From positions 3,758,747 to 3,822,746 of the forward strand of contig SMSO01000037.1 of the NCBI GenBank assembly GCA_004764695.1: a DNA stretch of 64,000 bases, read 5' to 3'. Under the pieces are notes generated by a model. It was not told where the DNA came from. It ran no database searches and saw nothing but the letters and a program-made list of their open reading frames with translations. A program made the translations under genes and the position numbers. Origin of the DNA: Schizochytrium sp. TIO01 (Eukaryota > Protista > Bigyra: Labyrinthulomycetes). Below, piece after piece: positions 1 to 64,000 of the stretch (its first letter is position 1; each line of letters begins with the position of its first letter).

Positions 1-831
1 GCACCCGTTTGTTTGCTTACATTCGGTTCGGTTGTATTCTAAGCACGTTTCGTCGTTTTGGTTGAGCATCGCTGTTGTGTAAGCGCTGTTGGCGCACGTG
101 CTGAAAGCAGTGTCTGCGTCACGGTTGTTAATTTCTTCGTAAATTGCTAAGCAAGTACTACCCTCAGTTAAATATTTGCGATCCTTTGCTTTAATAGTAA
201 TTGCGCTGCTTATCGACGACTTGCGACGCCGGCGGCGCTTTCTAAGTGCTCGACGATTATTCGTAGAGTCGTTAAGGTCCATGTCAGCTTCAGTAAAAGC
301 TGATGGAGAAGGCGTGGCGATGTTACTTCCATCAGTCACGCTTTCGCGCCAATCGCTGAAGTAAGCGTCAGTGGCGTCACCATCGAGCGCACGACGGCTC
401 TTGATATCATTATCATCGTCATCTTCACCATCTTCGTCATCAATAGGAAACATGTCTACAAGATGTCTGCTACTGTAGAAGTCCCCATCTTCGTCGTCAT
501 CTTCGTCGTCATCTTCGTCGCTTTCGTCATCTTCATCCTCTTCCTCACTAGTACCCTCCCCATCTGAGGAAAGCTTTCGCTGTTGCTTCTCATCAATGAG
601 GTGGCCTGATTCAATCTCCCCATTTTCATCCGCTCCAAAAAAGTCAGTTTGAAGCAGAGATGCGGCAAGCTCGCGAGCTTCGTCATTAGACATTTTCCTA
701 TTTTTCAGGATATTATGCACTTGATCTACGACTTCATCAATTTCCCGGGCACCACGGAGTTCACGGCCATGCGAAAAGGCAATAGCAATGATTACACCAA
801 GAATTGCAAGAGGCTGAAAGAGGCGAGCCAT
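1..831 (-). CDS. Secreted precursor protein, 3'-partial: signal peptide, repeated RxL motifs, Asp/Glu-rich segments, polybasic stretch, start of a Cys-rich region
   Basis: My translation of the minus strand from the ATG at 831 gives 277 open codons to the window edge, with an in-frame TAG four codons upstream of the ATG: MARLFQPLAILGVIIAIAFSHG-RELR...RKLSSDGEGTSEEEDEDDESDEDDDEDDDEDGDFYSS-RHL...RRAL...RRALRKRRRRRK...CLEYNRTECKQTNGC. The N-terminus is a hydrophobic signal peptide. It is absent from the ORF track, presumably because its stop lies outside the window. Confidence 0.85.
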   Translation of the reverse strand, partial: MARLFQPLAILGVIIAIAFSHGRELRGAREIDEVVDQVHNILKNRKMSNDEARELAASLLQTDFFGADENGEIESGHLIDEKQQRKLSSDGEGTSEEEDEDDESDEDDDEDDDEDGDFYSSRHLVDMFPIDDEDGEDDDDNDIKSRRALDGDATDAYFSDWRESVTDGSNIATPSPSAFTEADMDLNDSTNNRRALRKRRRRRKSSISSAITIKAKDRKYLTEGSTCLAIYEEINNRDADTAFSTCANSAYTTAMLNQNDETCLEYNRTECKQTNGC

Positions 832-2522
832 TTTCCCTTGCTAGGTCTTTCACCAATGACTTGCTTTGGCAGAGTCTTTGCCACGCAGGCAGCGGGACAC
901 CAAGAAGCAGATCTTAATTGTGAATCTAAGATGTGCTTCTTTGCCTAAGAGATCCTTGCGAAGAGGACAGGTATTGCGTTTCAGGTTCAATGTTTCAGAT
1001 ATTCTGGTTTTGCTTGTATTGAAATCTGAGTTTTTGCTCTCTTGTTCGATTCCCTTGCTTCAATGAACATTTAGAGTTCGTATAGGTTCGAGCTCAAGAA
1101 TCAAGCATAAATTACAATAGTATAAGAAAGGTTGATATCCTGTAATTTAGTATCGAAAAGTCATACCATTTTTTTCTTTACAACTGATTTCCCGCGCGCA
1201 GGTCTCCGCGTTGGTTCGGGAACGAAAAGTGCCAGAATAATGGAGACTTTCTATTTCTTTAACATATATACATATTGTTCGCCGACACTGATTCACCCAA
1301 GTCCGCGCTCCTTATCTTTATCTAAGCATATAGAGAGGAGAAGTTTCTTAGTCTCTACAGACCATACGAAGGTAGTTAGATCCGTTAATCTAGCGCGGTA
1401 AGTACAACTATAACTGCGGACCAGTCATGCTGCCGCGGCGTACACAGTTCACGAAAAGCGAAAGTAAAGTACATTCCCTGTTGAAAAGGCCTAAGGATAA
1501 GTTTATGCAGAATCTAACGCATACACCATCTTTATTCTTCGGGGTACGCGAGGACGCTCTAGACTTTGCGTATAGCCTTGAGGTTGTTTAACTGAAAAAT
1601 CAGATGCTGCTTTTTCGCATCTCAGAGTAAAAACGCATTTGTCTATTTAACGATGCCACCCAGCTAGAAGCGCTTGGTAGGTAGTTATCCAATGTGCTGT
1701 CAAAAATATGCGAATATGCGTTTAACTCTAAGAAGGAACCTCCTCTCTACTTAGTTGCACACTAGCGAGAAAAGGCTCTAGCACTTTCAGCTACTAAAAG
1801 TAACCAACCGCAAATCCGCTTGAAGGTCTACTTCCTGCTAGCAAAGGCTCCAACTCACGGACTATAACTGTTTTATCATTATTTATCCATCATGATGCCA
1901 ATGCAGGACTAGATTAATCTCCAGGTGACAACAGTGCTAGCTAGATAGTCACCTTTGTTTGTTTTTGCAAGATTGGAAAAAAATAAAAATAAATAAATAT
2001 ATATATATATTATATATATTATAGTTTGACTCTTATTCTATGACCTGTGCAACCCATTTTCGAACACCCACCGACCATAGAGTTGCTATGATGGATATTC
2101 TAGAACCACTCCCTGTCTGGTGTCTAGACCCAAACTCTCGTTCTTTTGGGCTGCGCTCGAGGGACACTATTGCGTGGGGGTTGCAAGTCCTCTGCCTGAA
2201 GTGGGGTGAACGGAGCCACCTCCCTGGGAACTACAATCCTATTTAGTCTCGGAAGCCGTCGATCGAACCACGTTCTGTGGAACACAGCATTTGATTTGAG
2301 AAGCACATCCAAAGCCCCACTCGGCTTGAGAGCGCTAAACACAACAAGACTTTCCTCGTGCTGTTCACTGTTTGGTCTAGCCGTAGTGCGGCGAAAGGGC
2401 TGAGCGGCGCACTCGTTGCCATTAAAATTTTGGCGGCAAGCGTCCTTTACATATACATATATAGTCTTTTTGTTCTGCTTGAATGGCTCCTTGAATAGAA
2501 ATAATCCATACTGTCCTGAGAT

Positions 2523-5500
2523 ATGTCTTTTATGCGAACGTCGGCAGCAGGAGACCGGGAGCACCAATGGGTTAAACAAGAGTCTCCTAAGGAGTACCGA
2601 TTTATGGCCGAGGATCAACTTGAGTTCAACCTGTTTCACCGTCGCTCACTTCTGCATCTTCAGAGGGTATGGAAAAACGTGAAGGAGCTTGTTCAGAAGC
2701 AAAGCCCTAGGGCTGCTCCGAGAGTATCCCTGAACCCCGAAGACTACTTTTCTGCTGTCGCAGAGAACTGGATTAATACTCATGCCAAATTACTTCAAGC
2801 AACTGGACTTAGCGTGGAAGATTCACGTCTTGAGGTTTTGTGCTTTATTGGGGTTTTATTCGCCATCGTACACTACAAGGGCGACTACGAAGAAGCCTTT
2901 CAGGAATTGAAAGAGATTTTGAAAGACGAGGAGTGTGAAGATTTCAAGATTGATCGTGAATGGTATTTTGATACTCTAAATCGCATCGCTTATCGCAAGC
3001 GTTCAACAGAAACGCTTGCAGACGATAATTTAGTATTACGGGATGCGCTGGAACCTTCACAACAAATCTGTACAACTCCAGGGCTTTGTCTGGCGCATCG
3101 CGAAGGGTCCGTTACCCTTGGTAGCCATGAAAATATGGCAAAGCAGGCTGATGTTGGCATAGGTAAAGATACTTTTCCTTCACAGCTGGCACAGGTGGAG
3201 GTTCTTAGTGACAGCGTCATCCACACCATGCTTGGGATTGCATATGTGCCTAGATCAACCCCTAACCTAGAACAGCATGGCAGTCTTGCAGGCTTAAATC
3301 ACCTGAATAGTATGCACAGAGGTCTTTTTAAAGGGACTCCTATGAAGGGTACATGGGTGTGCTCCCAGGCCGAACCGTGTGAGAAAAACCTCGGCCAAGC
3401 CTTGGAGGGCATCACGTATCTTTGGAGATGCGATCCTCGAGCCAAATGGAGCCCCTTCATTATTGATAATGCTTGCCATGAATCTTCTTTACAATCAGCA
3501 GAATCAAATTCGACATTTACTCACAAGGAGGAAATTGATGACGACGTGATTTCAATTGGAGACAGCGACGGTGACGAAGACAATGCTAATGGCCAACCAC
3601 AGGGGAATAGGCACCCAGAAAAGAGTCATGAAATTGCTGAGGACAACTTCCAGGTATCTACGAACCCGGCTTATGGAGGGTGCTTGTATTCTGCTAATCG
3701 ACTTTACGACACTTGTGATGCTCCTGAAGGTGCCTCACCGCGTCTGGTCACCTTATTGGTTTATAGCGATGCACACGCTATAGAAGAATTCAGTAAGACA
3801 AGACTACGGTCATATATGGAACTGGGTAACACTAGAGGGCGACAACAACCTCTAGTTAATGTTTTGTGCCTTCGTAGTATGACAGCCTTACGAGATTTCG
3901 AGAGCACGAAAATTCTCTTCTATCCACGAAAGAATGGTCAGGTGAACACCGAAACAAAATCAGTAGAAGTTGAACTTAATACCAAGGTTATTCCTCTGAC
4001 ATGCCTATGTGGTTCTTCTGACTGGCATGTCTTGCGTCGCTTCATGATTACTGGGGTAATGTGTCAAAAACTAGCCGAGCGAGACTTGGAACTACAGAGG
4101 TTGCTTGTTGAAAGTGCGGTCAATCCACTTGAAGACATGGGTGTGCTTGCTGATGAGTTCATGCAGGATTGGGCCTTTTCTTTATCCAGAGATACGATGA
4201 AGGCACAGTACACTGCACTTAACAACTTGCAAATGTTTTCAACAGTTGCAAAGCAGCCTTGGTGCAAAGATCTATTTCGCGCTGGCTTACTCTCAAGCCG
4301 ATCCCACCCTACCGTTGCTGTTTCATCCATCTTCGTTGGTAGTTTCGATCTACCTACATTAGGAACTGTAGTCAATTGCCCATGTGAAGTCCAGGTTCTG
4401 CGCTCGGCAGAACACGCAAAACGAATTTGTGAGAAATATGGAAACTACTTCTCTGTAGAACTTGATTCTGAAGCCTGGTGGGAAGCTGTTCCCCGAGCTA
4501 GTCGAGCTCAGATTCTTGCGCTTGCTGCAGTTTTTGATCATGATCATGTGATCCTTGTCATGGAGACTCAAGACACTACGATTGGATATGCGTGTATTGT
4601 TCAAATTCCGGAGAAAGTAAGGAGTCGCTTTCTTGCTACTTGCAAAAAGTTTGATCGGTACGTGTCTTGGGCGCATGATGGCCTTTACAACTCGACCTCA
4701 GGATCTTGCCAAATTCCCCGGAACTTATTTACTGCAAAGCAATCCAGTATTTTATCTTCCAATGTGATATTTTGGCGAGGTCTTATGAGAAGTGTCATCC
4801 AAAAAGGTCCACATGAGCCTGTAGGAAGTTTTAGCACCATGGCAGATGAAATTTACGGAAAGATTCACGAACAACAAAAACCAAGCCTTTGGGAGTTGAC
4901 AGAGACGACAACTCGCCCATTAGATCTAATCGGCGAAATACCGGGACCATCTAAACCATTTCCAGTCCCGAGAGCCTTTGAACAGAATATTGCAGATCTG
5001 TTTGTTCACACCGGACCTAATGCTACTTTGGAATCACTTTTTTATATTTTGGAGAATTCATTCCAGTTCCATCGAGTTGGTAAATTCATGACTTCTCAAA
5101 ATTTGTCCTCAGAACCGGCAGCCTTTTCAGAAAGCAATGTTGATGATAAAGTTGTTGATGAGGCAAGTACTTTCTTTTCTCACCGCGGCTCGGACTTTGA
5201 AGCATTCTTTGAGCAAACTTGGCGAGGTATCTTTGTTCAAGCAGCAATGCGTATCATCGAGAATTGTAAAAAGATGAGTCAGAACCTTGTTTCAGTTGAA
5301 ACTAGCACGTTTGACTTGCAAACACAGAACTTACAAAGGAGAAGTATGGAAACAGATAATTCTGAGTTGAGCACAAAAATAAATGCTAATTCTTCGAATT
5401 CGCGTATTCCTGTTCCAAAGCCTGTAGATCTGAAGCAAAGCAGTATTTCAGAGAATTCATATGAATCCTGTCAGCTGGGGATGAGTCATCAGGCCGGCGA

Positions 5501-8003
5501 GGCCGAATCTGTCAACCTTTGCATTCCAGCCCCCACCGAAAGTAATGACGAAGTTGATCTACCTTCCGCTTCCATTCCTATAGAAAGGCCCTCGTCAGCA
5601 GGGAACCAAGTACAACGAGTCGTTGAATCGAATGAAACATTAACAGAAAAGTCACAGACCGAAAGACTACCTAAGAACTCTGCTGACGAGAAGGGGTCAT
5701 TGCATTTGAAGAAGCAAACTCTTCGACCAGCTAAGTTAGAACCTAGGGCGCCCTTGCAGGACGGGGGAAGCAATCCAGCCGGTACCAGCCCAAGCCCGAG
5801 TATTGTCGTCAAAAGCGCAAATTCGATGTCCATGGAGATTCCGTTCCATACCAAAACATCGGTGGGTAGCAAAACAGGCGACCGTGAACTCATAGTCAGA
5901 TCTTCCAAGGCTCGAGAAGACGATCAATTTGTTCTGGTTCAAGGACAACATTCGCCTGAAGAGACCAGGGCACGCTTTAATCTACCAAACATGCGCGTGC
6001 AGCGCCTTAATAAAGATAGTGATCACCTGGCGTTGCTTTGTAAGTCAGATTTAGGTTTAGCGGAACCCGTTAAATGTACTATTTGTGACAGATCTTGCAC
6101 AACTGCATGTAAAATTTGTTCGGTTCCTTTGCATGACAGTGCAGAATGCTTTTCTTATTTTCATTCGGCTCATGTTATCAGTCATCAGCCTTGTAAAAAT
6201 ACAGCGAAATCAAATAACCTGCCTACCACGGTGCTCTGCAAAGACCCTGCGCAGACAAATAGTAAGAACGAGGAGCTTTCACTCGCAAAGCCTCTATGTA
6301 AACGAACGTCAGAGCCACCTTCATCGCTTTTAAATAACAGTACTGGTGTCCAAGTCAGCCCAATTGCTAGAATTGCGAAAAGCTCTTCTGGAGGTCAACA
6401 TGGTTCCAATACTAACAATGATGTCAACAAGAAAATAGACTATGGAAGTTGCCAAGGTGGCATTAAACCAAAAGATACGAAAGCACAGTCAAACACACTT
6501 GCCAAGTCGGTTCGCTTCGAGCTATGCAAGCTTTCTGATGATGAGAGTGATATTGAGTGTGACCTGAAGGAGCTCGGTATCGCTGGGAGTAATGAAGGTG
6601 AGCAAGTGAGTGTCTTAGATGATCCTCCTGTTGCTGTACCAGCTGCAAGACACGATGCAGAAAAGTTAAAAGTGACATATACTAGTTCAGGTCATCAAAG
6701 TATCTCTAGTCAAACTTCGCTCGCAGTAATTTCCGATTCAAGGCAAAAGTCCCAGTCTGATGCTCAACAGCAAAGCCCAAAGCAAAACACTGGTGTCGAG
6801 AATGTCAAGATTGGCTCGATCAGCGGATCCATAGACGTCGCTGTGAAGCACACTAAACACGTTCCTTCGATCGAAGGATGCGCGAGTTTTTCCTACGAAT
6901 GTGGAGAAGCTTTTCACGGGTCAACTCTCTCTCATACAGATGCTACGGTTCGCCATGGAAATACTTCAGCAGACGTCAAGGAAAAATCATCCAGTACTGG
7001 AGCCAGCAATTACACTAAGGTTTCTGGTAACAATGAAAATACTTCAGCAGACATCAAGGAAAAATCATCCAGTACTGGAGCCAACAATCACACAGAGGTT
7101 TCTGGTGACAATGAAAATACTTCAGCAGACATCAAGGAAAAATCATCCAGTACTGGAGCCAACAATCACACAGAGGTTTCTGGTGACAATGAAAATGCTT
7201 CAGCAGACATCAAGAAAAAATCATCCAGTACTGGAGCCAACAATCACACGGAGGTTTTGGGCCACCATGAAAACATTTCGGTAGACGGAAAGAAGACTTT
7301 GGTCAACAGCCTTTCGCAAAATCTGAGGAAATACCCCAAAGTTGTTCAAGACGTTGAATCTGCGGAGGATCGTGAGCGCCGGGATAAAACGGTTCGACAA
7401 GTGGAAAAAAAAATTAAGCGACGCTTAAAGAAGAAACCGCTAGATATAACAGGCGCACTTCTTGAATCATATTTAATGTTGAAGAAAACCTCTGATAGAC
7501 AGGACCGACTTCCAAACTGTTTAAGGTTTTTCAACCATAAGGTTGGTCGCGAACTCCGTACCTTCACAGACAATTGCCACAGTGCAGCTGCAATTGGTGC
7601 TGCTCGTAATAATTCGACGCTTTCTCAGGAATGCCTCTTGTGTGGAAGACAAACGAAAGTTTGGTGTAAAGGCTGCCGTGTGCCGTTACACACCAGCAAC
7701 AAAGAGACAGGCGAGCGGTCATGCTTTGAGATTTTTCATATGGACAAGAAGCTGGAATCAAGAACGGCAATGACGCGTAAACTAGATAGAGTGCCATCTT
7801 CTTCTTCATCCTCTTGTAAGCTTTCTCCCAAACCTCCAGTAAGCTCTAGCAATGTACTATCAGTGTCAGCATCGTCCTCATCTTTTCCTACTTATGAAAA
7901 ACGTGGGGAAAAGCGTAGTCCAAAGAGTAGTCCAAAGAGTAGCTCCGACACGTCAGATCCCAGGAAGCGCCCCAAAGTGTCTGATCACAAACCAATATCA
8001 TAA
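2523..8003 (+). CDS. 1826-aa protein derived from a piggyBac-like transposase, with an inserted YqaJ/lambda-exonuclease-like domain and two Cys-rich zinc-finger domains; catalytic motifs degenerate (probably domesticated)
   Basis: Long intact ATG-initiated ORF. piggyBac-like blocks: EVLCFIGVLFAI, TPGLCLAHRE, EVLSDSVIHTMLGI, WSPF, FWRGL...GPHEP...IYGK. YqaJ-like blocks: SDWHVLRRFMITG, GLLSSRSHPTVAVS, EVQ, RAQILALAAV. Two CxxC-x5-6-CxxC-xxPLH...CFxxFH fingers at 6075-6164 and 7632-7739. Confidence 0.75.
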   Translation: MSFMRTSAAGDREHQWVKQESPKEYRFMAEDQLEFNLFHRRSLLHLQRVWKNVKELVQKQSPRAAPRVSLNPEDYFSAVAENWINTHAKLLQATGLSVEDSRLEVLCFIGVLFAIVHYKGDYEEAFQELKEILKDEECEDFKIDREWYFDTLNRIAYRKRSTETLADDNLVLRDALEPSQQICTTPGLCLAHREGSVTLGSHENMAKQADVGIGKDTFPSQLAQVEVLSDSVIHTMLGIAYVPRSTPNLEQHGSLAGLNHLNSMHRGLFKGTPMKGTWVCSQAEPCEKNLGQALEGITYLWRCDPRAKWSPFIIDNACHESSLQSAESNSTFTHKEEIDDDVISIGDSDGDEDNANGQPQGNRHPEKSHEIAEDNFQVSTNPAYGGCLYSANRLYDTCDAPEGASPRLVTLLVYSDAHAIEEFSKTRLRSYMELGNTRGRQQPLVNVLCLRSMTALRDFESTKILFYPRKNGQVNTETKSVEVELNTKVIPLTCLCGSSDWHVLRRFMITGVMCQKLAERDLELQRLLVESAVNPLEDMGVLADEFMQDWAFSLSRDTMKAQYTALNNLQMFSTVAKQPWCKDLFRAGLLSSRSHPTVAVSSIFVGSFDLPTLGTVVNCPCEVQVLRSAEHAKRICEKYGNYFSVELDSEAWWEAVPRASRAQILALAAVFDHDHVILVMETQDTTIGYACIVQIPEKVRSRFLATCKKFDRYVSWAHDGLYNSTSGSCQIPRNLFTAKQSSILSSNVIFWRGLMRSVIQKGPHEPVGSFSTMADEIYGKIHEQQKPSLWELTETTTRPLDLIGEIPGPSKPFPVPRAFEQNIADLFVHTGPNATLESLFYILENSFQFHRVGKFMTSQNLSSEPAAFSESNVDDKVVDEASTFFSHRGSDFEAFFEQTWRGIFVQAAMRIIENCKKMSQNLVSVETSTFDLQTQNLQRRSMETDNSELSTKINANSSNSRIPVPKPVDLKQSSISENSYESCQLGMSHQAGEAESVNLCIPAPTESNDEVDLPSASIPIERPSSAGNQVQRVVESNETLTEKSQTERLPKNSADEKGSLHLKKQTLRPAKLEPRAPLQDGGSNPAGTSPSPSIVVKSANSMSMEIPFHTKTSVGSKTGDRELIVRSSKAREDDQFVLVQGQHSPEETRARFNLPNMRVQRLNKDSDHLALLCKSDLGLAEPVKCTICDRSCTTACKICSVPLHDSAECFSYFHSAHVISHQPCKNTAKSNNLPTTVLCKDPAQTNSKNEELSLAKPLCKRTSEPPSSLLNNSTGVQVSPIARIAKSSSGGQHGSNTNNDVNKKIDYGSCQGGIKPKDTKAQSNTLAKSVRFELCKLSDDESDIECDLKELGIAGSNEGEQVSVLDDPPVAVPAARHDAEKLKVTYTSSGHQSISSQTSLAVISDSRQKSQSDAQQQSPKQNTGVENVKIGSISGSIDVAVKHTKHVPSIEGCASFSYECGEAFHGSTLSHTDATVRHGNTSADVKEKSSSTGASNYTKVSGNNENTSADIKEKSSSTGANNHTEVSGDNENTSADIKEKSSSTGANNHTEVSGDNENASADIKKKSSSTGANNHTEVLGHHENISVDGKKTLVNSLSQNLRKYPKVVQDVESAEDRERRDKTVRQVEKKIKRRLKKKPLDITGALLESYLMLKKTSDRQDRLPNCLRFFNHKVGRELRTFTDNCHSAAAIGAARNNSTLSQECLLCGRQTKVWCKGCRVPLHTSNKETGERSCFEIFHMDKKLESRTAMTRKLDRVPSSSSSSCKLSPKPPVSSSNVLSVSASSSSFPTYEKRGEKRSPKSSPKSSSDTSDPRKRPKVSDHKPIS
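6960..7274 (+). repeat. In-frame coding tandem repeat, 78-bp (26-aa) unit, about 4 copies
   Basis: NTSAD[VI]K[EK]KSSSTGA[SN]N[YH]T[KE]VSG[ND]NE units start at 6960, 7038, 7116 and 7194 with near-identical DNA. Confidence 0.95.
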
Positions 8004-11000
8004 CTGCATCATTCCATCTCAAGTTTGAACTGTCTCATATGCTTTAAATACTAACATTACACGAATACATTACAAAGAATGCCTTGCTGCTTCACCGCAG
8101 CTCAATGAGTATACTATGTGTGCTTTTGTTTATCAAACAATATGTCCAGAGAAGCAATTTCTTTTCTTATGAAGATAGCAAATTTTTCGAACATAAGTAA
8201 CTGTTTTTCTATCCCACGAAAAGACATAATTTGTGAAACTCAAGACTTTAAAACGCACCAACTCTCTGTTGTATCAGGTAAAAATCTTTCCCACGGCATA
8301 CAATTCACAATAAGTATCGAATCTCTGCCTCTTTAAAAATTGAAGACCTCCAGTAAGTCCTACAATTTATTTAGCGTGAAAGTTAATGTTAAGATCTGTA
8401 ACTCATGTTCAACTAAATATCTATTTCCATTGAATCCTCATATTAGATTGGCTAGGTGCACGAGATTCTTAGAAAGTGACTGGAGGTCCTGCACTTTCAA
8501 CTTGATCCGGTAAACGTGACAAAGTTAAAAGTCGGCTCGGCTCTCAAACTATATTCTCTCTGGGTAGTGGACCTAGCATGTTATATTTAAGTCGTAAGCT
8601 TTCTCTTGAATAGCTGCCTAGTTTATACTGATTGCATTCTCATGAATCACGAGTTTGGCATTTTAAAACAAAACTTATCAAATCGCAACAAAGGAGCTAA
8701 TACCACAAGTATCATAAAAGTAACATTTTCTGCTAAGTTTCGACTGCTAACTAATATCGTACTAGCTAAGTATAATCATTCAATCGCATTCGCTACCTGA
8801 AGCTTAGATTTACTCTATAAATAGTACTCTACTAAGAGTATACAACTGAGAAGCAATGATTATCATCTTTTGGTCAGCAATACCCTATTGTCCTTGGGTT
8901 GTGAACAAAGGGCGCACATCATAGAGTGGTGCATAAATTGATTCTATGCTAGGTTTATTAGCTATAATAGAATTTCCAGCTATTATGATGAGATGTCGCT
9001 TCGTTTGCCTCAAAAGATTTGCAGAATAATCTTGTCGGCAGATTTGGCTATGAGATTGATGAGGCATTGTCCGCATCTTTAAAGCTTGTGGCCAAAGTAG
9101 ATGTGGATAATCCTATAACAAAGCAGCGCAATATGATTGATCAACGTGAATTATAATTCCGTACCGTGCGATCTGAGCATTCTTCAAGCCTGTGCAGACC
9201 TTATGATGCTACTACCGTATGGGTTATATTTTCACACAAATGATCAGACAATTCTACTATACAGATGGCAACCTTCAAGCTCATCTCATTCCTTTAAAGT
9301 AAACTCCTGGTACTTCATTTACCAGAGCCTGGCTGGTTGGATGGTCAGTGGAGTAGCGCTTAGAGTGCCTATAGTGAGACAGGAAAGTTTTTTTCTTCTT
9401 TTTTTAAAGATATCTTCGCGGCGTTCTCTTGAGAACGTTAAAGATACGTGACTTTGAGGCCACACAATTTGGCTCAGCAGAACCCGGAAATTAAGTGTAC
9501 TCCTTTCGGCTACCCACAATTACTCCATGCAGACCGAGGATCCCGCAAGTGCCAGCACGTGCGTGGACAGACCGCACATTTGTTTTTGCATAAAACTTCC
9601 GCGTCAAGTATGAGGGAACCTCTAGTTGCTAATCACAGATCAACTGATAGACCAACAGGCAAGGGGGGAGACGAGCAGACAACCAGGCAACCAGACAACT
9701 TGAACTAACCGAACGTGCCGCCAGCTTGATCTATCACACTAAAGATACCGAAGGTATGGCTTTTAAAAGGAGGAGGAGCAATAGTTATTAGAGTTCATAG
9801 GCTCTTTGCAGCAGCTCAAAGCCCTGTGGAGTGAGGCAAATCGGTTCCAAGGATCGCGGTTTCATAGCAGCATGAAGTTAAGCTCAAGTGCTGAGTTTTC
9901 TGTTCCTTCGAGTCAAAGCTGAAGTTCAAAATTTCCTTCCTAAACAATCATGGTAGGAACCAAGCTAGTAGTAGTCTACGCACGTGAAAGTTAGTTTGAG
10001 AGAGAATGAAAGCCTTCAGATTATCCTCGTGAGGCCAGCAGGATCCGCTCGCGTATTTAATTGATTCACTATCACGTCACGCCCAAGTCAGCACCCCACA
10101 AGAATTACAAGGCCTGCTACAAGGCCCTGCCTAGCTAGCTAGCCAGCTAGCTTCGCTACCTACTTACGCGCTACGGACACGCAATTCTACAGCGCTGATA
10201 CCTTGCCTTGAAAAGATTGCTGCCGTAGAATCAGCACGTGCAAGCAACCCGGAGGTCTATTCCTGGCGTTCCCCAATCCATCGCTCGCTCGATTCTTCAA
10301 TGTTCTTTAATTATAAACAAATAACTACTACCTACCTACCCACCTACAGTGCAGCTAGTAGTTAGGGTTTGTTAGGTGATAGTAGGTAGGGGGTGAAAGA
10401 AAGTGGTTAGGGGTTCTTAGTGTTCACTAGGACTCTCTCTCCCCCTTTCAGGCCGCTCGTTGAACTTTTTACAGTGCAAGTTTGGCAAGTGCCGCAAAAT
10501 TCCGTAATTTGCGGTGTCTGGCGGTTCGGGCACGGCGGTTTAAAGGGCTGTGAGGGACCTCTGCAGGGAGTATTTGAGGAGCGTTTGCGGCTTTGGAGTT
10601 GCGTGTTAGTTATTCTTCCGGCATCATCAGCGAGCACCTTGAAGTCACCGTCTCCAGAGGCGAGTTTTCTTTTCACGTGCCACGGCCTTCTTTCACCTAC
10701 AGCTATCTCTCTCTCTCAGATAGCAGTTGACTAAGTAGAACTCTAAGAGGAGACGAGTCGACCCTCCATCTTGGCCTGCTCACGCACCTTTTCCATTCAA
10801 GCTTCTGTCAGCCGCGTAAGTCACGGCGATCTCCGCTTCAGGTCTGCAAAGGCTGACTCAGGACAGAAGTATAGGTTTCTTACAGGCAGGCCCTGTCCTG
10901 CTTCGCTGGCAGACACTCTCGTGAGGTAGTCAGGCAATGACAACTTAGGATCTTTCAGCACCTTGGGACTACAGAAATCACTTCGCTGGCCAGGGTCTAG

Positions 11001-12205
11001 CACCTTCTACCTAGTTACCCACCTGCATAGGCTGATACTAACGCCGGCTAGGTAATTAGCAGAGCTCTGCTGACGCCGCCATAGTCTTGATAGTTAAACT
11101 CTCAGAGGTACTGAGTTCCAATCTTTTTTTAATTGATTTAATTAGAAAGAACTTGGGTAAAAAACTCGAGTCTAAGCAATTGCTCGATACGTTGATAGTA
11201 ACAGCTGGTAGCAACAAAGATACTACCTTATATTCCTTATAGGTAGGTAGGGTACCTCCTGCTGCTATGAAAGAAGGGCGAGCGAGCAAAGTCTAAAGTT
11301 GTGTAGGAAATAAGGCCTCTCTGCTACAAGTCAGTGCGCGGATTCATTCTGGCCTGGCTTGTTCGTAGCAGACAGAAAGCACCTAAAATCTTGGGATCGG
11401 CTACATAGCCGCTGGCCGAGGTTCCACTGGATCGAGCACCTCGCCGGCCCGGAGTTGTGCTAAGTTCTTCTAATTCAATAAGCGATTATTTTGGCCTGAC
11501 TTTTCACACAATTGCTAACAGATTTTGACTTATTACTACTACCTCTGACCACCTGGCGAGCGTATAGGTTCTGCGAAGAGCTCGGGGAGTAGTAGCTTGA
11601 CATACGAGTTCTGCGACTAATATGAGGCATTGGAGTGCTCGAATAAATGTGACAAATCGTAGGCCGCCCACCACTCACTCTAGGATCGTCGTGATTATCA
11701 CTGATCACTGATCCCAGGACCTCTATTCTTGTCCTTCTAGCAGATTATACTATATTACAATTGCCTTTACGCTGTGCCATCGCTAGATTGCAAGATGGCT
11801 TCTTTGGTTCAAGTAAGTTTGCTTTTGACTGCGACTGCCGTGAAGATAGGCAGCTAAGAAGCTAGCTAGGTGCCCGCTAGTTGGCAACTTGGTTTTTCGA
11901 CAGTTTTCGTGTCGACTTGAATGCCCAATTTTTGGGTCGATGATGCATCGCTGTCGATCTGAAATGCGGCGGTCTTACCGTTTATTCCACTCGTAAGCAA
12001 ACTTCTGCCTGCCACTGCGTCATTCGCAAGTTGTTGACGTGTTTCCACCATCGTGATCACAATTATGCCATTCGGGCAGGAGCCTTGGGCGGTTTAAAGG
12101 AGCACGTTTTCTTTGCTCAGTTTTGGAGGGAGTGCGCATGTTTGCCATGGTTGTAGAAACCGCTGATCACTTCAAGTTGCTATCTTAACTGGTAAGCGAA
12201 GCAAG

Positions 12206-12206
<1 letters not shown>

Positions 12207-12239
<33 letters not shown>

Positions 12240-12240
12240 A
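12207..12240. repeat. (CTTA)n tetranucleotide microsatellite
   Basis: About 8 perfect copies are visible. Confidence 0.9.
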
Positions 12241-15200
12241 ACATGGGCCGAGTCGTTTGCCAACACCGCCGAAATCCTTTCAGGCGAGATGCGCCACAGC
12301 AGCTCCCGCACCTGCTACAAGTTCTATGTCATTGCTTGTCAAGTTCGTAGTTCCCCGTCGCATGCCATTTTTCACTCATGTGAGGCAGATCGATGGCTTC
12401 AGAATATTTGGACCGTCATGAAGCCAAAGTGCCACGACTACTACTGGTAATACTACGCAGGTAGTTTCCCTTGCTATAACTTCTTGAAGCTTGCTCTTAC
12501 TAAGTTGTTAGAGGTACTGGGTTTAACTAAAATCTCAAGCCAGAAGGATCACTCACTACTGGAAAGCTCAACTGGGAAGTCCTAATAGTAGTACAAGTTG
12601 CTTAGCAGGTTGCAGAATGACCTAAGGTACCACTGTGATAGTCTCTCGTTTATTATGCAGCTAGGGAGGTATTAGAAACTTTTGGGTTGATTTCGGTGGA
12701 AAAGGCGCTTATCACTGTGCTGCAAATTTTACGTTGTCTGAAGAATTCCAGCTCCCATCTATGGTCGCCACTGAAAGCTGATTTGTTAAAACTGCAACTA
12801 CAGCCATCAATTTGTTTGCTCATTAGTAGTACTAGTATTGTATCAATTGCGTGAGCGTTCTTGGCGACTGCTTGGTCTCGAAGCAACCTCCGTCCTGCTA
12901 ATTAATTTATAAAAATATATCTTTGATCTTATCTCTAGAGAAATATCAAGTCACAAACTCTCTTGACACTGATAGTTATAGGCTCTACAAGAAAGAAATA
13001 ACGCAACTTGAAACAAGAATCATAGCACCGAGTAAAATAAATACATTTAAGTAGTAAAATCCTTGGGTTGGTATGCGGCCGGGATGCTTACATAGAATTA
13101 ATCACGAGAGTGCATGTATGCAACAATGGAGATGAGTACCTAAGATCTATATATGAGTATGTAGTCTCGTATCTACTATGTATTAGACGTTGAAATGTTA
13201 GGTAGGCTGAGGACGAAGGTGGAGTTGGAAACTAGCGTTGAAACCTGCGTGGCGAACGAATGAAACCGAGTCGAGCTGCTTCTGCTTTCGTCGGTTCGAG
13301 AAGTTAGACTTGCTTCGAGCTGGCAGCAACAACGTGAGAAACTGCCAAATCGAGCCCTCCTTATCTTGCAAAACTGCCCCCTTGAAGTCGAGAACCTGCG
13401 TGTGCACGTGCTTTCCTGCGCTCACTCTTAGCTCCAAATTGGCAGAAGCGCTCGCACGGAGACACAGAGGGAGCAGAGGAAGGTATAGGTGCTCAGCGCG
13501 CTGTGGGGGTTTCTGCCTCACAAATATTTCGCTAGCCAAGCAAAGCAGACGCACCTCATGGGTCCCCCCCGTGGGTGCAGAGGATTGGCCACGAACGCTT
13601 GCAGCCTCTCCACTGAGCTCTCTGCACTGCAGGCAAGGTTGTCCTCTGACTTCCACTGGGAAAAGTTCGAGAGTATGGCAGAAAGTTGATGAGAGGGGTG
13701 TTGCAGAGTAATTCCAGCAGCGGACTCCGGCACCTCCAGAAGTCAATGTCTCTTCCGCACGTGCACGGGTACGACCAAAGCATCTCTGCTGCGCTAGCTA
13801 GCTAGCTAGAAATCAAGATTCTTTCTCCATGCCAGAGCAAAGACACTCCACGCAGGCCAAACTTGCTGATCTGCACTCAGCCATATCGCTGCCACAAATA
13901 TTTGTTGCAACTGACGGTGGCGGCCTGGAAACACCATGGTACGCGGCCCACTCTTGACACTCTCGACTTGATGAAAAGATCCTTCTTGTTAGAGTAGGAG
14001 CAGTATTATGCAAATAGGTAGCACTTTGACAAAAGAAAATCCCGCTCTGATAACAGAAAACAAATAGGCGAACAAATAAAAATAATGTGATAAAAGCATC
14101 AATAGTCTCAAATTCAAGTCTAAAAGATCATGCTGGCCGAGGTACCAAAATCGTCAACACGGCAGTGATGGCAAGGGCGAGAGTGGTGGCGAGTTGAGTT
14201 GTCTCTAATTAAAAGACAAACATAAAATATACTTTCACCAATGGGAGTCTCTTCAAGTGAGTTGGTGAAGAAGATCCATTCTCCACTCGGCGCTGCTTCT
14301 CAGTAGCTAGCGAGCTAGGCTAGCTAGCCAGAGGTTATTCCTACAAGTCCCTTTACTTGGTTCAAAACTCAAGTCTTAGGTACTGAAATTATATATCTCA
14401 CCACTCTGGCAAATCGTTCTTTAGTTAGAAACCCCTCCCTCAACCTGAGTACGAATGGCCTTTTCTGTTACTTCGAGTAAGTTGAAGTGCTGCCATTCAA
14501 GTTCTTCTTACCTTGCTAGCTACTACCTGCCTAGCACAAGATACCAACCTGCTTTCCAAGCCGCACGTTTGTACAGTCTGATTGTTCGTACATGCACTGT
14601 GATGACTGCTGGAAGCCGAGCATCGAGATCTCTTCGCAACGACTGTAGCTATTCTTCACTTCGGTGGCCTTTCTCAGTCTCTGTCTCCTCGCAGGCCAGA
14701 GTCGCCAGGAGGGCTCTTCGCGATAATCTCATGGATTGTCGCGAAGGTTTCGCTGCTCTGGCTGAGGCGGCTCAGGGTTGCGAGTTCTTCGAAAAAATCG
14801 CGACACTCCGCTGGAGGTGGTTGGCGACCTCAAAACCGCTGCTCCGACTACAGGCTGCTTACTCCGAGCTCCTCTCTGGCGAGCTCCGAGCGCCGTTGCA
14901 GTCAGTATGTATGTACGCATTTAATTATAAAGACGGACTCGCTTTCCCAGACTCGAATTCTGAGATCTTCAACTACTTCAATTCTGCGCAATTCTGCGAT
15001 CAGCCATCAGGTTCGCCGTTCTCTCCCTCTCTGGTTCCCGTTCTCTCTCCCTCGCTAGTAAAGGCTATTTTTTTGCTTTGTTTTATTTCATTTTATTTCA
15101 TATTTTGTTCATCTCTCACTGCCTAACTCGTTCTCTACGTCACTGACACCTCCACAGAGAAAGCAAGCAGGTGACACAGAGTTAGAAGAGCTTGCAAACC

Positions 15201-18200
15201 TGAGTAGAATCAACACTCCATTCAGGCCTGCTGGGCAGGGCTTTTGCAGTGCTCGCGTCAGTCTCTGGCAGGGCCTCTCATGAATATTCGTCGGCAATCA
15301 TGATGGAGCGGAACTAGGTTTCATGCGCACGCTCAGGAATGGGCAACGGTTCAACTACGTTCAATTCGGGAGAAAGAGAGAGGAGAGAGAACAAAGCGCT
15401 TGGAGATCCCTTAAGCTGACTGGAAAGAGATCAAAACAGAGATGGCTTTTTAGGAGCTGCTCTAAGAGGGATGGATGCAGAAAGAAGACCAAGTTTGGGC
15501 CGAGGTCCTTCCGCGGACCGGTCATCGAGCGGGCGTGACTGGCAGGCTAGGCCCTGTCACCATCCCTCGCTCAATAGTTGAGACTTTTGGCCATAAGCAT
15601 TGCTTGCGTCCTCTTAGCCATCTCCTCAAATTGCTTTGGAGTTCAATATCTTAGTCGATTTCATGTTCTCTTTCGTGATAATATGAAGAGGAGTAAAAGG
15701 TTAAATTTGCACTTCGCAGGTCTAGGTACCTACCTGCCCACCTGCTGCTCTACCCAAATTCTAGAAAACGAAGCATCTTTAAGACGCAAGAGGTTCTATT
15801 TGGGAGCTACTTTTGCTCTGATTCATCAAATATATTGGTCAGAGCAAATGATTTCACCCTCGAATCATACATACTTATTTCCTGTTTCTAAAAGGTGTTA
15901 CTTTTCATTGTTACTTAAAAAAATAAAAATTCTTCAAGTTGAAAAAAGTACCTAGCTTAACTCGTAGTAAATGATTATTTGTGAACAAAAGAACTAAGTA
16001 ATAGCACTACTAGAAGTCCATATAGTACCCAATTAGAAGGTGCTAGGACTCCGGGGTTCCTGACTGCGACGCTACAAGAGTCGGCGCGGTTCTGCTGGGC
16101 TTGCTTACCAATGATCTTCTACGAGCAGCTTGGGGTGCCTAGGAGGCTGCTAACAACACTCAGGAGCTTGTAGACTCCTTGCGGTGCAAGCCTGGCAATC
16201 AATGTAACTATAGTTTTGGTATTCTTAAAAGTTTCGTTAACCATTGTTTTGAAGACTGTGAAAAGGATGATGAGTTTTCCAAGATACAACTTATATCTGA
16301 CATGCATTCATCGTTTCAAATTTTGATCATTTCGCCTTGGCAAGAGCTGCCAACGTTGGAGAATGTGTAAATCCCTCTACTCAAAGTTCAGAACCGCCTG
16401 GACGATCGTGAATCGCCATCATGTGCAATCTTGAGAAATTTAGTTCTCCTGCACCGCTGATCTCCAAAGAAAAATATCCTCCTCAACTTTTGCGGTGCAG
16501 CACGTGCACATACTATTTTACTCTATACGATCGATATTTATTCACGTGCGAGGTAGCTAACATTGGAGGCATCGAGCATGTCGTTTCCAGCATTTGTTCG
16601 CACGCTCTGTAATATATTCGTACTATTTACTATGAGCTAGAGTTTTAAAAGCCCAACTACTCCTAGCAGTAGCTCTTCTGCCAAGGCCCGTGCACCCGTG
16701 ATTTTGCGGCTGGCCCTCGGCGTGCCGCTGGTCTGCACAAGCTTTGCATTGGTGCTCCGCGTGCACAACTAGCTGGCCGAGAGGCTTTTTCATCCGGCTA
16801 CCGTGCTATTGGTAAGCTTTGCAAGAGAAAGAGCAATTGGTCTTGATCTCTCGCAGGTTGTTCGGGAAGCTCAGGCACGCAGCAGCGGCCTTGAAATGTC
16901 GCTCTCATGACAAAACCTTGATCCATCTTTTGATCTCTTTGATTCGCTGCCTAGGCACTACGTGTAGCTATATCCAATAAAAAAGATTAAAAGAGTCACT
17001 TAAACTGAAAAAATGAAAATATCCTAGCGTTCCCAGATACGAGTTTGCTAGAGGCCAGTAATGGAGGTGATGCAAGTGTTCGGATTGTTTCCTCGTAGCT
17101 CCAAAGATCCTCCACTCAAGTTTGTCACAGGAATGTAGGTACCTACAGTACCTGTGAATTAGAAGGACGTAGTATTAAAACAAAAACAACTTCCTCGAGC
17201 CTAACAAGTGAAGAGAGTAATTAAGATCAGCGCGTTATTGCACATTACGCAAACCATGGTATCAAAGCGAGTCGTTCTCCGTGTTCTTATGTAACAGGGA
17301 ACTTACTCTTCATCAGCTCTCTCAGACTGGTCTCCTGCTTTTTCCAACCTTCGAATTGCTTATGACACTAGTAGCAGTTTATTCGCTTGACTGCTGAGAG
17401 AATAGAAATCGATATATACCCTCCACGTAGTCCTAGGGCCGAGGTCAAGATCCACGTCAAGCCCTCAGCACGTTTTGATCAGCAGCAGAAGTATGTGTAA
17501 ATCATAGTTTCTCATCCATCATAATGATCCGTACAGATAAAGGCGCCTCGTTTCCTTCGTTTCTCTCTTTTCCTTCGCTCTTTTCGTTCTCTTTGGCGTA
17601 ATTCTCTTTATAAGTATGACTTTAAAGTATCAGTCTCAGTCTCAGTCTCAGTATAACAATTATAAGCAAAAGCAAGTGAGCGAGTGAGCGAGCGAGTCGA
17701 TGGATGATCAAGATTCTCGAAGGAGCGCGCACGCACGCACGCAGGCAGGCAGGCAGGCATGCAGGCAGGTAGATAGACAGGCCGCCCTTGCCAGGCAAGG
17801 ACGCTTGCTTCCGGAAGCCACCGCGCCGCTCGAGTTCGCCTTCGCTAATCTCTCTCTCTCTCTCTCGTCTTCGTTCGGTTTCCTGATTCCAGGAGCGACT
17901 GACTGCCTGTTCTCCCTCATCCATGCAAAAGAGAACTTGAAACAAAACTAAACAAAACTAACTAAACAAAGATCTTCTTCTTCTCCTTCTTCTGCCTATC
18001 ACCCAAATATTTGAATTAGCTAATCAATCTTTTCTTTTCTTTACTTTACTTTTCTTTTCTTTTTCTTTTCTTTTCAAAGTCTAAAACAAATTATATCCAT
18101 GCTGCCTACTACCTCCCTACCTAGCTACCCGTACCTACCCGAAACACTTCCACTTTGGCCTAGCCTCGCAGTAGCACCTCCTACCGCCTCGATCCAACCA

Positions 18201-18289
18201 ACCCCCGGGTCAGCCAACCTCCTCGATAGTCTCTCTCTCTCTCACTCTCAGTCTCACAAATGGAGACACAGTCCAGCAGTCCCGCAGAG

Positions 18290-18844
18290 GGATTGAGAGG
18301 AGATCTCGAGCTGGAGAAGGGAAGGCTGATCGATATTGGTTGGTGGGCGGGCGGGGCGATGGACGGCTGGAGCGGCTGGAGAGGCCTCTCTGTGCGGGTG
18401 GCGGGCTTGGCGGCCTTTGTGCGAGTTCTCACCGGCTGAGAGGCCTCCGGGCGGTCTGGAGCGGGCGAGACCCGCGCGGTGGGCCTCGGCGAGGAATTGG
18501 AGGCGCCCCTCAGTGATGTGAGGGGGGTCGTGGGAGGGCGCCTTTGCACCCCCCCTGGCGGGAGCGGCGCCCCTCAGGAGAGGGGCTTGCGCTCCCAGGA
18601 GGAGGGTAGGCTGCGAGTGGCGGCGCGGCGCGTTAGGAGGCAGTGGGGCCCTCACAGCGCCCACTGGGCGAAATTGGGCGCGATTTGTGAGGGCGCCCTC
18701 CGAATTTTCAGAGAAATCGCGGCGCAGGACCGATCGATGCGGAGAAGCAAACCAGCAACTCGAGCTCCAAACCAAAACCTCAAAAGCAAACCTCAAGCAC
18801 CCAAGCAGCTTTTCAAGCAAGCAAGCAACTCTACATCAAGAAAA
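18290..18844 (+). promoter_or_regulatory. GC-rich, G-skewed promoter region followed by a C/A-rich 5' leader of the small acidic gene
   Basis: An abrupt GC-rich, G-skewed block is followed by a CAA-rich leader ending in AAGAAAA-ATG. The leader style matches the genes starting at 34481 and 44951. Confidence 0.5.
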
Positions 18845-19084
18845 ATGGAGGCCGCCCCCGTCGTCGATAACAACCTCGAGTCCGTCAACAACGACGTGAC
18901 CGTTGACACCAGCAAGGTCGAGGCCGCCGCCGCCGTCGAGGCCACCTCCCCCACCGCCGCCGATGCCCAGGTTGCCTCTGACGAGGCCGAGGTGACCGAG
19001 GTCGCCCAGGCCGACGAGGACTCCGAGCAGGTCGAGCAGACCGAGGAGGCTGACGAGCAGGAGGAGGAGGAGGAGGAGAACTAA
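18845..19084 (+). CDS. Small (79 aa) hyperacidic, intrinsically disordered protein
   Basis: ATG at 18845 in an AAAAATGG context, extreme GC3 bias (GAG/GCC/GTC/AAC/GAC), stop TAA at 19082-19084. Sequence MEAAPVVDNNLES...EQEEEEEEN. The 201-aa ORF in the track starts at a non-ATG codon in the promoter and is over-extended. Confidence 0.8.
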   Translation: MEAAPVVDNNLESVNNDVTVDTSKVEAAAAVEATSPTAADAQVASDEAEVTEVAQADEDSEQVEQTEEADEQEEEEEEN

Positions 19085-19945
19085 GCTGACTTCCTCGCGC
19101 CCAGACACATCTGTTGCTAGCTAGCTACTAGCCTCGTGTTCAAGCCGAGTCGAAGAAGTATACCTCTTATTTGCTTCCTCACTTGCTATCTACCTCTTTT
19201 CTGAATTCTGATTCTTTGCCATCGATGAGCTCTTTTGAATAACAAAATCATTTGTCAACCCTTCCGGACTCTTCTTCTTCTTGTTCTTCTTGATCGATCT
19301 TCTTGTTGCTTTTACAACCCATTTCTTGATCTTCATGCATACAGCAGCAGCTATCTTCACCCTGAGCGGCGGCTTCCAAACGCTTACGCATAGGCTTCTT
19401 TGTTTTACTTTCTTCGTTTTACTTTCTTGGTTCTACAGTTTTGGGGACTTGTTTGCTTCATTCTAAGTCCTGCATACATTTACTCTTAGTAGTAACACTA
19501 TGTAGGTCCTACTGAGCACAAGGTCTTACACATGCACGGATAGCACTAGAAGATACTTAGTGAATATTATTAGGAGAAAAAGTCACTTACGGTGGAGGCA
19601 CATCATGATGATTGCGCGGCTGAAGTAAGTACTGAGAGCCAATGTGACGTGATGGCTCAAGACAATAGACAAATGGAAATTGGCCGCTCATTGGGTAGTG
19701 TGCTCCAAGATTTGTCTTCGGTGCAGTCTCCGTTTGAAAAAGCAACGCGAGATATATCAAACCATTTTAACTAACCTCTGGCGAGGATCAAAACTTATGT
19801 AAGGTGTGCAACAAACAAAGCAAGCATGAAATATATCTTTTTAAAATTAATAGTATGGATACAATTGTTGTTCTGTCTGAAGGCCTAAAGAAAAAATAGC
19901 AAGCAATAAAAGAAAAAGCTGAGACCATCTCTATTGATACATTGT

Positions 19946-22057
19946 TTAACAAAATACTTTTGCTTCGACAAATTCAAGCAAGCGCCGACGATAGTCTACA
20001 GGCTGAATGCTTGAAATGTTGGTATCGGACGTTGTGATCCCTTCTTCTGCATAATCAAAAGATGCACCACATCCGATGCAACTGACTTGGATAACTTTCT
20101 CTGATGGGCCATCTACCGAGACTTTGTTGTATTGAAATTTACAGTATGGGCAAGGTACTTGAACCTCACCTCCATTCTGACGCCCCCTTTGTAGGTAACC
20201 ACTAAGTGGAGACAAAATTGAGGTTTTTACAAATCGCTCAGCTTGTTTGTACATGTCATATTCTTGAAGTATATCAATAATGCCAATAAAGTAGACTCCA
20301 GTCGGGGTAGGTAAACCACCATGATATGTCTGCCAGCGTGTGCGGCGGATGGGAAAGTGACCTTCATCATCCTCACCAGGGGGATGCGTGTGTACCCCAA
20401 TGAGGACACTGTAGTCCATTAGTTTGTAGCGAGCCAGCAGTTGCGTATCAGCCATTATCTGTGCAAGAAGGGCAGCCCGTGTGGTCTCGTTTCTTAACTC
20501 AATCGGGGATTTCCAATTCAGGTCCTTCAAGGTGGGTAATGAACCCTTTTTCTCCATCGACTCTCGCTGCTTCTCCAAGGAGACAAATCGGTTTGCTGTC
20601 GATCCCTTTAGGTCAAAGACCTTCTCAACATCTAAAGGGGAGTCGACAACATTTGTCATAACTAAGCAGTGTACAGGAGGTTTCCCAGGCCAAGGACAAA
20701 CCTTGAAAAGACACAAAAATCGGGGGAGGAAGGAGTCTGGATTCTCAAGCATATGCGTAAAATAGTCAGGCAACAATCTGCGTAAAACAAGCATTTCTGC
20801 CTTCGGAACTGTCTTCACCACAAAGTGCTTATCGGCACTGAAAAAGAAGAGGCTATCAGATCGACCTCCAGTGTTTTCCCGTGCGTGAAGCTCGTGCTCA
20901 AAAAGGCTTTCACAGAAGAAATCCTCATCAATACCAAAGTGAGCTCGAAGCTTCTTCATTGCTAGCGGTGCATATATCGATAACAAGGACTCGTCAGCTT
21001 CTCCAGTCCGCACGCGGTTACTGCGATCCACCGCAAGCAGTTCGTGGAGTGGCACAGGGTCAAGCCACGATGCTGGTTCTTGCTCATCTTCATGTAAAAG
21101 TACTGCACGTTGCAGGGCGCTTCGCACACGCTTCTCGGATGTTCCTGATTCTACTGTATCTGGACGAATATACTGATGAAGTTGCCCGAGGCCATACTTC
21201 CCTGCTTCCCAGAGACTCGCCAAAGCTCCATTGCTTGCTTGGTCTGCTTCATCAGGTACATGGATACCTGCAGCACGCAAGGCAGCCTCAATCTCAACGC
21301 TGTTCTCAAAAGTGCAATCCTTGCAAGTCCAGCTTACTTTAGCCTTTTCTCCATCTGTGGTTCGAAAAGTAGACGGGTCTTGAGGGACTGGAACCAGCGC
21401 TTGCAAATCGCATGCTTGGCAAATAAAAGATATCCGAGCGGGTGGCACTTTAGAATGCTCACAGCCATAACGGCGCCCAAGTCGATAAAGGGTGTCCCCG
21501 TTCTTTGCCTGCGGGTGACGAGAATATGGAACAGTATTCACCACATCAACATCAAGAAGTTCTTCTTGCAGAATTTGGAGAGCCTGCGCTTCATCTGCCG
21601 ACCATCCTCTAGATATAAACTCCTTCACAAAATCTTTGCCCGTAAAGCTCGCACCGATCCATTTAGATCCAACTTGCTGGGTTTTGGCAATTTCTAGCAC
21701 TTTCCGCAGCAAATCTTCAAAAGCTCGTGATTTCGTCGCTAGCTCCGCAACCGGAATTCTCTCTGCTGCATTTTCGGAGCAACAGGATAGTTCCGCATGC
21801 GAGTCGCCATCGTTGATTGGCCAAGCAGCTGCAACGTTTCGTGAATTGCCGTGTACTGCTCCATAACCCTCAATCTCAAGATTCTCTCCAGGTGGCAAAC
21901 TCACGAGTCTCACCTGAACATCATCCACATTTTCCACATTTCCGTGTTCGCCCACCTGGCGATTCTCTTCTAGCAGGTTTTTCGGGCTCTCGCACGCAGC
22001 ACAGGAACTGGCACTTGCATCATTTGAAAGCGTGCACGTTCCGCAAGTCCAGGCCAT
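19946..22057 (-). CDS. Phosphatidylinositol-4-phosphate 5-kinase (type I-like) with N-terminal RanBP2-type zinc finger, DEP domain and zinc ribbon
   Basis: PIPK core motifs: YAPLAMKKLRAHFGI, GGRSDSLFFFSADKHFVVKT, FDLKGS, LKDLN, LMDYSVLIG, GIIDILQEY, ISSIQPVDYRRR. N-terminal WTCGTCTLSN...CAACESPK. DEP-like FTGKDFVKEF...LYRL. Confidence 0.93.
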   Translation of the reverse strand: MAWTCGTCTLSNDASASSCAACESPKNLLEENRQVGEHGNVENVDDVQVRLVSLPPGENLEIEGYGAVHGNSRNVAAAWPINDGDSHAELSCCSENAAERIPVAELATKSRAFEDLLRKVLEIAKTQQVGSKWIGASFTGKDFVKEFISRGWSADEAQALQILQEELLDVDVVNTVPYSRHPQAKNGDTLYRLGRRYGCEHSKVPPARISFICQACDLQALVPVPQDPSTFRTTDGEKAKVSWTCKDCTFENSVEIEAALRAAGIHVPDEADQASNGALASLWEAGKYGLGQLHQYIRPDTVESGTSEKRVRSALQRAVLLHEDEQEPASWLDPVPLHELLAVDRSNRVRTGEADESLLSIYAPLAMKKLRAHFGIDEDFFCESLFEHELHARENTGGRSDSLFFFSADKHFVVKTVPKAEMLVLRRLLPDYFTHMLENPDSFLPRFLCLFKVCPWPGKPPVHCLVMTNVVDSPLDVEKVFDLKGSTANRFVSLEKQRESMEKKGSLPTLKDLNWKSPIELRNETTRAALLAQIMADTQLLARYKLMDYSVLIGVHTHPPGEDDEGHFPIRRTRWQTYHGGLPTPTGVYFIGIIDILQEYDMYKQAERFVKTSILSPLSGYLQRGRQNGGEVQVPCPYCKFQYNKVSVDGPSEKVIQVSCIGCGASFDYAEEGITTSDTNISSIQPVDYRRRLLEFVEAKVFC

Positions 22058-23003
22058 TGCGTGAGGACAGCTTCTGTCAAAATGCGTTCTGCTGCCAACG
22101 CAAACTATGAATGTCTCAGATCATCAGAATCAATCAAACGAACTCGAAGACCAAGATTGTTCTCTCTTTCTCATCCTTCGATCTGTCTCTATTTTAAATA
22201 TTACAAGAACATATTATTTGCAATCGTACTTCATGTTGAACACTTACATTCGTTTATTAAAGCCACCTCTTCTAGATGCATTCATATTATTTACAAAGAA
22301 TCAAAGTCTTGCAAGTTTCCTTCTTTTCTTTTCACAAATTTTTATTCATCATGAAAAGGTGTAGGGCACTTTGCAAATGAATTTTCCCCGAAACAGTATT
22401 ATGTTGATATAGTTTACACACCTTCGGTGGTTATATTTCTCTCGAGTGCTCCCCAAGGGTGGAGCAAAACATATATCTTAGTGCACAAATGTTAATTTGC
22501 CGATAAAGGGAGGATGTTCCGGTCGCTTGTCTAAGCGGTGTTTGCGTGAATCTATTTTAAACGCAATACCTTCCTCTGTGACGCGTGCGCTTTCCGCACT
22601 CGTTCGCTTCCTTGCTCACTCGCTCAAGTACCTACCTTTGCGAAGGCTGGAACACGGAGGCCGAGAAGACTAGTCGGTGCTGGCTTGGCAGCAAATCCAC
22701 TTCACTGTTGCTCACAGGCACCTCGATCTGCTGGTGCTGTCTGGTGTGACGTGGAAAACATAGATTGCCTCCTGAGAAAACCTGTCACAGATACTGTGTA
22801 ATTAACAAGAAGCAGTTCATACGTGCTTTCGATTTGTGAAGCACTCATTGATTGCAGTTATCGTGGCAATCTTGAAACTAGAAACAGTCAGTGTCAGCGA
22901 GCGCAGAGCAAACTTGCTTATCTCGTCGCGCAAGGTTTTCATCGCAGCACGTGGAGCTTAGATTCGTTCTTTGGTTTCACTCTAGATTCAAAAGTATATC
23001 ACT

Positions 23004-24209
23004 ATGGGTAAACCTAGCAAGGAGGAGGTGACAGCCTTCAAGACCCATCTTGCAGAGAAACGCGCAAACCTAACGCTACTTCAAGATCCCAGCACCACAT
23101 TGGTTCTGTTCTTTAAAGTCACTGTTGATTATGTCATCTACCTCATCAAGACAATCTTCACCTCGCCACTCTTTTGGGGTATTGGCACGATTCTTGGTGG
23201 TGGTTATGGTTACCTCCGTGCTACAGAAAACCCCTTGGCAGACGAGATTGAACGCAACACAGAATTTGTCGTCTGGTGGGTTGGTCTTGGTGTCTTGAGC
23301 TCGATTGGTTTGGGATCTGGACTTCACAGTGGTATTCTCTTCCTCTTTCCACACATCTTCAAAGTAGTCATGGCCAGTAAGCGCTGCCCAAGCATGAACT
23401 TTGAGTCTCTTTGCGACATTTGGTTCAAGGAATGCAGCATGGAGTGCCAAGACTCTACTAGTGAGACCGGTGGTCCTCAGCCCGAGTTTGTGGATGTTCT
23501 TCTGCGATGCCTGGTGCCTGCTATTCTGTGGGGTGCTGGTACCGCCATGGGTGAGATCCCCCCTTATGCAGTCTCCCGTGCTGCGTACCTTGCAGGAAAG
23601 CAGGATGACGATGTCGCTGAAGCTCTTGCTGAGACCGAAGGTGGCGATGTCCTGTCTCAGATGAAAAAGTGGATGGTTGATTTTGTCAACCGCTTTGGCT
23701 TTTTCGGCATCTTTCTCATGAGTGCGTGGCCAAACGCTGCGTTTGATTTGGTTGGCATTGTTTGTGGCTCTGTGGGCATTGGGTTCTCTACTTTTTTCTT
23801 TGCGACATTGCTTGGCAAGGCATTTGTTAAAGTGCAGGGTCAGGCTATCTTTTTTGTTTATTGGTTTCGCAACCAAGAGCTCGTTATTCATACTGCAGTC
23901 AAGGTTGTGGATTCCTTGCCTGAGTTTGTCCCTCTGACTGGTGAGATGATTGAGCAAAAGCTTCGTGAAGGCCTTGACCAGGTCTCCCAGGGCAAAACCA
24001 AGGATGGCGAGCCTTCGCTCTTCAAAAAGGGTAGCGAGATGCTCATTCTTTGTGTAATGAGTTACTTCCTTTACACTACTATTTGCCAGATCGCTCAAGG
24101 CCGTATGAAAGTCCTCGATGATGCTGTCGTTGAACACTACGCTGCTACGGGAGATAAATCAGGCGCCATCCTTGATGCGCAAAACAACCCGAAGCGTAAG
24201 GCCGAGTAA
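23004..24209 (+). CDS. VMP1: Vacuole membrane protein 1 (VTT/DedA-family ER scramblase, autophagy)
   Basis: Diagnostic motifs WWVGLGVLSSIGLGSGLHSGILFLFPHI, WGAGTAMGEIPPY, PNAAFDLVGIVCG and FFFATLLGKA, plus several TM helices. Confidence 0.95.
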   Translation: MGKPSKEEVTAFKTHLAEKRANLTLLQDPSTTLVLFFKVTVDYVIYLIKTIFTSPLFWGIGTILGGGYGYLRATENPLADEIERNTEFVVWWVGLGVLSSIGLGSGLHSGILFLFPHIFKVVMASKRCPSMNFESLCDIWFKECSMECQDSTSETGGPQPEFVDVLLRCLVPAILWGAGTAMGEIPPYAVSRAAYLAGKQDDDVAEALAETEGGDVLSQMKKWMVDFVNRFGFFGIFLMSAWPNAAFDLVGIVCGSVGIGFSTFFFATLLGKAFVKVQGQAIFFVYWFRNQELVIHTAVKVVDSLPEFVPLTGEMIEQKLREGLDQVSQGKTKDGEPSLFKKGSEMLILCVMSYFLYTTICQIAQGRMKVLDDAVVEHYAATGDKSGAILDAQNNPKRKAE

Positions 24210-26454
24210 AACAGTTTACACACACGTTCATTAAAGAAACGCTCGTCGCCCATATTCCCAAGAAATTAGGAAGTTTAAAAAAAACAAGAAATAATAATTG
24301 CTTTGCAACCATGCCAACTCGATGATGAACTCTTCGAGTTTTGATCATCATATGGTTCTGAGCAAGCAAAGGCAGTTAATACATTCAGAGCCCTTCACTC
24401 TAATGTTCCATGTGGATTTATACAAGTATTCCTTATTGGAGCAACGCATACTCGAAGGACTTCCATGTAAAGACAGTTGAAAACAGCAAGCAAGCGTGTA
24501 CGTCTGCATCCGTATTGCAAGTTGTCACTTAGCTTTTCAATATGGTTCCCAAAGGTCACCATATATGTATTTCTCGTCACCGTCTCCGTTCATTTCTTCG
24601 TCTCACCCTTAAATCTTACGAAATAACTGAAATTAGGTGTCCTTGATTTTCTAATTCATTTGGTACAACCGAATATATTGTAAAGGGAAAATTCTTCATC
24701 AAAGCACTAGACATATTGAAGTTCTAACCTTGCACAACAGACAATTTAATTTCAAAGGAAAACACATCCATGCAAACTATACGAAAGCGAGCAATATGGT
24801 TTAATATTGTTCTGCTTTGAGTTCAAGTTGTTATGATCGTAGTTTTTACACTTTTCGATAAGTTTAATTACAATCAAAGGCTCTTTGCCAAAACCCTCTT
24901 GAATCATGCAAATGCTTGGAACATACCTCGGTATTGTATATTTTCATGTGCAGTCGTGTACTTACGTATGATTTAAACATCAATTTGCCATTTTGGATAT
25001 ATTCATGAGCATGTATCTCAGTCTTCCCTTGATATGGTTAGCCAAATTCCAATCTTGGGTTGGCTTTTTGCAATATATTTTTGTAGATTTTCTGACTTGA
25101 GGTAGTGCTGGCCCAGAAACAACATTGGTTCATCATTCAACTGGTTTGGTTGCGGCCCGATCTTCAAAAAATTCCGCGGCTATTGGGACTCTTTTATAAC
25201 TCTGCACCTTGTTAGGCTATTTTGTGCATGCGGAGTTTTCTAATGTTTGGCCCGTTGTATAAGTGAAAAGTACTAGAAATCCATGTCTAATTCAAGGTAA
25301 CATCTCTGCTTCTACTCTCCTTATCACAAGCACTCTGCATCCCAAGAAAAAAAGCGGTCGATAGCCTTTTCCTGCTACCTCCCTCCAACTTCGAAAACCC
25401 AATGAACAGATTAGACGGGCAGCCTAATCACACAACTTCACCTCATGACCAGAGGATTTCCAAAGTTGCGAGTTATCTTCTTGAACTAACCCTCCCCTTC
25501 TTATACAATGCTGCATTAGTGCAGCAACCATGTTCGTTCAAGATCCATGTCCTCCAGGTCGCGAGCTCATAAATCGGAGCCACTGCTGGCGATTGAATCA
25601 GTTCCCCAGATATCTTTCAAGGGTTTATATTGATCAGTACGTACGATAGCTCGCCGCAATCAAACGGGGCTACTCCAACATTGGCTATTTGCAATCCAAG
25701 CTGAGTTTGCGTGAATGTTTGCGGCGGCCAATCTCATCTTCAGATCGAAACCTCTTCCTTCGGAAAAGGCTTCCGACTTGTGAGTGGGTAGGTAGGTACT
25801 ATGACGGCAGTGTCAGTGATGATAAATCGATTATAGTCAAAGCTCTTTCGAATTGATACGATCAAATCCATTCAATTCCTTTCAATTCAATGACCAATAC
25901 TTCCTTTTCTTAGTAGAGATCGCAAGGCGTTCCAAAAATCAGCGCATCCGTATCCTTGTGCCACGATGAGGGGGGTGCTGAGGGATATTACGCAAGGCAT
26001 GTGCAATTTTACGTACTATCACAAGCGCATGCTAAGTTTAAAAAACAGCCGAGTACTTCCAAAGTGACCCATGGGTCGCCTGAGCTATCTGCTCAGTCAA
26101 ATCCTCTTAGGAACCTTGGCATCAGAATCACTACTACAGCAGTTCCCCTGTTCTGCGTATTTGCATAGCAGCGAAAACTTTGAAGCAAATGGTTTATCTG
26201 CTAGGTTTGCAGCCATCTCAGACGCGAGCGGAGGCTGCTTTTTGCTTGCTTTTAGCAGTGCTGACGTTCCGAAGTCCCGGCGTGAGCCCGAAAAGATCGC
26301 AATATGGCGTTGTCTGACGCAGGGCACTCAATAGGAAGGTAACATATAGAGGAAGCTACTAGCTTGCTAAGGCTAGTTCCTTTTAAACTAAAGAGAGTTG
26401 GGTTTCAAGTTTTCTATCTTTCCAAATTTCTTTCTCGTTCAAACTTTTCTTTCG

Positions 26455-26500
26455 ATTATTATTATTATTTTGATTATTATTATTATTATTATTATTTATT
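26455..26500. repeat. (ATT)n microsatellite, interrupted
   Basis: Visible ATT arrays. Confidence 0.85.
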
Positions 26501-26875
26501 ATTGTCAAAATCATGATTTTGAAATTGAAAGCTTAAAAGTTTTCAAACTCTCAAAGCAACCAGACTCGTTTAAGTTGCGTACTACTAAATATACCATAAT
26601 GAGTTCTACGTTGAGTTGTTTTGAAGAAGATGAAGCCGCTGTAGCGCATTGTAATGTTTTCGTCAACTGTCGATAAATTTCAAAGGTCGATTTTGAGACT
26701 AGGTGTATGAGCTTCTTTCGTATGACTTTAAAGGGCATGGAGATAGGAAAACACGAGGTTTTGGAGAGTCCTATTTTGGTTGATGCGAGTAATTGGAAAA
26801 TGAGCTCAGCTCGCAAAGCTTAATTAAGTCACAGTTGTGGAGGCCGCTAAATGGTTTGTTTGACTGCTGCTTGGG

Positions 26876-26923
26876 TGCTTCAACCTGCTTCTACCGTACC
26901 TTTCAGTGAAGCAGGTTGAAGCA
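26876..26923. repeat. Perfect 16-bp inverted repeat with a 16-nt loop
   Basis: TGCTTCAACCTGCTTC (26876-26891) is the exact reverse complement of GAAGCAGGTTGAAGCA (26908-26923). Confidence 0.9.
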
Positions 26924-29900
26924 GCATCACCTCAATGTGCGGTAGTCGCACGTAACCTTTTGTTGTCTTTAGTGAAGTGAAGTGGTCGAAGTTGCGTTTA
27001 CGAACAAACTCTAGTAGATCCCAGCGTAATCAAATGAATGTTTTGAGAATATATCGACGCAGGAAATGCCAAGTCTCTCTCGTAGATGCATAGGGCTACT
27101 GTGAAATATCTATCTATAAATGAAGTTGGATAATGAAGCACTTCGATACCCACTTTACCATGCTCTAAAACTTCGATGTCTGTATTGAAATGATTCTCGA
27201 TTTTCTCCGGTAGTCCAATTAGATATGGTAATTCCCCTGCCGAGTGCTAGTATCTTCACCCAAATTTCACCTTGCTCCCAAACCCAGCTCCGTTTGGAGT
27301 CAATTTTGAGTCCTAGAAATGCACTAATCCATATAAAGCTAACACTTACTCAAACCAGATTCCAAAAGAGAAACATGTTTTTACGATCAGAAATAAATAA
27401 CTCATAAATATCAGCAGTTCTTTAGGAGTATCTGCAGCTGTTATGTGGCTGGATCCAAAAGAGAGTCCAGAACTGTCTATGACTAAGTAAAACATAGTTC
27501 AGGTCGGGCCGAGCTTGGTAACCTTTCCGTCAGACGGCCTCTCTTTCTATTATTTTTAAAATGTTTATTTAAATAAAACTTTTAAACAACATTTGATATC
27601 AAATGAATAAAATCTTTCTTTAAAATTAAAATTAGGAAAGTGCAATATTTGCACTACCAATAGCCGCTACTACTACTACTACTAATAATAATAATAATAA
27701 TACTAGCGAGACGCGGAGATTGTGAGCGCGGAAGGAAAAAGGTACACATCTGCAGAATGTATCTTGATGATGCGTAAGCAAACGCAGGCCATAGGCACCT
27801 AATTTCAAGTTCAACCTGGACGCATCAGTCAGCGCATCAATTCATGCTCATGAACATGAGGCGAGCGGTGCAAAGAGCACCTAACGAGGTAGTTGGAGGG
27901 AACAAAGTTCTTGTTTTTTGATTGTCGGGCTTTTCAAACATCAGACTTGGAAATAAACAGACGATGAGACTGCGTAGGTCCTACCGCTGAGGCATGGGTC
28001 TCGCTAGTGTGATAATGAATTTCAATATAAACTAATAGAAAAACACAATACATACGCTCTGACGAAATATGACTTGGAAATGCTATTCGTCAAAAAATCG
28101 CTATGTTTGATATTGTGACACGGTCTCATGAGACCTTAAAGACATCCCCTGATTTCTGGTTGAATGTATGGGCTGTATTAGGCATGCTGCAATATATCTC
28201 CGTCTTTCTGTTGCATGCTTTTACTGTTATTGGCCGTGTGCTGCTTCTCAGGAATAAACGTAGTTCCATTTGGTCAAATTTCATTTGATTTTTATAATAT
28301 GTTTGGACTTTCCTACCTTGTGATAAATCAGAAAACAGATCGAATTTTGAATAGAAAGAGCCTTAGAAAATGCACAGTAATATGTTGGTCACGGTTAATT
28401 TCTAGCTTGGTGAGCGATATATCCATCAATAAATCAGTTCGTATCCGCATCTTCACTAAATAGATTTTACAGTCAATTGCCATGGTGGACGAGGAAATAT
28501 CTATGCATTGTTGATCTGCCATACAAAAGATGAACTTTCTCGAAGTCACTTCCGAAGTGAATCAACTGGTTATGCGATGGCAACTTAATATGTGATGAAA
28601 TCGAAAGTACGCCGTGAGTGTGCGAGTGGCATGGCACCACGTTCAAGTTGCTTGTGGAGGGTGACTTAATCCACTTCGTTTCAAGGTCCTAAGGATTCCA
28701 GCATCTGAAGAAAAGATAAAACCACCTTTTAAAAATTAAATTTTTAAAATTATATATATTTTATTACTTACTAAATAAAATTTAATTAAATGATTCTGAA
28801 TAGTTTCGATTTATTGCCACTGCTGCCTCTAGAGATACCTCAGGTTTGACCGATCGATTGGTCCTTAGACCCAGTTCGCTCTTCGCCTCAAAGCAATTGC
28901 GGTCCCCGTTTTTGGCGGAGCTCAGAGTATTTAGTTGGCGGCGTGAGCGAAGATTTCATAGCAACGAACAAACGACGTCTCGAGGATACTGCCACTACCT
29001 GTGTAGGTAGGAGGGCGTTCGAGGGTGGTGGTCCAAAAGACGAACGAAAAGGATTTGGCTGTAGAAGTAAGTAATGCCTCGTAGTAAGTAAGTAACATTA
29101 CTGCGCCTCGAAAGAAAGCATGTTCGTGCCTACCTACTACTACCTGTAGGACTGCCTATCTATGCCTCTTTGGACAAAAAGGAAGAGTGGCGGACTTAAA
29201 GCACAGTGTGGATGGTGGATAGTTTACCCGCTCTGTCTCCCTCTGACCTGACTGCGAAATTGGAGCTCGAGGTCGCGGCCTCAGCCTGTCTTGCGAGAAG
29301 AGAGGCAGAAGTTAGGCCCTCGCTCACCATAACTCGAAGCCCTGTTCTGGAGAAGGCAGTGTTAGGCTATGCCTGCCTACCGTAGTATCCTTGTTCAGTT
29401 GGTTGGATATAGCGCGCTTAGTTAATGCCGATCTATCTATCTGCGAAGGGTATCTTTCTTCCATTTGTTCTGTTTTGAATAGAAACATAAAAATCTCAGA
29501 CTGAGGCTGGTTGAATGCGGTTTGTAAGAAAATGAATGCTGTCTTGCTATCGCTCACCCACTTGACCGCTGATTCACAGCGAGGCTGGAGATTGCCGATA
29601 CTGCTTTCGAGTGGAAGCTTTCGCTTTCCATCACGCGAGTAAACCTTGCCTCCTGCGCGAAGGCGTCTGAATACCTGTTTCTGGGGCTTTGACTTAACGA
29701 TAATTTAGAATATATGTAATAGTCCTCGATGATCCACTTGTAGAACTAAAATATTATAAAAATATTTTATTTTATTTTTAAAACTTTGTAAAAAAACTCA
29801 GTACTTACATGGTAGGTAAGTATGGGGAGAATTGAAAGAGGATATTAATCGTAAGTCACTTGAATTTGTAAAGAGAGAATTTGTATTTATGTATTAAAAA

Positions 29901-30345
29901 AAAATAAAATAAGAAGAGAACCCTGGAGACGAATGAAAGAATAATTTTAGATAGTATAGCAAAATCGAAAGCAGACCCGAAACGGAGAACGTGAAAATTG
30001 TGTGACGGACTCAGCATCGCACTCGTCTTTGCGGGCGTTGGTTGTAAGTTCATGCTTTCTTATAGCATAGCTGATAGGGGCACTCTATCATGATGGGGGC
30101 GAAGAGCAATAAGCTAACGTGCGTGAGCTGATCTTGCTTACTTTGAATCGACGAACGCGTAAACGGGACGACTTCTGCAATATATTGTTTGCTCTCTTGC
30201 TTGAATCACCTTGGGACAATCGGCAGCGACAATCGATACAACAGGAACACCAAGGGATATAAAGCTCCGAGGATTGGAGCTTCGGAAAGTTGATCGTTGA
30301 TTGGCTCAAAAAGAAGGAATTCTTTATTTCCCATTATAAACCAAG

Positions 30346-31914
30346 ATGTCGGAATCTGTAGCAGCTCATGAACGTGGCATGCAAGGCGCTGCGTCGCAGC
30401 AGATTGACGGCGCTGATGTGGATCGCTTTGAGCGGGAGTACAGCGTCGTTCTGCAAGAGGTGAGGCAGGGATTTGCCTCCGGCAAGACCAAGTCTGCCGC
30501 TTGGCGCATCAACCAGCTCAAGCAGCTCAAGCGCTGCATGTCAGAGAACAAGGATGAGATTGCGAGCTCGATGAAGCAGGATCTCGGACGCTGCAAGTTT
30601 GAGTCCATTTTCGGAGAAGCTTTGGCCTGTGTGTTTGAGATTGATCATCTCATTAGCAATCTCGAATCTTGGATGGCCCCAGAGCGTGTCTGGCACCCGA
30701 TTACTGTGCAGCCCGGTTACAGTGAGGTGCGGCGTGAGCCCAAAGGTGTCGTGCTCATCCTGTCGCCGTGGAATTACCCCATCAACCTCTCAATCATGTG
30801 CATTGCTGCTGCCATCGCTGCGGGTAATGCTTTCGTGATCAAGCCCAGTGAGGTGGCTCCGGCAACGGGCAGATTTGTGGAAATGATGGTGAACAAGTAC
30901 CTCGACTCTGACGTTTGCCGCGTGGTTATGGGCGCTGTTCCTGAGACTACGGCCCTCCTGCGTCTGCGCTGGGACCACATCATTTACACCGGCAACGGTG
31001 CTGTAGCTCGTATCGTAATGACCGCAGCAGCTAAGCATCTTACTCCAATCACACTTGAGCTTGGTGGCAAGTCTCCAGCCATTGTTGACTCATCGTGCTC
31101 TCTCACTACCTCAGCTCGGCGCATTTTGGTAAACAAGTTCATGAATTGTGGCCAGACCTGCGTTGCGCCTGATTATGTTTTGGTCTCTCGTGAATTTGCC
31201 GACAAGTTGGTTGCCGAGCTGAAGAAGATTGTGCATGAGTTCTATGGTGAGGACCCTTCCACCCAAGAAAGCCTCGGCCGTATTGTCAATGAGCGTCACC
31301 ATGACCGTGTCATGCGTCTTCTTGACCCGTCTTCCCATGGTGGCGAGGTTTTGCTAGGTGGCACGAGCACTGCGGATCGTGCTTCCAAGTATATCCCGCC
31401 TACTCTAATCCTCAATCCTCGTCTTGACTCCCCTCTCATGACCGAGGAGATCTTTGGCCCTGTTCTGCCCATTGTAACTTTGGACAAAATTGATGACGCG
31501 ATTGACTTTGTACAGGCTCGCGAACACCCTCTTGCTCTCTATGTATTTGCCGAGAACAATGCTTTCATTGAGAAGGTCGCTGCCAACACTCAAGCTGGTG
31601 GAATGTGCATTAATGATTGCATTATGCACCTCACAAACCCGTACCTTCCTTTCGGAGGCGTCGGTTCTTCCGGTATGGGATGCTACCACGGCAAGTGGGG
31701 ATTCGATGAGCTTTCTCACATCAAGGCTGTGATGAAGCGTTCGACTATGTTGGATGCTCCCATTCGCTACCCGAACAACTACAATGGTGAACAGGTTGAG
31801 AAAATTCTGACCTTTATGACCAGTGAAGGCATGAGTCCTTCCACGAAAACTGCTTTGACTGCTGCGGCTTTGGGTACTATTGGCTTCCTCTTGCTGCGCC
31901 AGAGCAAGATGTAA
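30346..31914 (+). CDS. Aldehyde dehydrogenase family 3 (fatty aldehyde dehydrogenase-like) with a hydrophobic C-terminal tail
   Basis: Motifs PWNYP, IKPSE, YTGN, LELGGKSP, catalytic GQTCVAPDY, EEIFGP and PFGGVGSSGMG. The C-terminus is ALTAAALGTIGFLLLRQSKM. Confidence 0.95.
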   Translation: MSESVAAHERGMQGAASQQIDGADVDRFEREYSVVLQEVRQGFASGKTKSAAWRINQLKQLKRCMSENKDEIASSMKQDLGRCKFESIFGEALACVFEIDHLISNLESWMAPERVWHPITVQPGYSEVRREPKGVVLILSPWNYPINLSIMCIAAAIAAGNAFVIKPSEVAPATGRFVEMMVNKYLDSDVCRVVMGAVPETTALLRLRWDHIIYTGNGAVARIVMTAAAKHLTPITLELGGKSPAIVDSSCSLTTSARRILVNKFMNCGQTCVAPDYVLVSREFADKLVAELKKIVHEFYGEDPSTQESLGRIVNERHHDRVMRLLDPSSHGGEVLLGGTSTADRASKYIPPTLILNPRLDSPLMTEEIFGPVLPIVTLDKIDDAIDFVQAREHPLALYVFAENNAFIEKVAANTQAGGMCINDCIMHLTNPYLPFGGVGSSGMGCYHGKWGFDELSHIKAVMKRSTMLDAPIRYPNNYNGEQVEKILTFMTSEGMSPSTKTALTAAALGTIGFLLLRQSKM

Positions 31915-32723
31915 GTAAGTAAATGCCTTCTTCTCCATTGCTCTTTCCCTTACTTGGAGATAGCGAGTTAATCTTTCCTCAGTTCTTTGTTGCGATCCCT
32001 ATTTTCTCCATCTTTCCAGAATTCTGTAAGCAACAATCAAAAGAATCTGCTGCACCGTTTGCACGTAACGTTTTCATTAATAATAAACAAAATTCTAAGA
32101 ACAACACTTTCTCGTTTTGATTGATACAAAGCCAATTTATCTGGCCAATGTAGATCTATGAAGAAAATGTTTCTCTACCGACCACGAAGCGCTGATAAAA
32201 TTAAATTCGATGTATTGACGACTGGCAAGTGCGTAGTACTCTGCTTCGTTGGAACCGCGTTCATGTTAACACAACGATTAATGTAGGGTCATTATGAAGA
32301 AAACCTCACCTTCATGACGCATGACACCCATGACAATTCAGAAAAACTAGAAATAGGAAACAACCAATATTATGTTAATAAGTCTTGGCTTGTAGCATGG
32401 CTTACGTGGAGGCGGTGGCTCTTACAAAAGAAAAATCATGTCAGCAGCGAGATATTGCACAAGGGAAAACGAGGAAACGCGGATACAAAGTATAAACCAT
32501 TGTTCGAAAAAGATGAAGAGAAAAAGTTATTTACGTAGTATCTATCTGCAATGTTAATCTCAGTGGCAGGCAGAGTGAAGCATGCGGCTGAGTAAACGCT
32601 GTTTCCATATTCCAGAATTCTGAAAAGGAGTAAAGGAAGACTATTTCACCAATTGAGGGTGTCGTTCTGTCGAGAATTTAGTTTCAAAGTCGAGAGAGAG
32701 GCGCATCTGTCTAGCTAGAACAC

Positions 32724-34481
32724 TTAGGCGACGAGGGTAGGGGTGGCGCTGGCCTGCTGCTGCTCAAGCTTGGCGAGCATCTTGGGAGACATGTATTTCT
32801 TGGCCTCAGTGAGCTCGCGGTCCATCCACCACAGCTTGCCCTTTCCAGCTCCAGTCATGGTGGTCTTAATCTTCTGCAAGCGCTCTTCAGCCCTCTGGAA
32901 TGCCTCAATGCACGCCTGGAGCTTGGCATCAGCCTCGGCTCTAGAGTCTTCTGCCTGCTTTTGGGCTTCGTCAGCAGCCTTGGCTGCGTTCTCAGATGCA
33001 GCACGATCTTCTTCAGCCTGGCCTCTGGACTTCTCAGCGTCTTCAGCCTCCTTTTCAGCCTTACGGGCGGCATCAGAAGCTTGTGCTCTAGCGTCTTCAG
33101 CCTTAGCTCTGTCATCCTCAGCCTGGGATCTCGTGGACTCTGCTTCTGCGCGAGCCTCTTCGGCCTCTGCGCGCTCTTGCTGGGCCCGAGCTCTGTCATT
33201 CGACGCCTCTTCACGCTTGCTCTCCGCAGCAGAGCGCTCCTCGGAAGCCTTAGACCTCTGCTGCTCCGCTGTAAGCCTGTCTTGCTCTGCCTTAGACCTC
33301 TGCACCTTGGCGCTATCTGCCGCTTCTGTGGCAACAGCACGGGCGTCTGCAGCGGCCTGGGTAAGCTTGTTCTGTTTTCTGAGAGCAGCCTCTTCAAGGA
33401 TGCGAGCCCTCTGGAGCGGGAGCGGGTCCTTGACAAGCAGCTGTGCGAGTTCATTGGCAGCGGTACCTCTTTTTACGGCTCCTGCTCCCTCATCTTCGCT
33501 CACCTTGCGGAGCTGATCACACTGGTTCTGAAATGCAGTTTCTTCGGCCTTGATAGTATCAACAGCTGCTTGGACAGCTGCTTCCGCGTTACGCTGTTCG
33601 TTTTCAGCCTTGGCGGCAATGTCCTCCTTGGCAACTGCTTCTTGCTCTTCCTTCACGGCCTCGCTTTCGGCAGCGTTTGCTTCTTCTTCTGCCTTAACAG
33701 CAACCTTTTCAGCATCTTTGGCAAGGCCCTCGGCCTCTACGGCCTGCTCTTCAGATCCAACTGCTTTGGCTTCTGCGTCTTTGGCTTCATTCTCTTCCTT
33801 GACGGCGATTGCCTCTGCGTCAAGAGCCTTGGCCTCAGAATCCTTAGCTTGGTTCTCTTGCTCGATCGCAGATTCCTCAGACTGCTTGGCGGCGGCTTCA
33901 GACTGCTTGGCGGCCTCTTCATGAGCCTTGGCATCTGCCTCGGCCTCACGAGCTTTGTCTGCGGCGTTAGCGGCCTCCTTGGCGGCAACCCTGGCGGCTT
34001 CCTCAGTCTCACGAGCGATTTTTTGCTGTGCAGTGGACTCCTCGTGGGCTCTCTGGGAGTCCTCGACAGCCTGTTGAGCCTCGATAAGCTTCTTTTGGTC
34101 CTCATCACTGCCCTGAGGGGCATTCACGAGCTCCTCCCACTTCACGTTGTACTGGTACACGAGAAACTCCGTAAGTGAAACCATCTTGTTGAAGTCAACG
34201 TCAACGTCGCGGAGGGCGTTACGCATGTCGGTCACGGTCACGGCACCAACCAGCTGCTCGAGCAGAATGTGAGATTTAAGCTCGTCAAGCTCGTTTCCCT
34301 CGCTTCCGCGAGAGTCCAGCTCTTCGCATTTGCGGCAGAAGGTCCACACGCGCTCGCACTGCTCAGCATTGTCCTCGAAGGTAGGACCGGTCTTCCAGTA
34401 CGCGTTCAAGAACCAAACAGCCTGAGCCTTGTACGGCTTAGCGTTAAGCTCCTTCAGAAGCTTCATGTTTTCCTCGGCCAT
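32724..34481 (-). CDS. Calcium-regulated actin-bundling protein (Dictyostelium ABP34-like) with a greatly extended Ala-rich coiled coil
   Basis: N-terminal QAVWFLNAYW, canonical EF-hand loop DVDFNKMVSLTE, central AANELAQLLVKDPLPL and C-terminal GKLWWMDRELTEAKKYM, all motifs I recognise from the ABP34 family. Confidence 0.8.
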   Translation of the reverse strand: MAEENMKLLKELNAKPYKAQAVWFLNAYWKTGPTFEDNAEQCERVWTFCRKCEELDSRGSEGNELDELKSHILLEQLVGAVTVTDMRNALRDVDVDFNKMVSLTEFLVYQYNVKWEELVNAPQGSDEDQKKLIEAQQAVEDSQRAHEESTAQQKIARETEEAARVAAKEAANAADKAREAEADAKAHEEAAKQSEAAAKQSEESAIEQENQAKDSEAKALDAEAIAVKEENEAKDAEAKAVGSEEQAVEAEGLAKDAEKVAVKAEEEANAAESEAVKEEQEAVAKEDIAAKAENEQRNAEAAVQAAVDTIKAEETAFQNQCDQLRKVSEDEGAGAVKRGTAANELAQLLVKDPLPLQRARILEEAALRKQNKLTQAAADARAVATEAADSAKVQRSKAEQDRLTAEQQRSKASEERSAAESKREEASNDRARAQQERAEAEEARAEAESTRSQAEDDRAKAEDARAQASDAARKAEKEAEDAEKSRGQAEEDRAASENAAKAADEAQKQAEDSRAEADAKLQACIEAFQRAEERLQKIKTTMTGAGKGKLWWMDRELTEAKKYMSPKMLAKLEQQQASATPTLVA

Positions 34482-34837
34482 TGTGCTTTTACTTGCTTAG
34501 ACTCTAGCTGTTGATGTCGATTTGCTTGGGTTGATCTTCGCAGGTTTGCGAGTTTGGGGTTTGATGGCAGCATGAAAGCTTCTCTGATTTTCTTTAGACT
34601 CTAACATTGCTTGATAATTTGTTTTTTTTTGTATTAATGATGTTTCATCTATTTAATGTAGGCCCAGAATTGCCCCACTTGGAGGCTTCTCTCTAAAATG
34701 TCTGATGTAAGGGCTCATTTAAAAACGCTTTCATACTTTCGAGGCTCGTTTATGCTCACTGCTAGGCAACAGGCAGAGACACTACTTCGCTATGATTAGT
34801 AATCTGGGGAAGGAAAAGAAGGAAGGCGGGAGGAGGA

Positions 34838-34854
34838 GGGGGGGGGGGGGGGGG
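34838..34854 (+). repeat. G17 homopolymer in a purine-rich tract (G-quadruplex-capable), about 360 bp upstream of the ABP34-like gene
   Basis: Directly visible: GGAGGAGGA followed by G17. Confidence 0.85.
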
Positions 34855-36457
34855 CAGAATCCCTGTCCCGCGTTTCGATTCTATGCACTCACTTGCACGA
34901 ATTTATACCTCTTTTATGACTATCAAATACACCTAAAACACCCAGGCAGAAGCACAATTAGCATCATCCTATGGTTGTTGAGATCAACAACATGCATTAA
35001 CTACATGCCATCATGCTTTTCAGAAAGCGTGGGACATGCAGTAACCTTCACTATTTAAATCTTCCTTCCAGGTTTCACGTTGTCAACCGAAAGTGCATTC
35101 CATAATTTAAAGTGACACATTATATGCATTTATTAGCGTAGGTTTTACATCATTCCAGCCTTCGCTGTTGTTGCCCAATTCCTTTTTTGGTCTTCTCAAT
35201 TACCTCCCTCGGACTGTATTCGAGCACCTTGTGCCTATCAATAAAAAGGGGCATACGTTTATGAAGAAAATGATCATCAATAAATCTCTTCAGACCGACT
35301 GTCCGCCTCAAGGCATAATGTGTTGAGGTGGACTCTTAGGGAAACCTCTATTAGATACCCTTAGAAGTTAATGAGTTTTTGCTATACGAAGACTTCGCAA
35401 TGCTAAATTGGAGAATTGGTGCACACGCATTCTAATAATTGCATTCTCGTTGCTCAGCTCTGCACTATACAAAGCTTCGTCGATTGGAATTAAGCTTCGC
35501 CGCCCTTTGGGTGTCCATCCTTGTTTTTACGTTCTTTTTTTAAATCTTTCTATCTCAAGTATTTGTGCGCCACCCTTGGGTGGTGGGTGTTCTACTAGAT
35601 TGACTAGAGTTTAAACTAACTTCTGAATAGCCCTCATATTGATAAAAACTCATCCTTTCTTCAATATCGAAGATCATGACGAAGGCCTGGAAACTTAAGT
35701 CAAAATAAGATTGTTCTCAAATTAAGGTTAATAGAATAAAAGCTTGTCAAGTTGCCAATCATCTATCACTATGCACTATGAAATCCTGGAGTTTAATCTA
35801 GGTCGCATTTTATGGCCATTTGAAATGGCAAGCAAGTCTGACGTTGTTGAATTTATAGAGATCTAATTATCTAGTGTTGAAGTAGAACAAGCAAGCTCTG
35901 GGACGAAGTCGGCTACTAGCATCCGCACAAACCGAGGTCTTCAAGGCACACGATAAGATTTAAGGGACTAGGATTGCGTCTCCGGGGAAATCAGGTTCAA
36001 TGGGAATGGTCAAACTCGCCTCAGTGTCGGTATGCATCGTACCGTCACGACCAGGTTTCGATTTCTGAGGTAGAAAATGCTAGTCAGTTTGCATTCGCAG
36101 AATGCTGGCTTTTGAACTGGAGGTTAGGTTTTAGCAGCGCTACAGATTGAACGCGAGGTGTCGATATGGTCTAGGTTGCAATACCCAGTAGTGAAATCAT
36201 TCTCATTTTGCCAGCCAGCCAGAATGCCAAATGGAGGCGGAGTAGAGTTAAATTGCACCTATACTATTTCCCGAGGCAAGATGGTCTTTAGAAACAACCG
36301 AAGAAGGGAATTCACTGGAAGTCTGAGATCTGGTATGTAAATGTAAAAATGTAGTACAATTGTTATTACACTGATTAAATCACGAACAACCGTATCAAAA
36401 CTAATGAAGGTAAAAGAAATGCCAATTTCTTCATCTTGACTCTAATCTATGTATAAA

Positions 36458-39400
36458 TTAGTGTCGGTCCTCTTTGCCTTTGTTAGCAGCAGACACAGCT
36501 GCCTCCCAAAGTGCAGCATAATGCGAGCTAGGGTTCTGCAGAAGTTCCATCGGACGTCCAGACTCAAGAAGTGCACCTTGCTCAAGGACACATACCTGGT
36601 CGCAATGTGATGTTGATGCAAGACGGTGTGCAACTATTATAAGCGTGCGACCGTGGCAAGCATGTTTGAGCGTATTCTGAATCGCCAAATCAGCTGCTTC
36701 GTCCACAGAGCTAGTACCCTCGTCCACACATATGATTTGGGCATTCTTCAACAATGCCCGGCCAAATGCAAGCAGCTGCCGCTGGCCAGCAGAAAGGTTG
36801 GAACCGCCTTCGGAAAGCACATGCGAAAGTCCTGATTTGTGAATCTGAAGCTGAAAAGACTCTGCAGGCACAAGTGAAGCATCCTTTTCTACCTCAGCCT
36901 TTTTCACATTTTCAATTCCAAGGGACGCCACAAAGTCAGCGAGATGCACATTACGGAGCGCTTCCCATATCTCGTCGTCCGTATGCTCGTCAAAAGGGTC
37001 AAGGTTCGAGCGAATTGTACCGGCAAAAAGGGTTGGAGACTGGGGTACAATAGCCAGGGCGCGACCACGGAGAACCTTTAAGGGGATTTTGGCAATATTC
37101 ACGCCATCAATCAAAATCTGACCTTCAAGAGCCTCAATTATACGAAAAAGTGCTACTGCGCTCACTGTACTCTTGCCACTACCTGAGCGCCCAACTAAAG
37201 CTGTGCTTTGCCCACCAGGGATCGTCATGGTCAAGTTCCGCAAGACACATGGCAAACCTTCACGATAGCGGGCTGAATAGTTCACAAATTGGATTTCACC
37301 TTTGCTAGGCCACGACGAAGAAACTTCTACAGGCGCTTTAATCTCGCTACAGTCGGAGTGACTATCCTCAATAGTGTCTTCCTCGCGAGGGGTAGACTCG
37401 ATGAAGTACCTCACGCGCTCTACAGATGTAAACTGGGCTTCAAGCTCAGCAGCCTGGCGAGTTGCAAATTGCATGATACCAGCAGTTTGTAAACTACTAG
37501 AGAGGACAAGTCCAGCAAGCCCAGCAGAAATTGATGAGGCAAAAATGATGCACAAAAATGCGGACACTGTCACAATCGCCGTTGTGATATAGTCCAGGCG
37601 AAATCCAATCCAACGGTTCGCCATATAAAATCCAAGATAACCTCGCGAGGTCTCTTCGACCAGATGATACTGCAACTCGACAGCAGCCTCGAGCCGACCA
37701 AAGGCCCGTGTCTCAGTGAGTCCAAGCACGAGCGATTGAACCTGGCTAATCATCGGCGAGCGGGACATACTGTCCATGCGCTTCATTTGACGCACAACAC
37801 GACGAAAGTAATTGAGTAAACGAACGTAAAGAAAGCCTAAAGGAACAATCGCCACAAGGAATGCCGGTAAAGCGGCAGCGATAACTACGATTGCAAGAAA
37901 GGTGCGTACCAGGAGTGAGATACATACTTCCGCAACATCAACCAAAAGTGTGTCAATTTTGTCGATATCACTGCTGAAACGAGCTAGAATACGGCCTAAG
38001 GGCGTGATCTGGAAAAAGTCCATTCTTGCCTGCATACATGCTAGAAAGGCTGCGTCGTGTAGTCCTTGAGATGCACGAAGCATTGCTCGACCAAAAATAA
38101 CACCACGCACTACCATAAAAATTGTCACTGCGAGTGTCAATAAACCATAAATAAGGTTGTAAAACCATGGTGCCATGTTAAACGAATTTGAACTCCATGC
38201 CGTGAGCCACGCCTCACTGCCATTCTTGCTACCTTCGGACAACCAAAACATAGCAAAACAAAATATCAAAATACAACTACCGCCAGCACTCTGTGAAAAT
38301 GCCTTCACAGTTTCTTTCGAAACAGCACCAACTTTGCGGTCTTCTTCAGTTGTAAGCTTGCCTCTCGCCACCTCATTATTATCACCTGGCAAATGCATTT
38401 CTGAAGTCGGACGACGCGCCCCAAAAGTATCCTCGGCATCTTCAATTGTACTCTCAACTGGTTTGCCCTGCTTGTCCTTCAAAATACCTTGTTCTTCCAC
38501 GTGTACTTCTTCTTCGCTCCCAATAGTACCATGGGAACTTGTCTCATCTAGATCAGAAAGTACTTCCTCAATATCAACCTCATCAGGAGCGAGTGAAAAC
38601 CTTTCGCTCTCGTGGAGCTCACTTCCAGTGCCTGATTTTCTATGCGCATCAAAGGCAGTGGAGACAACTAGCTGTTGGAATGGGCCATGTTGAAGTTCTT
38701 CAAAAGTACCTTGTGCGGCAATGACCATATTTTCCATCACAATCACATGGTCAGCCTCTGGCAAGAGGTGGAGTCCATGGGTGACCAAAATAACAGTTTT
38801 ATCCTTCAGAGCTGAGCAGATGCAGTGTTTCCATATATGCGCGGATACATGTGCATCAACTGCAGAAAGCACGTCGTCTAAAAGATAAACGTCAGCGTTA
38901 GAGTATACAGCGCGTGCGAGCGCAAGGCGTGCTTTCTGGCCGCCAGATACATTGATCCCACGCTCGCCGAGCTCTGTCATAATTCCACTTGGCAAAGCTT
39001 CAAGATCCGGTTCGAGTGCTGCTACCTTGATAGCACGCCGAAAGGCTCGGGGATCATATGGCTTGCCAAACAAAATGTTTTCTTTAAAAGTAGCATTAAA
39101 GACCCATGGGTTCTGGCCCACGTAAGCCACAGAACCGCGCATACACGAACGACCCTGGATGCGACGCATGTCACCCAGCAAGCTCGAAAAGAGCGAAGAC
39201 TTTCCGTGGCCGACGGCACCCACGATGCACGTGAGTGTTTTGGGCATTATACGCACAGAGTCAATGCATAGAGGCTGGCTATCCTCATCCATGGCAGCAG
39301 GATTGTTGCTTGCATACCAAACGAAACGCCCATTCTCGATTTCGATAACTGGGTCTTGAGGAGAGGGTGAGCCAGGCAGTCGATCGGTGGCTTGTTCAGG

Positions 39401-40897
39401 AATGAGTTCCTCAATCTTGAGATAATCGCCAATACGCCGCAATGCGATGCTCGCCTCAGCTACGAAGCGTACACTGATGGGAAGCACGGATAGTGGGAAT
39501 CGAGAAACATTGAAAAGCGAGAGAGTCGCAAAGGCTTGGGAGGCGGTAAGGGTCTCACCAAGAACTACTGTATGAACAAGAAAACTAGCAAACGAGGTGA
39601 CAAGAGGAACGATCTGAGAGAAGGCACCATTAACCGCCTTCACGTAAGTTGTTTGACGGATTTTTACCAGCTCGGCAGCGCGCACCTTGGCAACTTTATC
39701 AACAAAGCTGGACTCCCATGCATACAACTTTATCAATTGAGCAGCTTGAAGAATTTCATTCATGAGTGTAACACGCTGATCGGTAATCACTACGGATTGT
39801 GCTCGCAGTTGGCTTGTCATCTTTGCAATTCGAGCTTGCAAGGGCACACTCAGAATAAGCACTACCATGCCCGCAAGAATACTTGGGCCAAGTACCCATA
39901 GGCCTAGACCAACGATTGTTAGCAGCGTAATTGGAGTCATGATAATGAAGATTCCATACGTAGCCGCATCACGAAGTCGTTCGACATCATTTGACATCAT
40001 ATTTAAAAGTTGGCCAGCAGCATTGCCTGAGTTTCGCAAGCGAGTTGTCTTTTGAAACAATAGTGATGCAGCTGCAGAACGAACATTCACGCCCGTCACG
40101 CCTGCAATAGCCCAATGTTGATTAATAAAGACAGAGCGAAATACTTCCCCTACACCGAAAAGAATGGCATATACAAACCCAAAGTATGGTATTTCCAAGT
40201 GACCAGCTTGGACGGTTTCAACTTCTCCCCGTGCAAAGTCATCAAGAAGGTTAAGCAACTGTACCAAAAGAACTGCATTCGTTGAAGTAACAGCTACAAG
40301 CCATGCCATCTGGTACATGAAGGCCTGAAAGTACTCATACCCAAAAACCGGTATAAGTGCACGGTACAAACGTGCCTTTTCCACTCCTCTTTTCTCCACC
40401 TCTCGCGCCCATGCTGCAGCCAGTTTATCGGTGAGGATCGGCCCCTTATGTCTGTTTAAGACTTGCCATAGTTCGCTAGCTTCAATTTCTCTCCTGAAGG
40501 CAATGTTCATGAGTGGTGTTGCCCATATAAATGTCATTCTCCGAAAGAGGCCAGCCTTGTTGAAGTCATTCCAACAGTCACCGCTAACTTTCGCAGTTTC
40601 ATCCTTCACTCCAATATCTGTACTACTTCGGGTGACCCCTCCAGTGTTCACACATGAATTTCCATCTGTTGCTTGGCCCATTTGATCACGATCCTGATCA
40701 ACATCTTGTTCAGCTGCATGTTCCTGTGCATTCTGTACTTTGGCCACTTGTCTAGCACTTGAGTGTTCATCACTAGCGCTGTTGCTAGCATTAATAATAG
40801 CACTCACATTTGGGCTCGCTTCGTGACAGCCGTTTCCAGCCTCAAGGTCGCTGCTGTCGCGTACAGCTGCATCTTCCTGGGCTGGCTCGCGGCCCAT
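36458..40897 (-). CDS. ABC transporter subfamily C (short MRP type, TMD-NBD-TMD-NBD)
   Basis: NBD1: GAVGHGKSS, VSGGQKAR, degenerate Walker B YLLDD. NBD2: GRSGSGKST, LSAGQRQL, CVDE. Also present: ARYREGLP and TPLGRILARFSSD. The track start at 40960 is a TTG; the first in-frame ATG is at 40897 (MGREPAQ...). Confidence 0.95.
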   Translation of the reverse strand: MGREPAQEDAAVRDSSDLEAGNGCHEASPNVSAIINASNSASDEHSSARQVAKVQNAQEHAAEQDVDQDRDQMGQATDGNSCVNTGGVTRSSTDIGVKDETAKVSGDCWNDFNKAGLFRRMTFIWATPLMNIAFRREIEASELWQVLNRHKGPILTDKLAAAWAREVEKRGVEKARLYRALIPVFGYEYFQAFMYQMAWLVAVTSTNAVLLVQLLNLLDDFARGEVETVQAGHLEIPYFGFVYAILFGVGEVFRSVFINQHWAIAGVTGVNVRSAAASLLFQKTTRLRNSGNAAGQLLNMMSNDVERLRDAATYGIFIIMTPITLLTIVGLGLWVLGPSILAGMVVLILSVPLQARIAKMTSQLRAQSVVITDQRVTLMNEILQAAQLIKLYAWESSFVDKVAKVRAAELVKIRQTTYVKAVNGAFSQIVPLVTSFASFLVHTVVLGETLTASQAFATLSLFNVSRFPLSVLPISVRFVAEASIALRRIGDYLKIEELIPEQATDRLPGSPSPQDPVIEIENGRFVWYASNNPAAMDEDSQPLCIDSVRIMPKTLTCIVGAVGHGKSSLFSSLLGDMRRIQGRSCMRGSVAYVGQNPWVFNATFKENILFGKPYDPRAFRRAIKVAALEPDLEALPSGIMTELGERGINVSGGQKARLALARAVYSNADVYLLDDVLSAVDAHVSAHIWKHCICSALKDKTVILVTHGLHLLPEADHVIVMENMVIAAQGTFEELQHGPFQQLVVSTAFDAHRKSGTGSELHESERFSLAPDEVDIEEVLSDLDETSSHGTIGSEEEVHVEEQGILKDKQGKPVESTIEDAEDTFGARRPTSEMHLPGDNNEVARGKLTTEEDRKVGAVSKETVKAFSQSAGGSCILIFCFAMFWLSEGSKNGSEAWLTAWSSNSFNMAPWFYNLIYGLLTLAVTIFMVVRGVIFGRAMLRASQGLHDAAFLACMQARMDFFQITPLGRILARFSSDIDKIDTLLVDVAEVCISLLVRTFLAIVVIAAALPAFLVAIVPLGFLYVRLLNYFRRVVRQMKRMDSMSRSPMISQVQSLVLGLTETRAFGRLEAAVELQYHLVEETSRGYLGFYMANRWIGFRLDYITTAIVTVSAFLCIIFASSISAGLAGLVLSSSLQTAGIMQFATRQAAELEAQFTSVERVRYFIESTPREEDTIEDSHSDCSEIKAPVEVSSSWPSKGEIQFVNYSARYREGLPCVLRNLTMTIPGGQSTALVGRSGSGKSTVSAVALFRIIEALEGQILIDGVNIAKIPLKVLRGRALAIVPQSPTLFAGTIRSNLDPFDEHTDDEIWEALRNVHLADFVASLGIENVKKAEVEKDASLVPAESFQLQIHKSGLSHVLSEGGSNLSAGQRQLLAFGRALLKNAQIICVDEGTSSVDEAADLAIQNTLKHACHGRTLIIVAHRLASTSHCDQVCVLEQGALLESGRPMELLQNPSSHYAALWEAAVSAANKGKEDRH

Positions 40898-42926
40898 CGT
40901 CCCGTTACTCTCCAGCTGTACTCTGTGAGTGTCCTCACCTTTAACTGAGCTTGAATGCAAGCTCCTTTGGAGTTCGTGGACTGCTGTTTTCTACTCAGCC
41001 GGAAAGACGAATGGATCGCCGTCGGGCTCTAGTTCTCGACCTGGTGGTCTGCTATCTACAAGTGAACCGCTGGGGTACCAGTTCCTATCCCCCGATCCTT
41101 TGCCTGGAACTCGCTACACCAGGGGTCTTGGGTTGTCTCGGCCCGCTGCTTCCACCCGTGGCTGGACGGAGGCACCAGCTGCAGCTGCTGTGACGCCGGT
41201 GCTCCGAGTTTGGGACTTGTTGGCGATGGCACGAGTTGTCTCAAGAGTTAGAATGTACTCCCAGTGGTACCACCGTGTCTTGTATCACGCGCCAACAGAG
41301 GTAGGAACCTCTTATTATTTTATAAATTCATGTACTGATTGATCGATTTGATTAATTAAATGGAGAGTAGGTAGCGGATGAATAAATGAAGCCTCGTCTA
41401 TCGTGAAGAAATCACCGGTTCAGGAATGTGACATAAACGAGAAACTTATGGGAAGTAGACCATGTAAGGGTTAGGTACCTGAGTTTTATTGCCATTGCGG
41501 AGAAGCTATTGGGGCTCTTCTTTTGGGATTGTGAAGCTAACTGATGAAGAGAATCATTTGCGTTGGCAAGACTAGGCACTCAGTTAACTTATATTGGGAT
41601 ATCATAAGTCATGTGACCATCGCAGGTGACGGAGGCTTTCTTGCTACGAATGCCTGGGTACTCACGCTCTGATGAAGTATTACCCAGCTAAATAGTGTTT
41701 GCTACTCTGGTGTCAAAGACGGTTACCTAGTATTACCAGGAGTATTCGAAAGATAACTATGCACGATTCCTAGAATGTTACGATTGAGATTTCATTGATT
41801 GCTAACGGAGCATTGGTGGCAGAGAGAAGCAACTATATTAGTACATTAGTTTGTCGATAGTGTAAAAACAAGGTGCTTGGCAAGTGCGTTAATGAAGATA
41901 TAAAATTCTCATTTGCCAGGGGGTGCAATATTGGCAAATGGTATCATCGTTTTTCTCGACAGCGATGTTTTAAGAATGCCTTGCACCTTAAGTTCATATC
42001 GAGAGTTTCTTCGTGAGGGTATCTCCTTTTGACTATTTGACTTGCCCCGTTGGTGTTACCGAGTGAAAATTTAAAGAATGTAAGCTATCGATAGGTAGGT
42101 ATGCAAGGCTGATGAGATAGATGGTGCTGAGAATTATTCGGTTGAAGTTCAGGAATTTAAACTATGATCACGAAAACAACCTTGTAAATCAACATCAGGA
42201 GTATGATGCAAATCCCACGATTATCTCTAGATCCTTAAATCAAAGTAAAGCGCTTCTCTGTCGACGTTCTATATCTCAGTTCCATGATCTCGTTCCTCAT
42301 TTAAATTTCTACGCGTCTTCCAATTTCAGTGAATCCAAAGCTTGGCGCAGAAATTAGTGTAATATTTCGAAGGCAATTTGTGAGCTATATACAAAACCAC
42401 TGCTTCATGCATATACAAGTTAAGAGCAACTAGAGAATCAACCAGAACAAAAGCGAGGGTATGTTTACAAGTTGTCATGATTCTGTACCTACCCGTTCTG
42501 TGTGGAGGGGACAACTTGTATTACTACTTGTACGTCTAATTTCCCCAGAGTGTACTGAGATAAGCTTGCCTCCTCACAGTACAATAAATTGCAGGTAAAA
42601 GCAAGTTGTTTGTTTCGCACATACTAATAAGCAAGAGAGGCACTTGGTTGTTGGTTCAAGATCATTAATATTTTCTTTTTGTAAATCAGACAAATTGAGT
42701 TTCTAATTATGGTCACGGTCTGCTAGATGGATGGATACAGTCAAACAGCAAATATATTCGCTTGGTGCGGAGCGTGAATCAGGCACACTTGTGTCATGCA
42801 TGTGGGTAAGAGAAAGTTTGTACGTGTATGTACTCTTCCTCCATTTTTTCTTTTGAGAAGTCAGACAACATTAGTTGTCGGGTTTGTCATCATGAAATTT
42901 TGTGTGGATAGTTGCATAATGCAGGA

Positions 42927-44951
42927 TCAGATATCGACCTTAACGTAGCAGGCTCTGCTGTCGTTAGACTTGGCCGATGTCGGGATTTTCTTGTTCCAGA
43001 GGCGACACTTGTTCGCATCATCCTCGTACTCAACAGCAAAGCAGCCGTCATCGCAAAGCTCCATGCAGCTGTCGAGGGTTTTGACCTTCTTGACAACAGA
43101 GCTGTAGGAGTTAAGGGCGTTGCCGTTGAAAGTACACTGTTCACCGAGCTTGAAAAACTCCTTGTTTGTGCAAGCGGCACGTACTGTGGACCAAGAGCAC
43201 GATCCAGTACAGTCAGACTCAGAGAGAGAAGAGCAAGTGCCCTCGAGGGAAACCGGGGTAGAGTCAATGCTCATGGAGACACAGGTAGAGGTGGAGGCTG
43301 CAGATCCAACGGAGTCAATCTCAGCAGTCCAGAGCTGGCATTCACTGCTACCAGAGTTGTACTGAACACCAGTGCAGGAAGATCCAGCAGAAGCACAAGC
43401 GCTCATGCACTCGTAAATATCAGAAGCGGTCTCGGTGGTGTAAAAGGAGGACTTGGACTTCTTACCGCTACGGCATGCAGTGCCAGAGCCCATGCTGTAC
43501 ATGGCCTCAAAAGTGCAGGCAGAGTTGGTGGAGTCCCAGGAGCAGTAGTTGCTGGAGCCCGTGCACTCAGACTTGCTAAGGTCACAAGTCTCCTCATCAG
43601 AGCTAAGGGATCCGACCGTGGAGAGCGTGGTATCCTTGGAGGATTTGGAGTAGAAGAACTCGCACTCAGAAGAAACCATGTAGCTGAAGCGAGAGCACAT
43701 CTGGGTAATACGCTCCTCACGAAAGAGCGGGCGGCCATCAATGTACGGGTTTCCATAATCCATGATACCTCCGGTGGTGCCAACGCCGTTCTCAAAAGAG
43801 TGAGTCGCACCAAAGTTGTGACCTTGTTCGTGAGCGTAGACGGACCAGAAGAGATCAATGCGCTGAGAGACAGCTCCATTCCAGCCGTAAGTTCCGTAGC
43901 GGCATCCAGCGGTACCAACGTTAGCGGTTCCGACGGTCTGACTCTGGCCATTGGCCACAAGCGGGTAGCAGTTAGTCATGAAGTGCCAGCTGCCCTGCTG
44001 GAGGCTGTCCGGAAGAGTCTTAAGAAATGAGGACCATGCACTAAGAGTGGCAGAGGTGCCGGATTTACAAGTGGTGAAGACATCATCATCGGCATTGGAG
44101 TCTCCTGCAACGAGAACCTGACCAATCACAAGGTGCACGTTCATCTGGTACTCGTACACTGAGGAGGAAAATGCAACGACAGATTCCACAGCGCTGATAG
44201 CCTTGGAGCGAGAACCGTAGTAGCTCTTGAGCGACGCGTCAATGGCGATACCGTGCTCGAAGTAGTGGTCCTTAGAGTCGCTATCGTAGCAGTCGCCATC
44301 GCCGTAGTACACGTGAGACGAGGAAGAGCGTGTAGAGATGGTCACAGCGCGACCTGTGGAGTTGGTGGAGTTGGTCGGGTCCGAGATGGAGGACACCTTG
44401 GGAGCAGGGATAGAAATAGGTCCGAGGCCACAGGAGAACTCCTCCGTGGTGAGGTGGCGAGCAAAATAGTGGGAGCTAGCAGTCTCTGCGTCATAGTCCG
44501 GGATGGTACTCAAAGCACGGCGGAAGGAGTTTTCCTCAAGGCTGCGCTCAAGGCGGTTGCGGTGGCTAAACTGCATGGTCGTGGGACCATCAGCGGAGGT
44601 GTCATTGAAGACAACACCATGGAGGGTCTTATCTTCCTGGATAGTTGCCACAACCCAGCCCTGGCCACGGGACATCCACTTGAAGGTGTGCCTGGGCTGC
44701 TCCACGGTGTCGTCAGAGTAGATCTTCTTTACGACTCGAAGAATGTAGTGGTGGACAGTGTTATTAAACATGAGGGACAGGTCCATGACGTCTCCCTCAA
44801 CCTGATACTCAATATTGTCGATGAGGTATAATGAGAGGTTTTCCTCATTTGCGGTGTAGTCGTGCACGTGAGCATCGCCCTCGTGCATGTGGGCGACGGC
44901 TCCCTGCATGCACGCAAGGAGCGCGATCAAGACGGCCGTGAGCTTGAACAT
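42927..44951 (-). CDS. Secreted M12B (reprolysin/ADAM-like) zinc metalloprotease with prodomain and two C-terminal [small Cys module + PAN/apple] units
   Basis: Signal peptide MFKLTAVLIALLACMQGAVA, cysteine-switch-like FSCG, zinc motif HEQGHNFGATH, Met-turn GIMDY. PAN-like segments ECMSAC...CTGVQY...CQLW and SCMELC...CFAVEY...CRLW. Confidence 0.9.
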   Translation of the reverse strand: MFKLTAVLIALLACMQGAVAHMHEGDAHVHDYTANEENLSLYLIDNIEYQVEGDVMDLSLMFNNTVHHYILRVVKKIYSDDTVEQPRHTFKWMSRGQGWVVATIQEDKTLHGVVFNDTSADGPTTMQFSHRNRLERSLEENSFRRALSTIPDYDAETASSHYFARHLTTEEFSCGLGPISIPAPKVSSISDPTNSTNSTGRAVTISTRSSSSHVYYGDGDCYDSDSKDHYFEHGIAIDASLKSYYGSRSKAISAVESVVAFSSSVYEYQMNVHLVIGQVLVAGDSNADDDVFTTCKSGTSATLSAWSSFLKTLPDSLQQGSWHFMTNCYPLVANGQSQTVGTANVGTAGCRYGTYGWNGAVSQRIDLFWSVYAHEQGHNFGATHSFENGVGTTGGIMDYGNPYIDGRPLFREERITQMCSRFSYMVSSECEFFYSKSSKDTTLSTVGSLSSDEETCDLSKSECTGSSNYCSWDSTNSACTFEAMYSMGSGTACRSGKKSKSSFYTTETASDIYECMSACASAGSSCTGVQYNSGSSECQLWTAEIDSVGSAASTSTCVSMSIDSTPVSLEGTCSSLSESDCTGSCSWSTVRAACTNKEFFKLGEQCTFNGNALNSYSSVVKKVKTLDSCMELCDDGCFAVEYEDDANKCRLWNKKIPTSAKSNDSRACYVKVDI

Positions 44952-45699
44952 TTTCTTTGCTGTCGGTGTCTTGCTTGCTTTGTTTCTGGCAATCTATCTA
45001 TTTACTAAACTCTACAGCTTGAATGAGGGCGACAACTTTCCTGCCGCTTGCTCGATAAATGCTAGATTTGGAGCAGTTTATCTATGGGTAGAGGATTGAT
45101 TGGTAATAATTATTTGATGAGGTGCAGACCAGGCTGAAGCCAAGCTTGAGCCACGTTAGTGCCCTTTGCTGTTAGTAGCTTGCTGGTTGCTGCTGGTTGC
45201 TCCCGGAGTTTGGGGTTTGCTCGCTCGGCGTCTTCGCTTTGCCGATTTCTTTTCTTTTCTTATTTACTTCCTAGGCTACTAGCAGTCGTGGCTAGCGCCG
45301 AGTTTTTGTTTTGCTTCTTCGAAAGTTGTGATGTGAGCGACTGCTGTTTTCCCCTCCCTCTTCCACTGTGTTTTCGTTCTCATAAGATGTTCTATACTAA
45401 CTTATTGCAGTTTTTACAAAAACATTTTTTGACTTAAAACTTTTTCAAAATGCTTTCATTTTTATATTAAAAAAAAAAAAACAATTATGAATCTTTAAAA
45501 AAAATAAATAGATATAACATTTTTATATTTCAATAACTAGGACTTGATTGCGGTCTACTAATGCACGCTATTGGCGGTCTCGCTAAGGTTTCCCTCCTTC
45601 CCTGCTTCCTTTTTAGATTGGTATTTTGTTGAGGTTGCGTATCTGTACAAGTGCTTCATATTTCAGGTCTTGTTATTTCCTGCTCCCTCGCTCCCTCGC

Positions 45700-45798
45700 C
45701 CCCTCACTCACATCCTCACTCCCTCACTCCCCTCACTCACTCCCTCACATCCTCACTCACTCATTCACTCACTCACTCGCTCACTCACTCATTCATTC
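45700..45798. repeat. Degenerate (TCAC/TCCC/TCAT)n low-complexity tract upstream of the protease gene
   Basis: Visible CTCA/TCAC iterations. Confidence 0.8.
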
Positions 45799-48700
45799 GC
45801 GCTCTCTGGCGCGTCTCTGCATTGCTCAGTCAGAGCCCCCTCTTTCCCGGAGAGACTCTCTGCTCTTCCCCTCTGAGGTCCCTCCCTCTCACCCCACTGG
45901 TCATATGTCTCGCGGCAGACACGTGGTACCTGCGTTTATATGAACGAACATTACCTCCACCAATTCAATTCATTTTGCATTTTACTTTATGAGCACAGGA
46001 GACATCTTTTTAAGTGTTCCATTTTCAAGTCGTGTGTTTCAGAGAGTAAAATAAACATATTGAAAAAATTATAAATTATAAAAAGCGATGGCAAAATGAG
46101 AATAGATCGCAGATTGAAGAGAACATGTTCAGGTTGGTTTGCCAAGCTGCTAGGAACACCGGAGAGGCTCAGCAGAGGTTGTTTAAACTGATTGATCAGA
46201 GATCTGCGTCTTTTCGAGGAAGGGTTATGATGACTTTGCCCTTCAACGCAGCAAAGGCGAGATTCTGGATTTCATTTCTTTCGTTCCGTTTCGAACTAAA
46301 AACAAAACAAAACATTTTTTTAATTTAAACTCATGTCATGTGTTCTCATTTAGGTTTTGCGCAAAAAACAAAAACAAAGATAAGAACACCTCGAAGATCA
46401 TCTCATTTAATGGTAATGATAGGTAAGTATTATCAATAGAGTAGACCACTGGCCTTCCTGATTTCGCACTTCCAAGTGCGCTGTAAGGTTCGCAAACCAT
46501 CTTATTAGACTTCTTCCCTCTTTCGGCCGCCTTGGAGGATTGGTTTCTAAGTAAAACAAAAGCTGCCTGTCTATTATCTATCCATCTCTTCTGCTGCTTC
46601 TTCCGCATGTTTAGGTGCTACTCGACTTCTTCATACTCTCTGGTTATTGCTTGCACTTCTAGGTGGTTATCTCGAGGTTATAAGACGTCTTCTTGGCATG
46701 ACTGAAAGCTCTTCTTGGTTTTACGAAAGAACAAGGACAAGCTTCGTGTTCCGTTCTTGTTTCACTTAGAGCAGAAAACAGTTTTTCATTATTATGAAGA
46801 ACAGAAGAACAAAAGAAAAGAAAAAAAGAACAGAGCTAGTCTTTTAATTTATCCGTAACACGTTAAAAAGAAACGTTCCCACTTTACCTCTGAAAAGCGG
46901 CCACATGCCCGCACGGTAGCAGTGTGCAATTGTCGGAGCAATGAACTTGAAAGAGTGGCGAACGAGACGGAGTCTTCTGAAACAGATAAATGAGTTGAGT
47001 TTTGGAAATACGCATAAGCAGCTCGCTCTATCTCATCTATAGCTAGTAAGCTCTACCGTCAGAACAGAACAGTAGAAAAGAGGAAACCCTCTTACATTTT
47101 GTAGAACAAACAACAACGTTTAATTAAGATGAATTAGTTTGTTTGTTTATAAAGAATAAATGAACAAAAGAAATGAACAAAAGTGAATCAGAACGAACCG
47201 AAGGAGCAAGTTGCTCGGCAAGCGCCGCGCGTGGAGCATTTCGCCTTCAACTTCGCCGCTACTGATACCCTGAAGAGGGTGGGCGAAAGCTCGTTGGCGT
47301 TCAGAACAGATCGCGTGAGAGCAACTTGTGCATCCGGTCCTTCAGCCGCTCAACGAGCTGGCGAGGACAATAGAGCAAGGGAGGGATGCCCTGTCATTTT
47401 GTCATCGTTAGCCTGCCAGCAAGTTCTTTTAGTGTTGTTTGTTTACAGTACTTTTTGTTTTGCGCATAAAAGTAAACACACGAATGAACCCCTATTTTAA
47501 TTTATTAAAAAAAACACTAAAACTAAAAAAACTAGAACTACTAAATAAAGCAACTTTTAACAATAGAACAACAATAAATAAAATACTTAAAAACACATAC
47601 CGTTCTCTGTTTTGCGTTGTTTCTGCTCAATTTGAAGATGAAAGCGCAGCTTTACCCGTCATCATGCGGCCGCAACAATCAATCTTTATGTTCTCTCGCA
47701 GGTGCAGCAGCGAGCAAACCAGCAGATCAGTCGATCGTCTGCCTGCAAGTCATCCGTTTCCATCCTCTCGGTCGGTCGGTCGGTCAGTCAGTCGGCCAGC
47801 TGCGGTTCGTGTCATGCACAACCTGCGGCATGTCTTGCCTGAGTCTTGAAGAATGGCGGTCTCATGACGTCGTTCGTCCATTGATTTATTCAATGATTTA
47901 TTTGTTTAGCTGTTCTTCTTTTCTTGTTTATTTCTTTGTTTGTTTGTTTATTTTGTTCCGCGTTCTGTTGTTCTCTCTGTCTAGTTGTGCAAACTACAAA
48001 TTGCCCTGCGCCCTCCTTACTTAGTTAGTATTTTACAATTTATTACTTTTCTTTTTCCTTTCCTTTTTGTAAATACTAAAATAAACGCACATACACATGG
48101 ATGGGCGGGTATCTAGTAAGATCGTGGGCGATTAGAGCTATTCAACTTGCCATCCTTCGGGCGCTTTTCCTGTGTAGACAGGCGATGCCTCGACTCGCTC
48201 GCTCTGCGGCTGAGGAGCGGGAGTGGGCAGCTACCTACGCCGCTGCTTCCGCTGCTTCCGCGGCGCAAGGCATCAGCCGCCTCGACTTGCACAACCGCGC
48301 TCGGCTTCGGGGAGGTCTGACCAAGCAGGGCGGGTGAGGGACCGCAAACATACAAAAGCGATGAGAGTCAACAAACACACAATCGATAGAGGGATTTTAA
48401 AAACACAAGAAAAAATACAAAGCAAGCAAGCCAACAATAATAAATTAATAAATTAATAAATTAATCTGAAACTTGAGAGTGAAACTACTAATGAGCGAGA
48501 AGCAAGCAAGCAAGCTCTGCGGAGGAAATGCAATTGCGTGGGATTTCTGACGCATCGCCTTGAAACTCTGAGATGCTTGGATTGCTGGCTGGGTAGTTAG
48601 TTGGTTGCCGGAGCGTGCCTTTGCAGCTAGGATTAGCGACATATAATCGTTCGCACGGCAGCAAGGGCAGAAGAAATGTTGTGCACGAAGCATTGCTAGA

Positions 48701-50504
48701 CTGTTTTGTTTATTGTGTGTCTGTCTGCCTGGGAGTTTTAAGAACGTCTTTCTTTAGTTTTCTTTCCTCGAAAGAACAACTGTTCTCTAAAACATCTGCG
48801 CATACGGTGGTCTAGTTAGTTCACAACTTTTTTATTTTCTTTGTTACCCCCCTCCATTTTAAAATTAGAAAAACAAAATAAAATAAAAAGAAAAGTCTCA
48901 CAATAGAAATAAAAAAGAACCTGAAAAGGTAAGATATCGAGTAAACAGCGGAGTCGGCGCGCGCAGTGTTATTCGTGAGCAGATCGCTCCGGACTTCACG
49001 CGCAACGGAAGCTCAGCAGGATGCTTGTCCGCCTGCCGTTTAGACACAACCTCGGCTTGCACGAAGGTTCTGGCCCCGGCGCCCGACGTCCGCTTCTCGC
49101 AGGACGCTGTGCGCGCGCTGCTCCGGCTAGCTGCAGATCAGCCACGCTTGCGACGGTCGCCGGTGACCTGTGCTGTAAATCATATTATATATATATTTAT
49201 TTGCACTCTCATTAACGTTCGCAGACAAGCTCGAGAAAGGTATAGATAGACGAGTGTTTGCAAAGATCTCCACCGAAAACTGTGCTACTCATTCGTGGAA
49301 AGAGTTTCAGAAAGAGCGAGGCTATTTCTCTCACGCTGATATTGTCGTTGCTGCTGCCGCTCCTTTGCTGATGGGAGAAAGAGGTCCTGCTCTTTTCTTT
49401 CACGCAGGCTCGTACACAGTAACGTACGCAGCAAAGTTTTCAATGCAATGCAACTATTGATGAAGATCCCTTAGTGAATTGAGTGCAATCAGGTCACCAC
49501 TACATGTGTCAATCATGGATAATGGGTTGCACGTCTAGCATTAATTTCACAAAGAGACAAGCTGCTGGTCGATTCTTCGATTCTTCATCGTAACATATTA
49601 CAGCTCAGGGAAAAGCCAAGCTCGAAAGTTAACATGAAACTCGACCAGCCTAAGGAATGCACAATGCTAAGATTTCGGGGGTAGGGTCTGAACGCATGTC
49701 ACTCGAGCATGCACATGTCGTTATCACTCCTTCATATTCATTCTAGGAGTCCGTGTTGTCATATCAATCTTGATACTGCGAATTCCAATTCCTAAGTTTT
49801 CTTTTTCTTTTTCCTTTTCTTTTGCTAATTTTTTAAAATAAACTACTACCACTTTCCTACCTACCAACTAATGCAAATCTTAACACAGTATTACTGTCAC
49901 TATCACAGTAGTACTGCTTATTATCATAGGCACAGAAGTCTCGTCTCTTTTCAAGTGCCACTGCAACGATAATGCACGCGCACAGGCGAGCGAATGAGTG
50001 ATGAACGCCAGGTATGTGTATTAATTCATCTGTTATGAAGTTCGACTTACGTTGCCGCACGAGCCATGCATGCGGCGTCTCCGTCCCGAGTTTGTGGTTG
50101 CAAAAATGTCTCGCGCCGGCGATGCCTCGGAGAGAACGCGCTCACGCCTCTAGGTAAGCCTCCAAAGCCAAGCGCGTTTCGGGAGACAGGCGTGGTTTCC
50201 TTCTTTCCACTCCTTTCCTTTCCTTTCAAAGGAAACAAAGAGAAACTACACATTTCCCCCCATTATTATTATTATTGTTATTTAAATAATTAATAATCAT
50301 TAAGCTTCAACAGCCAATTAGTTCTCGCGCACACGCGGACCGTCTTTTTCAAGCTACACGCTCACGTGCATACGCTCTGCCGCGTTTGTTTCCCACCCCT
50401 GCGCAAGACCCAACGCTGCAGCAGTGCGTGCGTGTCGTGTTGCACGGCTCGAGGAGGGTGGGTGGGTCTTTTGAAGCCAGGCCTGTCTCTCTATTAAGAA
50501 ATAT

Positions 50505-50505
<1 letters not shown>

Positions 50506-50557
<52 letters not shown>
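50506..50557. repeat. (GAAA)n microsatellite
   Basis: About 13 copies. Confidence 0.95.
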
Positions 50558-50558
<1 letters not shown>

Positions 50559-50924
50559 GGGGGGCCAGCCGCACTGCGGGGCATGTGCAGGCGCCGATCT
50601 ATACAAGATACATAAACAGAGGGAGAGAGAGAGGGAGGGACAGCCAGAGGGAGAGAGAGGGCGAAGCGACGTGTGTGAGACCTCTCGCGGCGGTCTCCTC
50701 CGTCGGGGCGGCGTCGATGTGCAGCCGCTTCGGAGCAGGCCGAAAGACGCCTCTGCGGGGCCGTTCTGAAAGCTGTAGCTTTGCTTTGCGGTTTCGTGGT
50801 GCTGAGAGGCCGCCGCCGTTGGGATTGATTCAGGCAGGCCCATGCGCCGACTCCCTTTCGCAACTTTCACTCAAGAAAAAGAGGGAAGTTTCCTTTTTCT
50901 AATAATTAATTCAATTTCAATTTA

Positions 50925-50985
50925 AACAAAAACAAGAACAAAAACAAGAACAAAAACAAGAACATAAACAAGAACATAAGCAAAA
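50925..50985. repeat. 12-bp minisatellite (AACAAAAACAAG)n
   Basis: About 5 copies with minor variants. Confidence 0.85.
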
Positions 50986-53785
50986 AGACTCTTTTTTATT
51001 TATTTAATAATTTGTTTAATAGATTATGAAAACAAAACAAAATAAAGAAGCCTGAGAATAATGTCTTCTTGTTGTGAATTCATGGCCGAAAGGTGCTCTA
51101 CAGTAAGGCGAAATAGAGGGCGGGCTTCCTCCCTCCGGCACCACGAGAGTCGGGCCGCACGGCAGCGTGGACTCGAAAGGGCAGAAAGTGCGCTGCCAGC
51201 TGGTACTAAAGATACTCTCCAGGTAAGTTGCTCTTGGTGGCGCTCAACAGCTTGACGACAGACAGATAATCAATGCGCGCCTTCGGAACGAAAATTAAGA
51301 AAGACACCTTCGCGCCGGTGTTGGCGTGTGCGGTCCTCATTTGAAGGGGTACAGTAGAAGAAGAATTGCTTGCAGATATGAGCAAACGAACTCAGAAGAC
51401 AAAAGGTTCTTCGGAGTCTCATGGAGGAGATCAGATACACGAGAACTTTCTTAAAGCAATGTTGATCTCGTAATGTTAGTTGGATGCCAACGCAACTCTA
51501 TACCACGAAATCATCTCTGTGAATGAATGAAAAGCGAGCTGCTCTGAAGATTTTTTGCTGTGGATGGGCTCACTTCTGTGGTGAGTAAAGACATCGTGAG
51601 AACCTGTACGTGCATCGCATAGTCTAAGCTGCCAAGATCGAGCCTAGTCGTCGTCTTCGTGCGACCAAAATCCATTGCATCACAGCGAGCTGGGCCCTGC
51701 TCGGAAGGCCCGGCCCAGAGAAATCGGGCTCTAGTTGGTATTTCGAGAGCTAACTTCAGAGCGCAACAACCCGAAATCCTGGAAGCCTTGATACCTGGAA
51801 GGAGAGCTTGGCCCTGGAGGATTGGAAACCCTCGCCAGGCGGCAGCAGCGGCCAGTCAAGGGGGTTTAAAACGTCTGGCGAGTGGGCGTCGTCGCTGCAA
51901 ATCCTGTAATTGTGAGCCTGTAGACAGACAAACAGACACACAGACACCTCGTGGATTCGAAACTAACCGAGGCTGCACCACCTCGTGGACCCTTTTTCTT
52001 TTGTCACAAGTGAAGGTACCCGGTAATGAATGTATTGTTACAGTCGCCGTAATGATGCATGTGCTTGCTTTAATGCTCATGGATTGATCATTGATGATCA
52101 TGCTCTTCAAGATCTTCAAGATCGCTTGATTTCTGAGGAGACGGCCGAAGTGCAGGGGAGGAGGTTTCGAAACGATCATTAGAGGAGTTTGTGCTGACCG
52201 GCAATGCGCTACAGGGATTTCAGAGAAGGCGCCGCCGAGCACGCGTCTCCCTCTTTGCAGGCTTTCTGGTCTCCATGGTAGCTTTTTCATTTTTGCAATG
52301 ATCCTATCGCTCTTTTCCTGTTTCCAAAAAAAGAAAGCAAGATGAAAGTTTTTTGGTTGTTTGTGCATGAAAGAAAGTAATGAAATGCTTTTGCACCCGA
52401 GCTCATTACGGCATCAAGCCAGGTGGTTCTCTCGAAGCCGCGCCTGCACACACACAAACATTACCTCAGGACACGCGACGCTCATGCACGCTGCTCAGCA
52501 AGCTGTCTCTGCGCTCTGTCGCATCCTCTTTCGATCCTCCTCGACGCATGCGCGCGCGTGGCAGAGTTTTTGTTAATCGATGAGATTCACTACACTGAAA
52601 GAAGTATTTTAGAAACAATAGTATTGGGCGCGTAGTATTTTTTATAGCTTTATTTTTTACTTTAAAAATAATTATAATATGATGAACCAAAAAATGAACA
52701 TTGCATCACCCCTTTTTGAAGAAACATAGATTAAACATTAGTAGAAAGAAGAGGCACCAAGTACTCTTATCGAGTTCAATGAGGATACGCAGGCCGAGCA
52801 AGACCAAGCATGTCTGATCGAGAGCAGTTCGACATTGCCTCAGCTCGCAGTAACGCGAAACAGTCTGGCCCTGGCTGGTAATCCCGCGGGAGCTGGGTTA
52901 GCCCGGTCTTGGCATCGAAGAATCTCCCAGCAATATTTTTCAATTTTTGAAGTCTTGAACAGCTCCAAATAACTTTTATTTAATTAAAAAAAAACTATTT
53001 AAAAAAAACTCTAATACACAAGATGAAGCGCTCTCGGGGTCTCGTAGCTTCACGCGCTGCTGCTCCGCAGATTGGGAGACAGGCGCGCGAAAAGCCTACG
53101 GGGCGACAATGGAGGTTGCTGTCGGCGCCCTGCGCCTTTGCGTGCTACGCTTATTGAGCCATCGTGCCAGCTCGCTCGAGGCCAAGCTGCAGGGCTCGCA
53201 AGACCAGCTTCGAGCGTGCCGTGCAATGCACCGCAGAGGTGGATGGAGCCTTCGAGTATGTCTCGTCGCCTGAAGAAGGGAGGGCTGAAAGAATAAGAAC
53301 AATAATAATAAGAAGAAGAGGAAATAAAAAAGTCCCTTTTGGTCACTGTTGCTGCTGCCGAACGACGGTTACTGCTGCTCATGGGGCTCAGCTCGTGCTG
53401 GTTGCTGAAGCGCAGATGTTGGCGCGCGTACGTGCCACCTAGCTGGAGTGCCGGCAGCACCGGTGCTCTCGGAGAAGAGCAAAGCACGATTCTTGCTTCG
53501 TGTCTCAATCAATCAATCAATCAATCAATCAAACAAACAGCATCGACCATGAAGAAGGCCTGCGCACATTTAAATATATTATTTTTTTAAAGGGAAAAAA
53601 AAGGGCTCCATCTTGGCCGCGGTCGTGAACGGGCGGAGTTGAAGTGTAAAGTAACAAATGAAAAGGGGAGTCTTTTTTTCGCTTCGCGCAAATGTCAGGA
53701 ATAGGGTTGTTCTTTTCACAAGTTTTCTTTCTTCTTTCGCACCTACTACCCTCCAGAGAAGGAAGCGTCTCCAGAGAAGGAACGA

Positions 53786-53829
<44 letters not shown>
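53786..53829. repeat. (TTGC)n microsatellite
   Basis: About 11 copies. Confidence 0.95.
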
Positions 53830-53830
<1 letters not shown>

Positions 53831-55522
53831 CTCAGAAAGAAAGAACGCGATGCGACGGCTTGTACTCCCCCCGCCTCTGGGTACCAGCAACACTATTTCA
53901 TAAAATTAAAGGCAATATTAATTAATTAATTAGTTTTTTAAATCACACACACCAAACGCAAAACATCAATTTGAACAGAGAACGGATGAAACAAAGAGAG
54001 AAACCTGTGGCGACAGCAATGCACCGCGCTTAATAAGGCTCAGAGCAAGTGACTTTGACCTTTGGACTCAACTCAATCTCTATTGGCGGGGTTTCTGCTT
54101 GTGAGAGTGCGCTTCCTCGAGGTCATAATGGCTGCTGCTTCTGCGTGTGCACCAGCTCCAGCTACGGAAGGAGTTATCGTTAACCGTCTCACCCCTACTG
54201 CACCTACGCGGGAAAGACTCTCCGAGTCAATCTCGAGATGCAAAATTTTCCATATCTAGTGAATCTTTCCACATATGCTATGGCGCCACTGCCATGAAAC
54301 AAGGATCAAGATTTTTTATTGCGTTGAGCTCTGGTATAAATGTATGTATGTATGTATGTACATCCTAAGCAAAGCCCGCTTCTCGCTTCTCGCTGCGTGC
54401 TTCTTGCCGTGTTCCGGCTGTTCTTTAGCCATTCGAGCATGGGAACGAATGTCGCTCGCAGTAGTGTTTCTCCTAGTTCCAGTCCCAGAAGGGACTTCTT
54501 CGCAGGGATCATCCAACGAGCAAGTTTCTCTCTCCAGAGAAGGAATCAGCTGCTCAACGCAGCGCTGCGCCAGCATCCACAAGCAGAAGCAGAAGCAGAA
54601 GCAGAAGCAATCACATGGTCTTTCCGAAGACCGCGCGTGGTGGATGTGAGTATTCGAGTCTTCGAAATCTGTCGATCTCAACCCCTAATTCATTCGAGAT
54701 CGAGGTTGGTGAGGGTTCTAGCCGCCACTGTTCTTTTGTTGGTTTGTTTGTTTGTTTGTAAATACTTATGTGAACGATCATCTTGTTTTTTTTAAAAGCA
54801 ATTCGTTCGAATTTCGTTCTTTGTAATGAGATAAAAATACCGTATGGAGGTGGATGGAAAAGAACACCATTCTTTTGATACCATTGGTCCTTTCGTGAAT
54901 AAAAAACCTCCTTTTTAATTAAAAATCAATCTTATAACAAAATCATCATAAACATTTAATTTGAAAAAAGAAAATAAAAAGGTGTTCTCTTCAAAGAGAT
55001 GGTACTTTCTAAACAGAAGAGGAACATCGAAGAGCAGTTTTACTATGTGGCTTTCCAAGGAGGAAGAAGAGGCCATCGAACTCAAGCGAGTCAACGGGCT
55101 CAAGAGCGGCTCGAAGACTCGCCACCTCCTGCACGCGCTGAGTGACTGCGTTCATGACAACGTTTATTTTCTTTCAAGAACTTTGAACAGAACAATCTCT
55201 CTCTCTCTCTCTCTCTCTCCATCTTTTCTCCTGTGCACCGATCGACGTCGCGGCGTTCTCGCGTTGAGAGCTCCATCCACTCGCCCACTCACTCCCTCAC
55301 TCACTCATTCACTCACTCCTTCGTCCTGTTCATCAGATGAGCCATCTGCACATTCATTCCTGTTTCTGGCATGTGTTTGGTTCGTTCATTTCCGCTGCCC
55401 ACCTGAACTATTGATCACTACGCTGAGCAAAGCTGAGCTGAGCTGAGCTGAGCGAGTGTGCGAATGTTGTGTATCGTAGGCGACTTGCTATCCAAACTTT
55501 CTTGGAGGTAAGTCATCTCACG

Positions 55523-55673
<151 letters not shown>

Positions 55674-56633
55674 TAGGTCATACTTTGCGGCATTGGCGCT
55701 CATTCATTTTTAATTGCCGCTGCAGCTTTTTGTGAGACCATTTGCGCACTAAATAAGCAAACCGCGCGATGGGTACCTGAGCGATTTGCAATGGCAGAAT
55801 TGTGCTACTACTTCTACCTGCACAGGACGGCGGCCACCTCCTTTCCGATCGATGGCCACTTCAGGCTTCTCGTCCGAGCATTCGCTCGTTTCCCGGCGGC
55901 GATAGGTTCTTCTTCTTCGAAGCTTGGCCGAAGCGCCTCGTTGTTTGGTTGGTTTTCATCGGATGGTTGGATGGATAGAAGGATGGGTGGATCTTCTTCT
56001 TTCAGCTATATTGACATTGTTCTTGATGCTGTTGCTGTTGTTATTGTTGTCGTGATTCCATAGACGGACGTGAGAACTCGAGGACTCCTCGAAGAAATTA
56101 GCGGCGAGCTCAAGAGACCATGGACCTCGAAGGATCGCTTGCCAGCCAGCCAGCCAGCTTGCCAGGAAGCGAGCTCCTGGACCTTGCGACGAGGTTCTTC
56201 CGTGCGTTATGGCCTTCCTCAGCGCCGTCAACGCTCGGCTAAGCATGCATTCATAATGCATTCATTCATTCATTCATTCATTCTTTGGGATAGTTTAGGA
56301 TGCGTTCTCAGTCCCTGTAAGGAGCGCCGCCTAAGAAATCGATCCCTTCCTTCGCCAAAAAAGCGCGATTTTGGTTTTCGAGGAAGCCTTTTCGAGAGCC
56401 TCTTTCCACTTCTTCTTCGTAAAACCGCCTCCAGCGAGCGGCTACGAACGAGCGAGTGCACGCAAATGCTCCGCTCTCCACGATAGCGAGGCGAGTAGGC
56501 CAATCAGTCGGCTCGCTCGCCAGGGAAAGAAGCCCTCGAACCAAAGAGTAAGGGAGGGTTCTGCTAAGGGGGCTCTTCTCCTCTCGTCGTTCTTTCGCAA
56601 TGAAGAAAGGAAAACGACTCAATATTTCCTCGA

Positions 56634-56667
<34 letters not shown>

Positions 56668-59600
56668 GTTCATTTATTTATTTGTCTTTCTTGATCTTTC
56701 TTCAAGCAAGAGCTTTTATGAGGAAGAGCACGTCATCGAGTATGCAGAATCAGTGGACCTGGCGGCGCAGGTCTTCGCCTCGAAGTCGGCGCGGCAGAAC
56801 GGCGGAACAGCAGAGTTCCTCTGTAGACTTCCTCTGGCAGGAATGGAATGCTGCGGCGCTTCTTCTTATTCCGGTTTCTGGGAGCACCCAAGCCGTCCAG
56901 GCATGCATCCATGCATCATGATGGAGGCCTGTAGTTACTTTAGTTAGCTACCTCACTCGCTTTTGTTAGACGCCATGAGTATGGACATATCTATCTATCT
57001 ATCTATTTACCTATTTATCTATCTATCAATCAATCATTAAATTTATAGAAATCAGAGGTTCGAAATTCTGTGATGTTTTACAAGATCTTGGAGTCTGTAA
57101 TAAGTTGCTTACCGGCGATGATTTCGATTTCGAGATGATGGGCCAAACGCCTCAAGATGCTTGCTGCCTCTGCCAGGCGATCGTGGCCAAGAGGCTGGCG
57201 ATCATGCAGGCAGACAGATAGATAGATCACCGCTGCCACTCGCGATTCGGGGTCCCAATTCCAGCATTATCGACGGATGAGAGCTTGGATTCGATGATCA
57301 TTTTGGAGGCCAATTCTTCACGGCAATGGCTGCAGAGTTGGGATTCGAGGTCCTCTTCTTCATCATCTTCTTCTTCTTCTTCTTTGCAACGCTGGGCAAA
57401 GCTGAGGTTTTCAAGGTGCACTGGGCAAGACGATCTCTGGCTTTGAGACGATCATGTGCTCGCTCCCTTTCTCCGCCCAGCAGAGCTTTTCCAAGGGCCG
57501 CAGACGAATTCCATCGTAGTCATCGTCCCGTGATCTTGAGATGCGTGAGGCTTTGGCTTTAGATCGTTCGTGGGGAACGCGATGATGGATGGCGGTCTCC
57601 GTCATGTCGTGGCAATGTCTCCACCGCACACAAACACACAGACATGTGTCGGCATTATGTCCACGTGCAGAGCTTGGAGGAGGAGGATTGACTCCTCCTC
57701 GCAATCGTGGACGCACGCATTTCGAATGTCAGCCATCGCCTGACATTCATTCATTCATTTATTCATACATCCATTCATTCATGCGTTGTTCATGCATTGA
57801 TCGATGGATCGATGGATCGATGGATCGATCCTTCCGTGAAGTTTTCCTTCTTCATCGAATCAGCCCGAGCTTTGGAGCAATGCTTCGGCACGTTTGGATC
57901 TATCTCACGCTCGCCTTTCTGTTCTTGGCGCTGCCGTGGCCATTCGATGCATCCATGCATCCAGCCATCCAGCCACGATCGTGTGCCGTACACTGCACGG
58001 GCTCATGCACGCATTGCCGCTGCCCGAGGTGAGGTGACGATCGTGATGGATGGCATTCACTCAACAAGAGGACCTGACCTCGAGCTGGGCCGCCTCGCCT
58101 GATGTGAAGAACCGCCGTCTTCAAGTTAAACGCATGAGCGCAAGCCTAAAGTTGTCGCTGCGAGAACTGCAAAACTGCCGGCATTGATTGACATCTTCAG
58201 CGTGGTCGTCCATCATCCGAGTGGCTCTGGATCTTGATTGATGGAGTGCGATCTTGATCGTCGTGAGTGAGTGCGTGAGTGCGGAATTCCTCCGCTGTCA
58301 AGAACCTGGAGATCGAAGGCCACGAGACGAATGTCCGCAGAACTACTGCGAGGAGCCAATCATGGCGGCACAAACGCCGCTAAAGGAAGGCTGGAGGCCG
58401 AGGAAGGCGGCATCGCGAAGGCAAGCAAGCAAGCTCGAGATCTAATCACTCCTTTCGCAAGCGAGATCAAGAGAGATCAAGCAAATTGTGGAGAGGGGGT
58501 CGAGCCATTGGCTGAGCAAGTCTACTGTTGTTTACGCAAGGGAAAAAATAAGGAAGTGCCCATGAACCGGCGGGAAAACAGCGAAAGATAGACCAATTGC
58601 TCTAGATCTAGATCTCTTGGCGCTCATGGACCTAGCTAGCTAGAGGCACCTGGATTCTATCGCCTTCGCTCTTCAAGTCATGCACTGCCTAGTTAAGTGA
58701 ACGCCACCGGAACCCGCTGGGACTCCTGTCGGATGACCCATCGCCAGGATAATGAAATTAGTTGTTCTTCAAGTTGTGGAGGATTTCGTTCGTTTTTTAG
58801 AACTTGTACCTATCTGGCAAAAGTTTCTCCATGCTTTTTTTTTATTTTTTTTTTAATATTGTTTTTAACTTAAATGAAGAAGAATATATCACTAATTTTT
58901 TTTTAATTTTTTTTAAATTAACGAATGTGTTCTCTTTTATTTTACAACTTATTAACTTAAAATGTTTTTGCTTTTAATTATATTGTCAATAAATTAAAAA
59001 TTAAGATCTATAAAACAAAAAGATCATTTCGACTGCATTACAACAAAGCGGCAAGATAAGAACAGTGAAAGAGCAAACAGTCTAGCATAAAGTTGGCGAG
59101 TATTTGCTGTTCTCTGGAATTGTAGCTACCTACCTACCTACCTACCTACTTTGAAATCAGCACTACTGAGCAAGTGAAGAGGAGTAAGTATGCCAGCAAT
59201 AAGCCAAGCTCAGTCAGAACCTAGCATGATGGTTTCAGGGCTTTGTCATGATTGAAATGAGTTTGGTCTGCCTATTCGCGACTGGGAATCGATCGACCGC
59301 GCACCCATTCGCCCCCCTTGTGTCGCCCTTGTGTTGTCAGATGCACAATAACAGCTAACTAGGTAGCTAGCTAACCCCTCATTAATGAACGAGCAAGCAA
59401 GCCTCTATTCACCGGTGCTTGTTTTAGTGGTCACAACAAGTTGAGGGGAAAACCAGCGGACTCGGAAGTGATAACGACGTGCATAAAATGCAGCCTGAGC
59501 AATTCTTCAGGTAGCCATTTGCATGAACCAGTGACGCTTGAGGAAACCCAACTCACATAGCAACCTGAAGTTCGGCCGAACGACAGCGACCCATCTCCGC

Positions 59601-62600
59601 AACAGGAGAAGGAAGGGGCTATAGGAGTCAGCCCATCGACCCAATATGGCGAGTGAGCGTATGCTTGTGCAAGGAATGAACGAATGAATGAATGAATGCC
59701 CACAAGCTTGTACCAATGTATTACCTACACAAGATGTAATCTGTGATAAAATTGCAAATGGGTTCTCTGTAATTATGTACCAACATAGCGGTATACTAAA
59801 GCGCACAAAAACTAGGTAGGGAACCAACCTACCTACCTAGGTTTAGTAGAGCCTGGTGTCACTCGGAATTACTCCTGGGTCCTGATGCAATTTAGTAAAG
59901 TTTCTCATCATTTCGTTTCAAATTGTCATTTCTTCAAATTGAGCAACTTAACAACTTAGACATTCTCTGAGTTAAATGAAATTATTTACAGCTCCTGATC
60001 TGGTCGCTCAAGTCGTTCTTTAGAGGATAGTGAATGTGCGCCCTCCCTCTTCTTCTGCTTGCGTACTTGCTAGGCCGTCTCTTCCTGCCAAGACGAGGCT
60101 AAAATCTTCCTCTCCCACCCTGCGAGGAGACGAAGAGCTCCGCGTTATCTGAACGCTTCTACGCATGACGAAGTTCAATGGCAAAGTTCGACGTGGATGC
60201 CCCTTGTCTTGGCCTGCAAGGTATTTGAAGGAAAATTGTGGGTCACGGCAGCCAAAAAGAGAGCTAGCTAGTCAGCGCCTCAGGGAATCAATAATCTAAA
60301 AGCTGTCCAGCTAATCTATACGCACATTTTCGCAGTCAGCAACATGGCCGCCTTTAGATCATCGCCAACGTCTCCCCTCCAACGGTTGCCAAATCCTGCT
60401 GTTCTCTTGGTTTCAAGATTCACAATCAAGAACTTCTCCAATGGAAGCAAACAAAGCATTGCATTCATCCGACATTCCATGGGCAGGCATACTACGGGCC
60501 GGCTCGCTGCGCAGAAAGGCGGTTAGTGGGAGTTAAGGCGAACTGGGGAACAGCAGGACCTGAGTCTTCAAACGGTCTTCGAGCATAGCATGTGTGGAAC
60601 TTCTGGAGGTGCCAGTGGAACAACACATCCACACACACAAACAGGCAGACAGTCACCTGAGAGACGATACATAGCTCGGGTTTAGTTTCATTAGTGCGAT
60701 TTTCTCCCCTGGCTTGCCACCTAGACAACACGCCTGGCCCCACTGAGCTCATGATCGAGAGGGAGTGGCATCATTGAAGTGGGTGCCGAGACCTGCTTCA
60801 AATGCTTCAAATGGCGACAGCAAGTTGCAGGGTCGAATTCACTTCGAACTGCGCTCTTGGGAAAACAACGACCTATGTAACGTATCACGTTATCGAATCA
60901 GTTAGGATCTTTGAACACATGGAAAAGTTCATCAAGCGAATTTGCGGAACTTCATGGCCGCGTCCTGGTCCGCCAAGCTGATTGCGGAGATCCTTCACAC
61001 GGCACGCAGAGTCTGACCGACGCCCTCCTCGACGACACCAAGCTGCATTTTCCTCGTGAGTGGAAATGATCTTGAGAGCGACCTGGAACCCGTCTACCAG
61101 GTGAGATTTTCCCTTGAGCGTGATCCCTCGCCAACGAATACTCAAAGACGTCTGTCTCTCTGTCTGCCTGCCTCGATTGATTCTTCTTCTCCAGCGAGTC
61201 TTGGCTCGAGAAACTTTGTCCTCGCACTCTCAACAAAAGCAACGCAAGGTCGAGAATCAAGACCCATGATCGGCTCGACCTCCACCACAAGCGGTCTCGT
61301 ACCCACGCAGCACCAAGGACTCGGAAGTCCCGTATCCCTCACTGACCCTCATTATTCGCTCTTCCAGCACACCTTCTCCGTACTTCTCAAGCTAGCTCCG
61401 ATGCCTCGAAACCCGCGGGGCAAAGTGTCTTTCTGCCTGTCCTTCTATTGCGCTTCCTTCCGCTAAACTCGCAAAGAAAAGGTAGAAAACACCGGCACGT
61501 AGTACCTAGGAGTCGGTCTCCCGTCGAGGCTTGTTGGCTATCTATCCTCTTGTTTTGATCTTTCTTCTTGCTTTCTTTCCTTTAAAAAAAAAACATTTTA
61601 TTTTATCTTTAATGGAGAAGAAAAGAAAAGAAAAGCTAGGTACTACTATTGTGTATTTACTACTAACAGGAGACCTTTCCGAAGATCTCAAGAGAACCGA
61701 GCTTCCTGGACCGTTTTGCTACTAGGTAAGTATCTAGGTGCGCAACTAGCAATGGCTGTTCAAGTTGTGAGAACCAGAGAACAGCTTCTCTGACGTGACT
61801 AATTCATGTATAAAGCGCAAGGAGACACCTTCGTAAAGAACAGCCCATCAAGTTAAGGACTATCGTCTTCTCTTCTGCAAAAGAGCTAAATCACCGAGCC
61901 GCTGGTACCTAGGGACTAGTTATCGTGGGGAGAAGTGCCATCCTAATCGACTAGGTCCTGGATATCTGCTGTAATTCCTAAGCATAAGAGCTCAAGAAAC
62001 CCGAACTCCGCAAAGAAGCTAAAAAAGGGAACCAGAGAACGCACGGGTCAATGATAGCACCTTGGTTCGGAAAAGGAGAGCCCGAGCTTGCACAAATTGC
62101 CGAGGTACACAGACAGCTCAAATACGTTGCTCCTGTGCTGACTTCGCAGAGCCGCGTGGCAGTGGTCGAGGTCTCGAGCAGGTTTCAGATGGCAAACTGC
62201 AGCAAGTAGTTCTACATCACCTTGTGCCAGAGCGCTTCGGAGGCGGGAACATCCATCTTCGTAGGATCTTCCTAGCTCCGGCTACGCGGGACCTCAGCCC
62301 GCTCGAGACCACGACGAGGCCCATCTAACTAAATCAAAGCAAGCTGCAGCACGTTGAAGCAAGCTGCGCCGCCGCCGCCTGGTGGGACTGGGCCCGGCCC
62401 GACTCTGGCTATTTTGGATGGCTCGGAGATGAAGAGCTTGGACAACGCAGAGCGATTGAACGAGCGACCTAGCTTTGCTGGCTATTTAATCAGGTTTCAA
62501 GGTGATTGATTTCCAAGCTGTTGAATCACATTGCTGCTCTGACACAGACAATGCGGGACAAGGTCGCGCACGTGAATGCCAGACCTCGTGTTCCGAGTCT

Positions 62601-63059
62601 GCTTAAATTTGCAAGCATGTGGCAAAGTCGCATAAACTCGAGGAAGTGGGCGTGTTCTCCTGCGCTTTAATTTACTATTTCGAGATTAGAAATTCGGGGC
62701 GCCACACTCATAACCTTGCCACAAACATACACGCAGACGTGATGATTGCAGGCAAAGATCCCCGAAGAGGGAGTGGGCGACCTCCTGCACGTGGTGTACG
62801 AGGGCCTGCAGGACAATCTCCTGTTCTTGTGCAGCGTGCCGCCCCATTTTCCCAAGGCCCATGAGAGTTGTCGTTGGTTGTAGCTAAGAATGCAGAAATT
62901 CATTGCAAACGGAACTGCAGCGTCCCACTCCGTCAGGGTAGCTCCCAAGGCTATCGAAGACAGCATCAGGCTGACCAAAGCTCCACCAAGGAGCCCAAGA
63001 ATTATTCGAAATTTGCCCGTTTGAAGAGAATTCAATTTCGCATTCTCTTTCATTCTGAA

Positions 63060-63120
63060 TTTGAAATTCGAAATTCAAAACTCGAAACTCGAAACTCGAA
63101 ACTCAAAAGCCGAAACTTGA
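63060..63120. repeat. 7-bp tandem repeat (CTCGAAA/TTCGAAA)n
   Basis: ttgaaattcgaaattcaaaactcgaaactcgaaactcgaaactcaaaa. Confidence 0.8.
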
Positions 63121-63599
63121 GTCAGTGTTGAAACCTCAATTCCAATTCGAAGCTTCTTGAGAACTTAGCTTCTTGAGAACTTGAGAACCCGCTTGCTCAA
63201 CTTGAACGAAGCCAAGCACGCCTTGTCCGGGGCGGTTTGGCAGCGGAAGGCGCAGCTACACCAGGCCCAGCGAAGAGGAAGGCCGACGCCGCGTCCCGTT
63301 TCTGCGACCATCGCACGACGCCGGGTCTACTCGCAGCGCCACCCAATCGCAGCTCTCTCGAGACCGGTCAGCAGCGGCACAAGCAACGTACCCCAGCACT
63401 ACTGTTCCCGTTATGTACACGGCTAGCAATCCCTGGCCTCGAGGTAATATTGTTCATTTAGGTTCGTGCGTTCATTTGTCCATTCAGAAACATTGATATT
63501 ACTCATTTCAAACTCGAACACTGATGTTTGTTTATTTTCTTCGTTCGTTCATTCAAAACATTCGAACCTATTCATTCAGAAACACCAATACATATTTAT

Positions 63600-63646
63600 C
63601 ATTCATTCATTCATTCATTCATTCATTCATTCATTCACTCATTCAG
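63600..63646. repeat. (ATTC)n microsatellite within a degenerate ATTC-rich tract
   Basis: About 9-10 copies. Confidence 0.9.
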
Positions 63647-64000
63647 AAACACTCATAGTTCCCACTCATTAGCTTGCATTTGTGTAAATTGCAACATCTC
63701 AGAGGTACTCACCTAGGAGTACTTCTTCAGGTGCATTCGAAATGTGGCAGGCCGGCTACTGACGCTGCAAATGCACTGAAAAATACCTTCACAAGCAGGA
63801 ACCTTTCGCTCTCCCTCGCAGGGACGGCTTCGTCCCAAATGTTTGATGGTGTTCAACTCCGCCAAAGAAGCAACAGCTGCTCATCTCAGGCAATCTTTCA
63901 TCTAAGGTACAAACAAATTAATTAGATAACCTAATCTTCGTCCAGAAATATAAAAAATTAAAACAAATACATATAATACATTAAATACATAAATCTTCAA

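What the first reader, a model, noticed from the sequence alone, without database searches (positions are those of the whole stretch)
2523..5090. Apparently domesticated, doubly dead transposase-exonuclease chimera (piggyBac-like DDD fold interrupted by a YqaJ/lambda-exonuclease fold)
Seen: in the first ~850 aa the motifs fall in the order of a piggyBac-type transposase. EVLCFIGVLFAI resembles ELKAFIG. TPGLCLAHRE sits where active enzymes read TPGxxLSIDE. EVLSDS..HTMLGI resembles WVLCDS..GY. TWVCSQ occupies the second-Asp position, and IYGKIHEQQ replaces YNKxxGGVD. Between the second and third catalytic positions (aa ~490-700, nt ~3990-4620) lies a PD-(D/E)xK YqaJ-like domain: DWHVLRRFMITG resembles W...R..ITAS, GLLSSRSHPTVAVSSI resembles GL..HPWLGASPD, EVQ replaces EIK, and RAQILALAAV resembles YxQvQxQM. 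Known: I recall transposons with this nested layout from oomycetes and red algae (Repbase piggyBacX-type), but this is from memory and unverified. Inference: the catalytic acids of both nucleases appear replaced, yet the 5.5-kb ORF is intact and I see no TIRs. That suggests a host-recruited, non-catalytic DNA/chromatin-binding scaffold, possibly in genome defence or as partner of an active transposase (compare the catalytically inactive Pgm-like proteins of Paramecium).
Basis: partly seen in the sequence, partly recalled or inferred. Interest (0 to 1): 0.85.

Follow-up and report, generated by a model that had tools for sequence, protein, structure and literature searches.

The report
Dead piggyBac-exonuclease transposase turned host gene
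This single-copy 1826-residue gene of a thraustochytrid protist descends from a jumping-gene enzyme (a piggyBac transposase with a lambda-exonuclease-type nuclease nested inside it); it has lost nearly all the catalytic residues of both enzymes, yet its fold is kept under selection, so the host has probably recruited it.

Summary
ORF 2523-8003 (+, 1826 aa) has no Pfam hit of its own. A profile built from it and three paralogues in the same genome finds 547 relatives. The family consensus is a piggyBac DDD transposase with a YqaJ/lambda-exonuclease domain nested between the second and third Asp, plus a piggyBac-type Cys-rich C-terminal domain.

- **Fold:** an AlphaFold model of aa 1-870 (pLDDT 79.8) matches piggyBac transposase (Z 15.7, residues 43-860). 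Nested inside that, it matches lambda exonuclease (Z 13.6, residues 487-752).
- **Catalytic residues:** 32 of 44 fully covered relatives keep all seven. This protein keeps one (E622).
- **Not a transposon copy:** it is single-copy, has no TIRs or TSD, and sits between ordinary genes.
- **Selection:** across four public runs the ORF stays open, with in-frame indels only. The listed SNPs give 13 synonymous to 3 non-synonymous changes in the dead-enzyme part (pN/pS about 0.07).
- **Active relative:** the same genome holds a 4,489-bp element of this family, with 7 identical copies, CCCTGGCTA termini and 4-bp TSDs. Earlier agents of this scan already described that element on other DNA.

Domestication is well supported. 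The function, probably a non-catalytic DNA-binding scaffold, is inferred. I rate it a new variant of a known kind.

The parts
2523..8003 (+). Whole gene: a single uninterrupted ORF of 1826 aa (stop codon included)
   Evidence: Public-run contigs lie colinear on it with no joints.
2559..3863 (+). piggyBac-type N-terminal helical region and first part of the RNase-H-like catalytic core (aa about 13-447). It holds the D1 position (aa 193-201, nt 3099-3125, no Asp) and the D2 position (Q282, nt 3366-3368).
   Evidence: Family profile alignment. The model matches piggyBac STC 6x67_C at Z 15.7 over residues 43-860.
3981..4778 (+). Nested YqaJ/lambda-exonuclease-fold domain (aa about 487-752). Catalytic positions are N568, I603, E622 and Q624, where the family has E, D, E and K.
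   Evidence: Lambda exonuclease 3sm4_C matches at Z 13.6 with 211 of 229 residues aligned, model range 487-752. Foldseek's top hits are lambda exonuclease and LHK-Exo. YqaJ Pfam hits occur in 16 of 49 homologues. This is also the best-conserved stretch among the four paralogues.
4800..5102 (+). Second part of the piggyBac catalytic core (aa about 760-860). It holds the 'YN..K.GGxD' helix, which here reads YGKIHEQQK, so D3 -> K786.
   Evidence: The piggyBac structural alignment resumes after the insert and runs to residue 860.
5103..5939 (+). Low-complexity linker, probably disordered (aa 861-1139)
   Evidence: No family conservation. Non-synonymous changes predominate beyond aa 860.
5940..6164 (+). 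First piggyBac-type C-terminal module: FN..R..RL..H, then the Cys-rich zinc ribbon C1185-x2-C-x7-C-x2-C-x4-H-x4-C-x4-H1214
   Evidence: The profile of these modules hits the piggyBat transposase Cys-rich domain (9c0f_C residues 515-576) at E 3.4e-5.
6955..7257 (+). In-frame tandem repeat, 78 nt x 3.9 (26-aa Ser/Asn/Glu-rich units), lying between the two zinc-ribbon modules
   Evidence: Short-read contigs break here.
7506..7739 (+). Second copy of the piggyBac-type C-terminal module, with zinc ribbon C1704...H1739
   Evidence: (52 bits to the family HMM).

Best explanation
The gene is a host-recruited ('domesticated') descendant of a piggyBac-superfamily transposase. It comes from a subclass in which a complete YqaJ/lambda-exonuclease nuclease is inserted in the catalytic core between the second and third Asp.

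In this copy the DDD triad is gone and three of the four nuclease residues are gone. It therefore most likely cannot cut or join DNA. What selection keeps is the fold of the double-enzyme body and two copies of the piggyBac Cys-rich DNA-binding zinc ribbon.

The most likely mode of action is non-catalytic: a nuclear protein that binds DNA through its tandem Cys-rich domains and uses the dead transposase/nuclease body as an oligomerisation or partner-binding scaffold. Descent, architecture, loss of catalytic residues, single-copy state and purifying selection are shown here. DNA binding, nuclear location and the scaffold role are inferred from what the same domains do in piggyBac.
For: - Family and architecture: a profile of W plus three paralogues finds 547 proteins at E<=1e-3. 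The consensus is DD...DRGY...[W..R..TGT, NE, SPDG, EIK, R.Q.LHQA]...YN..K.G.D...CxxC..CxxC.V.L(C/H)..C..WH. Pfam PF13843 matches 7 of 49 members and PF09588 matches 16 of 49.
- Structure: the AF2 model has pLDDT 79.8 and pTM 0.82. It matches piggyBac 6x67_C at Z 15.7 and piggyBat at Z 14.2 over residues 43-860, and lambda exonuclease at Z 13.6 over 487-752.
- Cys-rich domain: the module profile hits the piggyBat Cys-rich domain at E 3.4e-5.
- Dead: W has G/S, Q, K, N, I, E, Q at the seven catalytic positions, while 32 of 44 fully covered relatives have D, D, D, E, D, E, K.
- Host gene: the only other matches in the 64-Mb genome are three paralogues at <=29% identity. There are no flanking TIRs or TTAA/CCC signatures, and the neighbours are ordinary genes.
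- Selection: in four runs with four organism labels the ORF is colinear and its indels are 3 and 12 nt. The listed SNPs split 13 synonymous to 3 non-synonymous in aa 1-860 (pN/pS about 0.07, binomial p 9e-7), against 8 to 16 beyond aa 860.
- Age of such lineages: the paralogue on L010 pairs with a Hondaea fermentalgiana relative (GBG26106.1, 36% identity) that is also dead, so this dead lineage probably predates the split of the two genera.
Against: - No orthologue of W itself was found outside its own species group, so deep conservation of this particular gene is not shown.
- The SNP count uses 40 listed differences; 17 more were not shown.
- Transcription is not proven. The runs are only guessed to be RNA and are held as contigs.
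- W itself hits no Pfam model, so all family assignment goes through homologues and the predicted structure.
- The D1 register is ambiguous, and a Glu (E195) lies near it.
- No experiment bears on DNA binding or partners.
Confidence: 0.8

Rival explanations
1. It regulates the active piggyBac-YqaJ element of the same genome, or acts as a non-catalytic partner of it. The dead protein would bind the element's ends or its transposase and either repress transposition (as Tn5 inhibitor and P-element KP repressors do) or assist a catalytic relative (as PgmL proteins assist PiggyMac in Paramecium). This is a more specific version of the best explanation, not a contradiction of it.
For: The genome holds 7 identical 4,489-bp copies and one 98% copy of an intact element of the same family, with all seven catalytic residues, CCCTGGCTA termini and 4-bp TSDs. 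W keeps two Cys-rich domains of the type that binds transposon ends in piggyBac. At least four dead full-length paralogues and two truncated ones coexist, which recalls the multi-paralogue Pgm/PgmL set.
Against: W and the active transposase lie in distant clades of the family tree, and BLASTP finds no W-to-active-element pair; they are linked only through the profile. Hetero-oligomerisation or shared end recognition is therefore not expected by default. No match to the element's terminal sequence lies near W. Nothing was tested for binding.
Confidence: 0.15
2. It is a decaying, immobilised transposon relic whose long ORF survives by chance, with no host function.
For: Catalytic residues are lost. 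No close orthologue was found in other genera. The C-terminal two thirds is low-complexity and evolves fast. W sits on a long branch.
Against: A 5.5-kb ORF without a stop is very unlikely to persist at roughly 25% identity to its nearest relatives without selection. There are 13 synonymous to 3 non-synonymous changes in aa 1-860, and only in-frame indels. The family's non-catalytic core residues are retained (W501, W550, G588, S601, V670, W716, P766). The fold is modelled confidently.
Confidence: 0.04
3. It is still an enzyme that uses non-canonical residues, for example E195 near D1 and E622 in the nuclease site.
For: E622 of the ExK motif is kept, and a Glu sits one residue from one possible D1 register.
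Against: D2 and D3 are Gln and Lys. The nuclease has lost its motif-II Glu, the PD Asp and the Lys. No two-metal site can be built from what is left, going by established knowledge of RNase-H-like and PD-(D/E)xK active sites.
Confidence: 0.01

Closest known systems
Domesticated piggyBac-derived genes (human PGBD1-5 and the CSB-PGBD3 fusion; the catalytically inactive PiggyMac-like PgmL1-5 of Paramecium; Tetrahymena Tpb/Lia5) - named from my own knowledge
   Same: A single-copy host gene descended from a piggyBac transposase, without TIRs. The fold and the C-terminal Cys-rich domain are kept. As in PgmL proteins and several PGBDs, the catalytic triad is lost. Several paralogues sit in one genome.
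   Different: The ancestor carried a whole lambda-exonuclease-type nuclease inside the catalytic core, and that second enzyme is dead too. W has two Cys-rich modules. The host is a thraustochytrid, a group not known for programmed genome rearrangement. No function is known.
piggyBac and piggyBat transposases (PDB 6x67, 9c0f; Pfam PF13843 and PF13842)
   Same: The overall fold matches at Z 15.7 and 14.2. The Cys-rich domain matches piggyBat at E 3.4e-5. The intact relative in this genome has CCC...GGG termini and 4-bp TSDs.
   Different: There is a roughly 270-residue nuclease insert between D2 and D3. W lacks D, D and D, and W itself falls below every Pfam threshold. The active relative's TSDs are WTAD-like (TTAA, TTAG, ATAA, ATAG, ATAT) rather than strictly TTAA.
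The intact piggyBac-YqaJ transposon of this same genome (1171-aa transposase, 4,489 bp), already described by this scan on other DNA (s1-834066 and others)
   Same: Same domain order: N-terminal helical region, D1, D2, YqaJ insert, D3, Cys-rich domain. Both belong to the same HMM-defined family (267 bits for the active element).
   Different: The active element is multicopy and TIR-flanked, and keeps all seven catalytic residues. W is single-copy with no TIRs, keeps one of seven, is 650 aa longer with a duplicated Cys-rich module, and lies in a distant clade.
[quoted passage not shown]
   Same: A DDD/E cut-and-paste transposase is associated with a PD-(D/E)xK lambda-exonuclease-like nuclease.
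   Different: In those elements the nuclease is a separate ORF or a C-terminal addition, in other superfamilies. Here it is nested inside the piggyBac catalytic core, and in W it is inactivated.

Membership tests
piggyBac superfamily transposase (PF13843 DDE_Tnp_1_7) | RNase-H-like catalytic fold with piggyBac/IS4-type architecture | tested here: met
   The AF2 model matches 6x67_C at Z 15.7, rmsd 4.5, with 335 residues aligned over model residues 43-860. It matches piggyBat at Z 14.2 and Tn5 at about Z 14.
piggyBac superfamily transposase (PF13843 DDE_Tnp_1_7) | Pfam model match above the gathering score | tested here: not met
   W has no hit even at E<=10. The feature is met only by homologues: P0008 scores 29.9 bits against a cut-off of 22.4, and 7 of 49 members match with a best E of 6e-11.
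piggyBac superfamily transposase (PF13843 DDE_Tnp_1_7) | Catalytic D-D-D triad | tested here: not met
   D1 -> G200/S201 (or R194/E195 in the other register), D2 -> Q282, D3 -> K786.
piggyBac superfamily transposase (PF13843 DDE_Tnp_1_7) | C-terminal Cys-rich zinc-binding domain | tested here: met
   Two copies are present (aa 1185-1214 and 1704-1739). The module profile hits the piggyBat Cys-rich domain at E 3.4e-5. PF13842 itself did not reach threshold on family members.
piggyBac superfamily transposase (PF13843 DDE_Tnp_1_7) | Element structure: TIRs ending CCC/GGG and a 4-bp (TTAA) target-site duplication | tested here: not met
   No flanking inverted repeat, no TTAACCC/GGGTTAA pair and no match to the active element's terminus lies around W. 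The feature is met by the intact relative.
YqaJ / lambda-exonuclease PD-(D/E)xK nucleases (PF09588) | Lambda-exonuclease fold | tested here: met
   3sm4_C matches at Z 13.6 with 211 of 229 residues aligned, model range 487-752. Entries 1avq, 3slp, 6m9k and LHK-Exo match at Z 12-13.6. The top Foldseek rows show probability 1.00.
YqaJ / lambda-exonuclease PD-(D/E)xK nucleases (PF09588) | Pfam model match | tested here: not met
   W has no hit. 16 of 49 homologues match, with a best E of 3e-9. hhalign of the 4-paralogue profile against the genome's genuine YqaJ protein aligned only the first motif, at probability 2.9%.
YqaJ / lambda-exonuclease PD-(D/E)xK nucleases (PF09588) | Catalytic E ... (P)D ... 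ExK residues | tested here: not met
   W has N568, I603, E622 and Q624, so only the ExK Glu remains.
Domesticated transposase gene | Single-copy, immobile, intact ORF | tested here: met
   The ORF is colinear and open in 4 runs.
Domesticated transposase gene | Purifying selection on the coding sequence | tested here: met
   In aa 1-860 there are 13 synonymous and 3 non-synonymous changes on 573 and 2007 sites (pN/pS about 0.07, p 9e-7). All indels are in-frame. Limits: these are within-species-group differences only, and 17 further differences were not listed.
Domesticated transposase gene | Orthologues at the same locus in other species | tested here: inconclusive
   No close homologue of W turned up in two word-indexed searches. 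The nearest relatives in the top 150 profile hits are 25-30% identical. The paralogue on L010 does have a Hondaea relative that is also dead.
Domesticated transposase gene | Expression | tested here: inconclusive
   21 runs from 9 studies hold the gene, but their RNA label is a guess and they are held as contigs. Contigs from three runs end 380-387 nt upstream of the ATG, in non-repetitive sequence. That would fit a transcript end but does not prove one.

The most novel reading that the evidence does not exclude
W, its dead paralogues (on L008, L009 and L010) and the two core-less relatives (on L021 and L022) form a multi-subunit, non-catalytic DNA-targeting scaffold. It would work with, or police, a catalytically competent member of the same dual-nuclease family. 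That would be a thraustochytrid counterpart of the ciliate PiggyMac/PgmL machinery, implying either regulated DNA excision or a dedicated transposon-control system in a lineage where neither is known.
Probability: 0.12. Interest if true: 0.85.

Novelty: new variant of a known kind. Interest (0 to 1): 0.6.

Why it matters
Domesticated piggyBac genes are a textbook case of hosts reusing transposases, as in ciliate genome rearrangement and the vertebrate PGBD genes. This gene extends that to a subclass that no paper I could search describes: a piggyBac with a lambda-exonuclease nested in its catalytic core. It also extends it to thraustochytrids, which are of biotechnological interest.

Both enzymes were silenced here while the fold stayed under strong constraint. 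That implies the double-nuclease body has a structural use of its own.

One genome holds the active element, four full-length dead paralogues and two truncated ones. That gives a natural series for asking what the nested nuclease does in transposition, and what is kept when catalysis is lost.

Tried and rejected
- Pfam on W and on the three paralogues found nothing.
- A PDB sequence search with the 4-paralogue core profile gave only chance hits.
- hhalign of that thin profile against the genome's genuine YqaJ gene aligned only the first motif, at probability 2.9%. The deeper family alignment was needed.
- Two word-indexed homologue searches for W, on region 440-800 and on aa 1-870, found nothing. 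This shows only that no close relative of suitable length is in that collection.
- Foldseek alone gave no E<=1e-3, though its top rows were already lambda exonucleases, Tn5 and piggyBac. The VIA re-alignment gave clear Z scores.
- My first tree attempt timed out in MAFFT. I replaced it with an HMM-based alignment and a quick tree. In that tree the W + L009 pairing joins two long branches and should not be relied on.
- One DNA alignment of two element copies was made in the wrong orientation and is uninformative. blastn replaced it.
- The inverted repeat I4 (86-103 / 9553-9570, 18 nt, 83% complementary) does flank the ORF. I reject it as a TIR because it is imperfect, encloses another gene region and has no piggyBac-like termini.
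- Literature searches for 'piggyBacX', piggyBac+YqaJ, piggyBac+thraustochytrid and YqaJ+transposase+dinoflagellate found no description of this architecture.
- I did not use complex prediction, because I make no binding claim that it could decide.
Full report
**What is there.** The window holds one long open frame, 2523-8003 on the + strand, 1826 codons. It lies in an intron-poor eukaryotic region. Its neighbours are ordinary genes: PIP5K, aldehyde dehydrogenase, an ABC transporter and a reprolysin-like peptidase. The window is C36:3758747-3822746 of a 64-Mb, 37-contig assembly. Run against Pfam, the protein gives nothing, even at E<=10.

**Family.**
- Searching the genome with aa 1-860 finds three more loci. 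They share aa about 448-791 at 22-27% identity and share a C-terminal CxxC...CxxC.VPLH...C..(F/W)H module.
- A profile of the four cores was scored against 1.84 billion representative proteins. It finds 547 proteins at E<=1e-3 and 29 at E<=1e-30, many of them 1000-1200 aa long.
- Some of these hit Pfam directly. P0008 comes from MMETSP0963/0964 transcriptomes. It has PF13843 (piggyBac DDE) over profile positions 20-228 of 349, above the gathering score, followed by YqaJ PF09588.
- Of 49 members scanned, 16 match YqaJ (best E 3e-9) and 7 match PF13843 (best E 6e-11).
- The 63- and 49-sequence alignments give this consensus...lDD...DRGY... / ...ADWF.LR.F..TGT...NE...GL....P..AVSPDG...VEIKT...R.Q.LHQA.V... 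/ ...YN..K.G.D...R.....H....C..C.......C..C.V.L(C/H)....C...WH. That is a piggyBac DDD transposase with a complete YqaJ/lambda-exonuclease nuclease inserted between the second and third Asp, followed by a Cys-rich domain.
- A profile of the C-terminal modules hits the Cys-rich domain of the solved piggyBat transposase (9c0f_C residues 515-576) at E 3.4e-5.

**Structure.** An AlphaFold2 model of aa 1-870, made with the 49-sequence alignment, has mean pLDDT 79.8 and pTM 0.82. Foldseek's top rows are lambda exonuclease and LHK-Exo, Tn5 transposase and piggyBac, although its E-values are weak (2.6e-3 to 2.7e-2). Re-alignment with VIA-align gives these matches:

| Match | Z | Aligned | Model residues |
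|---|---|---|---|
| piggyBac strand-transfer complex 6x67_C | 15.7 | 335 residues | 43-860 |
| piggyBat 9c0f_D | 14.2 | 335 residues | 17-858 |
| Tn5 transposase | about 14 | about 300 residues | about 53-859 |
| lambda exonuclease 3sm4_C | 13.6 | 211 of 229 residues | 487-752 |

**Catalytic residues.** Among 44 family members that cover all positions, 32 have D, D, D (transposase) and E, D, E, K (nuclease).

| Position | Family | W |
|---|---|---|
| D1 | D | G200/S201 (profile register) or R194/E195 (if modelled strand 189-196 is beta-1) |
| D2 | D | Q282 |
| D3 | D | K786 |
| YqaJ motif-II Glu | E | N568 |
| YqaJ PD Asp | D | I603 |
| YqaJ ExK Glu | E | E622 (kept) |
| YqaJ ExK Lys | K | Q624 |

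The three paralogues have also lost the DDD triad and most nuclease residues. Non-catalytic core residues of the family are retained in W: P311, T493, W501, W550, G588, S601, V670, W716 and P766.

**Mobile or host gene?**
- W is single-copy. Nothing else in the genome exceeds 29% identity.
- No inverted repeat with piggyBac-like ends flanks it, and no TTAACCC/GGGTTAA pair is present. The one TTAACCC hit lies inside the ORF, and one hit is below chance expectation. Nothing resembles the active element's terminus.
- 21 public runs from 9 studies hold the gene at 77-89% of sampled words.
- I laid four of them, carrying four organism labels, on the ORF. Contigs are colinear with no joints, and the only indels are +GCC at 6450 and -12 nt at 7915, both in frame.
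- Of the 40 listed substitutions, aa 1-860 has 13 synonymous and 3 non-synonymous changes on 573 and 2007 sites. That gives pN/pS of about 0.07 and a binomial p of 9e-7 against neutrality.
- The low-complexity remainder has 8 synonymous and 16 non-synonymous changes (about 0.58). The two regions differ by Fisher's test at p 0.004.
- So the dead double-enzyme body is under strong purifying selection. Limits: 17 further differences were not listed, and all comparisons are within a near-identical species group.
- Transcription is not shown. The runs are only guessed to be RNA. Contigs of three runs stop 380-387 nt upstream of the ATG in unique sequence, which would fit a 5' end but does not prove one.

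**Evolutionary context.**
- A quick maximum-likelihood tree on 727 HMM-aligned columns puts W with the L009 paralogue. Support is 99, but both are long branches, so the pairing is unsafe.
- These two group with the L008 paralogue and Hondaea fermentalgiana GBG26396.1 (P0004). P0004 keeps all seven residues. The group sits inside a clade of intact members (support 98).
- The L010 paralogue is in a separate clade with H. fermentalgiana GBG26106.1 (P0013), which is 36% identical over the full length and also dead. P0016 and P0019, partly dead, are there too.
- Loss of catalysis therefore happened more than once among thraustochytrid copies, and at least one dead lineage probably predates the split of the two genera.
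- Named relatives elsewhere include a Durusdinium trenchii 'YqaJ domain-containing protein' (CAK9090653.1).

**The active relative.**
- Searching the genome with the intact P0008 revealed a multicopy 1171-aa ORF. It aligns to the family HMM at 267 bits and has LDDD, DRGY, NEA, SPDG, EIK and GGVD.
- The element is 4,489 bp, with 7 copies at 100% identity, one at 98%, and fragments.
- Its termini are CCCTGGCTA...TAGCCAGGG. Its 4-bp target duplications read TTAA, TTAG (twice), ATAA (twice), ATAG and ATAT.
- Earlier agents of this scan had already described this element on other DNA, and my results agree with theirs. Unchecked first-reader notes also flagged the dead paralogues.
- Two short relatives, 434 and 424 aa, keep only the N-terminal helical part and the Cys-rich module.

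**Interpretation.**
- Shown: descent from a piggyBac-YqaJ transposase, retention of both folds and of two Cys-rich modules, loss of six of seven catalytic residues, single-copy immobile state, and purifying selection on aa 1-860.
- Inferred: the protein acts without catalysis. The likely mode is DNA binding through the tandem Cys-rich domains, which recognise transposon-end DNA in piggyBac, with the dead body serving as an oligomerisation or partner platform. Basic clusters near the C-terminus (KKIKRRLKKKP, PRKRPK) would fit nuclear import.
- A more specific version is regulation or partnership with the active element, after the Pgm/PgmL or inhibitor-protein models. This is possible, but the deep divergence between W and the active transposase weakens it.
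- A decaying relic and a cryptically active enzyme are both disfavoured.

**Known or new.**
- Domesticated, catalytically dead piggyBac derivatives are well known (my own knowledge: PGBDs, PgmL).
- Lambda-exonuclease-type accessories are known in ISL2EU as a separate ORF (PMC4122938) and in KolobokE downstream of the transposase (PMC9587614).
- I found no paper describing a YqaJ domain nested in a piggyBac core, and none holding the word 'piggyBacX'. Repbase itself could not be consulted.
- I class this gene as a new variant of a known kind, and note that the parent architecture was already reported by this scan.

Noticed in passing
L019:2257-6745 (G000:C32:1161756-1166244); other copies at C34:2487066, C31:7185227, C24:5507822, C24:5428672, C17:2442, C5:1192156, and C34:603142 (98%): An intact, recently active 4,489-bp piggyBac-YqaJ transposon. 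There are 7 copies at 100% identity and one at 98%. It encodes a 1171-aa transposase with all seven catalytic residues, has 9-bp perfect termini CCCTGGCTA/TAGCCAGGG, and makes 4-bp TSDs that are not strictly TTAA (TTAA, TTAG x2, ATAA x2, ATAG, ATAT). The scan had already reported it on other DNA.
   Followed up: yes
L008:5135-8396(-), L009:5070-8576(-), L010:4668-8366(-): Three further full-length paralogues (1168-1232 aa) with the same nested architecture and lost catalytic residues. The L008 gene appears as two ORFs separated by a short gap, but matches a single 1219-aa protein (P0002) in public data. The L010 paralogue pairs with a Hondaea fermentalgiana relative that is also dead (GBG26106.1).
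   Followed up: partly
L021:3523-4827(-) and L022:3847-5121(-): Two short relatives (434 and 424 aa). They keep only the family's N-terminal helical region and the C-terminal Cys-rich module, with the whole catalytic core and nuclease missing.
   Followed up: partly
L005:28-2826(+), L006:778-3309(+), L007: Three conventional piggyBac (PF13843) loci without a nuclease insert in the same genome. Two are long intact ORFs of 932 and 843 aa.
   Followed up: no
L011:1285-2508(-) (G000:C36:~4088765): A stand-alone 407-aa gene with a canonical YqaJ domain (GASPDG, EIK, YYMAQVQGQ). It is the only locus in the genome over the PF09588 cut-off.
   Followed up: no
window:6955-7257, 7910-7942 and 6450: An in-frame 78-nt x 3.9 tandem repeat (26-aa units) lies between the two zinc-ribbon modules. 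All four runs lack 12 nt at 7915, inside a 12-nt repeat, and one run has an extra GCC after 6450. These are length polymorphisms that keep the frame.
   Followed up: partly
window:~2137-2143 and ~8216-8306: Public-run contigs from three studies end 380-387 nt upstream of the ATG in unique sequence, and 213-303 nt beyond the stop. This fits transcript ends if those runs are RNA, which is not established.
   Followed up: partly
P0004 (Hondaea fermentalgiana GBG26396.1, 2180 aa): The public gene model, annotated as 'Cytochrome c peroxidase, mitochondrial', joins a peroxidase domain (aa 79-323) to a catalytically intact piggyBac-YqaJ protein. It is probably a merged gene model.
   Followed up: no
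window:2124-2639 (-): A 171-aa GTG-started ORF lies antisense across the start of the gene. It has no support and is probably spurious.
   Followed up: no
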